Source: an uncultured Bacilli bacterium (lineage in GTDB: Bacteria > Bacillota_I > Bacilli_A > RF39 > UBA660). Taken from it: a stretch of 53,632 bases of DNA. A program made the translations under genes and the position numbers. Numbering within the stretch: the first letter of the stretch is position 1; the number at the start of each line of letters is the position of its first letter. The notes beneath the pieces are model-generated. The model saw only the letters and a program-made list of their open reading frames with translations. It did no database searches and had not been told where the DNA came from. The stretch is taken from contig CAKPCM010000001.1 in NCBI GenBank assembly GCA_934141615.1, positions 1 through 53,632 of the forward strand, in the 5' to 3' direction. Below are positions 1-53,632 of the stretch, one piece after another.

Positions 1-164
<164 letters not shown>

Positions 165-220
165 TTAATTTGATTAAAACCGTATTATCATGTTTTCAGA
201 GAATTATTTCTCTATATTTA

Positions 221-325
221 ATCGGTGACGATAGCGAAGTGGACACACCTGTTCCCATCTCGAACACAGCAGTTAAGCACTTCAGCGCTGACGATAGTGT
301 AAGCGAAAATAAGACGTTGCCGGTT
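221..325 (+). rRNA. rrf: 5S rRNA (short, ~105 nt)
   Basis: GGTGACGATAGCGAAGTGGACACACCTGTTCCCATCTCGAACACAGCAGTTAAGCACTTCAGCGCTGA aligns base-for-base with Bacillus-type 5S. Helix I closes CGGTGACG (223-230) with CGTTGCCG (315-322). The ORF 170..358 is an artefact over this RNA. Confidence 0.85.
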
Positions 326-340
326 TTTTTATGCAATAAA

Positions 341-370
341 AAGGACCTACACGAGTAAGTCCTTTTACTA
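341..370 (+). terminator. rRNA operon intrinsic terminator
   Basis: AAGGAC (341-346) / GTCCTT (359-364) hairpin followed by a T-rich tail, directly after the 5S. Confidence 0.6.
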
Positions 371-435
371 TACATCTAATGAAAAATAATATAAAAATAA
401 CTTAATAATCATATTATTATTTAAAAAAACAGCGT

Positions 436-603
436 TTATTTTTTTTCTAAACACTGCTCAATCATAGAAATAATTACATTATTAAAGGAAGTATTGTTTT
501 CTTTTGCTATCTTTTCAATTTCTTTTATTAATTTTTCTTTTATGTATAGTGATTTATAGCCGGCTGGCTCCTTTTCTTTAGTCCTTTTTGGAATAAACGC
601 CAT
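436..603 (-). CDS. Ribbon-helix-helix (CopG/Arc-like) small DNA-binding protein, 55 aa
   Basis: Basic N-terminus, a beta-strand-like KSLYIKEKL, then two helices (IKEIEKIAKENNTSFNNVIISMIEQCL). Start moved to the ATG at 603, preceded by AGGGGTG on the reverse strand. Confidence 0.55.
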   Translation of the reverse strand: MAFIPKRTKEKEPAGYKSLYIKEKLIKEIEKIAKENNTSFNNVIISMIEQCLEKK

Positions 604-637
604 AATATCACCCCTCATATAAATTTTAATATAATAA

Positions 638-658
638 TCTGATACTTGATATATCAGA
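638..658. promoter_or_regulatory. Palindrome TCTGATA-n7-TATCAGA upstream of the RHH gene (candidate operator)
   Basis: Perfect 7-bp inverted arms ~35 bp upstream of the RHH start, lying in the spacer of a reverse-strand TTCTGA-17-TATTAT promoter-like pair. Confidence 0.4.
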
Positions 659-998
659 AATTTCTCATACTATTCTTTGATTTTTATATAATTTATAATT
701 TATTATATAGAAGGTGGTTAAAATAATATTTAAAGCTAGCAAGTTATATTGCAAATATGTTATTAACATTATTAGTAATAGTATGAAAAAATTAAAAAGA
801 AATACTGATACATATAATGAATTAGATGAAAAATTATATGAATCATATTTAAAATTAGAAGAAATTATTAATACGGAATTTCCTAATTACTAAAATATTA
901 TATTTTATTTAATTTACGTTTTTTGTAACATTTTGTAAAATGAAACTTTTTTATTGTAATAAAGTTTTTTTTTTACTATAATATTTATGGTGATTAAA

Positions 999-1451
999 AT
1001 GGAATATAAAATAACTACAAACTCAGAAGAAGATACAATAGTTTTGGCTCAAAACTTTGAATCAGAAAAATTTAATAATATGGTTATTTGCTTAATAGGT
1101 GAATTAGGTAGTGGTAAAACCGTTTTCACTAAAGGTTTTGCAGGCGCATTAGGTATTGAAGAAAACATTACTTCTCCAACGTTTAACATAATAAAGGAGT
1201 ATACATCTGGAGAAATGAACTTGTATCATATGGATGTATATCGTCTAGAAGGAGATATTACTGATCTTGGGTTAGAAGAATATCTAAAAAAAGATGGTGT
1301 TGTAATAATTGAATGGGCAGATATGATAGAATCTGAATTACCAGAAGAACGTTTGGAAATTAAATTCAAAATTACCGGAGAAGAAAAAAGAACTTTAACT
1401 ATTACTCCATATGGTAGTAAATATGAAGATTTATGTGAGGATGTACTTTGA
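999..1451 (+). CDS. tsaE: tRNA t6A37 biosynthesis ATPase TsaE
   Basis: P-loop GELGSGKTVFTKG, ~150 aa, first gene of the canonical tsaE-tsaB-rimI-tsaD cluster. Alternative start at ATG 987. Confidence 0.85.
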   Translation: MEYKITTNSEEDTIVLAQNFESEKFNNMVICLIGELGSGKTVFTKGFAGALGIEENITSPTFNIIKEYTSGEMNLYHMDVYRLEGDITDLGLEEYLKKDGVVIIEWADMIESELPEERLEIKFKITGEEKRTLTITPYGSKYEDLCEDVL

Positions 1452-2101
1452 AAACTTTATTTGTAGATTCATCTAGAAAAAGCTTATCTGTTGCACTCGC
1501 CTTAAATGATGAGCTTCTTTTAGTATCAAACGTTGATTCATATAGCAAGCACTCAAATTACCTTATGAACGAAATTAAAAGTATTTTAGAAAAATTTAAC
1601 CTAAAACCAAATGACATAGACAATTATGTTGTTTTAAATGGACCAGGCAGTTTTACAGGGATTAGGGTAGGTGTTACCGTTTGTAAAACTCTTGCATGGA
1701 CCTTGAGCAAAAAAATATATAAATTAAATAATTTGGAAGCATTAAGAGTAGGAATAGATGATGATGTTGTAATAAGTGTTATTCCAGACAAGAAAAATGC
1801 ATCCTATGTTGGTATTTATTCTGATAATTATACATGTGAAGATTATTTAGAACTTTCAAGTGATAAATTAAAATTTAATAGCAAAAATATTACATTAGTA
1901 AGCATGGAAGATAATGAATATTTACAAAGCTTAAAAGATATGTTACAAACTAGTAACAAGGTTAATGTAAAAATAATAAATGATTATGATTACTTAAAGG
2001 TAATAAATTATGCACTATCAAAACAATGTATAAATCCACATTCTTTGGTTCCTATTTACTTGAAAAAGATAGATGCGGAAAAGAAGAAAAATGAAAATTA
2101 G
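1448..2101 (+). CDS. tsaB: tRNA t6A37 biosynthesis protein TsaB
   Basis: GPGSFTGIRVGV motif, ~217 aa, 4-nt overlap with tsaE, conserved cluster position. Confidence 0.85.
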   Translation: MKTLFVDSSRKSLSVALALNDELLLVSNVDSYSKHSNYLMNEIKSILEKFNLKPNDIDNYVVLNGPGSFTGIRVGVTVCKTLAWTLSKKIYKLNNLEALRVGIDDDVVISVIPDKKNASYVGIYSDNYTCEDYLELSSDKLKFNSKNITLVSMEDNEYLQSLKDMLQTSNKVNVKIINDYDYLKVINYALSKQCINPHSLVPIYLKKIDAEKKKNEN

Positions 2102-2501
2102 AAATTATAAAAAAGAAGATATACCAGATATAGAAAAACTAGGATTACACCTTCACGATAACTATAAGTTTTTGCTGGATGACTTTTCAGATGCATTAGT
2201 AATTATAGAAGAAGAAAAAATTATTGGTTTTATAGTTTATAGCATAATTTATGAAAGAGCAGAAATAATTGATATCGCAGTTGATCCTAAAAGTAGAAAT
2301 AAAGGCTATGCTAAAGCCTTACTAAATTATCTTATTAATGATATAATAAGTGAAAGGTGCGATAACATAACCTTGGAAGTAAATAAAACAAACAAAATTG
2401 CAATAGGTCTTTATAAAAGCATCGGTTTTTCTGTTGTTGCAACAAGAAAAGGATATTATGAAGGCTCTGATGGATATTTAATGAAAATGGATTTGAGGTG
2501 A
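2091..2501 (+). CDS. rimI: Ribosomal-protein-alanine N-acetyltransferase (GNAT)
   Basis: GNAT acetyl-CoA motif (VDPKSRNKGYAKALL). Sits between tsaB and tsaD as in most Bacillota. Alternative start at 2073. Confidence 0.8.
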   Translation: MKIRNYKKEDIPDIEKLGLHLHDNYKFLLDDFSDALVIIEEEKIIGFIVYSIIYERAEIIDIAVDPKSRNKGYAKALLNYLINDIISERCDNITLEVNKTNKIAIGLYKSIGFSVVATRKGYYEGSDGYLMKMDLR

Positions 2502-2505
2502 TAAA

Positions 2506-3510
2506 ATGAAAGATGTTTATATATTTGCAATTGAAACTAGTTGTGATGAAACAAGTGCAAGTATAATAAAAAATGGTAATACTGAAATAGCTACCGTCGT
2601 TTTATCACAAATTGATATACACAAAAAATTTGGAGGCGTAGTTCCAGAAATAGCAAGCCGTAATCATACTGGTGCAATTACTATGGTATTTGAAGAATGT
2701 TTAAAAAAGGCTAATATGACGTTTAATGATATAGATGCAATTGCGGTAACTTATGGACCAGGATTAAATGGAGCTTTATTAATTGGAATAGAAGCTGCTA
2801 AGGCACTTTCTTTTGCAACTGGAAAACCACTTGTTAAGGTAAATCATATGGCGGGACATATATATGCAAATAAGTTTGTTGGAGATTTTAAGTTTCCTTT
2901 ACTATGCCTAGTTGTATCAGGAGGACACACCGAAATAGTTTATATGGATAAAGAATTTTCATTTAAGAAAATAGGAAGTACTTTAGATGATTCAGTAGGC
3001 GAGGCTTATGATAAGGTGGCAAGAGTAGTTGGTATTCCATATCCAGGCGGACCTTTAATGGATAAAATGGCAAGTTTAGGTAAACACACGTATAACCTTC
3101 CAGCCCCTAAAGATGATTCATCATATGACTTTAGTTTTAGTGGTATTAAAAGTGCTGTTATTAACCTAGTTCATAATGAAAGACAAAGAGGTCGTGAAAT
3201 AAACAAGGAGGATCTTGCAACATCATTCCAAGAAACGGCAGTAGGTATATTAGTTAAGAAGACCAAACGTGCATTAAAAGAATATGGTGTTAAACAGCTA
3301 TTGGTTGCAGGTGGAGTTTCTGCTAACAGCGGTCTAAGAAAAGCTTTAGAAGAAGTATGCAAAGAGCTTGATGTAGAGCTTTTAAAACCTGAAATAAAGT
3401 ATTGTACTGATAATGCTGCAATGATTGGTGCAGCGGGTTATTATGCCTATTTAAGAGGCGATATAGCAGACTTTAGTTTAAATCCTGAACCAGGATTAGA
3501 TTTAGAATAG
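2506..3510 (+). CDS. tsaD: tRNA N6-adenosine threonylcarbamoyltransferase TsaD
   Basis: IETSCDETS, HMAGH and SGGHTE motifs of the Kae1/TsaD family, 334 aa. Confidence 0.95.
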   Translation: MKDVYIFAIETSCDETSASIIKNGNTEIATVVLSQIDIHKKFGGVVPEIASRNHTGAITMVFEECLKKANMTFNDIDAIAVTYGPGLNGALLIGIEAAKALSFATGKPLVKVNHMAGHIYANKFVGDFKFPLLCLVVSGGHTEIVYMDKEFSFKKIGSTLDDSVGEAYDKVARVVGIPYPGGPLMDKMASLGKHTYNLPAPKDDSSYDFSFSGIKSAVINLVHNERQRGREINKEDLATSFQETAVGILVKKTKRALKEYGVKQLLVAGGVSANSGLRKALEEVCKELDVELLKPEIKYCTDNAAMIGAAGYYAYLRGDIADFSLNPEPGLDLE

Positions 3511-3526
3511 AAAGTGGTGGTGCATA

Positions 3527-3916
3527 ATGAAGAATAATTATGGTTTCACATTAATAGAATTACTTGCAATAGTAGTCATTTTGGGTGTTATAATTGCGGT
3601 TGCAGCACCAAATATGACTAAGCAAATTAATAAAAAAGAAGAAACAGACCAAACTATTTTAGATGAAAAAATATCAAATGCAGCTCATATGTACATAGCA
3701 AAGTATTATTCTGATAAGGTAGTTGGTGGTACTTGTGATAGTAGTACTTGTCGGTTTACTCTTAATGATTTAGAACAAGATGGCCTAATTAATTTAAATG
3801 GTAAAAATTGTACTGGTGTTATGAATAAAGATATGTTCTATTTATCAAGTAATAATTCCTATGATTTTAGTAATATAAAATCATCAGATTGTGCATCAGA
3901 TAAGATTGAAAAATAA
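3527..3916 (+). CDS. Type IV pilin-like / ComGC-like pseudopilin (prepilin N-terminal cleavage-methylation motif)
   Basis: MKNNYG|FTLIELLAIVVILGVIIAVAAP is a class III signal peptide followed by the hydrophobic helix. No assembly genes lie nearby. Confidence 0.8.
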   Translation: MKNNYGFTLIELLAIVVILGVIIAVAAPNMTKQINKKEETDQTILDEKISNAAHMYIAKYYSDKVVGGTCDSSTCRFTLNDLEQDGLINLNGKNCTGVMNKDMFYLSSNNSYDFSNIKSSDCASDKIEK

Positions 3917-3957
3917 AAGACCTAAAATGCTATTAACGTTTTAAGTCTTTTTTGTTT
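3910..3957. terminator. Bidirectional intrinsic terminator, copy 1 of a 48-nt direct repeat
   Basis: AAAATAAAAGACCTAAAATGCTATTAACGTTTTAAGTCTTTTTTGTTT. The AAGAC(C)TAAAAYG / CGTTTTAAGTCTT hairpin is flanked by A- and T-runs. It overlaps the pilin stop codon and is 46/48 identical to 5844-5891. Confidence 0.8.
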
Positions 3958-4045
3958 TATATCTGTATGCAAAACTTTATGTACCTTATTATTCTAAAAA
4001 ATTGGTACTTTAATGACTTTTTGAATAAAATTTGGTACTATTATA

Positions 4046-5251
4046 ATGGTGAGCGTTATGAATTTTGATAAAAGTAAAGTCGATGATGATAATTTAGAAC
4101 TTTTAATTACTATTTTATTTGGCGGTTTGGGTGTTCATAAATTTATGCAAAATGAAACTGGGCTTGGTGTATTATACTTATTTACATTTGGTTTGTTTGG
4201 TATAGGATGGATTTATGATATTTATACGTGTTTTTATTATAAAACTACGAAGTTTAAGGAAATTAAAAAAAGTATAAAAAATAATACGGATAAATGTAAT
4301 GAGTTGAATGAGCATATTGAGAGTTTAAAAAATTCTTATGTCGATATAAAAAAGATTGATTATGGTACTGCAAATTATTCTGACAATAGTATTTGGAATT
4401 ATAAAAGGCCAGCTATTCAAAAATTCAAAGCAGCAAATAATATCCACAATTGCTCTAGAACTGTTGTAAGTAATGCAATGAATCAACCTTTTAAGTATAT
4501 TTGTAAATATTTTAATATAAAACCAAATGAAGAAAATTTGGAAAAATTTGAAAAAATTCTTAATGATTTTTCTGCGGCAGAACAAGGTAAAATTTTATTA
4601 AAAAATGAAAGAGATGAAATTGTTGAAGAAATTAGTGATAAGATTCCACTTATAATAAGAATATTTAATAAAAAAAGGATGGTAAAAAAGTTAGGATTTA
4701 ATGACATAGATTTTAGTCGATTATATTTCCCGAAATATTCATTTAATTATGTCAGTTCAGGAGGATATAGTGGTATGCATTGCGATGTCGTTTTTGATAT
4801 TTCAAATTTAGATAAATTTATAAATTATTTATCAAGTATAATTAAATTTAGAAAAAGTATTGCTGGGCAAAGAGCGCTAATGACATCAAATTTAAGAGAA
4901 AAAATAAAAAAGAGGGATTGTTATACTTGTCAAATTTGTAAAAATTCAACTGAAAAAGAACCTAATTTGTTACTAGAAATAGACCATATCGTTCCGGTAT
5001 CAAAAGGTGGCATGACCACAGAAGATAATCTTCAAACCTTATGTTGGAAATGTAATAGAACGAAAGGATCTAAAATTACTGAATGTATCGAGAAAAAAGA
5101 TAATGATGATATTAAAATAGAAAATGATGATGTTGATAATATTAATGAGAGTAAATATGATAGAATTATTGAATATAAAAAATTACTTGATGATGGAACT
5201 TTAACAAATGAGGAGTTTGAAGCTTTGAAGAAAAAAGAGTTAATGAAATAG
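4046..5251 (+). CDS. Membrane-anchored HNH endonuclease: TM2 domain + unassigned ~210-aa region + HNH + C-terminal SHOCT-like motif
   Basis: TM2 signature GGLGVHKF..GLGVLYLFTFGLFGIGWIYDI. HNH core CQICK..EIDHIVPVSKGG..NLQTLCWKCNRTKG. C-terminal YKKLLDDGTLTNEEFEALKKKEL. Start is ambiguous (ATG 4046 or 4058) and there is no clear SD. Confidence 0.7.
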   Translation: MVSVMNFDKSKVDDDNLELLITILFGGLGVHKFMQNETGLGVLYLFTFGLFGIGWIYDIYTCFYYKTTKFKEIKKSIKNNTDKCNELNEHIESLKNSYVDIKKIDYGTANYSDNSIWNYKRPAIQKFKAANNIHNCSRTVVSNAMNQPFKYICKYFNIKPNEENLEKFEKILNDFSAAEQGKILLKNERDEIVEEISDKIPLIIRIFNKKRMVKKLGFNDIDFSRLYFPKYSFNYVSSGGYSGMHCDVVFDISNLDKFINYLSSIIKFRKSIAGQRALMTSNLREKIKKRDCYTCQICKNSTEKEPNLLLEIDHIVPVSKGGMTTEDNLQTLCWKCNRTKGSKITECIEKKDNDDIKIENDDVDNINESKYDRIIEYKKLLDDGTLTNEEFEALKKKELMK

Positions 5252-5261
5252 GAGTATTAAC

Positions 5262-5837
5262 ATGATTGAAATAGAAGAAATAAAAAAATTAAAGAAATTA
5301 TTTGACCAAGGAATTATTAATGATGTTGAATTTAAGATGGAAAAGGCCAAAATATTAGGATTAGATATTCCTGTTGAGAATGGAGTTAATGATTTATCAG
5401 ATGAAATGAAAAAATTTAAAAAAAATAAAATTAGTGAAAAAATTATGCATAGAGAACATTATTCTGAGAAAAAAGATAAAATTACAGATGAAATGACATT
5501 TCAAAGAAACATAAAACAGAAAAAAACGATATATTCAAAGGAAAAAAAGAAATATCAGGTAAAAAAAATCGTGGAGAAGTTAAAAAAGATTATTCTATGG
5601 GCATTATCTATTATTTTATGTTTATTTGGAATTGTTAGTATAGGATTGTTTTTTGATAACGGTTTAATATATTTACTTCTTGGAATAATTATGTTTGTTC
5701 AAGGCTGTATGATTTGCCCAAGAATTACAAAGTATGCTGAAAAATATAATTTTTATAAAAAGAATAGAATAATAATTATTGGTTTAACTATTTTGTTATT
5801 TGTTATTATTTGTTGTATTTTTCCTGTGAGTAAGTAG
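5262..5837 (+). CDS. SHOCT-like N-terminal motif + Lys-rich linker + three C-terminal TM helices (membrane protein)
   Basis: LKKLFDQGIINDVEFKMEKAKILG at the N-terminus. Hydrophobic segments IILWALSIILCLFGIVSIGLFF, LIYLLLGIIMFVQGCMI and IIIIGLTILLFVIICCIFPV. Starts 10 nt after the HNH gene. Confidence 0.6.
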   Translation: MIEIEEIKKLKKLFDQGIINDVEFKMEKAKILGLDIPVENGVNDLSDEMKKFKKNKISEKIMHREHYSEKKDKITDEMTFQRNIKQKKTIYSKEKKKYQVKKIVEKLKKIILWALSIILCLFGIVSIGLFFDNGLIYLLLGIIMFVQGCMICPRITKYAEKYNFYKKNRIIIIGLTILLFVIICCIFPVSK

Positions 5838-5843
5838 TTATAT

Positions 5844-5891
5844 AAAATAAAAGACCTAAAACGCTACTAACGTTTTAAGTCTTTTTTGTTT
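5844..5891. terminator. Bidirectional intrinsic terminator, copy 2 of the 48-nt direct repeat
   Basis: AAAATAAAAGACCTAAAACGCTACTAACGTTTTAAGTCTTTTTTGTTT. It overlaps the stop codon of the reverse-strand permease gene by 2 nt. Confidence 0.8.
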
Positions 5892-6687
5892 ACCATTCTT
5901 TTTTAAACCTTTTCTCTATAAATAATATTATGAAATAAAGTATGCTAGTTAATATTCCAAGCATTATAACTCCTGCAATTACTAAATTAGTGTTAAATAC
6001 CTGTGAACCATAATTTATTAAATACCCTAATCCTTCTTTAGACACCAATAATTCACCCATTATGACACCAACAAACGTCATTGATAGATTTATCTTAAGA
6101 GAACTAATTATTGTGTTTATATTAGCGGGAAATACGACTTTTGTAAATATTTGAAATTTATTTGCCTTAAAACTTTGCATTAGTCTTATACTTGTTTTAT
6201 TAGTATGTCTAAATCCTACGTACACGCTTATTATTGTTGAAATGGTTGATATTAAAAGAGCCATTAATATTATTGAGTTTTGATTAGCTCCTGCCCATAT
6301 TATTATGATTGGACCTAAAGATACTTTTGGAAGACTATTTAGTATCGTAAGATATGGGTCTAATACCTTGGAAGCAAACGGACTATACCAAAGAAAGGCC
6401 GCAAATACTATTCCAATTAATGAGCCTAAGCCAAAACTTATTAATATCTCTTTTAAGGTTACCCATACGTGCACAAATAAATCATTAGATTTATACAAAT
6501 TAATTATTGTTGTTACTACTTTTTTAGGGCTTGAACATAAAAACGAATTTATTATTCCTTTATCTGATAGAATTTGCCATAGACTTATAAACAGTATAAG
6601 TATAAATATTTGACAGAATATGACTTTTACTGTGGATAATATTTTTTGTTTCATATATTTTTTATATTCCGCTTTAGCTTCCATCAT
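5890..6687 (-). CDS. ABC transporter permease (NitT/TauT, SsuC-like family)
   Basis: Six-TM BPD_transp_1-like protein (…LNSLPKVSLGPIIIIW…) in an operon with the ATPase and an NMT1/THI5-like binding protein. Confidence 0.8.
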   Translation of the reverse strand: MMEAKAEYKKYMKQKILSTVKVIFCQIFILILFISLWQILSDKGIINSFLCSSPKKVVTTIINLYKSNDLFVHVWVTLKEILISFGLGSLIGIVFAAFLWYSPFASKVLDPYLTILNSLPKVSLGPIIIIWAGANQNSIILMALLISTISTIISVYVGFRHTNKTSIRLMQSFKANKFQIFTKVVFPANINTIISSLKINLSMTFVGVIMGELLVSKEGLGYLINYGSQVFNTNLVIAGVIMLGILTSILYFIILFIEKRFKKEW

Positions 6688-7420
6688 CCATCAAATCCTT
6701 CCATATAGCATTATGGTAATAATTAAACTTTTCGTTTTTTCTGTTAGCGCTTGGCATGCCCTTATCTTCCATTTCTATATTGTATACGTTTTTAACTGTC
6801 GCAGGTCTTTTGCTTAACACAATAACTCTATCAGCTAAACTAACGGATTCAGAAATATCATGTGAAACCATAATAGCGGTTTTCTTTTCTTCTTTTATTA
6901 TTTTAAATACGTCATCTGATACATTTATTCTAGTTTGATAATCAAGCGCTGAAAAAGGCTCATCAAGAAGTAAAATATCAGGTCTTATGGCAAGTGTTCT
7001 AATTAAAGCAACACGTTGTCTCATTCCACCAGAAAGTTGTTTTGGGTAACTCTTTTCAAATGATGATAAACCATATTTCTTAAGCAAATTTTTAACGTAT
7101 AACTTGTTTTCTTTGGAAAGATCACCTTTTATTTTAAGTCCGATAAGACAGTTTTCTAGTACGGTTAACCACGGAAATAATGCATCTTCTTGAAACATAT
7201 AACCAACTTTTAAACCGGGTTTAACTTCTATTTTTCCACCACTTTTTTCTTCTAGATTGCCTATTAGTGATAAAATGGTTGATTTCCCACATCCACTAGG
7301 ACCAACTATTACTAAAAACTCATTTTCAAAAACGGTTAAATTAATGTCTTTAAGTGCACATATAACTTGTTTTTCATTTATGTAATTTTTCTTTAACCCC
7401 TTAATTTTTAAGAGTTCCAT
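6674..7420 (-). CDS. ABC transporter ATP-binding protein (NitT/TauT family)
   Basis: Walker A GPSGCGKST, signature LSGGMRQR, Walker B ILLLDEPFSALD. Confidence 0.9.
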   Translation of the reverse strand: MELLKIKGLKKNYINEKQVICALKDINLTVFENEFLVIVGPSGCGKSTILSLIGNLEEKSGGKIEVKPGLKVGYMFQEDALFPWLTVLENCLIGLKIKGDLSKENKLYVKNLLKKYGLSSFEKSYPKQLSGGMRQRVALIRTLAIRPDILLLDEPFSALDYQTRINVSDDVFKIIKEEKKTAIMVSHDISESVSLADRVIVLSKRPATVKNVYNIEMEDKGMPSANRKNEKFNYYHNAIWKDLMDDGS

Positions 7421-7423
7421 TTA

Positions 7424-8422
7424 CTATTTTCCTTGGTATATTAATTTTTCAAAAGGTGCTTTTTTATCTAGTTCTCCAGCACTTATTATTTCTTGTAAGT
7501 GGTCAAAGTCTTTTTTTGTTATTTCTGGTGAACTAGCCCATGCATCATTAGTTTTATATCTTTCAATGATTGCGGTTAAATCATTTAATGATAATTCAGG
7601 AAAGTATTCATATATATCTTTAGCAACTACGCTAGAGTCTGTTTCCTTAACGTATTTTAATCCCTTATCTACTGCTTTGGTAAATCCATCTATTATGTCT
7701 TTATTCTTCTCTATATAGCTTTTTTTAGCGTTATAAGCGGTATAAGGAACTTCGCCACCAAAGCTTCCTACATAACCTACAACGTATCCTAAACCTTGTT
7801 TTTCTACGCTTGTAGCATTTGGTTCAAATAAAGTAACAAAATCAGCATTGCCACCTATAAATGCACCTTCCATTGCAGGAAAAGCAACACTTGTGTCTAT
7901 TGTAAGATCACTTTTAGGATCTATGTTATTTTGTTTTAAAGCCCATTCGAACGTCATTTCAGGCATTCCACCTTTTCTTCCACCGATTACCGTTTTTCCT
8001 TTTAAATCTTCTAGTTTGAAGTTGTCATATTTTTTTCTTGATACTAAAAATGAACCATCTTTCTTAGTTAATCTAGCAAAGTTTACTAAGTAATCTTTTT
8101 CTCCGCTGTTATATACGTATATTGTAGCTTCACTTCCACAAAAACCAACGTCTACGTCACCCGATAAAACGGCAGCGGTAACTTTATCAGCTCCAGCAGT
8201 TAGTGTTAAGTCTATTTTTATTCCTTCATCTTCAAAATATCCTTTACTTATTGCAGCATAAGCTGGCGCATAAAATATGGTATGTGCAACTTCTGCAACC
8301 TTAACTTCTTTTAGCGTGTTTTTATCGTTTTTATTCTCGGAATTTTTATTTATTATAAAAAATAAAACTCCTGCTAAAACAATAATAAAGCATACTAAAA
8401 TAATAATTTTCTTTTTCATCAA
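7424..8422 (-). CDS. ABC transporter substrate-binding protein (NMT1/THI5-like), membrane-anchored
   Basis: N-terminal hydrophobic anchor, periplasmic-binding-fold motifs (AHTIFYAPAYAAISKGYFEDEGI), operon context. Substrate not assignable. Confidence 0.7.
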   Translation of the reverse strand: MMKKKIIILVCFIIVLAGVLFFIINKNSENKNDKNTLKEVKVAEVAHTIFYAPAYAAISKGYFEDEGIKIDLTLTAGADKVTAAVLSGDVDVGFCGSEATIYVYNSGEKDYLVNFARLTKKDGSFLVSRKKYDNFKLEDLKGKTVIGGRKGGMPEMTFEWALKQNNIDPKSDLTIDTSVAFPAMEGAFIGGNADFVTLFEPNATSVEKQGLGYVVGYVGSFGGEVPYTAYNAKKSYIEKNKDIIDGFTKAVDKGLKYVKETDSSVVAKDIYEYFPELSLNDLTAIIERYKTNDAWASSPEITKKDFDHLQEIISAGELDKKAPFEKLIYQGK

Positions 8423-8474
8423 ATCCTCCTTTTTACAATAGTAGTATATTCTTTTTGCAAATATGGGTGATGTA

Positions 8475-8503
8475 TTTACAATTTATAATTTTTCATTTAT
8501 AAT
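8475..8503 (+). promoter_or_regulatory. Sigma-A-like promoter TTTACA-17-TATAAT for the VanW-family gene
   Basis: TTTACA 8475-8480 and TATAAT 8498-8503 with a 17-nt spacer. This places the tandem repeats in a ~100-nt leader. Confidence 0.45.
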
Positions 8504-8525
8504 TCTATTATGGTAAATATGGGGG

Positions 8526-8610
8526 TGCAAAAGCATAGTTTAATTGCGAAGCATAGTTTAGTTGTGAAGCATATTTTAGTTGCGAAGCATAGTTGGGGTG
8601 CATAAGTATG
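8526..8610 (+). repeat. Tandem 18-bp repeat array (4 full units + 1 partial) ending at the start codon
   Basis: TGCAAAAGCATAGTTTAAT / TGCGAAGCATAGTTTAGT / TGTGAAGCATATTTTAGT / TGCGAAGCATAGTTGGGG / TGCATAAGTATG. The last unit supplies the GGGGTG SD and ATG 8608. Confidence 0.9.
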
Positions 8611-10347
8611 GAAAATAAAATTACAAATTTAGATGATAGTCAAAAAATAAATTATGTTAAAAACCTGCTTTTTAATAGTAATTTAAACGATGCTTTAGAT
8701 AGTATATTAAAGGATGAGAAAAAGGATTTAAAGTGGATAAAGATAATAAAAGACGTATTAGATGAAGAACTTATGATAAACAGGATAAAAGAGCAGTGTA
8801 ACTTAAATGACAATTTAAGTGCTAAGGCATACGTTTATTCAAGGATACTAGCTATCTTAGATTTTTATAAGAAAACAGTTATTTTAAATGCTTTTTTTAA
8901 AAACCTAAGTGAAGATGAAATAAAAATGGTTGCTAATTACGAATACCAAAATAAAACTAACGTATCATTTACTAATAAAACTTTTAACAAGTATTGTGCT
9001 AAATATAAAGAAAGTGCAATAAATGAAATAAAGGTAGATGATGCCAAAATAAAAAAACTTGATATTGAAAAAGAAAGATATAATGCCTTATCTGATAAGA
9101 AGATAAAAAAGAAAATAAAAATTGTACCTATTCTTGTAGCATTTGTTTTTATATTAATTTTGCTTGGTGTATGCTACAAGTTATATGGTTATAATAAGCT
9201 TATCAAAAAATATGATGGACTTATTTATCCGGGTACTTACCTTAATAACATAGATTTATCAGGAAGTAAGGAAAGTGAACTTTCTGGTATTATAAAGTAT
9301 GAGAAAGAAAGAATAGAAAATGGTACCATAACGGTTACGTCACCTAATGGAGATCATAAATTTACGTATAAAGAACTTGGGATTATAGTGGATGATTCTA
9401 ATTTAGAGGGCAGGATAAAAAAGTATAATGATAACTTATCTTATTTTAAGAAAATAAAATTAATAAAAAAGAATAATAAGAAAATGGTTTTTAATTTAAA
9501 GGCTTCTTATGATAATAATACGGTAGATACCTTTATGAACGTTTTGGAAAATAAGGTTAATTCCGAGGCTAGAGGTGACGGCATCGTAGTAGATGAAAAT
9601 CACAATGTTTATTATGATAAAGGTTCTAAAGGATTTACTTTGGACACTCAAAAAACAAGAGAAAAAGTTGTTGAAGCACTTTTAAATTTAACTTATGAAA
9701 CCGTTATAGAAGCAAGTGGAAAAACAATTAATAACGAAGTTAAGTACGAAGCATTATCGGGTATAAATCAAAAGATATCTTCTTATACAACTTACTTTCA
9801 AAACGCAGGTAACAGAGGTCACAACATAAATTTAGCGGTGGGGAAACTTAATAATACTGTTTTAATGCCAGGAGAAACCTTTTCTTACCTTAAGGTAGTA
9901 GGACCATATGGTGCTTCTAATGGATATTTACCTGCTCCTATATATTTGAATAGTGAGGTTTCAACAGCAAATGGTGGCGGGGTTTGTCAACTTGCATCGA
10001 CCTTATATATGGCTCAGTTATTAGCGGGATTACAAACGGTGTCAAGAAGAGGGCATACGTTTGCACCTAATTATGTTCCAAAAGGATTAGATGCAACCGT
10101 TTATTCAACAACAACAGACTATAAATTTAAAAACGAGTATAGTTATCCTGTGTATATAGTCTCTTATGTTAAAGGTAATTATTTAACAGTTGATATATGG
10201 TCTAATTCAAACGCACTAGATGGGAAAACATTCGAACCATATTCGGTAGCATCTAATGGTGGATGGTTAGCTTACCTAAGAATAAAGAAAGATGGAAAGG
10301 TAATTGAAACAAAATACTTAGACAGAACTGTTTATAAAACACATTAA
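8608..10347 (+). CDS. VanW-family protein with N-terminal cytoplasmic region and a single TM helix
   Basis: C-terminal VanW-like motifs (GETFSYLKVVGP…GGGVCQLASTLYMA…RGHTF). TM helix IVPILVAFVFILILLGV. Start moved from TTG 8593 to ATG 8608. Confidence 0.75.
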   Translation: MENKITNLDDSQKINYVKNLLFNSNLNDALDSILKDEKKDLKWIKIIKDVLDEELMINRIKEQCNLNDNLSAKAYVYSRILAILDFYKKTVILNAFFKNLSEDEIKMVANYEYQNKTNVSFTNKTFNKYCAKYKESAINEIKVDDAKIKKLDIEKERYNALSDKKIKKKIKIVPILVAFVFILILLGVCYKLYGYNKLIKKYDGLIYPGTYLNNIDLSGSKESELSGIIKYEKERIENGTITVTSPNGDHKFTYKELGIIVDDSNLEGRIKKYNDNLSYFKKIKLIKKNNKKMVFNLKASYDNNTVDTFMNVLENKVNSEARGDGIVVDENHNVYYDKGSKGFTLDTQKTREKVVEALLNLTYETVIEASGKTINNEVKYEALSGINQKISSYTTYFQNAGNRGHNINLAVGKLNNTVLMPGETFSYLKVVGPYGASNGYLPAPIYLNSEVSTANGGGVCQLASTLYMAQLLAGLQTVSRRGHTFAPNYVPKGLDATVYSTTTDYKFKNEYSYPVYIVSYVKGNYLTVDIWSNSNALDGKTFEPYSVASNGGWLAYLRIKKDGKVIETKYLDRTVYKTH

Positions 10348-10377
10348 AAATACTTAATGAAATATTTAAGTATTTTT
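10346..10377 (+). terminator. Intrinsic terminator after the VanW-family gene
   Basis: AAAAATACTTAA / TTAAGTATTTTT perfect 12-bp hairpin with a T tail. Confidence 0.65.
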
Positions 10378-10397
10378 TAATTTATAATAAAATTCCC

Positions 10398-10428
10398 TTG
10401 CATATTATAACCCATCAGGTTATAATAT
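10398..10428 (+). promoter_or_regulatory. Promoter TTGCAT-17-TATAAT overlapped by an 11-bp perfect inverted repeat (operator)
   Basis: -35 at 10398-10403 and -10 at 10421-10426. The inverted repeat is ATATTATAACC (10402-10412) / GGTTATAATAT (10418-10428). Confidence 0.65.
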
Positions 10429-10454
10429 ATTTAGATTAAAAGGAGGGCGATATT

Positions 10455-10781
10455 TTGCAAATTATTAAAACATCTAAGTACAAACAAGATTTGAAAAAGA
10501 AGATAGAATCTAAGCATCTAGTTAAGGAACTTCATAAATTACAAAAAATAGAAGATCTTATTTTATCAGTTAATAATTTGCAAGAGTTAATGCATCATCC
10601 TTTTAAAAGTGTATATCACATAGAAAAAAAGAGTTTTAATTTAAAGGAATATTATACGGCACATGTAAATAAAAAAATAAGGCTTCATATGAAACCAGTA
10701 GGTGATTATCCGTATAAATTAATAGAAATAACTGAGATTTGTTTTGTCAAGATAGATGATAAACATTATGGGGAGGGATAG
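10455..10781 (+). CDS. RelE/ParE-superfamily-like toxin (HigB/YafQ-like layout), 108 aa
   Basis: Size, upstream position and 2-nt gap to an XRE-HTH partner. Layout I-x-x-S-x-Y-x-x-D-L-K-K … H … Y-x-A-H-V … R-L resembles YafQ/RelE. TTG start follows AGGAGG. Confidence 0.5.
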   Translation: MQIIKTSKYKQDLKKKIESKHLVKELHKLQKIEDLILSVNNLQELMHHPFKSVYHIEKKSFNLKEYYTAHVNKKIRLHMKPVGDYPYKLIEITEICFVKIDDKHYGEG

Positions 10782-10783
10782 TT

Positions 10784-11812
10784 ATGTTTGGATTTGGAAG
10801 CATGTTAAAAGATTATTTAGAGTACCATAGAATTTCTCAAAGTGATTTTGCAGAGAGGTTAGGCGTTACTAAAAAACACATAAATAATATACTAAATGAA
10901 AATGCTGATATTTCAGAAGATTTAATGATTGCAATTAGTCTTGTTACTGATATTGATATTAACCTTATAGCGTTAGTTGAAACTAAGAAGAAACTATATA
11001 ATTATCTGAATGAAAGATTTAAAAGTGAAAAAGAAATAAATGACTTTCTAAATTCTTTTTACATAAAAGAGATGTCTAAGAAAAATTGGATAACACTAAA
11101 TGATAAAACGTCTTATCTTCAAAACGCATATGATTTGCTTAAGTATTTAAACGTTAGAGATTTTAATATATTTGATAAATATTCGAAAGAAAAGATTTTC
11201 TTTAAAAAGTATGATAATTCTAACTTAAAGAAGGTTTTCTTATGGATTAAAAGATGTGATAATTTAATAGAAGATCAAAACCCAGCAGGTTATAGTGCTC
11301 TTAGTATAAATAAACTTCTAGCGGAACTTGAAAAAGAAAGAAATAAACCATTTAATAAAAAAAGTTTGGTAGAAATATTTAATAAATATGGTTTTTATCT
11401 TGTGATTGAAGATGCTTTAGTTGGAACCAAAGTAAGAGGATGTACAAAGGTTATTGGAAATAATCCCGCTATTTACATGACATGTCATTTAAAGGAAAAA
11501 TCATCATTTTACTTTGCACTATACCATGAAATCGGTCACGTTAAAAGCGATTATAACAGAGCTAAAAGTAAAGCAATAATAGATGGAGATGATGCTTTGG
11601 AAAAAAGAGCTGATTTGTTCGCAACTAAAAAAATGATTGATGATGAAACTTATAAGATGATACTAAATGATTTAAAGAATAGAGATAAAATATGCAAAGA
11701 AAAAAATATTCCATTATGTTTTTTATATTCTAGGTTAGCATATGATGGAATAATTAAGTATAACAATAAAGACTATCTTAAGAATAGAGAAAGCCTTAAT
11801 TATGATAATTAA
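10784..11812 (+). CDS. Fused XRE-family HTH + ImmA/IrrE (COG2856) zinc metallopeptidase
   Basis: N-terminal HTH ISQSDFAERLGVTKKHINNILN. C-terminal HEIGH (HExxH) followed by EKRADLFA, typical of ImmA/IrrE peptidases. Confidence 0.8.
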   Translation: MFGFGSMLKDYLEYHRISQSDFAERLGVTKKHINNILNENADISEDLMIAISLVTDIDINLIALVETKKKLYNYLNERFKSEKEINDFLNSFYIKEMSKKNWITLNDKTSYLQNAYDLLKYLNVRDFNIFDKYSKEKIFFKKYDNSNLKKVFLWIKRCDNLIEDQNPAGYSALSINKLLAELEKERNKPFNKKSLVEIFNKYGFYLVIEDALVGTKVRGCTKVIGNNPAIYMTCHLKEKSSFYFALYHEIGHVKSDYNRAKSKAIIDGDDALEKRADLFATKKMIDDETYKMILNDLKNRDKICKEKNIPLCFLYSRLAYDGIIKYNNKDYLKNRESLNYDN

Positions 11813-11895
11813 AAAAAGTGTGTAAAGTTAATTTATTATTATATTTATTATTTTTCTTATGTGTTAAAATATAACTTATGGAAGTTGGTGTAATT

Positions 11896-13983
11896 ATGAA
11901 TTTAGATTATTTAAACGATAGACAAAAAGAAGCTGTTTTATATGGAGATGGCCCACTTTTAATACTTGCAGGGGCAGGTTCAGGTAAAACAAGTGTTTTA
12001 ACTAAGAGAGTGGCCTACTTAATAAAGGAAAGAGCGGTGAGTCCAAAGAATATAGTAGCAATTACATTTACTAATAAGGCTGCTAAAGAAATGAAAGAAA
12101 GAATTATAAAGGAAGTAGGAAAAGAAGGATATGATATTCAAATATCAACTTTTCACTCATTTGGCCTTAGAATAATAAGGGAAAATTATGAAAAATTAGG
12201 TTACGAAAAAAACTTTACAATAATTGATAGTGATGATTCTTTAACGGTTGTAAAAAAAATATTAAAAGACATGGGAATAGATACTACAAGATTTAATCCA
12301 AAGTTTATAAAAAACCAGATAAGTTCTTGTAAAAATGAAATGGTAACACCAGAAAAATATCAAAATTTGGTAAATGATGAACTAAGTGATATCACGTATA
12401 AAGTATATAAAAAATATCAAGATACACTTTTAAGAAATAATTCACTTGATTTTGATGACTTGCTTATAAAACCAATAGAGTTGTTTAATAAATATAAAGA
12501 AGTTTTAGAAAATTACCAAGAGTTATTTAAATATGTATTTATAGATGAGTATCAGGATACTAATGAATCCCAGTACGTACTTTCAAAAATGATAAGTGCT
12601 AAATATAAAAACATTTGTGTGGTAGGAGATGATGCGCAAAGCATCTATTCTTGGAGAGGGGCAAACTTTAAAAACATATTAAACTTCGAAAAGGATTATA
12701 AAAATGCAAAGGTAATTTTACTTGAGCAAAACTATCGTTCTACCAAAACGATATTAAATGCCGCAAACTCTGTTATTAAAAATAACATAAATAAAAAAGA
12801 TAAAAACTTGTGGACTGATAACGAGACTGGTGAAAAAATAAAGTATGTAAGAACAAACGACGAAAAAGATGAAGCATCATATGTAACTCGTGAGATAAGA
12901 AATCTTGTAAATAACGGCATAAGTTTAGATGATATAGCGGTTTTATATCGTACTAACGCTCAATCAAGGACGATAGAAGAAGGATTTTTAAATAGCAATA
13001 TACCATACCGAATCGTTGGTGCCTTTGCTTTCTATTCTAGAAAAGAAATTAAGGATTTACTTGCGTATTTAAAACTTATTTACAATACGAAAGATGACGT
13101 TTCTTTAATGCGTATAATAAATTATCCAAAAAGAAAAATAGGTGCTAAAACAATTGAAAATTTAAGTATGGATGCCGTTCTTAACGGAACATCTATGTTT
13201 GACGTAATTAGTAGCGGAAAAGAATTAGAATTTAAAAAGCTTATTTTAGAGATGAAAGAAAAAAGTGAAGTTTTATCTTTAACGGAAACAATTGATATGG
13301 TACTTGATAAGTCTGGAATAAAAAGTGAACTTGAAAGTGAGCATACGCTAGAGGCTGATATAAGATTAGAAAACTTAAATGAGTTTAAGTCAATTACCAA
13401 AACTTTTGAAGAAGAAAGTGGAATAGCATCGCTAGAGGATTTTCTAAATGAGGTAAGTTTAGTAAGCGATGTTAATGATCAGAAAAATGACAATTCGCCT
13501 AAGGTAACTTTAATGACAATTCACGCGGTTAAAGGACTTGAATATAAGTACGTATTTGTAATAGGCATGGAAGAAAATATATTCCCTCATGTCAACTCTT
13601 GCGAAGAGGATGGCGGAATAGAAGAAGAGCGAAGACTATGTTATGTTGCAATAACCCGCGCTAAAGAAAAACTTTATTTGGTAAATGCCTTAAGAAGAAT
13701 GCTTTATGGAAAAACAAGCGTTAATATGCCAAGTAGATTTATAAACGAAATAGATAAAGACCTAATAGATGCACCAGAAAAGAAAATGGTTAATATGAAA
13801 TTTAATAAAAAGGAAGCATTTAACGATGATAACGGACTAAAAACTGGTGATAATGTTATTCATGATATATATGGACCAGGTGTTGTTGTAAACGTAGATA
13901 AATCCATTGCGACAATTGCGTTTAAGGGTCAAGGAATAAAAAAACTAATGAAAAATCACAAAAGTATAAAGAAGGTGTCTTAA
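11896..13983 (+). CDS. pcrA: ATP-dependent DNA helicase PcrA (UvrD family)
   Basis: LNDRQKEAV, AGAGSGKT, DEYQDTN, YRS and VHAVKGLEY motifs. Start moved to ATG 11896. Confidence 0.9.
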   Translation: MNLDYLNDRQKEAVLYGDGPLLILAGAGSGKTSVLTKRVAYLIKERAVSPKNIVAITFTNKAAKEMKERIIKEVGKEGYDIQISTFHSFGLRIIRENYEKLGYEKNFTIIDSDDSLTVVKKILKDMGIDTTRFNPKFIKNQISSCKNEMVTPEKYQNLVNDELSDITYKVYKKYQDTLLRNNSLDFDDLLIKPIELFNKYKEVLENYQELFKYVFIDEYQDTNESQYVLSKMISAKYKNICVVGDDAQSIYSWRGANFKNILNFEKDYKNAKVILLEQNYRSTKTILNAANSVIKNNINKKDKNLWTDNETGEKIKYVRTNDEKDEASYVTREIRNLVNNGISLDDIAVLYRTNAQSRTIEEGFLNSNIPYRIVGAFAFYSRKEIKDLLAYLKLIYNTKDDVSLMRIINYPKRKIGAKTIENLSMDAVLNGTSMFDVISSGKELEFKKLILEMKEKSEVLSLTETIDMVLDKSGIKSELESEHTLEADIRLENLNEFKSITKTFEEESGIASLEDFLNEVSLVSDVNDQKNDNSPKVTLMTIHAVKGLEYKYVFVIGMEENIFPHVNSCEEDGGIEEERRLCYVAITRAKEKLYLVNALRRMLYGKTSVNMPSRFINEIDKDLIDAPEKKMVNMKFNKKEAFNDDNGLKTGDNVIHDIYGPGVVVNVDKSIATIAFKGQGIKKLMKNHKSIKKVS

Positions 13984-14711
13984 TGGAAAGATTACAAAAA
14001 TTAATCGCGGAAGCAGGTTACTGTTCTAGAAGAAAAGCAGAAGAATTAATCAAAGCAGGTAAAGTTACTTTAAATGGAAAAAAAGTAACGGAACTAGGAG
14101 TTAAAGCAACGTTTGGTGATGAGATATTAGTAGAAGGAAACCTAATTGAATATCAAGAAAAAGAATACTACTTATTTTATAAACCAAGATACGTAGTATG
14201 TACAACTAAAGATGATAAGGGAAGAAAAACGGTTTTAGATTTCTTTGATGATGTAACAAAAAGAATATATCCGGTTGGAAGATTGGATTATGATGCATCA
14301 GGACTTCTTTTGCTTACTAATGATGGAGAGTTTGCTAATTTAATGATGCATCCATCAAGCAAGATTGATAAGTTTTACGTTGCAAAAGTAGAAGGAATAG
14401 TAACAAAAGATGAAGTAAAACGTCTTAAAAAAGGTGTTGTTTTAGATGGTAAGAAGATATATCCTTCAAGGGTAAAACTTAAGAGATTAGATAAGAAAAA
14501 CCTAACTTCAATAGTTGAAATAACAATTCACGACGGAGTAAACCACGAAGTAAAAAGAATCATGGAAAGTATAGGACATAACGTTATAAAATTAAAAAGA
14601 GAAGCTTTTGGATTTCTTAATTTAGGAACATTAAAAAGCGGAGAAAAAAGAAGCCTAACTAGCAAGGAAGTAAAACAGTTATATAACGCTGCAGTAAACA
14701 ATGGAAGATAA
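13983..14711 (+). CDS. rluB: 23S rRNA pseudouridine synthase (RluB/RsuA family)
   Basis: S4 domain (RLQKLIAEAGYCSRRKAEELI) plus the catalytic GRLDYDASGLLLLTNDG motif. Confidence 0.85.
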   Translation: MERLQKLIAEAGYCSRRKAEELIKAGKVTLNGKKVTELGVKATFGDEILVEGNLIEYQEKEYYLFYKPRYVVCTTKDDKGRKTVLDFFDDVTKRIYPVGRLDYDASGLLLLTNDGEFANLMMHPSSKIDKFYVAKVEGIVTKDEVKRLKKGVVLDGKKIYPSRVKLKRLDKKNLTSIVEITIHDGVNHEVKRIMESIGHNVIKLKREAFGFLNLGTLKSGEKRSLTSKEVKQLYNAAVNNGR

Positions 14712-15249
14712 AGAAAGATTAATAGAAGACATAAGACTAATCAAAGATAAAAAGTTAGAAGAAACTCTTTTCTTAAAAGATATAAAAGATGATTTATCAT
14801 TAATAAAACTTGGTATTAATATGGATAATCATGCCACGTGCTTTTATGGATTTGATGACGTATGTGTTATGGCAACGTGTCTTAGTTTAGCTACAAAAAC
14901 TTATGGTATTTTTCTAGATGATGAGTTTATTGGTATAACAAGTTTTGGGTGCCACCATCCTAAAGATTTAACCAGGCAAGAAATATGTTTATGCTTAAGC
15001 GAAGATTATAGATCCTTAGGAATAGGAAGCATTTGCATGCAAAAAATGGTAGATGAGTGCTTTAAGGAGCAACATGCTAAATCAATTCACTTAAGTATAA
15101 GAGAAGATAATATAGCATCAAGAAAGGTAGCAACCAAACTAGGATTTACAGAATATACTGGATATAAGAAGGACTCATGCTATGTGGATTTAAATGGAAA
15201 CGTACATAAAAACATCCAGTACATACTAAAAAAGAAGACTAATAGTTAA
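14701..15249 (+). CDS. GNAT-family N-acetyltransferase
   Basis: YRSLGIGSICMQKM…IREDNIASRKVATKLGF acetyl-CoA binding pattern. Confidence 0.65.
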   Translation: MEDKERLIEDIRLIKDKKLEETLFLKDIKDDLSLIKLGINMDNHATCFYGFDDVCVMATCLSLATKTYGIFLDDEFIGITSFGCHHPKDLTRQEICLCLSEDYRSLGIGSICMQKMVDECFKEQHAKSIHLSIREDNIASRKVATKLGFTEYTGYKKDSCYVDLNGNVHKNIQYILKKKTNS

Positions 15250-15252
15250 AAA

Positions 15253-15468
15253 TTAGTCTTCTTTTACATCTTCATCTTTCACTTCGCTAATTGCACTTGT
15301 TGGGCAACCTTCCAATGCGGAAATTGCATTTTCTTTTACATCTTCATCTTTTACTTCAACATCTTTAGCGGTAGCATACCCATCATCAGTTATTTCAAAT
15401 ACTTCTTCGCATATAGCTTGGCATGCACCACAGCCAATGCAAGCGTCTTTATCTACTTTAAATTTCAT
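15253..15468 (-). CDS. Single-cluster 4Fe-4S ferredoxin
   Basis: CIGCGACQAICEE … CP cluster ligands, 71 aa. Acidic C-terminus contains a duplicated EVKDEDVKE. Confidence 0.85.
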   Translation of the reverse strand: MKFKVDKDACIGCGACQAICEEVFEITDDGYATAKDVEVKDEDVKENAISALEGCPTSAISEVKDEDVKED

Positions 15469-15580
15469 ATTATTTCCTCCCTTGTAAGATAATTATATAA
15501 CAAGTTTTAAAAAAATCAATAACACTTTAAAAAAAACTTAAAGTATGATATTATTATCTATAGATGGTAGGAGGTGTTTT

Positions 15581-16429
15581 ATGCAATCTAGAATGGATAA
15601 ATATCAAACAAAAGATAATAAAAAATTTGAACGTTCAAGAAAAAACACCAAGTTGTATGAAGAAGTATATGATGATATGTATAGGGATACAACTTATACT
15701 AACATGGAAGTTATTGATTCTGCTAAAGAAATAAATCTAAATAAATTAAAAAATATGCTTGATGATAAGTATGATACAAGGCAGTATAGAACCTTAAAAA
15801 ATTATTCCATAGAGGATATAGATACGGACTTTGATAAACCAAGTATTATGCAACCAAGACAAAAAGTTCATGATATTAACGAAATACTAAGTGAAGCTAA
15901 AAATAAACGTGCTTTTATAGAAGAGGCAAGGGAAAAACAAAAGTACATGGAATTTACTAAGGGAAGAAATAGTAAATATGATAAACGTTATGATGAAATG
16001 GAAAACGAAGAAAAAGAATTAGAAGAATTAATCAATACTATGGCAATGCCTGCGGTAGATAACGAAACAAAAGATGCTCTTGATATGTTTTCAGATCTTA
16101 AAGGTTCTGATGATACCATTGTAACTAATCCTATTGAGGCATCATTTGATGTTACTAAAACAAAAGAAGCAAGCTCTTTAGAAGAAAACAAAGAAGAAAC
16201 TAGCACCGATGACTTAAGAGGAGATTTAAAGAAAACACTAGTTAAAGCTGATAGAAACTTTTATACCGATTCAAATATGTTTACTAAAAATGACTTTGAG
16301 GACTTTAGTACGTTAACTAAGGAACTTAAAAGATCTAAAAGGACTAAACGAATAGTTATAATTTTAATAATATTAGTAATTATTGGAGCATTAGCATACT
16401 TTGGTATAACTAAGTTTTTAATTAAATAA
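15581..16429 (+). CDS. Hypothetical protein with a C-terminal membrane anchor
   Basis: Charged, low-complexity body and a single C-terminal TM helix (IVIILIILVIIGALAYFGI). Start moved to ATG 15581 after TAGGAGGTG. No family recognised. Confidence 0.4.
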   Translation: MQSRMDKYQTKDNKKFERSRKNTKLYEEVYDDMYRDTTYTNMEVIDSAKEINLNKLKNMLDDKYDTRQYRTLKNYSIEDIDTDFDKPSIMQPRQKVHDINEILSEAKNKRAFIEEAREKQKYMEFTKGRNSKYDKRYDEMENEEKELEELINTMAMPAVDNETKDALDMFSDLKGSDDTIVTNPIEASFDVTKTKEASSLEENKEETSTDDLRGDLKKTLVKADRNFYTDSNMFTKNDFEDFSTLTKELKRSKRTKRIVIILIILVIIGALAYFGITKFLIK

Positions 16430-16477
16430 ACGAAGATATTTTATCTTTGTTTTTTTCATATATTATTATGTGATATT

Positions 16478-17191
16478 ATGGGTAAAATAAAAATGCTATT
16501 TAAAAATGTTTACGTCTTAATTTTTATGTTTGTTTTTGCATCAACTTTTATTTTTCTAATTATTTTAAATAAAAAAGCGATGCCCGCTATTATGAATTAT
16601 GCAAGTGTGCAAACTAAAAGAGTTGGAATAGAGGTATTAAGAAGTACTGGAACAAAAGAGGTTAATAAACTTTTAAATGATTCTAATTTGTTTATTACAA
16701 ATAAAAATGAATCAGGTGAAATAGAGACCATTGATTTTAATACTGGCGTTATAAACGAGGCTTTAATTATAGTTAGTAAAAACGTAAGAAAAAGATTAAA
16801 GGAAGTAGAAGAAGGGAAAAATTTGCCTGATGAGTTATATGAAGATGTGCTTGATAAAAGTATGCGAAAAGGTATTATTTATGAAATTCCATCTGGAGTT
16901 GTTTTTAACAATGCGTTTTTATCAAACGTTGGACCTAAAGTACCTGTTAAAATAAAATATTCTGGAAACGTTGGGTTAGACGTTAAAACAAAGGTAAAGA
17001 AATACGGAATCAATAGTGCATTAGTTGAAGTTTATATCTATGTTGAAGTAACGCAGCGAACAATTCTTCCCTTTCAGTCTAAAGATATTAAGCTTACATC
17101 TGAAATACCAGTAATTATGAAAGTAATAAAAGGAAATGCACCGTATTATTTATCTGGTACAAATGGATCATATAATTTGCCAATGGAGTAA
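16478..17191 (+). CDS. yunB: Sporulation protein YunB
   Basis: N-terminal TM helix and a conserved C-terminal block (GPKVPVKIKYSGNVG…GINSALVEVYIYVEV), ~237 aa. Confidence 0.7.
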   Translation: MGKIKMLFKNVYVLIFMFVFASTFIFLIILNKKAMPAIMNYASVQTKRVGIEVLRSTGTKEVNKLLNDSNLFITNKNESGEIETIDFNTGVINEALIIVSKNVRKRLKEVEEGKNLPDELYEDVLDKSMRKGIIYEIPSGVVFNNAFLSNVGPKVPVKIKYSGNVGLDVKTKVKKYGINSALVEVYIYVEVTQRTILPFQSKDIKLTSEIPVIMKVIKGNAPYYLSGTNGSYNLPME

Positions 17192-17229
17192 AAATTGTGT
17201 TATACTTCTTATAGTGCGGAGGCAGCGAT

Positions 17230-17505
17230 ATGGAAAAAATAAATGTAGAAGGTAATACATATGAAATAATTAAAGATTATAAAAATGGTTATAATAAAGA
17301 AGAGCTTGAAAAGAAATATACCGACTATTTTGAAAATTATGATTATATAGTTGGGGATTGGGCTTATGGGAAGTTAAGACTAAAAGGATTTTACGAAAAA
17401 TCAAATAAAAAATGTAATGAGATTAATAATATTGATAATTTAGATGAATATTTAGACAAAAATTGTGCTTTTGGGTGTGCATATTTTGTTGCAAAACGAA
17501 AATAA
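17230..17505 (+). CDS. yutD: YutD-like protein (DUF1027)
   Basis: YDYIVGDWAYGKLRLKGF … NCAFGCAYFV closely mirrors B. subtilis YutD. Confidence 0.8.
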   Translation: MEKINVEGNTYEIIKDYKNGYNKEELEKKYTDYFENYDYIVGDWAYGKLRLKGFYEKSNKKCNEINNIDNLDEYLDKNCAFGCAYFVAKRK

Positions 17506-17546
17506 GTATGTTAAAATAAAGTATATAGAATAAAAGAGGTGTTTGT

Positions 17547-17918
17547 ATGGTAACTACAAGTAGCATTGGAAGTGGAAAGAAAGTTAATGTTGGTCAAAGT
17601 TTTGCAAGTGGAATGTCAGCACTTCAAACCGTTCAAAAAGAAAAGTTTGTTATAGTTGATGAATCCGGTGAAAAAAAAGATGCAGAGCGTTTATCATTAT
17701 TTAAATTAAAGGATACTGATAAAACTTATATTGTATATACTTTTAACGAAACAGATGAAAATGATATGATCAAATTATATGTTGCTATATTAAATGAAAA
17801 AGATGGTGTATACTCACTAGAAAACATAACTGATAGTGATGAATGGACGAATGTTAAAGACGCAATGAGGAAAATTGCAAAAGATGGACAACAAGTATTA
17901 AATGATAAGGAAGATTAG
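17547..17918 (+). CDS. Small acidic protein, DUF1292-like
   Basis: FVIVDESGEKKDAERLSLFKL…KTYIVYTFNE pattern resembles UPF0473/DUF1292. Weak assignment. Confidence 0.4.
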   Translation: MVTTSSIGSGKKVNVGQSFASGMSALQTVQKEKFVIVDESGEKKDAERLSLFKLKDTDKTYIVYTFNETDENDMIKLYVAILNEKDGVYSLENITDSDEWTNVKDAMRKIAKDGQQVLNDKED

Positions 17919-17938
17919 GTAAGTAGGAGGTTTTTGTT

Positions 17939-18811
17939 ATGGCAAAAAAAGAAGATATTAAAAATGGAAACGATATAACATTAGACGATGGTAATATAAC
18001 TGTACTTCAGGGAACTGAATTTTCTAAAGAAAAGGAAGTAGAAAAAGCAGAAACTGCCGTAGAGACACCAGTTTCTGAAGAAATTACTCCAGATGTAAAG
18101 GTTGATGATAATGAAGAATCTCAACAAGCTATAGATGTTACTAAACTAGAAGAACCTCAAAATAAAGTACCTGATGTACCTAAAATAGATCTTGGTAGTA
18201 TAGATTTAGATGCTTTGTCTAGTTCGCTAAAAACACCAGTTTCAGAAGCTCCTTCAATTGATAATGATATACCAACACCAATTTCAACTAATAAAGACTT
18301 TAATACACCAACGTTCAATGAATCTCCAACTTTTGGTATGCCACAGCAACCTTCCTATGATAATGCAAGTGATCATAGTTCTGAGTTGGCGTATCAACCA
18401 TCATCTAATGTTACTGATGATATAGAAGGAAATAGTATTTTTAAAACCACGCAAGAAGTAGATAAAGCTATGGATTCAATTATGGATGATATAAAAAAAT
18501 CTTATAGTGACAAAATTGCAGAACCAACTAAAACTTTAGTTGACTTTGTTAACAAATTTGTGAAATGGGGAAATGAAGTTACTGCAAATGGATTAAACAG
18601 AAGATTATTTGATGAATATGATGAATTAATCGCCATGTTAAATAAGAAAAAATCAACAGATAATAATTTAAATGGTATAAATACTACCCTTGGCAATCAA
18701 AATACTACTGGTATAGATTCTACAAATGAATATGGAGATTTAAATGGAATAAATTTTAATCGAAATAGTTATTCACAAGCTCCAGATAATTCAACAAATT
18801 TTAGTATGTAA
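17939..18811 (+). CDS. Hypothetical acidic, low-complexity protein
   Basis: Long ORF with good SD (GGAGG). Acidic, Pro/Ser/Asn/Thr-rich, with a short structured-looking block (KIAEPTKTLVDFVNKFVKWGNEV). No family recognised. Confidence 0.4.
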   Translation: MAKKEDIKNGNDITLDDGNITVLQGTEFSKEKEVEKAETAVETPVSEEITPDVKVDDNEESQQAIDVTKLEEPQNKVPDVPKIDLGSIDLDALSSSLKTPVSEAPSIDNDIPTPISTNKDFNTPTFNESPTFGMPQQPSYDNASDHSSELAYQPSSNVTDDIEGNSIFKTTQEVDKAMDSIMDDIKKSYSDKIAEPTKTLVDFVNKFVKWGNEVTANGLNRRLFDEYDELIAMLNKKKSTDNNLNGINTTLGNQNTTGIDSTNEYGDLNGINFNRNSYSQAPDNSTNFSM

Positions 18812-18831
18812 TTACAAAATAAACGCAAAAT

Positions 18832-18865
18832 AAAGATATACAGGTAAAAGTATATCTTTTTTAAA
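18832..18865 (+). terminator. Intrinsic terminator
   Basis: AAAGATATAC / GTATATCTTT 10-bp hairpin followed by a T-run. Confidence 0.7.
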
Positions 18866-18906
18866 TTTTATTTAAAAAATTTACAAAAATTACCAAGATA
18901 AAAATT

Positions 18907-18935
18907 GTATGAAATTCCAAAATTTTCACATTCTA
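18907..18935 (+). promoter_or_regulatory. Forespore sigma-G-type promoter (GTATG-17-CATTCTA)
   Basis: Matches the GHATR-N17/18-CATXHTA consensus, ~25 nt upstream of the SASP start. Confidence 0.55.
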
Positions 18936-18959
18936 TTAGTGTACAGGAGGTGAAAACAC

Positions 18960-19166
18960 ATGAAATCAAGTAACAGTAAATTAGTTGCTCCACAAGCTAA
19001 ACAAGCTATAGAACAAATGAAATACGAAATCGCTAATGAACTTGGTGTTAATTTAGGTGCTGATGCTACTGCAAGAGCTAATGGTTCAGTTGGTGGTGAA
19101 ATCACAAAACGTTTAGTAAAAATGGGTGAATCTCAATTAGGTGGTTCTTATAACGTTCAAAAGTAA
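18960..19166 (+). CDS. Alpha/beta-type small acid-soluble spore protein
   Basis: [10 protein letters not shown] (GPR cleavage region) and GGEITKRLV motifs, 68 aa. Confidence 0.9.
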
Positions 19167-19190
19167 TTAAATTTCACATATAAATAATTA

Positions 19191-19224
19191 AGGCAAGCGT
19201 AATTTTCGCTGCCTTTTTTGTTTT
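19191..19224 (+). terminator. Intrinsic terminator after the SASP gene
   Basis: AGGCAAGCG / CGCTGCCT hairpin (1-nt bulge) followed by TTTTTTG. Confidence 0.7.
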
Positions 19225-19271
19225 AAAAAAACACTTTTTGTTGTATAATTATTAACAGGAGTGTGATTAAT

Positions 19272-20447
19272 TTGAAAATATTATCTGTAAATGCTGGTTC
19301 TTCATCACTTAAGTTCCAGTTATATGAAATGCCAGAAGAAAAAGTACTAATTTCTGGACTTATGGAAAGAATAGGTGTAGGAAATAGTTTTTACACAATA
19401 AAAGTAAATGGTGAGAAAATAAAAAAGGAAGTAGAACTAAATAACCACGAAGAAGCATTTGAAACTCTAGTAAAAGAGTTAGAGGAAAATAAAGTGGTTG
19501 AATCATTAGATGAAATAGAAGGAATTGGACACCGTGTTGTTCAAGGTGGAGATTATTTTGATAAAACAGTAGTAATTGATGATGAAGTTTTAGCAAAAAT
19601 AGAAGAGTTATCATCTCTTGCACCACTTCATAATCCAGCAGCTGTAACTGGTATTAAAGCTGCAAAAGACGTATTTCCAAATGCTGTTCAAACCGCTGTA
19701 TTTGATACTGCATTTCATCAAACTATGCCAAAGGAGAACTTCTTATATGCTCTTCCAATTAGTTGGTATACTGATCTAAAAGTAAGAAGATATGGTGCTC
19801 ATGGTACATCTCATAAGTTTGTATCACAAAGAATGAATGAGATACTAGGAAGGGATGATACTAAAATAATTACTTGCCATATAGGTAATGGTGCATCTGT
19901 TAGTGCTGTTGTTAATGGTAAATGCGTTAATACTAGTATGGGACTTACACCAAATGCTGGTTTAATAATGGGAACAAGATGTGGTGATATAGACGCAAGT
20001 ATCATTCCATACGTAATGGAAAAAACTAACATGAGTGCTAAAGAAATTGATAACGCAATAAATAAAGAAAGTGGTCTTTTAGCATTAAGTAGAAAATCAA
20101 GTGATTCAAGAGACATTGAAGATGGTATAGCAAGTGGTGATGAAAACTGCATTTTAGCACAAAAAATGTACGTTAGAAGAATAGTTGATTATATTGCAAA
20201 ATACTACGTAGAAATGAAAGGATGCGACGCTATTGTATTTACTGCAGGTATTGGTGAAAAAGCAGTTGATACAAGACGTGACATACTAAATGAACTTGAT
20301 GTTTTAGGAATTTATCTAGATGAAGAAGCTAATAACTCTAGGGGAAAAGAATGTATGATATCTACGAAAGATTCAAAAGTAGAATGCTGGGTAATTCCAA
20401 CTGATGAAGAATTAATGATTGCAAGAGATACGATGAACTTAATATAG
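19272..20447 (+). CDS. ackA: Acetate kinase
   Basis: (M)KILSVNAGSSSLKF N-terminus and the HRVVQGG, AHGTSH and TAGIGE motifs. TTG 19272 chosen because AGGAG lies 10 nt upstream; GTG 19263 is too close to the SD. Confidence 0.93.
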   Translation: MKILSVNAGSSSLKFQLYEMPEEKVLISGLMERIGVGNSFYTIKVNGEKIKKEVELNNHEEAFETLVKELEENKVVESLDEIEGIGHRVVQGGDYFDKTVVIDDEVLAKIEELSSLAPLHNPAAVTGIKAAKDVFPNAVQTAVFDTAFHQTMPKENFLYALPISWYTDLKVRRYGAHGTSHKFVSQRMNEILGRDDTKIITCHIGNGASVSAVVNGKCVNTSMGLTPNAGLIMGTRCGDIDASIIPYVMEKTNMSAKEIDNAINKESGLLALSRKSSDSRDIEDGIASGDENCILAQKMYVRRIVDYIAKYYVEMKGCDAIVFTAGIGEKAVDTRRDILNELDVLGIYLDEEANNSRGKECMISTKDSKVECWVIPTDEELMIARDTMNLI

Positions 20448-20460
20448 TAAGGAATACTAA

Positions 20461-21417
20461 ATGGAAGAAAAGATACTAGAATTAATAAAAAAATATAAAA
20501 AAATAATTATAGCAAGACACATTGGAGGAGATCCTGATGCGTTAGGTTCTACCTTTGCTTTAAAAGAAATTATTTTAGAGAATTTTAAGGATAAAGAAGT
20601 TCACGTTGTAGGTGCCTCAATTTCAAGATTTAAATTCTTTGGAACACATGAAAAAATGACTGATGAAATGTATCAAGATGCGCTTTTAATAGCACTTGAT
20701 ATACCAGATATTAAAAGAATAGATGGAGCAGACTTTTATAGATTTAAAGATGTTATTAAGATAGATCATCATCCTGAAATTGATAAGTTTTCTCAATATG
20801 AAATTATAGATATAGACGCATCAAGTGCTAGTGAACTAGTTGCTAAATGGTGTTATAAATGTAATTTAAAAATGCCAAAGCATGCTGCGGAAAACATATT
20901 TATGGGTATAATTGCAGACACTAATAGATTCTTATTTGGCGCAAATAAGGCTGAAACTTATAAAGTAGTATTAGAGTTAGTAGAAAAAGAAAAAGTTAAA
21001 CCTAACGAGTTATACGAAATATTATATAAAAGATCAATATCAGAGGTTAGATTAGAAGGTTTTGTTTCACTTAATATGAAGGTTACAAAAAATGGATTGG
21101 GTTATGTAAAAATAACAAATGATGACCTAAAAAAGTATGGTGTTGATTCTGCAAGCGTTGGAAGCATAATGAATAATTATAATTTTATACACGGATTAAT
21201 ATGTTGGGTTGTTTTTAGTGAGGATGTTAAAAATAACGTAATTAGAACATCAGCTAGAAGTCGTGGTGTTAAAATAAATAAATTATTTGAACAGTATAAT
21301 GGTGGTGGCCACGTATATGCTTGTGGGGCTAAACTTCAAAGTTTTAGTGAAGCAGATGAAATAATAGATAAATTAGATGATTTATGTAAAGAATATAAAG
21401 AAGGTTTTCTTGGATAA
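20461..21417 (+). CDS. nrnA: DHH/DHHA1 phosphoesterase (NrnA-like oligoribonuclease / pAp phosphatase)
   Basis: HIGGDPDALGS, DHH (KIDHHP), ADTNRF and GGGH motifs. Confidence 0.75.
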   Translation: MEEKILELIKKYKKIIIARHIGGDPDALGSTFALKEIILENFKDKEVHVVGASISRFKFFGTHEKMTDEMYQDALLIALDIPDIKRIDGADFYRFKDVIKIDHHPEIDKFSQYEIIDIDASSASELVAKWCYKCNLKMPKHAAENIFMGIIADTNRFLFGANKAETYKVVLELVEKEKVKPNELYEILYKRSISEVRLEGFVSLNMKVTKNGLGYVKITNDDLKKYGVDSASVGSIMNNYNFIHGLICWVVFSEDVKNNVIRTSARSRGVKINKLFEQYNGGGHVYACGAKLQSFSEADEIIDKLDDLCKEYKEGFLG

Positions 21418-21474
21418 CCTTTTTTTGTTTGCAAAAATATGGTATCATTTAGATAGTATTAAGGAGTTTTAAGT

Positions 21475-22269
21475 ATGAAGAAGTTATTAGAGTTAACAGC
21501 AATAAAAATGGTTCCACCAAAACCTTATGGATTGTTTCACATATCATTTTTTTTATTAAGCATAATATTATCTTGTTTAATTGCAAACAAACTAAAGGGC
21601 GCAAGCGATAGGAAAAATAAAAAGATATTGTTTTTTACCGGACTTTTCTTGCTGGTAATAGAAATTTATAAAGAATTATTTTATTATTTTATAGTTAATA
21701 ATGGTAGTTATGACTTTAGTATTTTTCCATTTCAGCTATGTGATGTTCCAATGTACATATGCTTAATAATTCCATTTGTAAAAAATAAAAAGATAGAAGA
21801 AGGAATGTATAATTTTATGGCATCTTATAACTTACTCGGTGCATCAATTACCTTTTTTGAACCATCATCACTTTTAAGACCTTATCTTTTAATGACTCTT
21901 CATGGCTTTTTATGGCATGCTATTTTAATGTTCCTTGGTATTTATATAGCATTATCAGGTAGGTGTTTAAAAAACAAAAAAGATTTTATAACATCAACTA
22001 AAGTTTACGCAACACTTTGTTCTATTGCACTTGTTCTTAACGTGTCTTTAAAAAACGTATCAGGCGGGATGATGAACGCATTTTATCTAGGACCTAAGGT
22101 AAGTCCAGTAATTATATTTAGAGATATATCAGAAAGGTTTGGATGGTTTACAAATCTTTTGGTGTTTGTATGTGCTATGACGCTTGGAGCATACTTAGTA
22201 TATATGTTTTTCTATAATTTAGAAAATATAAAATCATTTGCAAAAGATAAAATTTTAAGGAGAGTCTAA
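21475..22269 (+). CDS. YwaF-family integral membrane protein (TIGR02206-like)
   Basis: Seven or so TM segments and the FPFQLCD motif. Confidence 0.55.
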   Translation: MKKLLELTAIKMVPPKPYGLFHISFFLLSIILSCLIANKLKGASDRKNKKILFFTGLFLLVIEIYKELFYYFIVNNGSYDFSIFPFQLCDVPMYICLIIPFVKNKKIEEGMYNFMASYNLLGASITFFEPSSLLRPYLLMTLHGFLWHAILMFLGIYIALSGRCLKNKKDFITSTKVYATLCSIALVLNVSLKNVSGGMMNAFYLGPKVSPVIIFRDISERFGWFTNLLVFVCAMTLGAYLVYMFFYNLENIKSFAKDKILRRV

Positions 22270-22547
22270 TGAAAATAAAAGGAGAAGACGTAGATATAAA
22301 CAAACTTATAAATAACGTGTATGATGATAAAAACATGATAAAAATGAGAGGTAATGGTATCTATTTAAGTGATAACCAAATTGAAGTATTAAAAAGGTAT
22401 GATATAGATTATAAAAGGTATTCTTCTTTAAACAGTTTGATATTTGAAATAGAAGAGATTTTAAATAATGATGTAGACGCAAACGACTTAGAAGAAGTAT
22501 CATCAAGGCTTTCAGAGTTAAATTACTATAACAATACTAATAAATAG
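22269..22547 (+). CDS. Hypothetical small protein (92 aa)
   Basis: ORF translationally coupled to the upstream gene (TAATG overlap). No family recognised. Confidence 0.35.
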   Translation: MKIKGEDVDINKLINNVYDDKNMIKMRGNGIYLSDNQIEVLKRYDIDYKRYSSLNSLIFEIEEILNNDVDANDLEEVSSRLSELNYYNNTNK

Positions 22548-22563
22548 GAAAGAAGCGGATAAT

Positions 22564-23508
22564 ATGAAAAAAATTACACTTAAAAACATAAATGGACGTA
22601 ATGTAAAAATAAAAATAGTTGATGATGAAAAAAAGGCTAATTTTATAACTCACAGTGGAACTTTTCACGCTGATGAAATAATGGCAAGTGTTATTTTGTT
22701 AAACAAGTTTGGAGATATGAATATATATAGGACAAATAAAGTTACAAATGAAAAAGCTTTTGTTTACGATGTTGGTTTTGGAAAGTTTGATCATCATGCA
22801 CTTTCATTTGACCTTGCAAGACCAAACGGAATAAAGTATGCTTCAGCAGGTTTAGTATGGAAAACATTTGGAATGGATATAATAAATGATTTTGATATAA
22901 AAGATAAAACATCTTTCTTTGAATCTATTGATAAAAATTTAATTATGGATATTGATAGAGATGATAACGGACAAGCACTACAAAACGAACCAGAAGTAAA
23001 AGCACAAACCATTCCTAGTTTAATAGGAAGTTTTAATCCTGCTTGGAATGAAGATAACAAAGATGAAGAACGTTTCTTAGAAGCATTATCATTTTTGAAT
23101 ACAATTTTTAATAATATGATAAGAAAAATGCTTGCAAAAGAAGACGCTAGAAGTATAGTTGAAGAAAAAATAGATGAAAGTTCTGATGGAATTTTAATAC
23201 TTGATAAGTACATGCCATGGAAAGACATTGTTTTAACATCTAATAATCCTAAGGCAAAGGATATATTATATGCTGTTTTTCCTTCTAAAAGAGGAGGATA
23301 TAACGTGGTTGCAGTGCCAATTGCTAAAGGAAGTTTCGAGGTCAAAAAGCCTTTTAATGCATCTTGGGCAGGATTAGAAAACGAAGAGTTACAAAAAATA
23401 AGCGGAGTTAAAACAATTACGTTTTGCCATAAAAACTTATTTATATGTGCATGTGGCTCGTATGAGGATGCAATTAAGGTAGCCAAGATGAGCGTAAATA
23501 ATAAATAA
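22564..23508 (+). CDS. MYG1/UPF0160-family metal-dependent hydrolase
   Basis: THSGTFHADEIMA and DVGFGKFDHH motifs, 314 aa. Confidence 0.8.
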   Translation: MKKITLKNINGRNVKIKIVDDEKKANFITHSGTFHADEIMASVILLNKFGDMNIYRTNKVTNEKAFVYDVGFGKFDHHALSFDLARPNGIKYASAGLVWKTFGMDIINDFDIKDKTSFFESIDKNLIMDIDRDDNGQALQNEPEVKAQTIPSLIGSFNPAWNEDNKDEERFLEALSFLNTIFNNMIRKMLAKEDARSIVEEKIDESSDGILILDKYMPWKDIVLTSNNPKAKDILYAVFPSKRGGYNVVAVPIAKGSFEVKKPFNASWAGLENEELQKISGVKTITFCHKNLFICACGSYEDAIKVAKMSVNNK

Positions 23509-23601
23509 TTTGCATTTTATATGCAACTTTGCTATAATAACGTACGCAATTTGGAGTTTTTGCTCTAATTTGGTATAATTAAATTACGTAGGTGATAAAA
23601 A

Positions 23602-24201
23602 ATGAAAATAAATGATGTAGAAGAGCCCATTATAGCGGTTAGAAGAAGTCAGTATCCTACTGATAATAAACCAGAGTTTTTACTTTTAGGTAGAAGTAAC
23701 GTAGGTAAGTCAAGCTTTACTAACTCAATAATGGAAAGAAGAAATTTAGCTAGAATATCTAGTAAACCAGGTAAAACACAAACAATTAATTTTTATAAAG
23801 TAAATGATGATTTTTACTTAGTTGATGTACCGGGATATGGTTACACATCATCTGGTAAACAAGATCAAAAGAAGTTTGGAATGATGATAGAAGAATACTT
23901 ATCAGAAAGACCAAACTTAAACCAAGTATTTATGCTAATAGACTTTAGACATAAACCAACTGAAGATGACCTTTTAATGTATAATTTCTTAAAGTTTCAT
24001 GGAGTTAAAGTAACTTTAATTGCAACTAAGGTTGATAAAATTGGTTCAACACAAAGAGAAAAATACAAAAAGCAAATAACTGATAACATAGATTTAGCAA
24101 TTGGGGATGAATTAGTATTATTTTCAGCTAAAACTAAGTTAGGTAAAAAGGAAATTCAAGGTATAATAGCAAAAGAAGTTTATGGGGAGGATACTTTATA
24201 A
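23602..24201 (+). CDS. engB: Ribosome biogenesis GTPase EngB/YsxC
   Basis: GRSNVGKSS (G1), DVPGYGY (G3) and TKVDK (G4). Confidence 0.9.
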   Translation: MKINDVEEPIIAVRRSQYPTDNKPEFLLLGRSNVGKSSFTNSIMERRNLARISSKPGKTQTINFYKVNDDFYLVDVPGYGYTSSGKQDQKKFGMMIEEYLSERPNLNQVFMLIDFRHKPTEDDLLMYNFLKFHGVKVTLIATKVDKIGSTQREKYKKQITDNIDLAIGDELVLFSAKTKLGKKEIQGIIAKEVYGEDTL

Positions 24202-24250
24202 ACTTCTTTTTTTATGTTATAATTTAATGAAAGAAAAAGAGGTGATATAT

Positions 24251-25564
24251 ATGAAATTACCAACCATCGCACTTGTTGGAAGACCAAACGTGGGTAAATC
24301 TACCATATTTAATAGATTGGTAGGAAAAAAACAAGCGATAATAGAAGATACTCCAGGTGTAACAAGAGATAGAATTTATGGAACCGGATCTTATTATGAT
24401 TATAAGTTTAACGTAATAGATACTGGTGGTATTGATATCGGTGATGATGCTTTTAATAAGGAAATTAAAATGCAGGCTGAAATAGCAATAGAAGAAGCAG
24501 ACGTAGTTATTTTTATAGTTGATGGAAAAGAAGGAATTACCACTAATGATTTAGTTGTAAGAGATATATTAAGACGAAGTAATAAAAAAGTTATTGTTGC
24601 AATTAATAAAGTTGATAATAAAAAGACAATGGAAAACATATATGATTTTTATGAATTAGGTTTTGATTATTATATACCAGTATCAGGTTCACATAACATT
24701 GGTATGGATGATTTAATGGATGAAGCAACTAGTGGATTTAAGAAATCATATGATGAGGAATATTCATCTGACGTTGTTAAGTTTTGTGTTATAGGAAGAC
24801 CAAACGTAGGTAAATCATCTCTTGTTAATGCCATATTAAACGAGGAAAGAGTAATAGTAAGTGATGTTGCAGGTACAACGCGTGATACCGTTGATACGGA
24901 GTTTAATTATGAAAAAAGACCTTTTGTTGTAATTGATACGGCTGGTATGAGAAAAAAAGGTAAGGTATATGAATCAATTGAAAAGTATAGCTTGTTAAGA
25001 AGTATGAAGGCAATTGATAGATCTGATGTTTGCCTAGTTGTAATAAATGCAGAAGAAGGAATTATAGAGCATGATAAACATATTGCAAGTTATGCGCTAG
25101 AAGCTGGAAAAGCTCTTATTTTAGTAGTTAATAAATGGGATACCATTGATGATAAGGATCTAGGAATAAAAGAGTTTACTAAAAAGGTAAGAGCAGAATT
25201 TCAATTTTTAAGTTATGTTCCAATCGTATTTTTATCCGCTAAGACAAAGAAAAGAATGCATACGCTTATGCCTTGTGTCATAAAGGCGTTTGATAATTCT
25301 CATAGAGAAATTAAAACTAGTCTTTTAAATGATGTTATAACGGATGCTGTATCAGTTCAGGCTCCACCTTCATATAAAGGTAAAAGACTTAAAATATACT
25401 TTACATCACAAACTGGTATTACGCCACCTAAGTTTACTTTCCATGTAAATAATAAGGGATTGGTGCATTTTTCATACGAAAGATATTTGGAAAACAAGAT
25501 AAGAGAAAACTTTGATTTTGAGGGAACACCAATAATATTTCAATTTAAAAACAGAAATGAATAA
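24251..25564 (+). CDS. der: Ribosome biogenesis GTPase Der/EngA (tandem GTPase domains + KH-like)
   Basis: Two G domains (GRPNVGKST…DTGG…NKVD and GRPNVGKSS…DTAG…NKWD). Start moved to ATG 24251 after AGAGGTG. Confidence 0.93.
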   Translation: MKLPTIALVGRPNVGKSTIFNRLVGKKQAIIEDTPGVTRDRIYGTGSYYDYKFNVIDTGGIDIGDDAFNKEIKMQAEIAIEEADVVIFIVDGKEGITTNDLVVRDILRRSNKKVIVAINKVDNKKTMENIYDFYELGFDYYIPVSGSHNIGMDDLMDEATSGFKKSYDEEYSSDVVKFCVIGRPNVGKSSLVNAILNEERVIVSDVAGTTRDTVDTEFNYEKRPFVVIDTAGMRKKGKVYESIEKYSLLRSMKAIDRSDVCLVVINAEEGIIEHDKHIASYALEAGKALILVVNKWDTIDDKDLGIKEFTKKVRAEFQFLSYVPIVFLSAKTKKRMHTLMPCVIKAFDNSHREIKTSLLNDVITDAVSVQAPPSYKGKRLKIYFTSQTGITPPKFTFHVNNKGLVHFSYERYLENKIRENFDFEGTPIIFQFKNRNE

Positions 25565-25686
25565 CAAAATAAAAACAGATATTTTTGTAAAAAAATATTT
25601 GTTTTTTTTATTTGATACTATATTTCTACAATTTTTTTAAAAATAATTCATATAATAGATGGCTAAACGAAAGAAAGGAAAAACAT

Positions 25687-26577
25687 ATGAATTATTATAA
25701 GAAAATAAAAAACGAATTAATAAATAATGAAGTATATAAAAAAGTAAAGGATTATTCGAAAAATAGAAATGATTTAAATACGTATTATAAAGTTGGAAAA
25801 TTATTAAATGACGCTGGAAAAAGTTATGGTGAAGGAATTATAAAAAAATATTCTGATAAGTTGACCAAAGAATTTGGAAGAAAATATAATTATAGAAATC
25901 TATTTATAATGAGAAAATTTTATATTATTTTTAAAGATGAAAATGTGAACGCAATGCGTTCACAATTAAGCTGGACTCATTACAGAGAACTACTAACGCT
26001 TAATAATATAAATGAAATAAAATATTATATAAGAATATCAGAAACACAAAATTTATCTTATAGAAAGTTAAGAGAACGAATAAATTCTCGTGAGTATGAA
26101 AGACTAGACGATAAAACAAAAGAAAAACTAATTAATAAAGAAGAGATTAATGCTGGTGATTTAATAAAGGATCCAATACTTATAAGAAATAGGTTTGATA
26201 CTAATAAGATATCAGAGAAAATGCTAATGTCATTTATACTAGAAGATATACCAAGCTTTCTAAAACAACTGGGAGAAGGTTTTACTTTTATAGAAAATGA
26301 ATACCCAATAAAAATAGGAGATAGATATAACTACATATATATGCTTTTATATAACATTTATGATAATTGTTATGTTGTAATAGAACTTAAGATAAATGAA
26401 ATAAAAAAAGAACATATAGGACAAGTAGAAACGTACATGAATTTTATAGATAAAAATTTAAGAACGCTTAATCAAGGCCCAACCATTGGTATTATCGTGT
26501 GTAAAAAGAAAAATGGTTACCTATTTAAATACGTAACTAACGAAAATATTTATGAAAGAGAATACAAATTAGTATAA
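25687..26577 (+). CDS. DUF1016/YhcG-family PD-(D/E)xK nuclease-like protein (first catalytic Asp apparently missing)
   Basis: N-terminal YhcG-like helical region (SQLSWTHYRELL) and C-terminal …VVIELK…HIGQ core. Start moved to ATG 25687. Confidence 0.7.
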   Translation: MNYYKKIKNELINNEVYKKVKDYSKNRNDLNTYYKVGKLLNDAGKSYGEGIIKKYSDKLTKEFGRKYNYRNLFIMRKFYIIFKDENVNAMRSQLSWTHYRELLTLNNINEIKYYIRISETQNLSYRKLRERINSREYERLDDKTKEKLINKEEINAGDLIKDPILIRNRFDTNKISEKMLMSFILEDIPSFLKQLGEGFTFIENEYPIKIGDRYNYIYMLLYNIYDNCYVVIELKINEIKKEHIGQVETYMNFIDKNLRTLNQGPTIGIIVCKKKNGYLFKYVTNENIYEREYKLV

Positions 26578-26631
26578 ATTTAATTAACACTCAAAAAAAT
26601 TAAGCATATATTATTCTAGGAGTGATAATGT

Positions 26632-26877
26632 ATGGGAATAACCGATAGTTTTTTAAACAAGGTGGAAAAAAAGACCAACGTAAGTAAACAAACAATTTTA
26701 GATTTAGCTGACAGATTAAAAGGCGGTAATTTAAAAGATGAGTCTACAATTAGAGGAGTAATAGATGAACTTGCTAAATTAACCGGTAAAAACGTTAGTA
26801 AAGAACAGTCTGATAAAATAGTTAAAGCGGTAGTTGGAGATCAAATACCTAATAATTTAGAAAGTATGATAGATTAA
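26632..26877 (+). CDS. spoVIF: Stage VI sporulation protein F
   Basis: 81 aa, collinear with B. subtilis SpoVIF/YjcC (F..K.EKKT.V…L.D…LKDE.T.R.VI…). Confidence 0.75.
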   Translation: MGITDSFLNKVEKKTNVSKQTILDLADRLKGGNLKDESTIRGVIDELAKLTGKNVSKEQSDKIVKAVVGDQIPNNLESMID

Positions 26878-26899
26878 GAAGATTTATTTCTTCTTTTTT

Positions 26900-26927
26900 T
26901 CATATTTACATATATCTTACATAATAT
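26900..26927 (+). promoter_or_regulatory. Mother-cell sigma-E-type promoter (TCATATT-13-CATAATAT) for spoIVA
   Basis: Resembles the kmATATT / CATACAMT consensus, ~30 nt upstream of the spoIVA start. Confidence 0.45.
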
Positions 26928-26958
26928 TTAATGAGATTGAAAAGAAAGTAGGGATTAT

Positions 26959-28434
26959 ATGGAAAAATACGATATCATAAAAGATATATCAAAAAGAACA
27001 GGTGGCGACATATATCTAGGTGTAGTAGGAGCGGTTAGAACGGGTAAGTCTACTTTTATAAAAAAATGTATAGAAAACTTAGTTGTTCCAAATATTAAAG
27101 ATGAATACGAAAGAAAAAGGTGTTTAGATGAAATACCTCAAACAGCTCAAGGTAAAACAATCATGACGATAGAACCTAAGTTTGTTCCTTCTAATGCCGC
27201 AACTATTGCAATAGATGATTTTACCGCAAACATAAGGTTAATTGACTGTGTTGGATATGTTATTGATGCTGCAAAAGGATACGAAGATGATAATGGTCCT
27301 CGTATGGTTAGAACTCCTTGGTATGATGAAGAAATACCTTTTGTTGAAGCAGCAGAAATAGGAACTGAAAAGGTTATTAGAGATCATTCTACAATTGGTA
27401 TAGTAGTTACAACTGATGGTAGTTTTGGTGAAATAAAAAGAGAAGATTACGTGCCTGCTGAAAAACAGGTTATAGATGAACTTAAAGAAATAGGAAAACC
27501 TTTCATAGTAGTTTTAAACTCTGCTCATCCAACACATCCTGATACTGAAAAATTAGCAGAAAGCTTAAGAGATGAGTATAAAGTTCCTGTTTTGCCAGTT
27601 AGTGTTGAGGCTATGGGAGAAAAGGAAATATATAACATATTAAAAGAGGCATTATTTGAATTTCCTGTATTAGGTGTAAATGTTAATATACCAGATTGGA
27701 TAGCTTGTTTATCTTATAAGCATCCTGTTAAAAAAGAATATATCGAAAGAATTAAAGAAAGTGTAACTGAAGTTGATAAAGTAAGAGATGTTGATACAAT
27801 AATAGAACACTTTAATGGGTGTGAGGTAATTAGTAAGGCTTATTTATCTTCGGTTGATACTGCAGAAGGTGAAATAACGATAAATCTTGAGGCTCCAGAC
27901 GGATTATATAACGAGGTTTTAAACGAAATAATTGGAACTGAAATAGATTCTAAGGCTAAATTAATTAGTTTGTTTACAGAACTTAATGAAACAAGAGAAG
28001 AATTTTCACAAGTAAAAGAAGCGATTAAAATGGTTAAACAAACTGGTTATGGTACTTCATTTCCAACGATTAAAGACATGAAACTTGCAACTCCAGAAAT
28101 AATAAAACAGGGAACTAGATACGGTGTTAAATTAAAGGCAGTAGCGCCATCTATTCATATGATAAGGGTTGATGTAGAATCAACATTTGAACCTATAATA
28201 GGATCTGAAACTCAAAGTAAGGAATTAATTGATAACTTAATGAAAGATTATGAAGCAGATCCTGATAGCGTATGGAAAAGTGAAATGTTTGGTAGAAGCT
28301 TAGATAATATAGTTCAAGAAGGAATAAGAGGTAAGTTATCACTTATGCCAGATAACATAAGACACAAACTTCAAACAACATTAACCAAGGTAGTTAATAA
28401 GGGTTCTAATAATATGATAGCTATAGTAATATAG
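26959..28434 (+). CDS. spoIVA: Stage IV sporulation protein A (spore coat morphogenetic ATPase)
   Basis: N-terminal DIYLGVVGAVRTGKSTFIKK Walker A, 491 aa, C-terminal …NMIAIVI as in SpoIVA orthologues. Confidence 0.95.
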   Translation: MEKYDIIKDISKRTGGDIYLGVVGAVRTGKSTFIKKCIENLVVPNIKDEYERKRCLDEIPQTAQGKTIMTIEPKFVPSNAATIAIDDFTANIRLIDCVGYVIDAAKGYEDDNGPRMVRTPWYDEEIPFVEAAEIGTEKVIRDHSTIGIVVTTDGSFGEIKREDYVPAEKQVIDELKEIGKPFIVVLNSAHPTHPDTEKLAESLRDEYKVPVLPVSVEAMGEKEIYNILKEALFEFPVLGVNVNIPDWIACLSYKHPVKKEYIERIKESVTEVDKVRDVDTIIEHFNGCEVISKAYLSSVDTAEGEITINLEAPDGLYNEVLNEIIGTEIDSKAKLISLFTELNETREEFSQVKEAIKMVKQTGYGTSFPTIKDMKLATPEIIKQGTRYGVKLKAVAPSIHMIRVDVESTFEPIIGSETQSKELIDNLMKDYEADPDSVWKSEMFGRSLDNIVQEGIRGKLSLMPDNIRHKLQTTLTKVVNKGSNNMIAIVI

Positions 28435-28501
28435 TTATCATTTTTTTTAAATTAAATCATGATAATTATAAAAAATGTAGACAAAATAAATTAAAATACT
28501 A

Positions 28502-28529
28502 TTGAATGATCATGCTTTTATGTTAATAT
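28502..28529 (+). promoter_or_regulatory. Sigma-A-like promoter TTGAAT-16-TAATAT (with upstream TG) for the MazG-like/DUF2075 operon
   Basis: -35 at 28502-28507 and -10 at 28524-28529, preceded by TGT. Lies in the 114-bp gap after spoIVA. Confidence 0.4.
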
Positions 28530-28548
28530 ATATAAGAGGTGTGAACTT

Positions 28549-28863
28549 ATGAGAGAATTACAAGAAAAGATAGAAAAGTTTAACAAAGATAGAGACTGGG
28601 ATCAATTTCATTCCCCAGAAAATTTAGCTAAAAGTATTTGCATAGAGGCGGGAGAATTATTAGAGTGTTTTCAGTGGAATAACGAATATGAATTAAATGA
28701 AGTTAAAGAAGAACTTGCTGACGTTTTAAACTATTGCATTTTAATGGCAAGCAAACTAGGCCTTGATCCTAAAAAAATAGTTTTGGATAAAATGGAAAAA
28801 ACAGCTAAAAAATACCCGATAGAAAAAGCAAAGGGTGTTAGTACAAAGTACACGAAATTATAG
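28549..28863 (+). CDS. MazG-like all-alpha nucleoside-triphosphate pyrophosphohydrolase (DCTPP1-like), 104 aa
   Basis: RDWDQFHSPENLAKSICIEAGELLECFQW and EELADVLNYCI metal-binding E-x-x-E / E-x-x-D helices. Confidence 0.8.
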   Translation: MRELQEKIEKFNKDRDWDQFHSPENLAKSICIEAGELLECFQWNNEYELNEVKEELADVLNYCILMASKLGLDPKKIVLDKMEKTAKKYPIEKAKGVSTKYTKL

Positions 28864-28873
28864 GAGATGTTAC

Positions 28874-30640
28874 ATGAAAGCTACAAAACCCATAATAAAG
28901 TTAATTTCGGACACAAAAGAAGGTTTGCAAAACTTTAGATGCAATTTAAATAATAGTTTAAAATATAGAGAAATAGATTTGATAAATAATTATCCTGTTG
29001 TTTATATACATGGTTGGAAAAGAAATGGTAAGTTTGAGATATATGTTGGTGAATCTGGTAATTTTTTTCGAAGAACTAAAGAACATTATGATTTAATAGA
29101 AAGTGATCAGTGGGAGCATAATCTTAAAAATAATAAAGCTTTTTTATATGTAATAACACATGAATATTTTAATAAATCTTTGACGAAGGATATAGAAAAT
29201 AAATTAATTAAATATCTATCTAGTTCTAAAAGCGTAGCAAAAGTTTATAATGTAAAAAGTAATCCACAGAATAACTATTTTTCTCAAGATAAGTTTGACA
29301 GGATTTTTGCCAAAATATGGCAGCAGCTTAGAATGTATGATAATACACTGTTTTTATCTGAAAGTATAATAGAAAGCTCTGCAATTTTTAAAGCATCACC
29401 ACTTCATAAATTAAATGAAGAGCAGTTGCTAGCAAAAGAAAAGATGCTAGAAAGTATAGATTTGTGTTTATCAAAAGATGTTAATCATCAGTTGATTTTT
29501 GTTCGTGGAAATTCAGGAACTGGTAAAACTGTTTTAATGAGTAGTGTTTTTTATGATTTCATAAATATGAAAAGAAATTCCAAAAATAAAAATCCAGAAG
29601 TGGGCATTATAGTAAATAATAAGGAACAGGTAACTATTTATGAGGAAATCGTTGATAAACTAGACCTAAATATTAATGGTGAAAAAATGGTCTTTAAGTC
29701 AACTCAGTTTATTAACTTATTTAAAAATAAAAAAAATTCACCAGCTAAGAGAACTAAAAAATACGATGTTTTGTTTGTTGATGAGGCACACTTATTATTA
29801 ACTAGAAAGAATCAGGCATATACAGAAAATGAATATCAACTAACTGAAATTATGAAGTATGCAAAAGTTGTTGTGGCAATTTTTGATAGAAGACAAATTA
29901 TGAATGCTGAACAATATTTGGGAAAAGAGGAAGTTGATAAATTTATTAACATGGCAAAACAAAACGATAGTTTTATAGAATTAAATATTCAAATGAGAAT
30001 GAAAACAAGCAAAGAATTGGAACGTTGGATAAGGGCAATTTATACTGACGGAGTAATTACAAAAGCACCAAGTAATCGTGAAAAATACGAAATAAAAATA
30101 TTTGATACTCCAAAGAAATTAGAATCAGCTATTAGAAAAAAAGCAAGTTCCAAAAAAACACCTTTGTCCCGTTTAATTGCAACGTATGATTGGAAGTATA
30201 GAGAAAACTCTAGACCAAAAAATAAAAAATATTGGGATGTTACAATAGGGGATTGGGCAATGCCGTGGAATTATGAATTATCACAAGATTTAACTTATAG
30301 GGAAAAGCAAAATATCAAGAAATTACCATGGGCACAACAACCTCATACAATTAATGAGGTTGGGTCGATTTATACAATCCATGGATTTGACTTAAATTAT
30401 GCGGGAGTTATTATAGGACCATCTATTAAATATAGAAATGGGAAAATTTTATTTGATTCATCACTTAGTTATAACGATAAGGCAAAACAAAAGCGAAAAC
30501 TTCCTGATGGAACCAGTAAGAGTTTTGGAGAGGAATTCTTACAGAACGAATTAGGAGTTCTTTTAACACGCGGGGTAAATGGTTTATATATTTACGCTTG
30601 CGATGATGCTTTAAGAGAACAATTGAAAAAATCATTATAA
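28874..30640 (+). CDS. GIY-YIG-like nuclease domain fused to a DUF2075 (Schlafen-like SF1) P-loop ATPase/helicase
   Basis: N-terminus VVYIH…EIYVGESGNFFRRTKEH…KDIENKLIKYL (GIY-YIG pattern). Walker A GNSGTGKT, Walker B VLFVDEAHLL, C-terminus GFDLNYAGVIIGPS…LLTRGVNGLYIYA. AGGAG lies 7 nt upstream and the start is 10 nt after the MazG-like stop. Confidence 0.7.
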   Translation: MKATKPIIKLISDTKEGLQNFRCNLNNSLKYREIDLINNYPVVYIHGWKRNGKFEIYVGESGNFFRRTKEHYDLIESDQWEHNLKNNKAFLYVITHEYFNKSLTKDIENKLIKYLSSSKSVAKVYNVKSNPQNNYFSQDKFDRIFAKIWQQLRMYDNTLFLSESIIESSAIFKASPLHKLNEEQLLAKEKMLESIDLCLSKDVNHQLIFVRGNSGTGKTVLMSSVFYDFINMKRNSKNKNPEVGIIVNNKEQVTIYEEIVDKLDLNINGEKMVFKSTQFINLFKNKKNSPAKRTKKYDVLFVDEAHLLLTRKNQAYTENEYQLTEIMKYAKVVVAIFDRRQIMNAEQYLGKEEVDKFINMAKQNDSFIELNIQMRMKTSKELERWIRAIYTDGVITKAPSNREKYEIKIFDTPKKLESAIRKKASSKKTPLSRLIATYDWKYRENSRPKNKKYWDVTIGDWAMPWNYELSQDLTYREKQNIKKLPWAQQPHTINEVGSIYTIHGFDLNYAGVIIGPSIKYRNGKILFDSSLSYNDKAKQKRKLPDGTSKSFGEEFLQNELGVLLTRGVNGLYIYACDDALREQLKKSL

Positions 30641-30725
30641 AAAAACAAATAATAAATGGAAGGTTAAAAATGCCTTCTTTTAATTTTTTATAAAATATAC
30701 TATAATTATATTAGGTGAATTACTT

Positions 30726-31811
30726 ATGAAAAAAAATATTTTAATAGCATCATATAACTTAGATTTTGGAGGAATAGAAACCTCTTTAATAAACTTGCTT
30801 AAAAACATTAACTTTGATAAATATAAAGTTACTTTAGTACTTGAAAAAAAAGAAGGTGTCTTTCTAAGAGATGTTCCAAAAGACGTTGTTATAAAAGAGT
30901 ATAACGTAAGTGATACAAAAAACTTTCTTTTTAGAAAAATAGTAAACCTGCTTAAAAGAATTAAATGGCTTTTATTTAATTATAAAAGATATTATGCAAG
31001 TATATCTTATGCAACATATTCTAAGCCCTCTTCATTTTTAGCAAGGACCTCGTCTAATAATAAAACTTTATTTGTTCATAGTAATTATTATATGGCCTAT
31101 GATAAAGATATTAATAAGGTAAAAGAGTTTTTTGATGGGGTAAAAATAAATGAATATAATCATGTTGTATTTGTTAGTAACGAATCTAAAAAAGATCTAT
31201 GTAAGATATATAAAACAATAGAAGGTAAATCAGTTACGATAAATAACTTAGTTGATTATGAAAGAATTTTAAAGTTATCTAATAAAAAGATAGAAATAAA
31301 AAGGACTAATAAAAAGATTTTCTTATTTGTAGGAAGGTTAGATGAATCATCCAAAAGGCTTACGCTTCTTTTAAGAGTAGCAAATAAATGCAAGCAAGAT
31401 AAAGTAAAAGCTATGTTTTGGATAATAGGAAGTGGACCTGACGAAAAAAAATATAAAGATATAGTAAATAAAAACAAGTTAGATAACGTTGTTTTTATGG
31501 GAGCTAAAAAAAATCCATATCCATATATGAAAGCGTGTGATTATCTTATTTTAACATCGAAGTATGAAGGTTTTCCAGTTGTTTATAATGAGGCAATTAT
31601 ATTAGATAAACCTATTATTACAACAATAGATGTATCAGATGATTACGTATCAATTCCTAATAGATTTGGATATGTAGTAGATGAAAACAATATATATGAA
31701 AAGGTAAAATCTCTTTCAGAAAAAAAAGAAAAGTTAAAAGAAAAAGTTGACTATGATGCTTTAAATAAAAAAAGAATAAAATTAATAGAAGACATAATGG
31801 AGATGAAGTAA
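30726..31811 (+). CDS. Glycosyltransferase family 4 (GT-B)
   Basis: FGGIETSLINLLK, FVGRLDESSKR and EGFPVVYNEAI motifs. Confidence 0.8.
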   Translation: MKKNILIASYNLDFGGIETSLINLLKNINFDKYKVTLVLEKKEGVFLRDVPKDVVIKEYNVSDTKNFLFRKIVNLLKRIKWLLFNYKRYYASISYATYSKPSSFLARTSSNNKTLFVHSNYYMAYDKDINKVKEFFDGVKINEYNHVVFVSNESKKDLCKIYKTIEGKSVTINNLVDYERILKLSNKKIEIKRTNKKIFLFVGRLDESSKRLTLLLRVANKCKQDKVKAMFWIIGSGPDEKKYKDIVNKNKLDNVVFMGAKKNPYPYMKACDYLILTSKYEGFPVVYNEAIILDKPIITTIDVSDDYVSIPNRFGYVVDENNIYEKVKSLSEKKEKLKEKVDYDALNKKRIKLIEDIMEMK

Positions 31812-32752
31812 TGATTAAATACAGTTTTATAGTACCAGTATATAATACAGAAAAATACTTAAAAAAATGTTTGGATTCACTTATTAATCAAACATATAAG
31901 AATTTTGAGATAATAGTAGTAAATGATGGTTCGACTGATAAAAGTAGTAATATAATTTCAAAGTATCAAAAGAAATATAAAAACATAATCGTAATAGATA
32001 AAGAAAATGAAGGACTTTCTATGGCACGTAATAGAGGTGTTCAAAAATCAAGTGGAAAATACATAATATTTGTTGATAGTGATGATTATGTATCAAATGA
32101 ATTATTAGAAGAAGTAGATAAAAAAATAGATGATAGTGATATCTTAAGATTTCAGATAGCAACGGAAGATGAAAACTATACAAAAATAAACGAATATCAT
32201 GAAGAGGGTTTTGAATCCATGTGCGGATATGATGCATTTAAGTATTTGTCGTCATATCATTTTGTTGAACCTGCTTGGTGTTATGTAATAAGAAGAGATT
32301 ATTATATAGAAAATAAATTTAGTTTTAAAATGGGCGTATATCACGAAGACTTTGGCCTTATTCCGTATGTAATTTATAAGGCAAGAAAGGTTAAATCGAT
32401 AGACTTTATTGGTTATTATTACATACAAAGAAATGGCAGTATAATGAATAATAACGATTACAAAAAGACTGTTAAAAAGGCCTTTGATATGTTAGAACAA
32501 TATAAAACAATGAGACTATTTGCAAAAAATATAAATAGAAAAAATAACTTGGATGATTACTTTTTAAGTTATATATCAAACTCTGTTATAGTAAAGGCAA
32601 GAGAGCTTAAGAAAGATGAGAGAAAAGTATATAAACATGAACTTATAAAATTAAACGTATTTGATGGAGTGCTTGTTAATACAGGAATAAGAAGATTTAA
32701 AAAATACTTAATGAAACATAATTTAAACTTATATTTAAAGGTGGTAAAATGA
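31811..32752 (+). CDS. Glycosyltransferase family 2
   Basis: FIVPVYNTEKYLKKCLDSLINQTY…VNDGSTD…FVDSDD. Confidence 0.85.
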   Translation: MIKYSFIVPVYNTEKYLKKCLDSLINQTYKNFEIIVVNDGSTDKSSNIISKYQKKYKNIIVIDKENEGLSMARNRGVQKSSGKYIIFVDSDDYVSNELLEEVDKKIDDSDILRFQIATEDENYTKINEYHEEGFESMCGYDAFKYLSSYHFVEPAWCYVIRRDYYIENKFSFKMGVYHEDFGLIPYVIYKARKVKSIDFIGYYYIQRNGSIMNNNDYKKTVKKAFDMLEQYKTMRLFAKNINRKNNLDDYFLSYISNSVIVKARELKKDERKVYKHELIKLNVFDGVLVNTGIRRFKKYLMKHNLNLYLKVVK

Positions 32753-33696
32753 TGAAAGTATCAGTGGTGGTTCCAGTATATAATACAGAAAAATATTTAA
32801 GACGTTGCTTAGATAGTTTGGTTAATCAAACACTAGATGATATTGAGATAATTATAATAGATGATAAATCTCCTGATAATTCTACTTTAATTATAGATGA
32901 ATATAAGGAAAAGTATCATAATAAGATAAAAGTTATCCACAATAAAACTAATAAAGGAATCGGATATAATAGAAACCTGGGGATAAAATGTGCAAGTGGT
33001 AAGTACGTGGTCTTTGTTGATAGTGATGATTATCTTGATAAAGATAATTTGGAAAAAATGTATAATTATTCTGAGAAAAATAAAACCGATATTACTGTTT
33101 GTATGCTAAAGAAAGTTGATTTTAATGGTAAAACGTTAGGGTATGAAGATATACCATATTTTAAAATAACTAGTTTAAAAGAAAATCCAAATGTTTTAAT
33201 AGATATAAATATGGGGCCTGCTAATAAAATATTTAATAGAGCATTATTTGATGATGATACATATTTTTCCGAAAATTTAAAGTATGAAGATATGTACGTT
33301 ATTCCTAAATTAATAAAGAAAGCAAAAAAAATAGGTATGATAACTGATACAAACTACAATTATGTAATTCATGAAAAAAGTGAAACAACTACAATGAATG
33401 AAAGAGTATTTGATATATTGAAAGTTATGAAAAAGGTTAATGAAGATATAGGAAAAAATGAGTTTTATAAAGAACTTGAATTTTTAAACATAAGAACATT
33501 ATTTAGATATACTCTGCAGCAGAAAAATCAAAGTGATAAGAAATTAGCTAGTAAATTTATTGATGAGGTATTTGAGTTTTTAAATAATAATTTTCCTTGT
33601 TGGAAGAATAATGAAATATGGAAGAAAAGAAACATTTTAAAAAGAATGATAGAAGGAAATAAAACTTTGACAAAAATATATTGCAAAGCATTTTAA
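32749..33696 (+). CDS. Glycosyltransferase family 2
   Basis: VVVPVYNTEKYLRRCLDSLVNQT…IDDKSPD…FVDSDD. Paralogue of the preceding gene. Confidence 0.85.
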   Translation: MMKVSVVVPVYNTEKYLRRCLDSLVNQTLDDIEIIIIDDKSPDNSTLIIDEYKEKYHNKIKVIHNKTNKGIGYNRNLGIKCASGKYVVFVDSDDYLDKDNLEKMYNYSEKNKTDITVCMLKKVDFNGKTLGYEDIPYFKITSLKENPNVLIDINMGPANKIFNRALFDDDTYFSENLKYEDMYVIPKLIKKAKKIGMITDTNYNYVIHEKSETTTMNERVFDILKVMKKVNEDIGKNEFYKELEFLNIRTLFRYTLQQKNQSDKKLASKFIDEVFEFLNNNFPCWKNNEIWKKRNILKRMIEGNKTLTKIYCKAF

Positions 33697-33708
33697 TTAA
33701 AAAGTCAG

Positions 33709-33752
33709 AAATTAATCTTTAGCTATACTTCTAAAGATTAATTTTATTTTTG
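33709..33752 (+). terminator. Intrinsic terminator
   Basis: AAATTAATCTTTAG / CTAAAGATTAATTT 14-bp perfect hairpin followed by a T-rich tail. Confidence 0.8.
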
Positions 33753-33808
33753 AATAATAATTATTTTATGATATAATTAAATAGTCAAATGATTATAGAG
33801 GTGTATTT

Positions 33809-34621
33809 ATGAAAAGAATAAAGGCAATAATTATAAACTTTAAAAAATATTGGTTCTTAATGACCCAATTGATATCAAGAGATTTTAAGGTAAAATATAA
33901 AAGAAGTGTTTTGGGAATATTATGGAGTCTTCTTAATCCTATTTTAACAATGGCTGTTATGGCTGCTGTTTTTTCACAAATGTTTAGATTTAATGTTGAA
34001 GGTCAAAACTACATTGTATACTTGATGACAGGTATTATTATGTTTAACTATTTTTCCCAGGCATCAAGAGAGGCAATGACATCTGTTGTTGATAATTTTA
34101 CATTAATAAATAAAGTTTATATTCCAAAATACATATTTCCAGTTGCAAAATGTTTATTTGTTGGAATCGATTTTCTTTTAACTTTAATACCATGGTTTGG
34201 AATAGTTCTACTTTCATATGTTGGATTGGGACAATATACTTGTCATATTAGTTGGGCATATTTATTATTACCATACATTTTCCTTTGTATGCTAATGTTT
34301 ACAGTTGGAATGGGATTGTTACTTTCTTGTATATCAGTATTTTTAAGAGATGTTTGGCATATTTACGGAATTGCATTAACATTATGGAATTATTTAACTC
34401 CAGTGTTTTATAGCGTTGAAATATTACCACCACAACTACAATTTTTGATGAAATTTAACCCATTGTATCAATTTTTAACCGCTGCAAGAACCGTTGCTTT
34501 AGATGGAAAAGTTCCAGCATTAAAAAGTCTAGCTTTAATTGGGGTTATAGGACTTGCTATGTTATTAATTGGTGGAACAATATTCAGAAAGAAACAAGAT
34601 AAGTTTATTTATTATATATAG
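33809..34621 (+). CDS. tagG: ABC-2 type glycopolymer export permease (TagG/Wzm-like)
   Basis: FKVKYKRSVLGILWSLLNP N-terminal motif, six TM segments, paired with a TagH-like ATPase. Confidence 0.8.
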   Translation: MKRIKAIIINFKKYWFLMTQLISRDFKVKYKRSVLGILWSLLNPILTMAVMAAVFSQMFRFNVEGQNYIVYLMTGIIMFNYFSQASREAMTSVVDNFTLINKVYIPKYIFPVAKCLFVGIDFLLTLIPWFGIVLLSYVGLGQYTCHISWAYLLLPYIFLCMLMFTVGMGLLLSCISVFLRDVWHIYGIALTLWNYLTPVFYSVEILPPQLQFLMKFNPLYQFLTAARTVALDGKVPALKSLALIGVIGLAMLLIGGTIFRKKQDKFIYYI

Positions 34622-34632
34622 GAGGAAGCTTT

Positions 34633-35373
34633 ATGATTAAAATAGAACATGTATCAATGAAGTTTAATCTTGGAATAGAAAAAGAATTTTCAATTAAACA
34701 GGCATTTGTTAATTTATTTAGTAAAAAACATAAAAATAAGAAAAAGAAAGAGGATTTTTGGGCACTTAAAGACGTTGATTTTAACATAGGAAAGGGAGAA
34801 GTTGTTGGCCTTATTGGTAGTAATGGTGCTGGAAAATCAACACTATTAAAGGTTGTAAGTGGAGTTATGAAACCAACTAAAGGAAAGGTAGAAGTCCACG
34901 GAGTAATATCTCCAATGATAGAACTTGGAGCAGGATTTGATGGAAATTTAACAGCTAGAGAAAATATATATCTAAATGGTGCAATATTAGGATATTCCAA
35001 AAAGTTTCTTGATTCAAAGTTTGATGAAATAGTGGAATTTTCTGAACTTAAGGATTTTCTTGAAGTTCCAGTTAAAAACTTCTCATCAGGTATGACAGCT
35101 AAACTTGCATTTTCTATTGCAACTATAGTTAATCCTGAAATACTAATAGTAGATGAAATATTATCAGTTGGGGATATTAAGTTTCAAGAAAAAAGTAAAA
35201 AGAAAATGATGGATATGATAAAAGGTGGTACAACCGTTTTATATGTTTCACACTCTCTAGGATCTATTAAAGATTTGTGCACTAAAGTAGTTTGGTTGGA
35301 ACATGGTAAGGTAGTAAAAATGGGTGATACAAAAGAAATATGTGATGAATATTATAAAGCACAGATGAATTAA
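34633..35373 (+). CDS. tagH: Glycopolymer export ABC ATP-binding protein (TagH/Wzt-like, no C-terminal extension)
   Basis: GSNGAGKSTLLK, FSSGMTAKLAF and LIVDEILSVGD. Confidence 0.85.
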   Translation: MIKIEHVSMKFNLGIEKEFSIKQAFVNLFSKKHKNKKKKEDFWALKDVDFNIGKGEVVGLIGSNGAGKSTLLKVVSGVMKPTKGKVEVHGVISPMIELGAGFDGNLTARENIYLNGAILGYSKKFLDSKFDEIVEFSELKDFLEVPVKNFSSGMTAKLAFSIATIVNPEILIVDEILSVGDIKFQEKSKKKMMDMIKGGTTVLYVSHSLGSIKDLCTKVVWLEHGKVVKMGDTKEICDEYYKAQMN

Positions 35374-35383
35374 TGGAGGTTAT

Positions 35384-37177
35384 ATGAGCAAATATATTCA
35401 CTATTGTTGGTTTGGTGGGAAACCACTTCCTAAATTAGCTAAAAAATGTATTAAAAGTTGGAAGAAATATTTACCAGATTATGAAATTATAGAATGGAAT
35501 GAAAATAATGTTGATTTAAATGAGTGTCCATTTATTAAAGAAGCTTATAAATATAAAAAGTGGGCTTTTGTTGCAGACTATGCAAGAACAAAAGCAATAT
35601 ATGAAATGGGTGGAATATACTTTGATACTGATATGATGATAACTAAAGATATTAGTTTTCTATTAGATAAAGAAACGTTTTTAGGAGTAGAAGATTCCAT
35701 GATGGTAAATGCTGCTGTTTGGGGTGCTAGCAAACCAAAAACTTATTTTGCCAAAAGAATGATGGACTTTTATAAGTCACAGGAGCATTTTGACATAGAC
35801 AATATATATAAGATGAGTATTCCTAGAATAATTACTAGAATATTAGATGAGTTTGGATTTGATCCTTCGGTTGATGAAGTTCAAGTATTGCATAATGATA
35901 TATATGTTTATCCAAGACCATACTTTTATCCACTATCATATAACTTTAAGGATAATAAGTTTTCTGATAATACTTGTATGATTCATTATTTTGATGCTAC
36001 TTGGATACCAAAAAATGATCAAATTGAAACGAAATTAATTAGAAAATTTGGTGCCAAGCCTACTGCACTAGCTCTTAAAATATATAGATTTCTAAAAAGA
36101 AATATAAAAAGAATGATTAAATTGTGTTTATTTCCAGTGGTTTTATATAGAAGATATAAAAGAAAAATAAATGCTAAATATTTGAAAAATTTATCGGTTG
36201 CGATGGAAGATATAAGTAAAATAAAAAAAGATTATTTGGTTATGCACAACCCAGAGTGGTTAGGGGTAACAAGTGCTACCATTGAACTTTTTGATTCAAG
36301 GGTAAGATGTGGTGAATTATTAAGAAAAAAAGACATAAAAAAAGTAAAGGAAGCAATATTATCTACCAATGTAAAACAGGTTGTATTTAGTGCCATGGCA
36401 TTGGGTTGGAAAGAACTTGCAATACAATTAAAAAAAGATAATCCAAGCATTAAAATAAAAGTATTTTGGCATGGAAGTAATTCACAAGTTTCCGAACCTT
36501 ATGGATGGGCTCGTAATATAGAAATAATAGAATTACATAAAAAAGGAATAATAGATGTATTTGCTAGTTGTAAAGAAAGTATAATAAACTTTTATAAAAA
36601 TGAAGGTTATAATACGATGCTAGTTAGAAACACTGTTAGACTTCCTAAGAAGATATCTGGAAAATCACCAAAGGATAAAATAAAAATAGGTATTTATGCT
36701 GCAAAATGTGATGATTGGAGAAAAAACTTGTTTGCAGGCCTTGCAGCAGCATCATTAATACCAAATGCGGTTGTTGATATGGTTCCTCTTAATCCAGAAG
36801 CAAAAACTTTTGCAAATGAATTAGGATTAAAACTTGAAGGACTTGATAAACCAATTCCTAGAAATGAATTATTAAAGAGAATGTCTAATAATACAATAAA
36901 CTTGTATGTTACTTTTTCAGAGTGTGCTCCTATGCTTCCGATAGAAAGTTTTGAAGTTGGAGTACCTTGTATATCAGGAAATAATCATCACTATTTTAAA
37001 AATCAAGAATTAGAAAAGTATGTAATTGTAAAAAACGAGGAAAATCCTGTTCAAATTTCAAAACAAATAAATAATTGTTTAGAAAATAAAAATGAAGTAA
37101 TGAAACTTTATAAAAAATGGAAGAAAGAAAATGATGCACTTTCAAAACAAAGTGTAAAAGACTTTCTTGATATGTAA
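35384..37177 (+). CDS. Two-domain glycosyltransferase: N-terminal GT32-like (DXD sugar-binding region) + C-terminal GT-B-like half
   Basis: IHYCWFGGKPLP…WAFVADYARTKAIYEMGGIYFDTDM at the N-terminus. C-terminal …ESFEVGVPCISGN… resembles a GT4 C-terminal half. Confidence 0.65.
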   Translation: MSKYIHYCWFGGKPLPKLAKKCIKSWKKYLPDYEIIEWNENNVDLNECPFIKEAYKYKKWAFVADYARTKAIYEMGGIYFDTDMMITKDISFLLDKETFLGVEDSMMVNAAVWGASKPKTYFAKRMMDFYKSQEHFDIDNIYKMSIPRIITRILDEFGFDPSVDEVQVLHNDIYVYPRPYFYPLSYNFKDNKFSDNTCMIHYFDATWIPKNDQIETKLIRKFGAKPTALALKIYRFLKRNIKRMIKLCLFPVVLYRRYKRKINAKYLKNLSVAMEDISKIKKDYLVMHNPEWLGVTSATIELFDSRVRCGELLRKKDIKKVKEAILSTNVKQVVFSAMALGWKELAIQLKKDNPSIKIKVFWHGSNSQVSEPYGWARNIEIIELHKKGIIDVFASCKESIINFYKNEGYNTMLVRNTVRLPKKISGKSPKDKIKIGIYAAKCDDWRKNLFAGLAAASLIPNAVVDMVPLNPEAKTFANELGLKLEGLDKPIPRNELLKRMSNNTINLYVTFSECAPMLPIESFEVGVPCISGNNHHYFKNQELEKYVIVKNEENPVQISKQINNCLENKNEVMKLYKKWKKENDALSKQSVKDFLDM

Positions 37178-37188
37178 AGAGGTGACGT

Positions 37189-38124
37189 ATGAACATTTTA
37201 GACGTAAATAAACTAAAAAATAGGGATTACATAGTACTTTTGCCAAAGTGTGATTATGACATAAGAAAAAGCGTTGAGTATTCATTTGAAAATGTATTTT
37301 ATCTTGATTATGAATTAACCAAAGAACATGCTAATATCTTAATAGATTTTATAAATACGAAATCAAATCAGATAATACTATTTGATTATGATGATTTTTA
37401 TAGGCTTATTCTTCCACATATAAGAAAATCAAAAAAGATAAAATGGATAATTAAAAGTTCTCTTGCACAGTTAACTAATGGTTGTGTTAGAGCAACATTT
37501 ACCAATTTAATGGAATTTTGTGATAGAAATATAGTAAATGAAATAGGCTGTTTAGATAAAGCTACTTATGAAGTTTTAAAAAATGCTGGATATAAAGCAA
37601 AATATATTATGTTGGATACAAAACCAAATGTAAAAAAAGCAAAAAAATCAAACAGTATAGGTATAATTGGAAATGATTATGATCCAAATCATAACATTTA
37701 TAATGAACTAAGTGCTTTAAAATTAGTTGATTATAGTTATATTAAAATAATTAAAAATATGCCAGCAACAAATCATTTTATAAATTTCTTTAATGTAAAA
37801 GAAAAACAAGTTGATAATTTTGAAGATGTTATAAAAGATAATTTTGTTAATTTATATTGTAATTTTACTGCTAACAATAGAGAACTTATTCTTTCAAGTT
37901 TGGATATGGGTATTCCATGTTTATTAGGAAATTCCGATATGTTTGATAATAATCAAAAACTAAAGAAATATTTAATACTTGAAAGTGATGACGATATAAA
38001 TGAAATTGCAAGCAAAATAAAAATAATTAAAAGTGAAAAAGATAAAATTATTAGTGAATATAAAAAATTCAGGGAAAAATATTCCTCTGAATCAAAGAAA
38101 AGTATAGAAAAATTGTTAAAATAA
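37189..38124 (+). CDS. Hypothetical protein with a degenerate GT-B-like C-terminal half
   Basis: …LILSSLDMGIPCLLGNSDMFDNNQKLKKYLILESDDDINEIASKI parallels the C-terminus of the preceding protein. Confidence 0.4.
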   Translation: MNILDVNKLKNRDYIVLLPKCDYDIRKSVEYSFENVFYLDYELTKEHANILIDFINTKSNQIILFDYDDFYRLILPHIRKSKKIKWIIKSSLAQLTNGCVRATFTNLMEFCDRNIVNEIGCLDKATYEVLKNAGYKAKYIMLDTKPNVKKAKKSNSIGIIGNDYDPNHNIYNELSALKLVDYSYIKIIKNMPATNHFINFFNVKEKQVDNFEDVIKDNFVNLYCNFTANNRELILSSLDMGIPCLLGNSDMFDNNQKLKKYLILESDDDINEIASKIKIIKSEKDKIISEYKKFREKYSSESKKSIEKLLK

Positions 38125-38146
38125 AGGCATATGCCTTTATTTTTTG
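38123..38146 (+). terminator. Intrinsic terminator
   Basis: AAAGGCAT/ATGCCTTT perfect palindrome followed by ATTTTTTG. Confidence 0.75.
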
Positions 38147-38193
38147 CCCTATAAAATGTTATAATTTAATTAATAAGATACTTGGAGGAAAAT

Positions 38194-39513
38194 ATGAAAA
38201 AATTAAACATAACATTTTGTAGTTTTCCAGATTTTGCGGGTAATGCAAAAGCTTTATATGAATATATGGTAAAAACATATAATGATAATATGAATTATAC
38301 TTGGATTGTATATAATGAGGCAACCGTAGAAATACTTAAGAAAAAGGGTATAAATGCAATATTAATAGGAACTGATGAATTTAAAAAATACATTCCTAAA
38401 ACTAATGTTTTTTTTACTACGCAGGGCAATTTAGACGGCGATAAATTAAAAGCTAAAAATTCTATATATATAGAATTATGGCATGGAGTTGGACCGAAGC
38501 CAATTGGTTTTGCACAAGAAAATCCAAGTAGGGATGATATAAAGGGATATGAAAACATTGGAGAAGTGGTTGATTATTTTATTGTGCCAAGTGATTTTTG
38601 GAAGACAATTTGGGGCGCTACATTTAAGGTTGAATACTCAAGAATTAAATCGCTTGGAATGCCAATTTTCGATTATTTTAAAAGCGCGGATGGGAAATAC
38701 AATCTTTCTAAAATATTAAATAGGGATTTATCTAAATACAAGAAAATAATTATGTATATGCCTACATTTAGAAAAGGATTTAATCATAATGATGTTTTAA
38801 ATGAAAGTGGAAATGTATTCAATATAAAGGAAGATTATGATTTTGAAAAACTAAATAAATATCTAGAGAAAAAAAGATATTTATTATGTATAAAACCGCA
38901 TCCTGGTGAGATGAGTAAGTTTGCTATTAAAGAATCAGAAAATGTAGCAGTTGTATCAGAAACAAAGATGTTAGAACATCAGATTTCTGTTAATGAAATA
39001 ATGAATGCATTTGATTTATTGATAACAGATTATTCCTCTATAGGGACAGAATTTTTATTTTTAAATAGACCAGTTTTATTTAACGTTTGTGATATTGAAG
39101 AATATAAAAAAAATAGAGGTTTATTATTTGGAAATTCTGATTTTTGGTTTCCTGGACCGACCTTTAGAACACAAAAAGAACTAATTGAAGAAACAGAAAA
39201 ATTATTGAATGATAAAAATTATTATCTAAATGATAGAGAAAATAAGAAGAAATTATGGTTTGGTAGTTTAAAGGATGGCGGTTGCAAGCAAATATGTTGT
39301 TTTCTGTTTGAAAACAATAACATTAGTACTAATGTTAAAAGACATAAAAGTGAAATAGCAAAATTAAAACTTTTAGAAAAAAAGCAAAAAAGTATTATTA
39401 AAGAGCAAACTCAAACAATAAAAAAACTTACAGAATCTGATATAAGATTAAAACAAATAGAAGCATCTAAATCATGGAAGTTGCTAGAAAAAATAAGAAA
39501 AATAGGAAAGTGA
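38194..39513 (+). CDS. CDP-glycerol glycerophosphotransferase family protein (TagB/TagF-like) with a C-terminal coiled coil
   Basis: ELWHGVGPK, YMPTFR and LITDYSSIGTEFLFLNRP motifs. Start moved to ATG 38194 after GGAGG. Confidence 0.75.
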   Translation: MKKLNITFCSFPDFAGNAKALYEYMVKTYNDNMNYTWIVYNEATVEILKKKGINAILIGTDEFKKYIPKTNVFFTTQGNLDGDKLKAKNSIYIELWHGVGPKPIGFAQENPSRDDIKGYENIGEVVDYFIVPSDFWKTIWGATFKVEYSRIKSLGMPIFDYFKSADGKYNLSKILNRDLSKYKKIIMYMPTFRKGFNHNDVLNESGNVFNIKEDYDFEKLNKYLEKKRYLLCIKPHPGEMSKFAIKESENVAVVSETKMLEHQISVNEIMNAFDLLITDYSSIGTEFLFLNRPVLFNVCDIEEYKKNRGLLFGNSDFWFPGPTFRTQKELIEETEKLLNDKNYYLNDRENKKKLWFGSLKDGGCKQICCFLFENNNISTNVKRHKSEIAKLKLLEKKQKSIIKEQTQTIKKLTESDIRLKQIEASKSWKLLEKIRKIGK

Positions 39514-39525
39514 GTAGAGGTAATT

Positions 39526-41592
39526 ATGATTCAAAATAAAAAAAGAAAAATCATTTGTATTGTTGCATCATTAATGTTATCATTTATAGCATTAATAACT
39601 TTTATTTCGTGTTATCAGGCTAAGAAAAGAATTAATTTTAAAATTACTGCTTCAGATGGAATTGTTGCAGTAAATTATATAAGAATAGGAGAAACACAAT
39701 ATAAGATAAAAGCATTTGCTGAAAGATACAATTTGAATTATTCAAATAACAATACCAAAGAAAATGATTGGGATGATATCTTATACATAGATAAAGATAA
39801 AAGTGTTGAATTTAGTCTAACACGATTTCATAATATAAATATAGGTATAGAAAAAAATAAAACTAAGGGAGATTTGCTGGTAAGTTATAATAATAAAATT
39901 AAAAAATATGATTTTTCAAGCAAGAATAAAACGGATGGGGTTTTTATAACAAACCATTTTTCTAAAATTATATTAGATTATTTTACTAATATTACTATTA
40001 ATAAAGCCGTTTTAACATTTTTTGTATATGTTGTATCTTGTATAATACTTTATTATATACTACGTTATGCATTATTAGTGGTAGATAAAGTAAAAGAAAA
40101 GAAAGAATTAAAAATCACTGATATAATCCTTTTATTTTTAAGTGTATTAATATTATGTTTATTATTATTATATCCTTGTATGGAATTAATTGGCAGGTAT
40201 ATAATTATTCCAATTTTTGTTATTCTTTGTATTTTTATATATTATTTAAAAGACTCTCTGAAAAATAATATTCACAGTATTTTTGCGTTATTAGCGATTA
40301 TTTCAACAATACTATTTTCATTAATTATTCCACCTTTTCATGTTCCAGATGAACCAGCACACTATTTTAAGGCATATAGTATCTTAAACCCAGATAAGGT
40401 GGATAATAAAAATAAAACGTTAAGCTTAAAGAGCAATATTGATAATACCATACAAAAATATACATTTGATTTGTTAAATGGGAACTATAGAACTTCTGCA
40501 AAAGAATATTTTGCGAATTTTTGGGTAAAACAAGAAGGAAATAAATATATATCATATAATTTTTATAACACTTATGACTTAAAACCAATTGCATATATTC
40601 CATCAGCAATTGTTATAAAAATATCTACTATGCTTAACTTTCCATTTATTTTTACCTTAATTTTAGGAAGATTAATAAATGCATTGATTTTTGTTATTTT
40701 AGGATTTTTGGCATTGAAAAAAATTCCATATTTTAAAAAGATATTATTTGTTGTTATGTTATTTCCAATTACCATTCAACAGGTTTCCGCAGTTAATCAA
40801 GATAGCTTAACATTGTCTATATCATTTTTGATAATATCTCAAATTTTATATTTAATTAAAGGGAAATTCAAAAAAATATCTTTAAAGGATATGGTTTTAA
40901 CTATTATATTATGTTGTATTTTGGGACTTTGTAAGCCGGTTTATTTCCCTATTACTTTTCTATTGTTAATGATTCCAAAAAATAAATTCAATAGTAAGAA
41001 AGATAAGGCAATTTTTGTATCAATAGCTATATTAATACCAATAATTTTATGCTCAACAAATTATGGGCAGTATGTAACCGGTTCCGTTAATAGTGAGAAA
41101 AAATTATATAAAATGTCTATGATCATAACGCAACCATTTACTATAATAAATGTTGTTTTTCAAACAATATTAGAAAGATTAGATTTAGATATTATAAGGG
41201 GACAAATTAATGGCTTTGGTTGGTCAACAGTATGGTATAAAAATATTGGGGCGTTTATTTTACCAATATTATATTTATTAATTTTGTTTTTTGATAATCC
41301 AGAAGAAAGTAAATTAACTAAATTGGAAAAAATAATATTTGCATCTGTATTTGTGATTATTTTTGGAATTGTTTATGCTTCTATGCTATTTAGTTGGACT
41401 GAGTATGGTAGTGTTACAATAGACGGTTTACAGTCTAGATATTTTATACCAGCCGTATTATTACTTGCAATAGCTTTAACAAATAATAAAATTAAAACAA
41501 GCTTCAAGAATAAAGAACTATATACAATAATAATAGTATTAATTACCATTTCATATTCTTTGTTTACGATAATTAAAGGATTTTATATCTAA
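39526..41592 (+). CDS. Polytopic membrane protein, DUF2142-like (putative GT-C glycosyltransferase)
   Basis: More than 10 TM segments and a PPFHVPDEPAHYFKAY motif after the early TM helices. Has a ~170-aa extra N-terminal region. Confidence 0.55.
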   Translation: MIQNKKRKIICIVASLMLSFIALITFISCYQAKKRINFKITASDGIVAVNYIRIGETQYKIKAFAERYNLNYSNNNTKENDWDDILYIDKDKSVEFSLTRFHNINIGIEKNKTKGDLLVSYNNKIKKYDFSSKNKTDGVFITNHFSKIILDYFTNITINKAVLTFFVYVVSCIILYYILRYALLVVDKVKEKKELKITDIILLFLSVLILCLLLLYPCMELIGRYIIIPIFVILCIFIYYLKDSLKNNIHSIFALLAIISTILFSLIIPPFHVPDEPAHYFKAYSILNPDKVDNKNKTLSLKSNIDNTIQKYTFDLLNGNYRTSAKEYFANFWVKQEGNKYISYNFYNTYDLKPIAYIPSAIVIKISTMLNFPFIFTLILGRLINALIFVILGFLALKKIPYFKKILFVVMLFPITIQQVSAVNQDSLTLSISFLIISQILYLIKGKFKKISLKDMVLTIILCCILGLCKPVYFPITFLLLMIPKNKFNSKKDKAIFVSIAILIPIILCSTNYGQYVTGSVNSEKKLYKMSMIITQPFTIINVVFQTILERLDLDIIRGQINGFGWSTVWYKNIGAFILPILYLLILFFDNPEESKLTKLEKIIFASVFVIIFGIVYASMLFSWTEYGSVTIDGLQSRYFIPAVLLLAIALTNNKIKTSFKNKELYTIIIVLITISYSLFTIIKGFYI

Positions 41593-41633
41593 CAATTTTT
41601 TATAGAATTTATACATTAAGATAATAAATAGAC

Positions 41634-41669
41634 AAAAATAGGACTAATTTTTATAAATGTCCTATTTTT
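41634..41669 (+). terminator. Intrinsic terminator
   Basis: AAAATAGGAC / GTCCTATTTT 10-bp hairpin. Confidence 0.65.
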
Positions 41670-41761
41670 AGTTATAAAAAGAGTTTTAGATGTAAAATAA
41701 TTCTTTTGTTGATAATACAACAATTAATATGTTATAATTATTTTAGAATTGGTGGTGCACA

Positions 41762-42484
41762 ATGCAAAAATTAAAAATTATACTTATTATTCCAGCGTAT
41801 AATGAGCAGGATAATATTTTAAAAACATATGAAAGCATAAAAAAATATAATGCTAAAAATCAAATTAAATATGATGTTATTGTAATAAATGATGGTTCTA
41901 CAGATAATACAGAAAATATACTAAATGAAAATGAAATCCCACATATTACATTGATTCATAATTTGGGTATTGGAGGTGCTGTTCAAACTGGTTATAAATA
42001 TGCTTATGATAATGATTATGATATTGCTGTTCAGTTCGACGGAGATGGGCAACATGATGTTAATTGCGTTAAAGATATAATAAAACCAATATTAGATAAA
42101 AAAGCTGATTTTACAATAGGATCAAGATTTATAGATAAAACTTCTAGTAAGTTTAAATCAACGGTTGCAAGACAAATTGGTATAAGGTTGATTTCTAGAG
42201 CGATAAAAATAGCTACGCACAAAAAAGTTTTTGATACTACTTCTGGTTTTAGAGCTTGTAATAAGAAAATAATATCTCTTTTTGCATCTTCTTATCCGTT
42301 AGAATATCCTGAACCAATAACAACAACAGAATTGCTAAAGAAAGGCTATAGTTTAAAAGAGATTCCAGTTAGTATGAATGAAAGAGAAGGCGGAACGTCT
42401 TCGATTAAAGCTTGGAAAAACATTTATTATATGATAAATGTTTGTTTATCAATACTAATGGTAAAGATTAGGAGGTATAAATAA
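41762..42484 (+). CDS. Glycosyltransferase family 2 (polyprenyl-phosphate sugar synthase-like)
   Basis: IIPAYNEQDNI…NDGSTDNT…FDGDGQHD. Followed by a DUF2304-like gene, as commonly seen. Confidence 0.75.
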   Translation: MQKLKIILIIPAYNEQDNILKTYESIKKYNAKNQIKYDVIVINDGSTDNTENILNENEIPHITLIHNLGIGGAVQTGYKYAYDNDYDIAVQFDGDGQHDVNCVKDIIKPILDKKADFTIGSRFIDKTSSKFKSTVARQIGIRLISRAIKIATHKKVFDTTSGFRACNKKIISLFASSYPLEYPEPITTTELLKKGYSLKEIPVSMNEREGGTSSIKAWKNIYYMINVCLSILMVKIRRYK

Positions 42485-42837
42485 TGTCTGTTTCTTTAAG
42501 AATACTTTTGCTTATTTTTTCTGTAGTTTTGGCACTAGCAACCACGGTTGTTGTTAAAAGAGGCAGGATGCCAATTAAATATTCATTACTATGGTATTTT
42601 TCTTCTCTAATTGTGTTTGTTCTTGCTGTTTTCCCTTTTATAATTGAATGGGTTGCAGGCTTATTTGGCTTTACCACACTATCTAATTTGATTACTGCTA
42701 TTATGATAGGAATATTATTATTTTTAACAATGTCTCTTACCATTATAACAGCTGGTCAAAAAAGAAAGATAACGCTTTTAATACAAGAAATATCTATGTT
42801 AAAAGAAAAGGTAAGTAAGAATGACAAAAAGAGATAA
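42484..42837 (+). CDS. DUF2304-like small membrane protein
   Basis: Three TM helices plus a C-terminal amphipathic tail. Start overlaps the stop of the GT2 gene. Confidence 0.55.
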   Translation: MSVSLRILLLIFSVVLALATTVVVKRGRMPIKYSLLWYFSSLIVFVLAVFPFIIEWVAGLFGFTTLSNLITAIMIGILLFLTMSLTIITAGQKRKITLLIQEISMLKEKVSKNDKKR

Positions 42838-44056
42838 TATTGTAAAAAAAAACTTCCTGTATAATGCAGTTGGTTCTACAGTTAATGCCTCTATATCATT
42901 AATATTTATGATTATTGTAACTAGAATTAATGGTACTGATAAGGCAGGAATTTTTACGTTTGCATTTTCAACATCGTGTCTTTTCCAAGTTATTGGATTA
43001 TTTGCTGGAAGAGCTTATCAAGTTACTGAAACAAATAAAAATTATAAAAATAAGGTATTTATTTATAATCGTATAATTAGTTGTATATTAATGTTTGTTA
43101 CGTCAGTATTATTTGTAGTGATAAGGGGCTATAATCTTTATAAATGTTCTATAATAATACTTTTAATTATGTATAAAATGGTAGAAGCTTTTTCAGAAGT
43201 TTTATATGGAATTATTCAAAAGAATGATGAATTATATAAAGTTGGAATATCATTATTTTTAAAAGGTATATTATCTGTGGCATCATTTTTGATATTAGAT
43301 ATATTCACAAAAAATATAGAACTTTCGATACTTTCTATAATACTCGTAAATATTTTAATTATAATTTTTTACGATTTTAAAAATGCTGAAATTATAAATG
43401 TATTAAAAGAAAAAATAAATAATAAATTTGTATTTTTAATATTTAAATTTGGCTTCTTTACATTTTTATTAACGATTCTTACTCAATATATAATAAATGC
43501 ATCTAAATATTCAAAAGATGGAAATATGTCAAATGAATCTCAAACTATTTTTGGAATTATTCTTATGCCTGCAACTTTAGTAATTTTATGTGGTCAATTT
43601 TTGATTCATCCATTTTTAAATAAATTGACACAATTATTAAAAGAAAAGCGATATAAGGAATTTAAAAATATTGTTTGTAAGTTGGTAGTAGCAATATTTA
43701 TATTTGGAATAATAATTGATATTATTGCTTATTTAATTGGAATTCCATTTTTAGAATTAATATATGGTATTTCTTTAAAAAAGTATAAAATAGATCTAAT
43801 AATAATAATTACAGGTGCTGTATTTTTTGGGATGTCATATATATTTTCCAACGCTTTGATAGCTACTAGAAATACATTTATTCAAGCATTGATATTTATA
43901 ATAACTAGTTTATTTGCATTGGTTGCTTCAAATTTATTAGTATCAAAGCAAGGAATATATGGAGCATCTATTTCATATATGCTTTCGATGTTATTATTGC
44001 TTGTATTATTTATAATATCATTTTTATTTGTATCAAAAAGGAAAGAAGGTAATTAA
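42821..44056 (+). CDS. MOP-superfamily polysaccharide flippase (Wzx-like)
   Basis: ~12 TM segments, 411 aa, locus context. Confidence 0.6.
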   Translation: MTKRDNIVKKNFLYNAVGSTVNASISLIFMIIVTRINGTDKAGIFTFAFSTSCLFQVIGLFAGRAYQVTETNKNYKNKVFIYNRIISCILMFVTSVLFVVIRGYNLYKCSIIILLIMYKMVEAFSEVLYGIIQKNDELYKVGISLFLKGILSVASFLILDIFTKNIELSILSIILVNILIIIFYDFKNAEIINVLKEKINNKFVFLIFKFGFFTFLLTILTQYIINASKYSKDGNMSNESQTIFGIILMPATLVILCGQFLIHPFLNKLTQLLKEKRYKEFKNIVCKLVVAIFIFGIIIDIIAYLIGIPFLELIYGISLKKYKIDLIIIITGAVFFGMSYIFSNALIATRNTFIQALIFIITSLFALVASNLLVSKQGIYGASISYMLSMLLLLVLFIISFLFVSKRKEGN

Positions 44057-44057
44057 A

Positions 44058-44846
44058 TTGATAAATCATACTTTTGTAGTTTTAGCTTATAAAGAATCAA
44101 AGGATTTAGAGAATTGTGTAAAATCGGTTCTTAATCAAAAATATAAATCTAATGTTGTAATAGCAACATCTACACCAAACAAATACATAGATAAAATATC
44201 TAAAAAATACAATTTAAAAGTAATAGTTAATCCTGAAAAAAAAGGAATAGCATATGATTTTAATTTTGCAGTAAACTGTGTGGATTCAACTTTAGTTACA
44301 ATTGCACATCAAGATGATATATATGAATGTGATTATTCTATGGAAATAGTTGAAGCATACAAAAAAAATAAAAATGCTTCAATAATATTTACTGATTATT
44401 ATGAGTTAAGGGGAAAAAATAAAATATCAAATAATTCTAATTTAAAAATCAAAAGGCTTTTATTACTTCCTCTTAAAACTCACTTTTTAGGTAAATTTAA
44501 ACACTGGAAAAGATTCGTTTTAAAATATGGAAATGCAATATCTTGTCCAGCTGTAACTTTTGTTAAGAAAAACACCCCAAAAGACGTATTTATTTGTGAT
44601 TTAACATGTAATGTCGATTGGTTTACGTGGGAAAAACTGTCAAAGCTTAATGGATCCTTTGTATTTGTGTCAAAAAAATTAATGGGACATAGAATTTCAG
44701 AAGTTTCAACTACTACAAGTATAATAAATAGTGGAGTTAGAACAAAAGAAGATTTATATATGTTCAAGAAATTTTGGCCTGGATTTATTGCAAAATTTAT
44801 TAATAAATTTTATAAAAAAGCGGAAAAAAGCAACAATATAGAGTAG
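44058..44846 (+). CDS. Glycosyltransferase family 2-like
   Basis: FVVLAYKESKDLENCVKSVLNQ…AHQDDIY. TTG 44058 chosen, directly after the flippase stop with GAAGGT upstream. Alternative start at ATG 44028. Confidence 0.6.
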   Translation: MINHTFVVLAYKESKDLENCVKSVLNQKYKSNVVIATSTPNKYIDKISKKYNLKVIVNPEKKGIAYDFNFAVNCVDSTLVTIAHQDDIYECDYSMEIVEAYKKNKNASIIFTDYYELRGKNKISNNSNLKIKRLLLLPLKTHFLGKFKHWKRFVLKYGNAISCPAVTFVKKNTPKDVFICDLTCNVDWFTWEKLSKLNGSFVFVSKKLMGHRISEVSTTTSIINSGVRTKEDLYMFKKFWPGFIAKFINKFYKKAEKSNNIE

Positions 44847-44906
44847 GAATAATTTTCCTATTCTATTTTTATATATCCATGATATAATTAAATAGTAGAG
44901 GTGGTT

Positions 44907-47066
44907 ATGATGAGAAAAAATATTTTTGGAATTATATTTGTTTTAATCTTACTTTTGTTCCCTTCCGTCGTAAAAGCTGATAACTCTATTATAACTTACG
45001 AAACTCATGTATCCAATATAGGATGGCAGGGACAAGTAAATAATGGAGATATATCTGGTACAACAGGTCTTTCTAAATCAGTTGAGGCTTATAAGGTAAA
45101 TTTAAATTATTCGGAAAGTTCTCTTAATTATCAAACCTATTCTAGCAAATATGGTTGGCAAGAAATGACTAGTTCTAGTAATGTTTCGGGTACAACAGGA
45201 AAATCCATTCCAATAGAGGCCATAAAAATAAATTTTCAGGGAAAAATATTAAATGATTATGACGTTTATTATAGAGTTCATGTATCCAATATAGGATGGA
45301 TGGATTGGGCAAAAAATGGCGAAGTATCTGGAACTAGTGGATATTCGGATAGAAAAGTAGAAGCGATAATAATAAAATTAATAAAAAAAGGAAATAATGC
45401 TCCAGGTTCCACTGAAAATCATTATTATGAAAATTATTCTGTTGAATATCAGTCACATATTTCAGATATAGGATGGCAATCAACTCGCTATAATGGAGAT
45501 ATATCAGGAACTACTGGTAAAAATAAGAAAATTGAAGCCGTATCGATTGCAATAAACAATAAAACATTATCTGGTAAAATTTTGTATCAAACTTATGTCC
45601 AAGGACTTGGATGGCAGTCAGAAGTTAGTTCTGGCAATATATCAGGAACTACTGGAAAAAATAAAAGAATCGAAGCTATAAGAATAAGACTTACTGATGA
45701 CATAATTAAAAATTATAATATTTATTATAGAGTTCATGTATCCAATATAGGATGGATGGGATGGACCTCTAATGGAAAAAGTTCTGGAACTATTGGTTAT
45801 AATTATCAAATTGAAGCAATGCAAATAAAATTATTAAAAAAAGATGATAAAGCTTTAAGTGATGAAAATAATTGCTTTATTAGTAAGGATTCAACTATTA
45901 GTTATAGTTCCCATGTTTCTGATATAGGATGGATGAATTATGTTAATGATGGAGATATATCTGGTACAACTGGAAAGTCTAAAAGACTAGAAGCACTCAA
46001 AATAAAAATGAGCAATGATTCTGAACAAAATATGATTAGTTATCAAACTCATGTTTCTGATATAGGATGGATGAGTAATGTAAGTGGAAATTCTATTTCT
46101 GGCACTACTGGGAAAAGTAAAAAAATAGAAGCTATAAGAATCAAACTTAATGGAGAGTATGAACAAAAATATGATATATATTATAGGGTTCATGTAGAAA
46201 ATATAGGTTGGATGGACTGGGCAAAGAATGGAGCTAACTCAGGAACAACTGGTCAAGCACTTCAAGTGGAGGCTATTCAAATTAAAATGGTATTGAAAGG
46301 TTCTGCTGCTCCTGGAAAGACTGATGTTCCGTATAGAGAAGCTAAATGGATTAAAGAATCTGATGGTAACACATATTACTATGATGTTTATGGAACCAAA
46401 GTTACTGGTCAAAAAAACATAGGTGGTAGAATATATTACTTTGGACCAACTGGAATTTATTTAGGAAATAGTAATTTAAAAGTTATTGATGTTAGCGTAC
46501 ACCAAGGAAAAATTGATTGGAACAAAGTTGCGAAGAGTGGGATTTATGGGGTTATTCTTAGGATAGGAAGTTGGAATAACGAAGATAAAAGATTTAAAGA
46601 AAACATATCGGAGGTAAAAAGATTAGGCATTCCGTATGGCATTTATATATTTAGTTATGCAAATACCATTAATGGTGCTAATACAGAAGCTAACTTCACA
46701 AAAAACATAATAAGCAAATATAATTTAAATCCTACACTTGGAATTTATTATGATTTAGAGGATTGGTATATTTCAGCAGATAATACATCGAATACATTAT
46801 CTAAAGATCAATACGATAATATAGCAAGAACTTATATTAGTTCGGTAAGTAGTTATGTTGGAAATAAATATAAAGTTAAAATATATGCAGATTTAAATCA
46901 TGTTAATAATAGATTTGGAAGTTATGCCAGAGGTGAATCTGATTGGATAGCACAATATAATAATACGGGATGTACTTATACAGGTAAGTATTCAATGTGG
47001 CAATATTCTTCTGGGGAAACTTTAGATGGAATAAATGGAAATGTTGATATGAGTATTTTATATTAA
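44907..47066 (+). CDS. Secreted cell-wall hydrolase: signal peptide + 9 ChW repeats + choline-binding-like repeats + GH25 muramidase
   Basis: Nine Y-x-[ST]-[HY]-V-x-x-[IY]-G-W … GTTG … [IV]EA[IYV] units. Then GNTYYYDVYGTKVTGQKNIGGRIYYF, and GH25 motifs VIDVSVHQGKIDW and YYDLEDW. Confidence 0.85.
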   Translation: MMRKNIFGIIFVLILLLFPSVVKADNSIITYETHVSNIGWQGQVNNGDISGTTGLSKSVEAYKVNLNYSESSLNYQTYSSKYGWQEMTSSSNVSGTTGKSIPIEAIKINFQGKILNDYDVYYRVHVSNIGWMDWAKNGEVSGTSGYSDRKVEAIIIKLIKKGNNAPGSTENHYYENYSVEYQSHISDIGWQSTRYNGDISGTTGKNKKIEAVSIAINNKTLSGKILYQTYVQGLGWQSEVSSGNISGTTGKNKRIEAIRIRLTDDIIKNYNIYYRVHVSNIGWMGWTSNGKSSGTIGYNYQIEAMQIKLLKKDDKALSDENNCFISKDSTISYSSHVSDIGWMNYVNDGDISGTTGKSKRLEALKIKMSNDSEQNMISYQTHVSDIGWMSNVSGNSISGTTGKSKKIEAIRIKLNGEYEQKYDIYYRVHVENIGWMDWAKNGANSGTTGQALQVEAIQIKMVLKGSAAPGKTDVPYREAKWIKESDGNTYYYDVYGTKVTGQKNIGGRIYYFGPTGIYLGNSNLKVIDVSVHQGKIDWNKVAKSGIYGVILRIGSWNNEDKRFKENISEVKRLGIPYGIYIFSYANTINGANTEANFTKNIISKYNLNPTLGIYYDLEDWYISADNTSNTLSKDQYDNIARTYISSVSSYVGNKYKVKIYADLNHVNNRFGSYARGESDWIAQYNNTGCTYTGKYSMWQYSSGETLDGINGNVDMSILY

Positions 47067-47173
47067 GATTTTAATTAAGAAAAGAATATAAGATTTTATT
47101 AAACTAATATCACTTATATTTCTTTTTTTTATGCTATATATGTTATAATACTTATACAAGGAGGTTTTTGTAT

Positions 47174-48055
47174 ATGAAAGGAATTATTTTAGCAGGAGGA
47201 TCTGGAACAAGATTATATCCAATAACAGAGGGAACTAGTAAACAGCTAGTACCAGTTTATGATAAACCTATGATATATTACCCATTATCAGTATTAATGG
47301 AAGCAGGAATAAGAGATATATTAGTTATTACAACGCCAGAAGACCAAACTAATTTTAAAAGACTATTAGGGAACGGAAATAAATTTGGGGTTAATTTAAG
47401 TTATACAGTTCAACCATCTCCAGATGGACTTGCTCAAGCATTTATTCTTGGAGAAGAATTTATTGGTGATGATGAGTGTGCAATGGTACTTGGAGATAAT
47501 ATTTTTTATGGTAGTGGGCTTAGAGAAACGCTTGAAAGTGCAGTTACTAACGCAAAAGCTGGTCAAGCAACTATTTTTGGATACCAAGTTAAAGATCCAG
47601 AAAGATTTGGAATTATGGAAATAGATAAAGATAATAATGTTTTAAGCGTAGAAGAAAAACCATTAAAACCAAAGAGTGATTATGCTATAACCGGATTATA
47701 TTTTTATCCTAGAGGAGTAGCCGAAGAAGCCAAAAAAGTTAAACCATCTGCAAGAGGTGAACTTGAAATAACAACATTAAATGATCAATACCTAAAGCAA
47801 GGTAAATTAAAAGCGTGTCTTTTAGGTGAAGGTTATACATGGTTTGATACAGGCACATTTGATAGCTTACTTGAAGCATCCAATATGATTAAGGCAATTC
47901 AAAATAACAGAGATAGTGTAGTTTGTTGTCCTGAGGCAATTGCATATAACAATGGATGGTTTTCTGATGCTGATTTAGAAAAGAGTGCTGATTTAATGAA
48001 GAAAAATAGTTACGGAAAGTATTTATCTAAGGTGCTAGAAAGAGGAAGAAAGTAA
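47174..48055 (+). CDS. rfbA: Glucose-1-phosphate thymidylyltransferase
   Basis: [18 protein letters not shown] … LGDNIFYG. Confidence 0.95.
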
Positions 48056-48056
48056 T

Positions 48057-48659
48057 ATGAAAAAAATTAAAACAAATTTAAAAGATTGCTATATTTTAGA
48101 GCCTAGCGTATTTGGTGATGATAGAGGATATTTTAGCCCATATTTTATCCAAAAAGATTTAGAAAAGGAAGGATTATTTTTTGAAAAAGTAGTTCAAACT
48201 AACAGATCCAAATCATCAAAAGGTGTAGTTAGAGGATTACATTTTCAAAAGAACCCAAAATGTCAGACAAAAATTGTTGAGGTAATAAATGGTTCTGCGA
48301 TAGATGTTGTAGTTGATATAAGAGAGGGTTCTCCTACTTATGGGAAACACGCAGCAGTATTATTAAAACCATATGACTCTAAGGATCCTGAAAGTGGAAG
48401 GCAATTATATGTTCCAAGAGGATTTGCACATGGATTTATAAGTCTTGAGGATAATACAATTTTTCAATACCTAATAGATAATGATTACGCCCCAGATATG
48501 GAAGGTGGTATTTTATGGAATGATGAAGAGTTAAATATTCCATGGAATAAAATGTTTGTTGATAATGGAATAGATGAACCATTATTATCTGAAAAAGATC
48601 AAAAACATTTAGCACTATCTAAAAGTCCAAAATATTTTAAATATGAAGGTGATAAGTAA
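48057..48659 (+). CDS. rfbC: dTDP-4-dehydrorhamnose 3,5-epimerase
   Basis: FGDDRGYF … VRGLHFQ … VPRGFAHGF. Confidence 0.92.
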   Translation: MKKIKTNLKDCYILEPSVFGDDRGYFSPYFIQKDLEKEGLFFEKVVQTNRSKSSKGVVRGLHFQKNPKCQTKIVEVINGSAIDVVVDIREGSPTYGKHAAVLLKPYDSKDPESGRQLYVPRGFAHGFISLEDNTIFQYLIDNDYAPDMEGGILWNDEELNIPWNKMFVDNGIDEPLLSEKDQKHLALSKSPKYFKYEGDK

Positions 48660-49618
48660 TGAAATCATTTATAACTGGATTTAAAGGTCAATTAGGATAT
48701 GATTTGGCCAAAGAATTATGTAAAAGAGGAGAAAATGAAATAACAGTAAGCGATAGAAGTGAGCTTGATGAAGAAATTAATAAAAGGTCAATAGGTTTGA
48801 TGGAAAATGAAAATTTAAATTATTCATCTCTTGATATAACTGATAAAGATGCTGTTATGGATTTAATAAAAAGCGTTAAGCCAGATGTTATTTTTCATTG
48901 TGCGGCTTGGACGAATGTTGATGGAGCAGAGGACAATTATGATGCTTGTTATAAAGTTAATGTAATTGGAACTAAAAACTTAACTGAAGCAGCAAGGGAA
49001 ATTGGTGCAAAAATTATTTATATTTCTTCTGATTATGTTTTTGATGGAACAAAAGAAGGAACGTATAGTGAAACCGATAAAACAAATCCATTAAATGCTT
49101 ACGGCAAGACAAAGTTTTTAGGCGAAGAAGAAGTAAGAAAATATCCAAAGCATTATATAGTTAGAATTTCTTGGGTTTATGGTATAAATGGTAATAATTT
49201 TGTTAAAACAATGTTAAAGCTATCTGATTCACATAATACATTGACCGTTGTGAATGACCAAATTGGCTCTCCAACGTATACTAAAGATGTATCAAGACTT
49301 CTAGTAGATATGGCTAAGACTGATAAATATGGTACTTATCATGGAACAAATGAAGATTACTGTTCGTGGGCTGATTTTGCAAGAGAAATATTTAAGATTA
49401 ATAAAAAGGATGTTAATGTAGTAGGCGTTACTACCGAAGAATATTATAGTGGTAAAAAAATTGCTAAAAGACCACTTAATTCAAAATTATCTAAGGAAAA
49501 ACTAAAAAATGCAGGTTTTGATTTATTACCTACATGGAAAGATGCACTAGTTAGATATTCTGATGAATTAGAAAATGAAGAAAAAACAGAAGTATTTGTA
49601 AAGAAAGGAAATAATTAA
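48659..49618 (+). CDS. rfbD: dTDP-4-dehydrorhamnose reductase
   Basis: ITGFKGQLG … HCAAWTNVD … YGKTKFLGE … RISWVYG. Confidence 0.9.
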   Translation: MKSFITGFKGQLGYDLAKELCKRGENEITVSDRSELDEEINKRSIGLMENENLNYSSLDITDKDAVMDLIKSVKPDVIFHCAAWTNVDGAEDNYDACYKVNVIGTKNLTEAAREIGAKIIYISSDYVFDGTKEGTYSETDKTNPLNAYGKTKFLGEEEVRKYPKHYIVRISWVYGINGNNFVKTMLKLSDSHNTLTVVNDQIGSPTYTKDVSRLLVDMAKTDKYGTYHGTNEDYCSWADFAREIFKINKKDVNVVGVTTEEYYSGKKIAKRPLNSKLSKEKLKNAGFDLLPTWKDALVRYSDELENEEKTEVFVKKGNN

Positions 49619-49620
49619 TT

Positions 49621-50646
49621 ATGAGTAAATTTTTAATAACTGGAGGAGCTGGATTTATTGGCAGTAACTATTTACACTATGTAGTAGACAAGTATCCAGA
49701 AGATGAATTTGTATGTTTAGATGCATTAACTTATGCAGGAAACTACAATAATATTAAGGAATTAGAACAAAAGTCAAATTATAAATTTGTTAAAATGGAC
49801 ATAAGGGATAAAGATGCAATTTTAGAACTATTTAAAAGTGAAAAATTCGATTACGTAATAAATTTTGCAGCAGAATCACATGTTGATAATTCTATTAAGA
49901 ATCCAAATATATTTGCAGAAACTAATATTTTAGGTACTATGAATTTACTTAATGCTGCAAAATATATGAGAGATGTAGAGAATCATCCTCTTGTAAGGTA
50001 TCATCAAGTGTCCACTGATGAGGTTTATGGTGATTTACCTTTAGATAGACCTGATTTAAAATTTACAGAGGAAACTCCTATTCATACATCTAGCCCTTAT
50101 TCGGCATCAAAAGCAAGTGCTGATTTAGAAGTTTTGGCATATGCTAGAACATTTAAATTACCTATAACAATTTCAAGATGTTCAAATAACTATGGACCTT
50201 ATCAATTTCCTGAAAAATTAATTCCACTTATGGTAAGTAAGGCATTAAATAATGAATCATTACCAGTTTATGGTACTGGAGAAAACGTAAGAGATTGGAT
50301 ACATGTTCATGATCATAATGTTGGAGTTGATATGATTGTAAGACATGGTAAAGAAGGGGAAATATATAACCTAGGTGGCCATTCTGAAAGAACTAATATT
50401 GAAATGGTTAAAACGATATTAAAACAGTTAGGAAAACCAGAAAGTTTAATTACATTTGTTCAAGATAGAGCAGGTCATGACAGAAGATATGCTATTGATT
50501 CTACAAAAGCTGAAAGAGAATTAGGATGGAATAGATCATATACTTTTGATGAGGGTATTAAAGAAACAATTAATTGGTATGTTGATAACCAAGAATGGAT
50601 TGATGACATAAAATCTGGTTCTTATAGAAACAGTTATAAAGGATAA
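49621..50646 (+). CDS. rfbB: dTDP-glucose 4,6-dehydratase
   Basis: ITGGAGFIGSN … STDEVYG … YSASKASAD … RDWIHVHDH. Confidence 0.95.
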   Translation: MSKFLITGGAGFIGSNYLHYVVDKYPEDEFVCLDALTYAGNYNNIKELEQKSNYKFVKMDIRDKDAILELFKSEKFDYVINFAAESHVDNSIKNPNIFAETNILGTMNLLNAAKYMRDVENHPLVRYHQVSTDEVYGDLPLDRPDLKFTEETPIHTSSPYSASKASADLEVLAYARTFKLPITISRCSNNYGPYQFPEKLIPLMVSKALNNESLPVYGTGENVRDWIHVHDHNVGVDMIVRHGKEGEIYNLGGHSERTNIEMVKTILKQLGKPESLITFVQDRAGHDRRYAIDSTKAERELGWNRSYTFDEGIKETINWYVDNQEWIDDIKSGSYRNSYKG

Positions 50647-50669
50647 TGGATTTATTCCATTATTTTTTA
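50643..50669 (+). terminator. Intrinsic terminator after rfbB
   Basis: ATAATGGA / TCCATTAT hairpin plus a T-run. Overlaps the stop codon. Confidence 0.7.
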
Positions 50670-50722
50670 TTTTGCATAATTTTTAATAAATGGTATAATT
50701 AGTTAGTCAAGAGGTGATTTGA

Positions 50723-51652
50723 TTGAAAATGAATAGCAAAAAAATAGCAGTATTAATACCTTGTTATAATGAATCAAAAACAATAGAAAAAGTAGTAAAA
50801 GATTATAAAAAAGCATTGCCAGAAGCAGATATATATGTTTATGATAATAATTCTACCGATGGTACAGATAAAATTGCAGAAAAAGCAGGTGCTATTGTAA
50901 AATATGAATATCGTCAAGGTAAAGGTAACGTAATAAGAAGTATGTTTAGGGATATAGATGCTGATTGTTACCTTATGATTGATGGTGATGATACATATCC
51001 AGCGGAAAATGCTAGAGAAATGTGTGATTTAATATTAAATAAAAGAGCTGATATGGTAATAGGTGATAGATTATCTAGTACTTATTTCACTGAAAATAAA
51101 AGACCATTTCATAATTTAGGAAACAAGATGGTTAGATTCTTAATTAATAAGTTGTTTAACAATAAGGTTAAAGATATTATGACTGGTTATAGAGCATTTT
51201 CTTATGAATTTGTTAAAGGTTTTCCAGTTTTATCAAAGGGATTTGAAATAGAAACTGAAATGACTATTCATGCAGTTGATAAGAACTTTAAACTAGTGGA
51301 AATCCCGGTTAATTATAAAGATAGACCAGAAGGATCAGTCTCTAAATTAAATACTTATAGTGATGGATTTAAGGTACTAAAAACAATAGCAACTTTATTT
51401 AAGGAATATAAACCTGCTGAATTTTTTAATATTATAAGTGTAATATGTTTAATAATATCACTTATATTAGGAATTCCTGTTGTAACGGAGTATTTTAAGA
51501 CGGGATTAGTTCCGAGATTTCCTACTTTAATAGTCTCAGGAATAGCACTTCTTGTTTCATTATTATTATGTATAACTGGTATAATTTTACAAGTAATAGT
51601 AAAGAAACATAAACAATTATATGAATTATATTTAAATACACTAAGGAAGTAA
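50723..51652 (+). CDS. GT2 polyprenyl-phosphate glycosyltransferase (GtrB/CsbB-like) with two C-terminal TM helices
   Basis: LIPCYNESKTIEKVV…DNNSTDGT…IDGDDTY plus a C-terminal TM pair. Alternative start at ATG 50729. Confidence 0.8.
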   Translation: MKMNSKKIAVLIPCYNESKTIEKVVKDYKKALPEADIYVYDNNSTDGTDKIAEKAGAIVKYEYRQGKGNVIRSMFRDIDADCYLMIDGDDTYPAENAREMCDLILNKRADMVIGDRLSSTYFTENKRPFHNLGNKMVRFLINKLFNNKVKDIMTGYRAFSYEFVKGFPVLSKGFEIETEMTIHAVDKNFKLVEIPVNYKDRPEGSVSKLNTYSDGFKVLKTIATLFKEYKPAEFFNIISVICLIISLILGIPVVTEYFKTGLVPRFPTLIVSGIALLVSLLLCITGIILQVIVKKHKQLYELYLNTLRK

Positions 51653-51655
51653 AAT

Positions 51656-52093
51656 ATGAAGAAAATATGGAATTTATATAAGAAGTATGAAGAGGTTGTA
51701 AATTATTTGGTTGTGGGTGGATTAACAACTATTGTTGCAATTGGATCAAAACTTTTATTTTTAGCTACCATTTTAGATCAAACAAATGGTTTAGAACTTC
51801 AAATAGCAGAAATTATTTCTTGGTTTTTAGCAATAACATTTGCCTATGTAACAAACAGAATATTTGTATTTAAATCAAAAACAAAAGGAAGTAAATGTGC
51901 TAGAGAAATTTTTAATTTCTTTAAGGGGAGGATAGCAACTCAACTTATTCAAATGTTTATAATGTGGTTTTTTGTAACACTTCTTAAACTTGATTCTAAC
52001 GTTTGGGTTCTTGTATTTACTTTGGTTTGCCAAGTTATGCAGATAGTACTTAATTATGTTATAAGTAAGTTACTAGTTTTTAAAAAATCATAA
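51656..52093 (+). CDS. GtrA-family membrane protein (lipid-linked sugar translocase-like)
   Basis: Four TM segments, VNYLVVGGLTTIV … NRIFVFKS motif, directly follows the GtrB-like gene. Confidence 0.8.
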   Translation: MKKIWNLYKKYEEVVNYLVVGGLTTIVAIGSKLLFLATILDQTNGLELQIAEIISWFLAITFAYVTNRIFVFKSKTKGSKCAREIFNFFKGRIATQLIQMFIMWFFVTLLKLDSNVWVLVFTLVCQVMQIVLNYVISKLLVFKKS

Positions 52094-52127
52094 ACTAATG
52101 AAGGATATATAATTTAATTTAATAAAC

Positions 52128-52172
52128 TCTCTAAATTTTTGAAATATTTTTCAGAAATTTAGGGGGTTTTTT
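52128..52172 (+). terminator. Intrinsic terminator closing the glycopolymer locus
   Basis: CTCTAAATTTTTGAAA / TTTCAGAAATTTAGGG long imperfect hairpin followed by GGTTTTTT. Confidence 0.7.
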
Positions 52173-52342
52173 AAATTTTTGGATAATTATTTATGTGGTA
52201 GGAAGTAAGTATCTTTTTCAAAATAGATTATATAAATAAAAATCGTAAGAAAGATAAATGATGTTAAATTGACGAATTTCACTTGATATTTTTTGTTCAA
52301 GAATCTTGAAAGATAGAAACATCATAAAGAAAGGAGAAAATA

Positions 52343-53392
52343 ATGGATTATTATAAGAAAACAAAAAATGAATTAACAAATAACGATAATGAAGTAAATA
52401 ATATTTTTGATAATATCAAAGATTTAGTTATAAATAGTAGAAATAAAGTTTATCAAACTGTGAATACAGAAATGCTTAATTTGTATTGGAATATAGGAAA
52501 ATCAATTATGGAAATACAACAAGGTGATGAAAGAGCAAGTTATGGGGATTCTGTACTAGTTAAATTATCTCAAAAATTAACTAATGAATTTGGAAAAGGA
52601 TTTTCTAAGAGAAATCTAGAAAGAATGAGAAAATTTTATATATGCTTTCCAATTGCGACAACAGTGTCGTCGCAATTAAGTTGGTCTCATTATTTAGAAC
52701 TTATTAAAATAGATGAAGAATCAAAAAGAAATTTTTATTTAAAAGAAACGATTAATTCAAAATGGAGTGTTAGAGAACTTTAAAGACAAAGAGATTCACT
52801 ACTTTATGAAAGATTAACTTTATCCGCTGATAAAGAAAAAATACTTGAATTATCCGAAAAAGGCCAAATTTTAAAAACAAGTAAAGATTTAGTAAAAGAT
52901 CCTTTTGTATTAGAATTTTTAGATATAAAAGAAAATACAGGCTATTTAGAATCTGATTTAGAAAAGAATATTATTGAACATTTAAAAGAATTTTTATTAG
53001 AATTAGGAAAAGGTTTTAGTTATGTAGGTAATCAAGTAAGATTAACATTAGAAGAAGATCATTTTTATCCAGACTTAGTTTTTTACAATAGACTTTTAAG
53101 ATGTTTTGTGATTATTGATTTGAAAATAGGAAAAGTATCACATCAAGATATTGGACAAATAAAGATGTATGTTAATTACTACGATAGAGAAATAAAACAA
53201 TCTGACGAAAATCCAACAGTCGGAATACTACTATCGACAAATAAAAATGAAACAGTTGTAAAATATACATTACCAGAAGATAATAAAACAATATTTTCTT
53301 TTGAGTATAAACTACATATGCCAACTGAACAAGAATTAATTAGTGCTGTTGAGGAAGAAAAGAAAAATTTCAAATTAAATGAAGAAAATTAA
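52343..53392 (+). pseudogene. DUF1016/YhcG-family PD-(D/E)xK nuclease gene interrupted by a single in-frame TAA (52781-52783)
   Basis: ORFs 52343..52783 and 53108..53392 are in the same frame. Translating across the TAA gives a continuous YhcG-like protein (…WSVREL*RQRDSLLYERL…FYPDLVFYNRLLRCFVIIDLKIGK…) with no other stop. Confidence 0.8.
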
Positions 53393-53442
53393 TCATGGTA
53401 AATTAAAGCTAATTGCTAAATAATAAGTTGATTTCAAATGAA

Positions 53443-53556
53443 GCGATTAATCAAGATCCAATTACTAGTATTATCGTGTGTAAAAAGAAAAATAGTTATC
53501 TATTTAAATATGTGACTAATGAAAAGATATATGAAAGAGAATACGAATTAGTGTAA
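53443..53556 (+). pseudogene. 3' remnant (last 37 codons + stop) of a third DUF1016 gene, paralogous to 26464-26577
   Basis: Translates to AINQDPITSIIVCKKKNSYLFKYVTNEKIYEREYELV*. Hand alignment to 26464-26577 gives 97/114 identical nt. No upstream coding part remains. Confidence 0.75.
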
Positions 53557-53632
53557 AGAAAGACTCTTATAATAAAAACTAGGTAAGTCAAGTAATGCAA
53601 AATTTGATAAAATTAATCTAGGAGGATGATGT

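Follow-up and report, generated by a model that had tools for sequence, protein, structure and literature searches.

One lineage of a low-G+C, spore-forming, Clostridia-like species has gained an accessory cassette of 1934 bp, counted as the insert and one repeat copy, at a terminator that two convergent genes share in sister strains. The cassette carries a gene for a membrane-anchored HNH protein (gene 1) followed by a gene for a second membrane protein (gene 2). The explanation that we favour, with slightly better than even confidence, is that of a chimeric accessory cassette which landed in the shared terminator and encodes a membrane-tethered immune nuclease directed against phages or mobile DNA.

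Insertion into a shared bidirectional terminator

The window (the whole stretch of DNA analysed, 53.6 kb) contains two 48-nt direct repeats, at positions 3910-3957 and 5844-5891, which are identical at 46 of 48 positions. A pattern scan with the 43-nt core of the repeat, allowing up to three mismatches, matched at these two sites only, with no match expected in shuffled sequence. Folding of the 48-nt unit produced a 15-bp stem with one mismatch and a 7-nt loop (-10.1 kcal/mol for the hairpin of copy 1), and the duplication comprises this whole imperfect palindrome. Since T-runs follow the hairpin on both strands, the unit corresponds to a bidirectional intrinsic terminator. A longer repeat of 69 nt was rejected, as the additional 21 nt agree at 11 of 21 positions in AT-rich DNA, which is the chance level.

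Copy 1, now the terminator of the left-flank gene, contains the stop codon (TAA, 3914-3916) of a type IV pilin/pseudopilin-like gene of 129 aa (3527-3916, plus strand; Pfam N_methyl, E 2.7e-7), which also gave weak ComGC/GspG matches under the cut-off. Copy 2 now serves both gene 2 and the convergent gene of the right flank, an ABC transporter permease of 265 aa (5890-6687, minus strand; Pfam BPD_transp_1, E 1e-21) whose stop codon (5890-5892) overlaps it by 2 nt. The initial annotation had described the recurring terminator segment, its overlap with both stop codons, and exactly two co-oriented genes 10 nt apart between the copies, with no recombinase. Each of these points was confirmed: the repeat occurs exactly twice in the window, the ORF map contains only two ORFs between the copies, and neither is a recombinase according to Pfam. 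The window also encodes SpoIVA and ChW repeats, which indicate no more than a spore-forming, Clostridia-type member of the Bacillota.

In seven sister contigs (L019, L014, L016, L020, L022, L023 and L015), the same pilin and permease genes adjoin a single terminator, forming an empty site that consists of the pilin stop, one terminator copy and the permease stop. Filled alleles were found in L001, L002, L017, L018 and L021. Copy 2 of the window is identical to the single copy of the empty alleles L022 and L015. The G+C content is 0.22-0.26 in the cassette versus 0.29-0.36 in its flanks, and the nearest relatives of the cassette occupy unrelated sites in other genomes. Together with the empty alleles, these observations indicate an insertion that duplicated the terminator. 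The insertion is real and polymorphic among sister strains. The proposed ancestral state, a pilin gene and a convergent permease gene sharing one terminator in which a 1.9-kb cassette later landed, was thus recovered by the comparison of pilin/ABC junctions that had been suggested as its check. Because the full 48-nt palindrome is doubled on both sides, all four genes retain a terminator. Flanking repeats were searched for and not found around the sister cassettes L003, L110 and L108, indicating that the terminator duplication is specific to the insertion event of the window.

The 48-nt direct repeats, with one copy in the empty site, resemble the attL and attR of an integrase-borne island, but the recombinase that such an island or a prophage carries within the element is absent from the two ORFs between them. 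The cassette is comparable to integrase-less att-flanked islets (CIME-like elements), with which it shares a short cargo between direct repeats of the target and no recombinase inside; other members of the HNH family likewise lie at tRNA 3' ends with duplicated ends. It differs from such islets in that the target is a terminator hairpin and not a tRNA and that a cognate integrase was not found, and the mechanism is putative. Integration may have occurred by recombination at the hairpin, the candidates being a tyrosine-recombinase-type att site with the recombinase supplied in trans, the resolution of an extruded cruciform, or a Campbell-type single crossover.

Gene 1 and its family

The plus-strand leader of the cassette (3958-4057) contains a promoter-like site, found by consensus scan only and putative in this role (TTGGTA at 4002-4007, an 18-nt spacer, TAAAAT at 4026-4031), and an RBS-like GGTGAG at 4048-4053; DNA homology to the sister cassette L003 starts at 4024. 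Gene 1 (4058-5251, plus strand) encodes 397 aa, or 401 aa when read from ATG 4046. The start at ATG 4058 is likelier, as it is preceded by GGTGAG and all database copies are called at 397 aa. The protein comprises a TM2 anchor (4100-4222; 45.4 bits, Pfam cut-off 27.9), a conserved middle domain (about 4229-4909), an HNH domain (4928-5071; 54.4 bits, cut-off 21.4) followed by an acidic linker, and a SHOCT-like tail (5159-5236), and the TM2 and HNH assignments of the initial annotation therefore stand. That annotation had also placed SHOCT-like motifs in both genes. The motif of gene 2 (PF09851, residues 5-32, matching the bi-helical motif of ~28 aa) scored 30.3 bits, above the cut-off of 27, while the tail of gene 1 scored 23.4 bits, below it; this tail shares 48% identity with the SHOCT tails of Band-7 proteins (E 7e-10) and 45% with the SHOCT of gene 2. 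Judged by the positive-inside rule only, the gene 1 protein is predicted to be inserted in the cytoplasmic membrane and to have its catalytic part on the cytoplasmic side.

Alignment of 89 homologues revealed that D309, H310, N324 and N333 are invariant, in agreement with the beta-beta-alpha-metal core of the HNH / His-Me finger superfamily, as are the CxxC...CxxC pairs of a Cys4 zinc site (C291, C294, C329 and C332). Foldseek matches of the structure model (pLDDT 80) were confined to the HNH domain and included Gme HNH (4h9d), McrA (6ghc) and Cas9 HNH at probability 1.0, with weak E-values for this small domain. The middle domain had no match in Pfam, NCBIfam, PHROGs or PADLOC, in a PDB sequence search, or by Foldseek of the full model against PDB and BFVD; modelled alone and compared with PDB, it gave a best E of 1.6 at a probability below 0.1. 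About 210 residues had been called unassignable on first reading, and a fold search had been advised for finding their relatives. That search returned none and the region has no Pfam or PDB match, but far from being a local oddity it is the best-conserved region and defines a very large family.

Homologues of gene 1 fell into more than 4123 clusters at E<=1e-3, and the middle domain alone into 276 clusters at 50% identity. A collection of GTDB species-representative genomes yielded 504 confirmed family matches, 50-74% identical, and the phyla represented include Bacillota, Saccharibacteria, Melainabacteria, Pseudomonadota, Bacteroidota, Fusobacteriota and CPR. Members share a variable N-terminal membrane anchor, the conserved middle domain of about 230 aa and the HNH domain. 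The N-terminal part varies from 11 to 163 aa in the alignment and contains a hydrophobic anchor or TM2 domain in about 95% of members, and a weak Endonuclease_7 match was present in 89 of 89. The family has no name in Pfam, NCBIfam or PADLOC, and the literature held nothing fitting a named TM-HNH defence system. With PADLOC v2 at E<=0.1, gene 1 was recognised by generic HNH-core models only, in line with the earlier remark that no named defence system could be recognised. Gene 1 is a member of a large, undescribed family that spreads horizontally.

Its members are usually solitary (>95%), and more than 95% lack both gene 2 and the SHOCT tail. No conserved neighbour gene was found in 80 genome loci, where most immediate neighbours are ordinary housekeeping genes. 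In 16 of 42 loci there is a tRNA or tmRNA gene no further than about 1.5 kb away, and 11 loci have an integrase-type gene cluster within four genes. Family members are present on at least 118 IMG/VR contigs; inspected by hand, not tallied, many of those on prophage-sized contigs lie close to a contig end, at a distance of a few kb or less, the prophage borders being predictions so that contig-end genes may be host flank. In the Mycobacterium prophage prophiGD13-2 the member is a reverse-oriented moron, and others are found on mobilizable plasmids. Direct repeats of 19-201 nt bracket segments of 1.3-3.5 kb with the HNH gene as only or main ORF in unrelated genomes (L078, L056, L063, L089, L048, L103, L039, L036 and L044). 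Most family loci have no flanking repeat, and repeats of at least 30 nt showed a modest enrichment, in 5 of 64 family loci versus 1 of 125 control genes (p=0.018).

Several members have defence-related surroundings. Of the closest SHOCT-tailed relatives, the one in L110 adjoins HEPN_AbiU2, and another is found in an island together with PDC-S57, a PD-T4-6-like kinase, PDC-M14A and Cas9-Cas1. The suggestion that homologues sit in defence islands applies to some members, such as those near HEPN_AbiU2 and in the PDC-S57 island; across the 80 genome loci, housekeeping genes predominate among the immediate neighbours. P0125, P0128 and the Psychrobacter plasmid pA18BP2 contain fusions of the middle-domain-HNH module with 3-6 Ltp repeats. 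These repeats follow the nuclease with no TM segment between the two, so that the topology of the fusion differs from that of the classical surface lipoprotein Ltp, a superinfection-exclusion protein reported to target the tape measure protein of the phage (Bebeacua 2013, as cited in PMC3952083).

Gene 2 and the Band-7 connection

Gene 2 (5262-5837, plus strand, 191 aa) encodes a SHOCT motif (5274-5357), a linker rich in Lys (20 of 76 residues) and a C-terminal part of three hydrophobic helices predicted by hydropathy to be TM helices (about 5577-5834), with a weak LiaI-LiaF-TM/PspC-like Pfam match (E 5e-4, under cut-off). It is separated from gene 1 by a 10-nt junction (5252-5261, plus strand) which, with the stop codon, reads AAATAGGAGTATTAACATG (stop, RBS, start). 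An initial search with gene 2 found the same-species copy only, which was misleading; a profile including the L110 homologue (47% identity) recovered seven more. These homologues (P0292-P0298) adjoin Band_7_1-SHOCT proteins, and P0293, P0295 and P0297 are each directly downstream of a Band_7_1-Zn-ribbon-SHOCT protein. In the pairs of L191-L194, the downstream protein is 32-35% identical to gene 2, the upstream protein has the same SHOCT tail, and the junction is of the same stop-RBS-start type, reading AAATAGGAGTAGAATTATG in L192. The upstream protein of these pairs differs from gene 1 in being a membrane-scaffold Band-7 protein and not a nuclease, and mobile or defence context was absent from the flanks examined.

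Within the nuclease family, no gene 2 homologue was found in 80 genome loci, although the pair is kept in L110. The 13 contigs of the P0002 lineage carry gene 2 as a pseudogene without its SHOCT head, whereas all invariant catalytic residues of the nuclease are preserved, and the P0005 loci have an intact nuclease and nothing recognisable of gene 2. An extension with several TM segments at the C-terminus of P0126 was considered as a gene 2 homologue and rejected (E 0.6). The idea of a conserved two-gene module whose halves would co-occur in other genomes is therefore not upheld. Gene 2 is not a family-wide partner of the nuclease, its relatives normally following Band-7/SPFH proteins with a SHOCT tail. 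As these relatives partner Band-7/SPFH-SHOCT proteins and not nucleases, the cassette is a chimera, in which a mobile nuclease gene captured a SHOCT tail and a partner gene. Its 5' part is a member of the single-gene nuclease family (anchor, ~230-aa middle domain and Cys4 HNH), and its 3' part (SHOCT tail, stop-RBS-start junction and SHOCT-linker-3TM gene) derives from a Band-7/SPFH operon. The SHOCT motif had been described as a small oligomerisation motif; this is not an established role, and the sole published test failed to support it (PMC3581485).

A proposed membrane-tethered immune nuclease and its alternatives

Anti-phage or anti-MGE defence by a membrane-tethered nuclease is the most likely function of the gene 1 protein, by analogy with SNIPE (PD-lambda-1, E. 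coli; Saxton et al., Nature 2026, PMC13190303). SNIPE, a nuclease with a TM anchor and a variable N-terminal part, cleaves phage DNA during injection, gives direct, non-abortive immunity and becomes toxic without its TM segment (PMC13190303). Like the gene 1 family, it is a single protein with a poorly conserved N-terminal anchor of variable length, a conserved middle domain and a C-terminal nuclease, and is patchily distributed across phyla; its catalytic part has been shown to be cytoplasmic, as predicted for gene 1. It differs in its nuclease, which is GIY-YIG (T5orf172-type), whereas that of gene 1 is an HNH with a Cys4 zinc site. DUF4041, the SNIPE middle domain, had no match in the window protein at E<=1 and was outside the 25 most often matched families among 89 members, and the PADLOC PD-Lambda-1 model did not match gene 1 at E<=0.1, indicating that the resemblance reflects analogy or convergence and not homology. 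Tethering would hold the nuclease away from the chromosome and near the site of DNA entry, as for SNIPE, and the variable anchor, a TM2 domain in this case, may tune its localisation or triggering together with the SHOCT-coupled membrane partner found in this lineage, rather than either of them acting as an antidote.

Other known systems share parts of gene 1. Ltp-type superinfection-exclusion lipoproteins (phage TP-J34; PF07553) are linked to the family by the Ltp fusions, but the window protein has no Ltp repeat and Ltp itself is no nuclease. The HNH nucleases of restriction and defence (McrA type IV, Septu PtuB, type II REases, Cas9/IscB HNH) share the beta-beta-alpha-Me core and Cys4 zinc site, and gave the best PADLOC, NCBIfam and Foldseek matches (4h9d, 6ghc, Cas9 HNH), which span only about 60-70 residues. 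The gene 1 cassette differs from them in lacking a PtuA ATPase, a methyl-/PT-reading domain, RuvC and a guide RNA, and in adding a membrane anchor and the novel middle domain. Septu (PtuAB) was rejected, as PtuB models match residues 279-351 only (E 3e-6) and the ATPase gene is absent from the cassette. The early proposal of a conflict module is supported by context alone, namely the defence-island and prophage-end neighbourhoods, the Ltp fusions and the patchy cross-phylum spread; its variant as a toxin/immunity pair is not.

That variant, an addiction module in which an HNH toxin is neutralised by the SHOCT membrane protein through SHOCT-SHOCT binding, is decidedly improbable. The 10-nt gap suggesting tight coupling, the matching SHOCT segments, the pair kept in L110 and the mobile context fit it, but an obligate antidote would not be a pseudogene (P0002) or absent (P0005) beside an intact nuclease, nor missing from a family that is more than 95% solitary, and the gene 2 family normally stands beside non-toxic Band-7 proteins. 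A membrane-held, inactive nuclease could alternatively be freed by phage-induced membrane damage or proteolysis and degrade all DNA, killing the infected cell, with gene 2 (SHOCT and PspC/LiaF-like TM) as the membrane-stress sensor. We consider such abortive infection possible but unlikely. The weak LiaI-LiaF-TM/PspC match, the Band-7/SPFH scaffold proteins that partner gene 2 relatives, the HEPN_AbiU2 neighbour in L110, the toxicity of SNIPE without its TM segment (PMC13190303) and the proposal that SHOCT-type modules assemble sub-membrane stress complexes (PMC11237479) would all agree with it. Against it, gene 2 is missing in most family members, which therefore need no dedicated sensor, the Ltp fusions indicate the injection step rather than late membrane damage, and nothing points to a protease or a release mechanism.

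An EndoVII-like, structure-specific HNH nuclease might cut hairpin or cruciform targets and promote the insertion of its own gene, which would account for mini-cassettes that lack an integrase and lie between duplicated terminators or tRNA 3' ends. The duplication of a full imperfect palindrome, the bracketed segments in unrelated genomes, the enrichment of repeats over control genes and the weak Endonuclease_7 match in all aligned members are consistent with such a selfish gene. We nevertheless give this reading very little weight: a membrane anchor fits poorly with a chromosomal mobility role, repeat lengths vary widely, unlike those of a fixed-stagger mechanism, flanking repeats are missing at most loci, and tyrosine integrases, for which a duplicated tRNA 3' end is the classic signature, adjoin the gene at other loci. 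Also improbable in our estimate is a combined reading in which an unrecognised, phylum-spanning, single-gene immune nuclease, SNIPE-like but built from unrelated parts, spreads as integrase-less 1.3-3.5-kb mini-cassettes that duplicate targets of hairpin type, namely bidirectional terminators and tRNA 3' ends, with its own structure-specific, EndoVII-like nuclease helping to make the insertion site. The adjacent ComGC/GspG-like pilin gene and the membrane-anchored His-Me nuclease could also suggest a competence or DNA-uptake nuclease like EndA or NucA. This is scarcely credible, as the adjacency is due to the insertion, the pilin gene is present and the nuclease gene absent in sister strains, pilin linkage was not found at other homologue loci, and the positive-inside rule and Cys4 zinc site favour a cytoplasmic catalytic domain.

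If the family does consist of immune nucleases, SNIPE-style immunity, in which a non-specific nuclease tethered to the membrane meets DNA only on its entry into the cell, would not be a one-off. The strategy would have arisen on two or more occasions from unrelated parts, GIY-YIG with DUF4041 and HNH with a new domain, and would extend into Bacillota, CPR bacteria and prophages. The conserved 230-aa domain would become a new candidate for a module that senses or binds DNA or the tape measure protein. The filled and empty alleles provide a clean natural case of a terminator hairpin used as an insertion site with full-palindrome duplication. The cassette also appears to illustrate how defence genes are rebuilt, a mobile nuclease having taken a SHOCT tail and a membrane partner from a Band-7/SPFH operon, and as such a chimera it would make the poorly understood SHOCT motif accessible to testing.

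A polymorphic insertion between the pilin and permease genes

The two copies of the 48-nt repeat that bracket the cassette (3910-3957 and 5844-5891) match at 46 of 48 positions. As stated in the initial annotation, the two copies coincide with the stop codons of the flanking genes: the pilin stop codon lies within copy 1, and the permease stop codon overlaps copy 2, by 2 nt. With three mismatches allowed, the 43-nt core of the repeat was found only at these two sites of the 53.6-kb window, for an expectation of no match from shuffled sequences. The repeat unit is an imperfect palindrome composed of AAAAT, a 15-nt arm, a 7-nt loop (CTAYTAA), a second 15-nt arm and TTGTTT. The palindrome is followed by T-runs on each strand, and the unit is therefore a bidirectional intrinsic terminator. 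Only two ORFs, in the same orientation and 10 nt apart, lie between the copies, so that the cassette, in contrast to a self-contained integrative element, contains no recombinase. For the first ORF, a start at 4046, which gives the proposed length of 401 aa, is less probable than one at the ATG at 4058 (397 aa), because the latter is preceded by GGTGAG and 397 aa is the length of every copy in the databases. The left end of the window is occupied by rRNA sequence, namely the 3' terminal part of a 23S gene (1-164) and an entire 5S gene (221-325), and a tsaE-tsaB-rimI-tsaD operon comes next.

Contigs of sister strains were retrieved from public assemblies with the exact pilin and permease proteins, and three states of the junction were returned. 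Filled alleles, with the two genes and the repeats arranged as in the window, were present on L001, L002, L017, L018 and L021. Empty alleles, with exactly one repeat unit between both stop codons ('...GAAAAATAAAAGACCTAAAACGCTAYTAACGTTTTAAGTC(A/C/-)TTTTTTGTTTACCATTC...'), were present on seven contigs (L019, L014, L016, L020, L022, L023 and L015). An ancestral arrangement of pilin and permease genes converging on a single terminator had been proposed, with a single-copy empty site expected in relatives; both were found in these seven contigs. Window copy 2 and both of its flanks recur without any difference at the empty sites of L022 and L015. The empty alleles comprise three sequence variants and the filled alleles trace to one of them only. 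The G+C content of the cassette (0.22-0.26) is lower than that of its flanks (0.29-0.36), and in other genomes its nearest relatives are found at sites unrelated to this one. The parsimonious reading is therefore that the cassette was gained by insertion, and it is polymorphic among sister strains. The insert measures 1934 bp, including one repeat copy.

The duplicated 48 nt correspond to the entire imperfect palindrome. Extrusion of this palindrome as a cruciform could account for the duplication, as its resolution would put a full palindrome at both ends; a Campbell-type single crossover with a circle carrying one repeat copy gives the same product. The two 15-nt inverted arms and 7-nt spacer resemble the core site of a tyrosine recombinase. 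Integrases acting in trans would be the simplest explanation. Direct repeats also bracket other genes of the gene 1 family in unrelated genomes, with no recombinase inside. These repeats (201, 93, 75, 66, 39, 37, 23, 20 and 19 nt, four of the nine being tRNA 3' ends) are spaced by 1.3-3.5 kb. Of 64 family loci, 5 had repeats of at least 30 nt, whereas among 125 control genes there was 1 (p=0.018), a modest enrichment that is suggestive. Repeats of 37-201 nt surround family genes of unrelated phyla at L078:3367-4913, L056:116-1514, L063:7747-9624, L089:7775-10369, L048:7685-11189 and L103:958-2355; the L048 repeat consists of the 3' end of a tRNA-Thr gene and its terminator hairpin.

Two further observations concern the surroundings of the junction. 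Between strains, the pilin gene is only 78-81% identical at its 3' end (window 3800-3916 versus L014:2549-2653 and L016:1353-1477) and the pilin proteins range from 126 to 132 aa, the permease side being 97.5-99% identical; the pilin C-terminus is probably hypervariable or mosaic. A second, different mobile element, with genes for a large serine recombinase and an ArdC-N anti-restriction-like protein, lies a few hundred bases away in other strains of the species (L020:3826-6722, L022:2829-3382, L015:1-3542). It interrupts the ABC permease gene in L020 and L022, leaving a 56-aa remnant, and the ABC ATPase gene in L015, leaving a 65-aa remnant. Its presence near the cassette site thus marks the locus as a repeated landing zone.

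The gene 1 nuclease family and its genomic contexts

The Pfam domains of gene 1 (401-aa numbering) are TM2 (19-59), HNH (295-342) and, below threshold, SHOCT (372-397). About 210 aa had been left unassigned by the initial annotation, and residues 60-290 indeed gave no domain match; they are however not a local gap but a near-invariant part of a very large family that carries no name. Homologues form more than 4123 protein clusters, typically 57-76% identical across residues ~60-345. When only the middle domain was used for an exhaustive search, 276 clusters at 50% identity were returned, and 504 family matches (50-74% identical) were confirmed in a one-genome-per-species collection. The latter come, among others, from Bacillota, Saccharibacteria, Melainabacteria/Gastranaerophilales, Bacteroidota, Fusobacteriota, Alpha-, Beta-, Gamma- and Deltaproteobacteria, Bifidobacteriaceae, Acidobacteriota and CPR phyla. 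Such high identity combined with such a patchy distribution indicates horizontal spread of the family.

In alignments, the middle and HNH domains hardly vary, and D309, H310, N324, N333 and the Cys4 zinc site are among the near-invariant positions. The N-terminus (11-163 aa) is variable: some members have a TM2 domain, others one or two plain TM helices or a zinc ribbon with a TM segment, and a hydrophobic anchor is present in ~95% of members. Lys-rich segments directly after the anchors suggest that the catalytic domain is cytoplasmic. The AlphaFold model of the full protein has a pLDDT of 80, that of the isolated middle domain 75.5. Foldseek searches with the gene 1 model matched the HNH domain only (Gme HNH 4h9d, McrA 6ghc, Cas9 HNH), and the middle domain had neither sequence nor fold match in the PDB. 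Gene 1 thus encodes a member of the HNH superfamily with an intact catalytic site, also carrying a TM2 and a SHOCT-like motif, and its middle domain is a novel conserved domain.

No conserved neighbour gene was found among the family loci examined. A tRNA or tmRNA gene lies within ~1.5 kb at 16 of 42 distinct loci, usually with its 3' end toward the nuclease gene, and an integrase-type gene cluster lies at most four genes away at 11 loci. Family members were found on at least 118 IMG/VR contigs; in many prophage-sized ones, read by hand without a tally, the gene is within a few kb of the contig end. Family members are also carried by mobilizable plasmids and, as a reverse-oriented moron, by the Mycobacterium prophage prophiGD13-2. 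Occasional neighbours are IrrE/HTH pairs, Fic/SoFic, PDC-S02/S04 and mad genes, and HEPN_AbiU2 adjoins one of the closest SHOCT-tailed relatives (locus L110). Since many further neighbours are ordinary housekeeping genes, the mobile or defence association is real but not exclusive, and the conflict module proposed initially is supported by context to that extent.

The loci of another of these closest relatives, P0005 (L108:1171-11185 and L109), form a compact defence island with PDC-S57 (T5orf172), a PD-T4-6-like Ser/Thr kinase, a PDC-M14A-like protein, the TM2-HNH nuclease, a 276-aa membrane protein and then Cas9-Cas1. In the window itself, a 108-aa ORF followed by a 342-aa HTH/IrrE-like protein (10455-11812; PADLOC PD-Lambda-2_B match, E 6e-18) represents a second candidate pair of defence or TA-like type; it lies ~4.6 kb away from the cassette, and L019, a strain with an empty site, has it too. 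In the region 12000-53632, housekeeping and cell-envelope genes form a co-directional block (SpoIVA, ChW repeats, rhamnose and glycosyltransferase genes). Two further products of this region, a Schlafen-group-3-type helicase and a YhcG PDDEXK nuclease, are of kinds frequent in defence contexts.

Gene 2 and the chimeric cassette

In a first search for homologues, gene 2 looked like an orphan. An intact homologue (186 aa, 47% identity, E 2e-58) is present at L110, 12 nt downstream of P0003, a SHOCT-tailed nuclease 75% identical to gene 1. The loci of the relative P0002 retain only a decayed 3' remnant of gene 2, with in-frame stops and the SHOCT head gone, and no trace of it was found at the P0005 loci. 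The SHOCT tail is present in 4 of 89 aligned family members and gene 2 occurs only with these; it is not an obligate partner of the nuclease.

A profile search revealed further gene 2 relatives (P0292-P0298, 32-35% identity). The three that were looked up (P0293, P0295 and P0297, from different samples) each directly follow a gene for a Band_7_1 (SPFH)-zinc-ribbon protein with a terminal SHOCT tail. These Band-7 SHOCT tails share 48% identity with the tail of gene 1 (E 7e-10), and the junction AAATAGGAGTA-N-ATG is common to the cassette and the Band-7/SHOCT operon. Because gene 2 relatives follow Band-7 proteins, and because tail and junction are alike, sequence comparison shows the cassette to be a chimera: a Band-7/SHOCT operon supplied, in one capture, the 3' end of gene 1 with the junction and gene 2, and these were fused to a mobile nuclease gene. 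The Band_7_1-zinc ribbon-SHOCT and SHOCT-linker-3TM gene pair is itself conserved in three samples (L191:244-2049, L192:3878-5651, L194:197-2061) and appears to be undescribed. L191 and L192 have the same stop-RBS-start junction as the window; the L194 genes are ~125 nt apart.

The shared SHOCT motif had been interpreted as an oligomerisation motif. Tail and partner gene travel as a unit, and this makes a good indirect case for an interaction between the tail and the gene 2 product. As a caution, self-oligomerisation was not supported in the only published test (PMC3581485). SHOCT-type modules have been proposed to assemble or anchor sub-membrane complexes (PMC11237479).

A putative immune nuclease at the membrane

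Three independent members (P0125, P0128 and WP_181718255) carry three to six Ltp repeats C-terminal to the HNH domain, with no TM segment separating nuclease and repeats. WP_181718255, from the Psychrobacter plasmid pA18BP2 (L105:1406-3070), is named only 'Ltp family lipoprotein' in RefSeq. Ltp is the prototype surface lipoprotein of superinfection exclusion, and its target is reported to be the phage tape measure protein (Bebeacua 2013, as cited in PMC3952083). An unrelated C-terminal multi-TM module is present in P0126. Through such fusions the nuclease module is linked with the membrane and with the step of DNA injection.

SNIPE (PD-lambda-1) is the best precedent. It combines a variable TM anchor at its N-terminus with DUF4041 and a GIY-YIG nuclease, cuts phage DNA during injection and becomes toxic once its TM segment is removed (PMC13190303). 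Gene 1 differs from it in having neither DUF4041 nor GIY-YIG and no match to the PD-Lambda-1 model; the cassette would encode a predicted membrane-tethered immune nuclease following SNIPE logic with unrelated parts. A defence role at the membrane is moderately likely, whereas action specifically at the injection site is a more tentative proposal. The main rival is an abortive mechanism in which the nuclease is sequestered and then released. A toxin-antidote pair, one of the options given in the initial annotation, is disfavoured, because the nuclease stays intact where gene 2 is decayed (P0002) or missing (P0005), and the two genes lack the obligate co-occurrence of a TA pair. In contrast to Septu, no PtuA accompanies the cassette. 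PADLOC v2, NCBIfam and PHROGs recognised nothing in gene 1 beyond the HNH core and searches of the accessible literature found no named system matching the family, in line with the earlier statement that the cassette corresponds to no named defence system. The gene 1 family may represent a membrane-anchored immune nuclease of a familiar type, whose novelty lies in its conserved middle domain.

Follow-up and report, generated by a model that had tools for sequence, protein, structure and literature searches.

In a 53,632-nt stretch of DNA from an uncultured Bacilli bacterium (GCA_934141615.1 CAKPCM010000001.1:1-53632; here called the window), we examined the segment from 28,502 to 30,725, which harbors a small gene for a MazG-like pyrophosphohydrolase and a large gene for a predicted nuclease-helicase. 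Pfam profiles run on the window identified the upstream neighbor as spoIVA and the downstream one as a GT1/GT2 glycosyltransferase operon, in agreement with an earlier, sequence-only reading that had located the pair between spoIVA and a glycopolymer locus. The locus comprises the following features:

28450 to 30675, plus strand: inserted accessory segment of about 2.2 kb, lying after the spoIVA 3' end and before the promoter region of the glycosyltransferase operon
28502 to 28529, plus strand: weak promoter-like pair, TTGAAT (28502 to 28507), 16 nt, and TAATAT (28524 to 28529), read from the sequence
28549 to 28863, plus strand: gene for the MazG-like/DCTPP1-like all-alpha NTP pyrophosphohydrolase, 104 aa (Pfam PF12643, PDB match to DCTPP1)
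28862 to 28866, plus strand: AGGAG ribosome-binding site that shares sequence with the MazG stop codon and lies 7 nt ahead of the large-gene ATG, read from the sequence
28874 to 30640, plus strand: gene for the predicted fusion of a GIY-YIG nuclease with a DUF2075 (Schlafen group 3-type, SF1B) helicase, 588 aa (Pfam, AlphaFold2, Foldseek)
28994 to 29263, plus strand: putative GIY-YIG catalytic domain, about residues 41 to 130 (residue conservation, homologue profiles)
29489 to 30604, plus strand: DUF2075/SF1B helicase core, residues 206 to 577 (Pfam PF09848 range)
Within the helicase core: Walker A GNSGTGKT (residues 212 to 219), Walker B VDEAH (302 to 306), motif VI-like TRG (565 to 567)
30658 to 30688, plus strand: terminator-like hairpin with a 7-bp stem and three GC pairs, followed by a T-run (terminator scan)

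The MazG stop codon (TAG) overlaps the AGGAG; its separation from the large-gene ATG by 10 nt is as the sequence-only reading had described. A mechanical ORF call starts the large gene at GTG 28835; homologues all start at the ATG position. The weak downstream hairpin was recovered by a terminator scan as the single one found (30658 to 30678 plus the T-run) against 0.4 expected. The claim that the pair has a promoter-like element of its own did not hold up, as a consensus scan yielded 18 sites against 15.8 ± 4.5 in shuffled sequences, i.e., not above chance, and the TTGAAT/TAATAT pair scored below the cutoff of that scan.

The small protein harbors the motifs EAGELLE and EELADVLNY and falls into the MazG-like family PF12643 (7.7e-21; 74.6 bits against a cutoff of 27), which bears out its initial description as MazG/DCTPP1-like. 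Its best sequence match in the PDB was DCTPP1/RS21-C6, the mammalian dCTP pyrophosphatase 1 (3.5e-17). The metal-binding tetrad E33, E36, E55, and D58 (E-x-x-E ... E-x-x-D), kept in 64 of 64 partner sequences, corresponds to the same four acidic residues in DCTPP1, and W17, F20, H21, W43, Y62, K81, and Y89 are also common to the mouse enzyme, with W17, H21, W43, and Y62 belonging to its largely aromatic pocket. Pfam profiles revealed no sensor or regulatory domain on this minimal protein, which is unusually conserved for a defense gene (over 120 clusters reach at least 80% identity). MazG homologues at 84 to 88% identity lie elsewhere in their genomes, again with a DUF2075 gene after them. A strict tie of MazG to DUF2075 was rejected, since more distant homologues occur without DUF2075, beside a topoisomerase III gene in Paenibacillus and beside a transposase gene in Simkania.

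The large protein has more than 2,700 full-length homologues and contains the motifs VVYIH, EIYVGES, FFRRTKEH, DIENKLIKYL, GNSGTGKT, VLFVDEAHLL, and LLTRGVNGLYIYA. Its larger, C-terminal part had been read as a DUF2075/Schlafen-like P-loop ATPase, and PF09848 (DUF2075/SLFN-g3 helicase) indeed matched residues 206 to 577 with profile positions 2 to 354 of 354 (1.5e-84; 284.7 bits against a cutoff of 24). Invariant in homologues are G212, G215 to K218, D303, E304, H306, Q341, R375, R566, and G567. Comparison of the protein sequence with the PDB gave no meaningful match. An AlphaFold2 model (pLDDT 86, pTM 0.80) retrieved RecD (5.4e-10), Upf1 (9.5e-10), Dna2 (2.1e-9), SLFN11 (5.1e-8), and Dda (2.5e-6) in Foldseek searches. 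Measured against the SF1B pattern of two RecA-like domains with intact Walker A, Walker B, and arginine motifs, the modeled fold and the invariant GTGKT, DEAH, and TRG motifs place the protein in the SF1B family as a predicted helicase.

The N-terminal domain was compared with the hallmarks of GIY-YIG nucleases, i.e., a beta-beta-alpha-beta-alpha core, the Tyr of GIY, the Tyr-x-Gly of YIG, an Arg some 10 residues after it, and, farther on, a Glu and an Asn. Predicted strands at 42 to 50, 53 to 61, and 90 to 95 and helices at 64 to 73 and 101 to 116 follow this order, and in alignments of 15 to 53 homologues Y44, Y57, G59, E60, R67, H71, and E108 were invariant and N126 was invariant or nearly so. 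While the window protein itself scored 17.1 bits (0.0068) and stayed below the Pfam GIY-YIG threshold of 22.6 bits, homologues of its N-terminal domain (E values of 1e-41 to 1e-25) exceeded this threshold with 34.9 to 43.7 bits. T4 EndoII (0.052) and I-TevI ranked first, as weak matches, when the N-terminal profile was compared with PDB sequences. The isolated domain gave no Foldseek match at E ≤ 1e-3, and its best structural match was the GIY-YIG domain of UvrC (TM 0.60, probability 0.93, E 0.08; range 0.08 to 0.8). Residue conservation and the above-threshold homologues argue for membership in the GIY-YIG nuclease superfamily, and the original assignment thus withstood proper alignment. By conservation, the catalytic residues of all three predicted activities (nuclease, ATPase, and pyrophosphohydrolase) are intact. 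Pfam profiles detected no recognizable modified-base reader domain in the large protein. Among 10 long variants, no Rosetta-stone fusion to MazG was present; what they show instead are GIY-YIG domains in tandem and, in a single case, fusion to a LexA-like Peptidase_S24 domain.

Relatives with 86 to 94% identical SpoIVA retain the der-spoVIF-spoIVA...GT1-GT2-GT2-ABC synteny, and their slot between spoIVA and GT1 contains SoFic (PADLOC, 2.6e-85), which is a validated defense gene, a metallophosphatase with a small ORF, or nothing. The metallophosphatase-bearing contig and one SoFic-bearing contig have identical SpoIVA sequences. At the empty site used as reference for comparison (L098), GT1 starts 73 nt past spoIVA; the window shares with it the left flank '...tatagttatc(a)tttttt' and the right flank 'ttttaatttt..ataaaatatactataatt', and the insert takes the place of about 13 nt. 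Att-like direct repeats or terminal inverted repeats were not found at the insert boundaries, and a mobile-element signature was rejected there, as only low-complexity A/T similarity was seen. MazG is no free-standing housekeeping gene beside spoIVA, an alternative that would have told against the sequence-only reading: none of these relatives with the same synteny has a lone MazG in the slot. The spoIVA-glycosyltransferase slot is a variable cargo hotspot, in which the pair is present or absent and which it has in common with SoFic.

We then surveyed 80 loci that contain the large gene, each from a different species-level genome. In 71 of them (89%), a MazG-like gene directly adjoins the large gene on the same strand, preceding it in about 18 genomes and following it in about 53, with gaps of mostly 12 to 60 nt and partly overlapping stop and start signals; the conserved partner expected from the window is thus found in both gene orders. 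Of the other flanking families, none is present at more than 7 of the 80 loci, and the flanks are otherwise unrelated between genomes. The pairing is still seen at 26% identity, on megaplasmids of the Bacillus cereus group (20 or more cross-matched records), and extends to Lactobacillaceae plasmids, the Bacillus and Lactobacillaceae plasmid copies being 26 to 44% identical. Divergence of the two proteins is correlated pairwise (Mantel Spearman 0.30, p about 0.001). An accidental adjacency of two unrelated genes is refuted by this recurrence in both orders, between unrelated flanks, and on divergent plasmids. A detectable MazG was absent from nine of the 80 loci, two of which lie on a truncated contig and are not judgeable, and copies of the large gene lacking MazG are also found in several genomes as well as on B. 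cereus plasmids; from the nine loci it follows that a MazG partner is not an absolute requirement.

The pair is widespread and its architecture robustly conserved: at least 566 species-level genomes contain relatives, and the more than 2,700 protein clusters come for the most part from gut Firmicutes and from plasmids of Bacillus and Lactobacillaceae. Pseudogenized copies occur as well (L058). Searches of 50,697 phage records returned three weak matches, and IMG/VR contained four loci. This scarcity indicates a cellular or plasmid gene rather than a phage gene.

The most frequent defense neighbors of the large gene are SauUSI-like type IV restriction enzymes with their NUDIX partner; at 7 of the 80 loci, a SauUSI-like gene is no more than 6 kb away. 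PADLOC assigned neighbors to mREase_IV (SauUSI-like; 4.7e-182), NUDIX PDC-S07 (5.9e-49), Fic PDC-S04, PDC-S48, and PDC-S46, and 130 immediate neighbors include Thoeris ThsB (3.7e-109), Cas9, AbiLi, PDC-M12A (4e-146), and AriA. Plasmid copies are accompanied by type I RM, Wadjet, zeta toxin, and HNH genes. An L. plantarum plasmid carries NUDIX, a SauUSI-like enzyme, MazG, and the large gene in a row, and a Priestia plasmid has NUDIX, MrcB_N (1.5e-51), MazG, and DUF2075. The neighborhoods are thus rich in defense genes, with a repeated link to 5mC/5hmC readers, and the pair shows the accessory distribution and defense neighbors generally expected of a defense system, the enrichment being a raw count rather than one relative to a genome background.

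These surroundings also bear on a role in genome maintenance instead of immunity, in which MazG would sanitize damaged or noncanonical dNTPs while the GIY-YIG helicase removes lesions or resolves stalled replication in the cell's own DNA. UvrC- and Slx1-type GIY-YIG repair nucleases and the replication-stress function of Schlafen 11 are parallels, UvrC provided the best structural match of the N-terminal domain, DCTPP1-like enzymes are house-cleaning enzymes, and MazG is strongly conserved. Some loci have housekeeping surroundings (Q-salvage, HD, Tag glycosylase, and cation ATPase genes; L090 to L093), NUDIX/MutT genes recur near the pair, and the Peptidase_S24 variant is reminiscent of LexA. 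However, the pair is present or absent in a slot that contains SoFic in sister strains, plasmid copies lie beside RM, Wadjet, and toxin genes, Thoeris, Cas9, and AbiL are among the immediate neighbors, synteny is not conserved over the 80 species, and pseudogenized copies occur. We consider genome maintenance unlikely as the function of the pair.

Since the pair is conserved and accessory and its slot holds a known antiphage gene in sister strains, it is probably a phage defense module. On balance, we favor by some measure a self-contained, horizontally exchanged two-gene module against phages and foreign DNA, consisting of a nuclease-helicase effector and a dCTP-type sanitizer. From the data above we infer a defense phenotype, a DNA target, a nucleotide substrate, and a division of labor between both proteins. 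The large protein, a predicted Nhi-type nuclease-helicase, would be the effector: its DUF2075/Schlafen-type SF1B motor would spend ATP moving along DNA and bring the N-terminal GIY-YIG endonuclease to its target, foreign DNA undergoing replication or containing modified bases. The small protein would act as a DCTPP1-like dNTP pyrophosphohydrolase on the nucleotide side of the same conflict, most likely on noncanonical or modified dCTP-type nucleotides that are made by the phage or freed from degraded modified DNA. Destroying such nucleotides would deny them to the phage and keep them out of the host chromosome, where modified bases would direct the nuclease at the host.

Several observations count against a defense function. 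The sole related candidate tested so far, which combines a MazG with 47% identity to that of the window and a DUF2075 protein with a PD-(D/E)XK head, showed no observed defense in one construct, and the other could not be cloned. Furthermore, MazG is conserved, some loci look like housekeeping loci, 9 of 80 are without a detectable MazG, the large protein has no recognizable modified-base reader domain, and there is no PADLOC model for either protein beyond weak matches.

Two rival explanations give MazG other roles. Depletion of the nucleotide pool is a validated defense strategy, as in dCTP deaminase and dGTPase systems. Accordingly built, the pair would use the nuclease-helicase to sense phage DNA or replication intermediates and to activate MazG (or both would be coactivated), and bulk hydrolysis of canonical dNTPs or NTPs would starve the phage in a manner resembling abortive infection. 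The MazG active site, invariant in all 64 partners, and the tight coupling of the genes (gaps of 10 to 60 nt, partly overlapping stop and start signals) are consistent with such triggered depletion, and MazG is among the predicted but unvalidated defense domains in the DefensePredictor list. A minimal 104-aa MazG without sensor or regulatory domain speaks against it, as do the lack of MazG fusions among the 10 long variants, the house-cleaning function of the nearest characterized MazG relatives, and genomes with the large protein but no MazG, so that we regard triggered depletion as improbable.

Still less probable is an arrangement resembling a toxin-antitoxin system, with an intrinsically toxic nuclease-helicase that MazG neutralizes, whether by binding or by clearing away a nucleotide that serves as cofactor or activator. 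Its tight two-gene operon with a small partner and the occurrence of both gene orders, as in many toxin-antitoxin families, would fit, and the 'Cloning failed' entry for one related construct could mean toxicity. On the other hand, several genomes, like B. cereus plasmids, have the large gene without MazG, MazG homologues are found beside other genes without DUF2075, and the catalytic tetrad, invariant in 64 of 64 partners, points to an enzymatic role of MazG, not merely to binding.

Within the favored defense module, we tentatively propose that MazG may be an anti-autoimmunity enzyme. It would remove modified dCTP-type nucleotides (5-methyl, 5-hydroxymethyl, or similar) and keep the host chromosome free of bases that are attacked by the nuclease-helicase or by coresident type IV enzymes. 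If true, this would point to a general, so far unexplained rule by which modified-DNA nucleases travel with a nucleotide-pool sanitizer, as in SauUSI with NUDIX, MrcB_N with MazG and DUF2075, and GIY-YIG-DUF2075 with MazG. MazG-type pyrophosphatases are predicted defense components, none of which has been validated so far, while the nuclease-DUF2075 proteins Nhi and Nhi-like are validated defenses and kin of the human Schlafens. A contribution of the small enzyme, once shown, would also account for the conserved NUDIX partner of SauUSI-type enzymes and would link nucleotide-pool sanitation to nucleic-acid immunity.

Among known systems, the large protein most resembles Nhi (SERP2475, Staphylococcus epidermidis) and Nhi-like (Bacillus cereus FSL H8-0482). 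Both are validated single-gene defenses (Millman et al. 2022 for Nhi-like), in keeping with the earlier statement that nuclease-helicase fusions are an architecture of single-gene antiphage proteins. Like the window protein, they have an N-terminal nuclease and a C-terminal DUF2075 SF1B helicase, are encoded by accessory genes in defense islands, and are predicted to use ATP in an attack on foreign DNA. In contrast, the nuclease head is PD-(D/E)XK in Nhi and GIY-YIG in the window protein, and Nhi acts as a single gene, whereas the window-type protein has a MazG partner in 89% of the sampled genomes. The PADLOC profiles for Nhi and AbiO gave no match to the window protein at E ≤ 0.01, and it thus has the Nhi architecture but lies outside the Nhi and AbiO families; a PD-(D/E)XK-headed paralogue beside MazG (L071) matched AbiO (4.5e-18) and Nhi (2.1e-15).

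The sequence-only reading had considered the pairing not to be a named system. In line with this, PADLOC yielded only weak matches for the two proteins (PDC-S14, 6e-7, in the GIY-YIG part; mad8, 2.2e-5), NCBIfam had no match above cutoff for the pair, and none of the papers searched combines DUF2075 with MazG, or Schlafen with MazG and phage. However, MazG with DUF2075 is already listed as the 'Pyrophosphatase' candidate system, represented by the constructs SG192 (Bacillus firmus LK28) and SG193 (B. thuringiensis Lr3/2) (Millman et al. 2022, Table S2). As here, it consists of two genes, for a MazG-like protein of roughly 100 aa and a DUF2075 protein. The latter has 619 to 643 aa, starts with MIIYEATK..., and differs from the window protein in its N-terminal domain, for which a D...E-x-K motif, read by eye, suggests a PD-(D/E)XK head. 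For SG192 the result was 'x', i.e., no defense observed, and for SG193 'Cloning failed' (Millman et al. 2022, Table S2). 'Pyrophosphatase' is accordingly an unvalidated candidate that lacks a formal name. Because this earlier test concerned a different head domain and a single host, the outcome of a phage panel would be informative either way.

Schlafen group III proteins (SLFN11, SLFN5, SLFN13, SLFN14), which have antiviral and replication-stress roles, contain a helicase of the same Pfam family, PF09848, and the fold of the window protein matched structures of SLFN11 and SLFN14, among others. Where the window protein has GIY-YIG, the Schlafens of eukaryotes carry a Schlafen tRNA/rRNA nuclease core at the N-terminus, and they have no MazG partner. 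SauUSI with NUDIX resembles the window pair as a nuclease-helicase accompanied by a small (d)NTP pyrophosphohydrolase of unexplained role; at least 60 NUDIX linkages were reported in the SauUSI paper, and the role of NUDIX has been unexplained since 2011. SauUSI/NUDIX pairs often adjoin MazG/large-gene pairs. The window pair differs from SauUSI in nuclease (PLD in SauUSI), helicase (SF2), and hydrolase fold (NUDIX), and of the two only SauUSI contains an explicit reader of 5mC/5hmC (DUF3427).

The closest parallel to the small protein is mammalian DCTPP1, which is longer (170 aa against 104 aa, with a 10-residue loop absent from the bacterial protein) and, unlike its bacterial relative, has no partner nuclease-helicase. 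DCTPP1 is known to prefer 5-modified dCTP, and in mammals it protects the epigenome. If the MazG-like protein indeed protects its host from modified nucleotides, it would be a bacterial counterpart of DCTPP1 guarding the mammalian epigenome.

Both open reading frames (ORFs) of the pair proved to be real and lie on the + strand between spoIVA and a glycosyltransferase operon, and all motifs cited in the sequence-only reading were found in the two encoded proteins.

Features of the pair and its surroundings
26959-28434: spoIVA, upstream of the pair
28549-28863, + strand: MazG-like ORF, 104 aa (Pfam PF12643, 7.7e-21)
28874-30640, + strand: large ORF, 588 aa, ATG start (Pfam PF09848, 1.5e-84)
30658-30678: terminator-like hairpin 3' of the pair
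from 30726: glycosyltransferase operon, downstream of the pair

The stop codon of the MazG-like ORF overlaps an AGGAG sequence, and the ATG at 28874 follows after a 10-nt gap. A mechanical ORF list starts the large ORF at a GTG (28835); its homologues all start at the ATG position. Scanning for promoters and terminators recovered the hairpin proposed 3' of the pair as the one terminator-like site, while the promoter-like element proposed before it was no more than expected by chance.

Contigs with a SpoIVA identical to that of the window carry the pair. Where SpoIVA is 86-94% identical, relatives retain the order der, spoVIF, spoIVA, GT1, GT2, GT2, ABC transporter, and in some of them the spoIVA-GT1 slot contains a Fic protein, assigned by PADLOC to SoFic over its full length (2.6e-85, tested on the L094 copy).

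Full-length SoFic homologues in the slot of contigs with 92-94% identical SpoIVA
L094: 6619-7695
L096: 6618-7691
L097: 6618-7691

On another contig (L095), SpoIVA is identical to that of a SoFic-carrying contig, yet the slot contains a metallophosphatase gene and a 125-aa ORF. Other relatives have SoFic plus three further genes, and in one type the slot is empty, with GT1 starting 73 nt after spoIVA. None of these relatives has a stand-alone MazG gene beside spoIVA; the slot holds SoFic, other cargo, or nothing. Alignment to the empty site sets the insert limits at about 28450-30675, and this comparison revealed no att-like repeats at the boundaries. The spoIVA-GT1 slot is a cargo hotspot, elsewhere holding a validated defence gene.

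Variation was also seen nearby. Between der and spoVIF, the window encodes a YhcG/DUF1016 PD-(D/E)XK nuclease (25612-26577, + strand; Pfam YhcG_C, 1.4e-30; PADLOC candidate PDC-S02, 6.2e-60), and in relatives sharing this synteny a hypothetical gene for 213-224 aa or a Mur ligase gene takes its place. This position, about 2 kb 5' of the spoIVA-GT1 slot, seems to be another variable slot for cargo. The spoVIF-spoIVA gap of the window (26878-26958) is just 81 nt long; relatives have a gene there for 275-356 aa, which gave no Pfam or PADLOC match.

In the large protein, residues 206-577 account for the PF09848 match (DUF2075, currently named Schlafen group 3 helicase domain). A confident AlphaFold2 model built from 53 aligned homologues (pLDDT 86, pTM 0.80) had its best Foldseek matches among SF1B helicases, namely RecD (5.4e-10), Upf1, Dna2, SLFN11 (5.1e-8) and phage T4 Dda. 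More than 2,700 full-length homologues exist, and the Walker A, Walker B (DEAH) and TRG arginine motifs are invariant among homologues.

The N terminus had been read as a GIY-YIG domain, and its residues hold on alignment: Y44, Y57-x-G59, R67, H71, E108 and N126 are invariant or nearly so in all alignments, with a Tyr-to-Arg spacing of 10, as in UvrC. The window protein itself scores below the Pfam cutoff (17.1 versus 22.6 bits). A profile of 47 N-terminal domains had two GIY-YIG nucleases as its top PDB hits, both weak (T4 endonuclease II, 0.052; I-TevI, 0.27), and residues 1-195, modelled separately (pLDDT 85), weakly matched UvrC GIY-YIG domains (E 0.08-0.8, TM about 0.6). A sensitive search with these 195 residues against 1.84 billion representatives yielded 435 clusters, nearly all of them DUF2075 proteins of 560-900 aa, and several of the proteins clear the Pfam GIY-YIG threshold (34.9-43.7 bits). 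Because the residue pattern is invariant or nearly so and homologues exceed that threshold, the N-terminal domain is a divergent yet genuine GIY-YIG nuclease domain whose catalytic residues are intact.

Some cluster representatives differ in architecture. P0379 (742 aa) is a GIY-YIG-DUF2075 variant with a C-terminal LexA-like Peptidase_S24 domain (3.6e-14), which hints at RecA or DNA-damage control in that lineage. P0387, P0411, P0442 and P0419 (780-940 aa) have about 200 additional N-terminal residues; the query domain matches them in two to three stretches, best at about 220-400, and a Pfam-significant GIY-YIG domain lies near the N terminus. They appear to have tandem GIY-YIG-like domains before the helicase.

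The Pfam match places the small protein among the MazG-like all-alpha NTP pyrophosphohydrolases, and the nearest solved relatives in a PDB sequence search are mammalian DCTPP1/RS21-C6 (3.5e-17). All four acidic residues that bind metal in the MazG/DCTPP1 fold (E33, E36, E55, D58) are kept in 64 of 64 partner sequences, and the mouse enzyme has the same aromatic and basic DCTPP1 pocket-lining residues as the small protein (W17, H21, W43, Y62, K81 and Y89); catalytic activity is therefore predicted for the small protein, rather than a role as a degenerate adaptor. Conservation is asymmetric, much stronger for the MazG partner than for the nuclease-helicase: over 120 clusters share at least 80% identity with the MazG of the window, while the second- and third-best matches of the large protein reach 81% and 68%.

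With one genome scanned per species, at least 566 stretches were found to encode a relative of the large protein, and the best 80 loci were fetched. In 71 of these 80 (in two of the other nine, the contig stops at the large gene and no judgement is possible), the large gene has a MazG-like gene as its immediate same-strand neighbour, 5' of it in about 18 and 3' in about 53, with gaps mostly of 12-60 nt. Clustering of all flanking ORFs revealed nothing else in common, the next family occurring in seven loci. Accidental adjacency is excluded by this same-strand pairing in both gene orders amid unrelated flanks. Pairwise divergence of the two proteins is correlated (Mantel Spearman 0.30, p about 0.001). 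Adjacency that survives gene-order permutation and total synteny loss is strong evidence that MazG and the large gene form a functional unit. We hold it very improbable that this unit is toxin-antitoxin-like.

The pair also occurs on Lactobacillaceae plasmids (41-44% identity), and Bacillus cereus-group megaplasmids (at least 20 cross-matched records) encode MazG followed by a 560-aa GIY-YIG-DUF2075 protein 26% identical to that of the window. At different genomic places, MazG homologues with 84-88% identity to that of the window are likewise followed by a DUF2075 gene. Each gene can also occur without the other: a B. cereus homologue of the large protein (31% identical) lies beside Wadjet without MazG, and distant MazG homologues adjoin a gene for topoisomerase III or for a transposase. 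In an Anaerostipes metagenome-assembled genome (L058, 5992-7746) the large gene is frameshifted into two ORFs and MazG is absent, and at L076 (8068-9926) a second DUF2075 paralogue is also split; both are decaying copies.

This second paralogue (622-632 aa) directly adjoins the same MazG gene at four loci.

Copies of the second DUF2075 paralogue
L013: 2995-4893, about 1 kb 5' of the pair with one ORF between
L016: 3729-5606, in a DUF2075-MazG-DUF2075 triplet
L071: 2250-4118, in a DUF2075-MazG-DUF2075 triplet

Its head differs, starting MIVYDGTK or MIIYEATK and containing a D...E-x-K motif that, by inspection of the sequence, is suggestive of PD-(D/E)XK; the L071 copy matches the PADLOC profiles AbiO (4.5e-18) and Nhi (2.1e-15). 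By predicted domains, the DUF2075 helicases that have MazG as a partner thus carry nuclease heads of two or more kinds. On a Priestia aryabhattai plasmid (NZ_CP083270; L107, 3349-7255), the gene order is NUDIX/MutT, MrcB_N (1.5e-51), MazG and a 621-aa DUF2075 protein; the MazG start overlaps the stop of the upstream gene, and a type I restriction-modification (RM) system follows the operon. MrcB_N is the DNA-binding domain of the 5mC-dependent McrB.

Recurrent neighbours at the 80 loci were a SauUSI-like PLD-helicase-DUF3427 enzyme (PADLOC type IV methyl-directed restriction enzyme, 4.7e-182), a NUDIX protein (PDC-S07, 5.9e-49), an HNH protein, a second small NTP-pyrophosphatase-like ORF, Fic (PDC-S04) and a DEDDh-BRCT exonuclease (PDC-S48). 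MazG is repeatedly found with modified-cytosine readers. Among 130 immediate neighbours, PADLOC detected Thoeris ThsB (3.7e-109), Cas9, AbiLi, PDC-M12A (4e-146), AriA and others, which supports a defence context qualitatively, the counts being per family, not per protein, and not normalised to background. Three plasmid contexts place the pair beside a type I RM system and an integrase; beside NUDIX, SauUSI-like and DUF2357 genes; or beside NUDIX, zeta toxin, HNH and IS200/TnpB genes. The large gene is nearly missing from phage collections. With these surroundings, we regard a repair (genome-maintenance) module as unlikely.

One island recurs (L010, 6001-12995; L026, 6001-12724; L039, 2517-9521; L034, 6001-9496), comprising GIY-YIG-DUF2075, MazG, a 99-aa NTP-pyrophosphatase-like ORF with no Pfam match, a 383-aa HNH_4 protein, the SauUSI-like type IV enzyme and NUDIX (PDC-S07). 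Its order varies slightly, and some loci lack one or more of the six genes.

The proposal of a functional antiphage-type pair is supported, the defence role itself being a prediction. On balance, we lean towards an Nhi-type nuclease-helicase defence effector joined to a sanitising dCTP-type pyrophosphohydrolase. The SF1B motor would move the GIY-YIG endonuclease along foreign DNA, and the small protein, as a constitutively active DCTPP1-like enzyme specific for non-canonical dCTP-type nucleotides, would clear modified nucleotides made by phages or derived from salvage. This may starve phages that need them and keep the host chromosome free of them. Triggered nucleotide depletion by the MazG partner seems improbable: we infer sanitising rather than bulk depletion from the minimal build of the enzyme, which lacks a regulatory domain, from the house-cleaning function of its characterised relatives, and from the islands in which it occurs alongside 5mC/5hmC-dependent nucleases with NUDIX partners of their own. 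The SauUSI paper recorded a linked NUDIX pyrophosphohydrolase for at least 60 SauUSI-like genes.

The pair matches no named system, as had been supposed, and no paper joining DUF2075 and MazG was found in the library searched; the pairing as such had nevertheless been shortlisted, and another variant was tested once without success (Millman et al. 2022). The candidate "Pyrophosphatase" in Table S2 of that study pairs a 98-aa MazG-like protein, 47% identical to that of the window, with a MIIYEATK-type DUF2075 protein (643 aa); observed defence is given as "x" for SG192 (Bacillus firmus), and SG193 (B. thuringiensis) as "Cloning failed". A 2026 paper lists MazG among predicted defence domains without experimental validation, and GIY-YIG-DUF2075 fusions have received passing mention. 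Nhi (PD-(D/E)XK nuclease plus DUF2075) and "Nhi-like", which is unrelated to Nhi in sequence, are validated single-gene defences. The large protein of the window is of the same kind as the nuclease-DUF2075 defence proteins, from which the pair is set apart by its GIY-YIG head and its conserved MazG partner.
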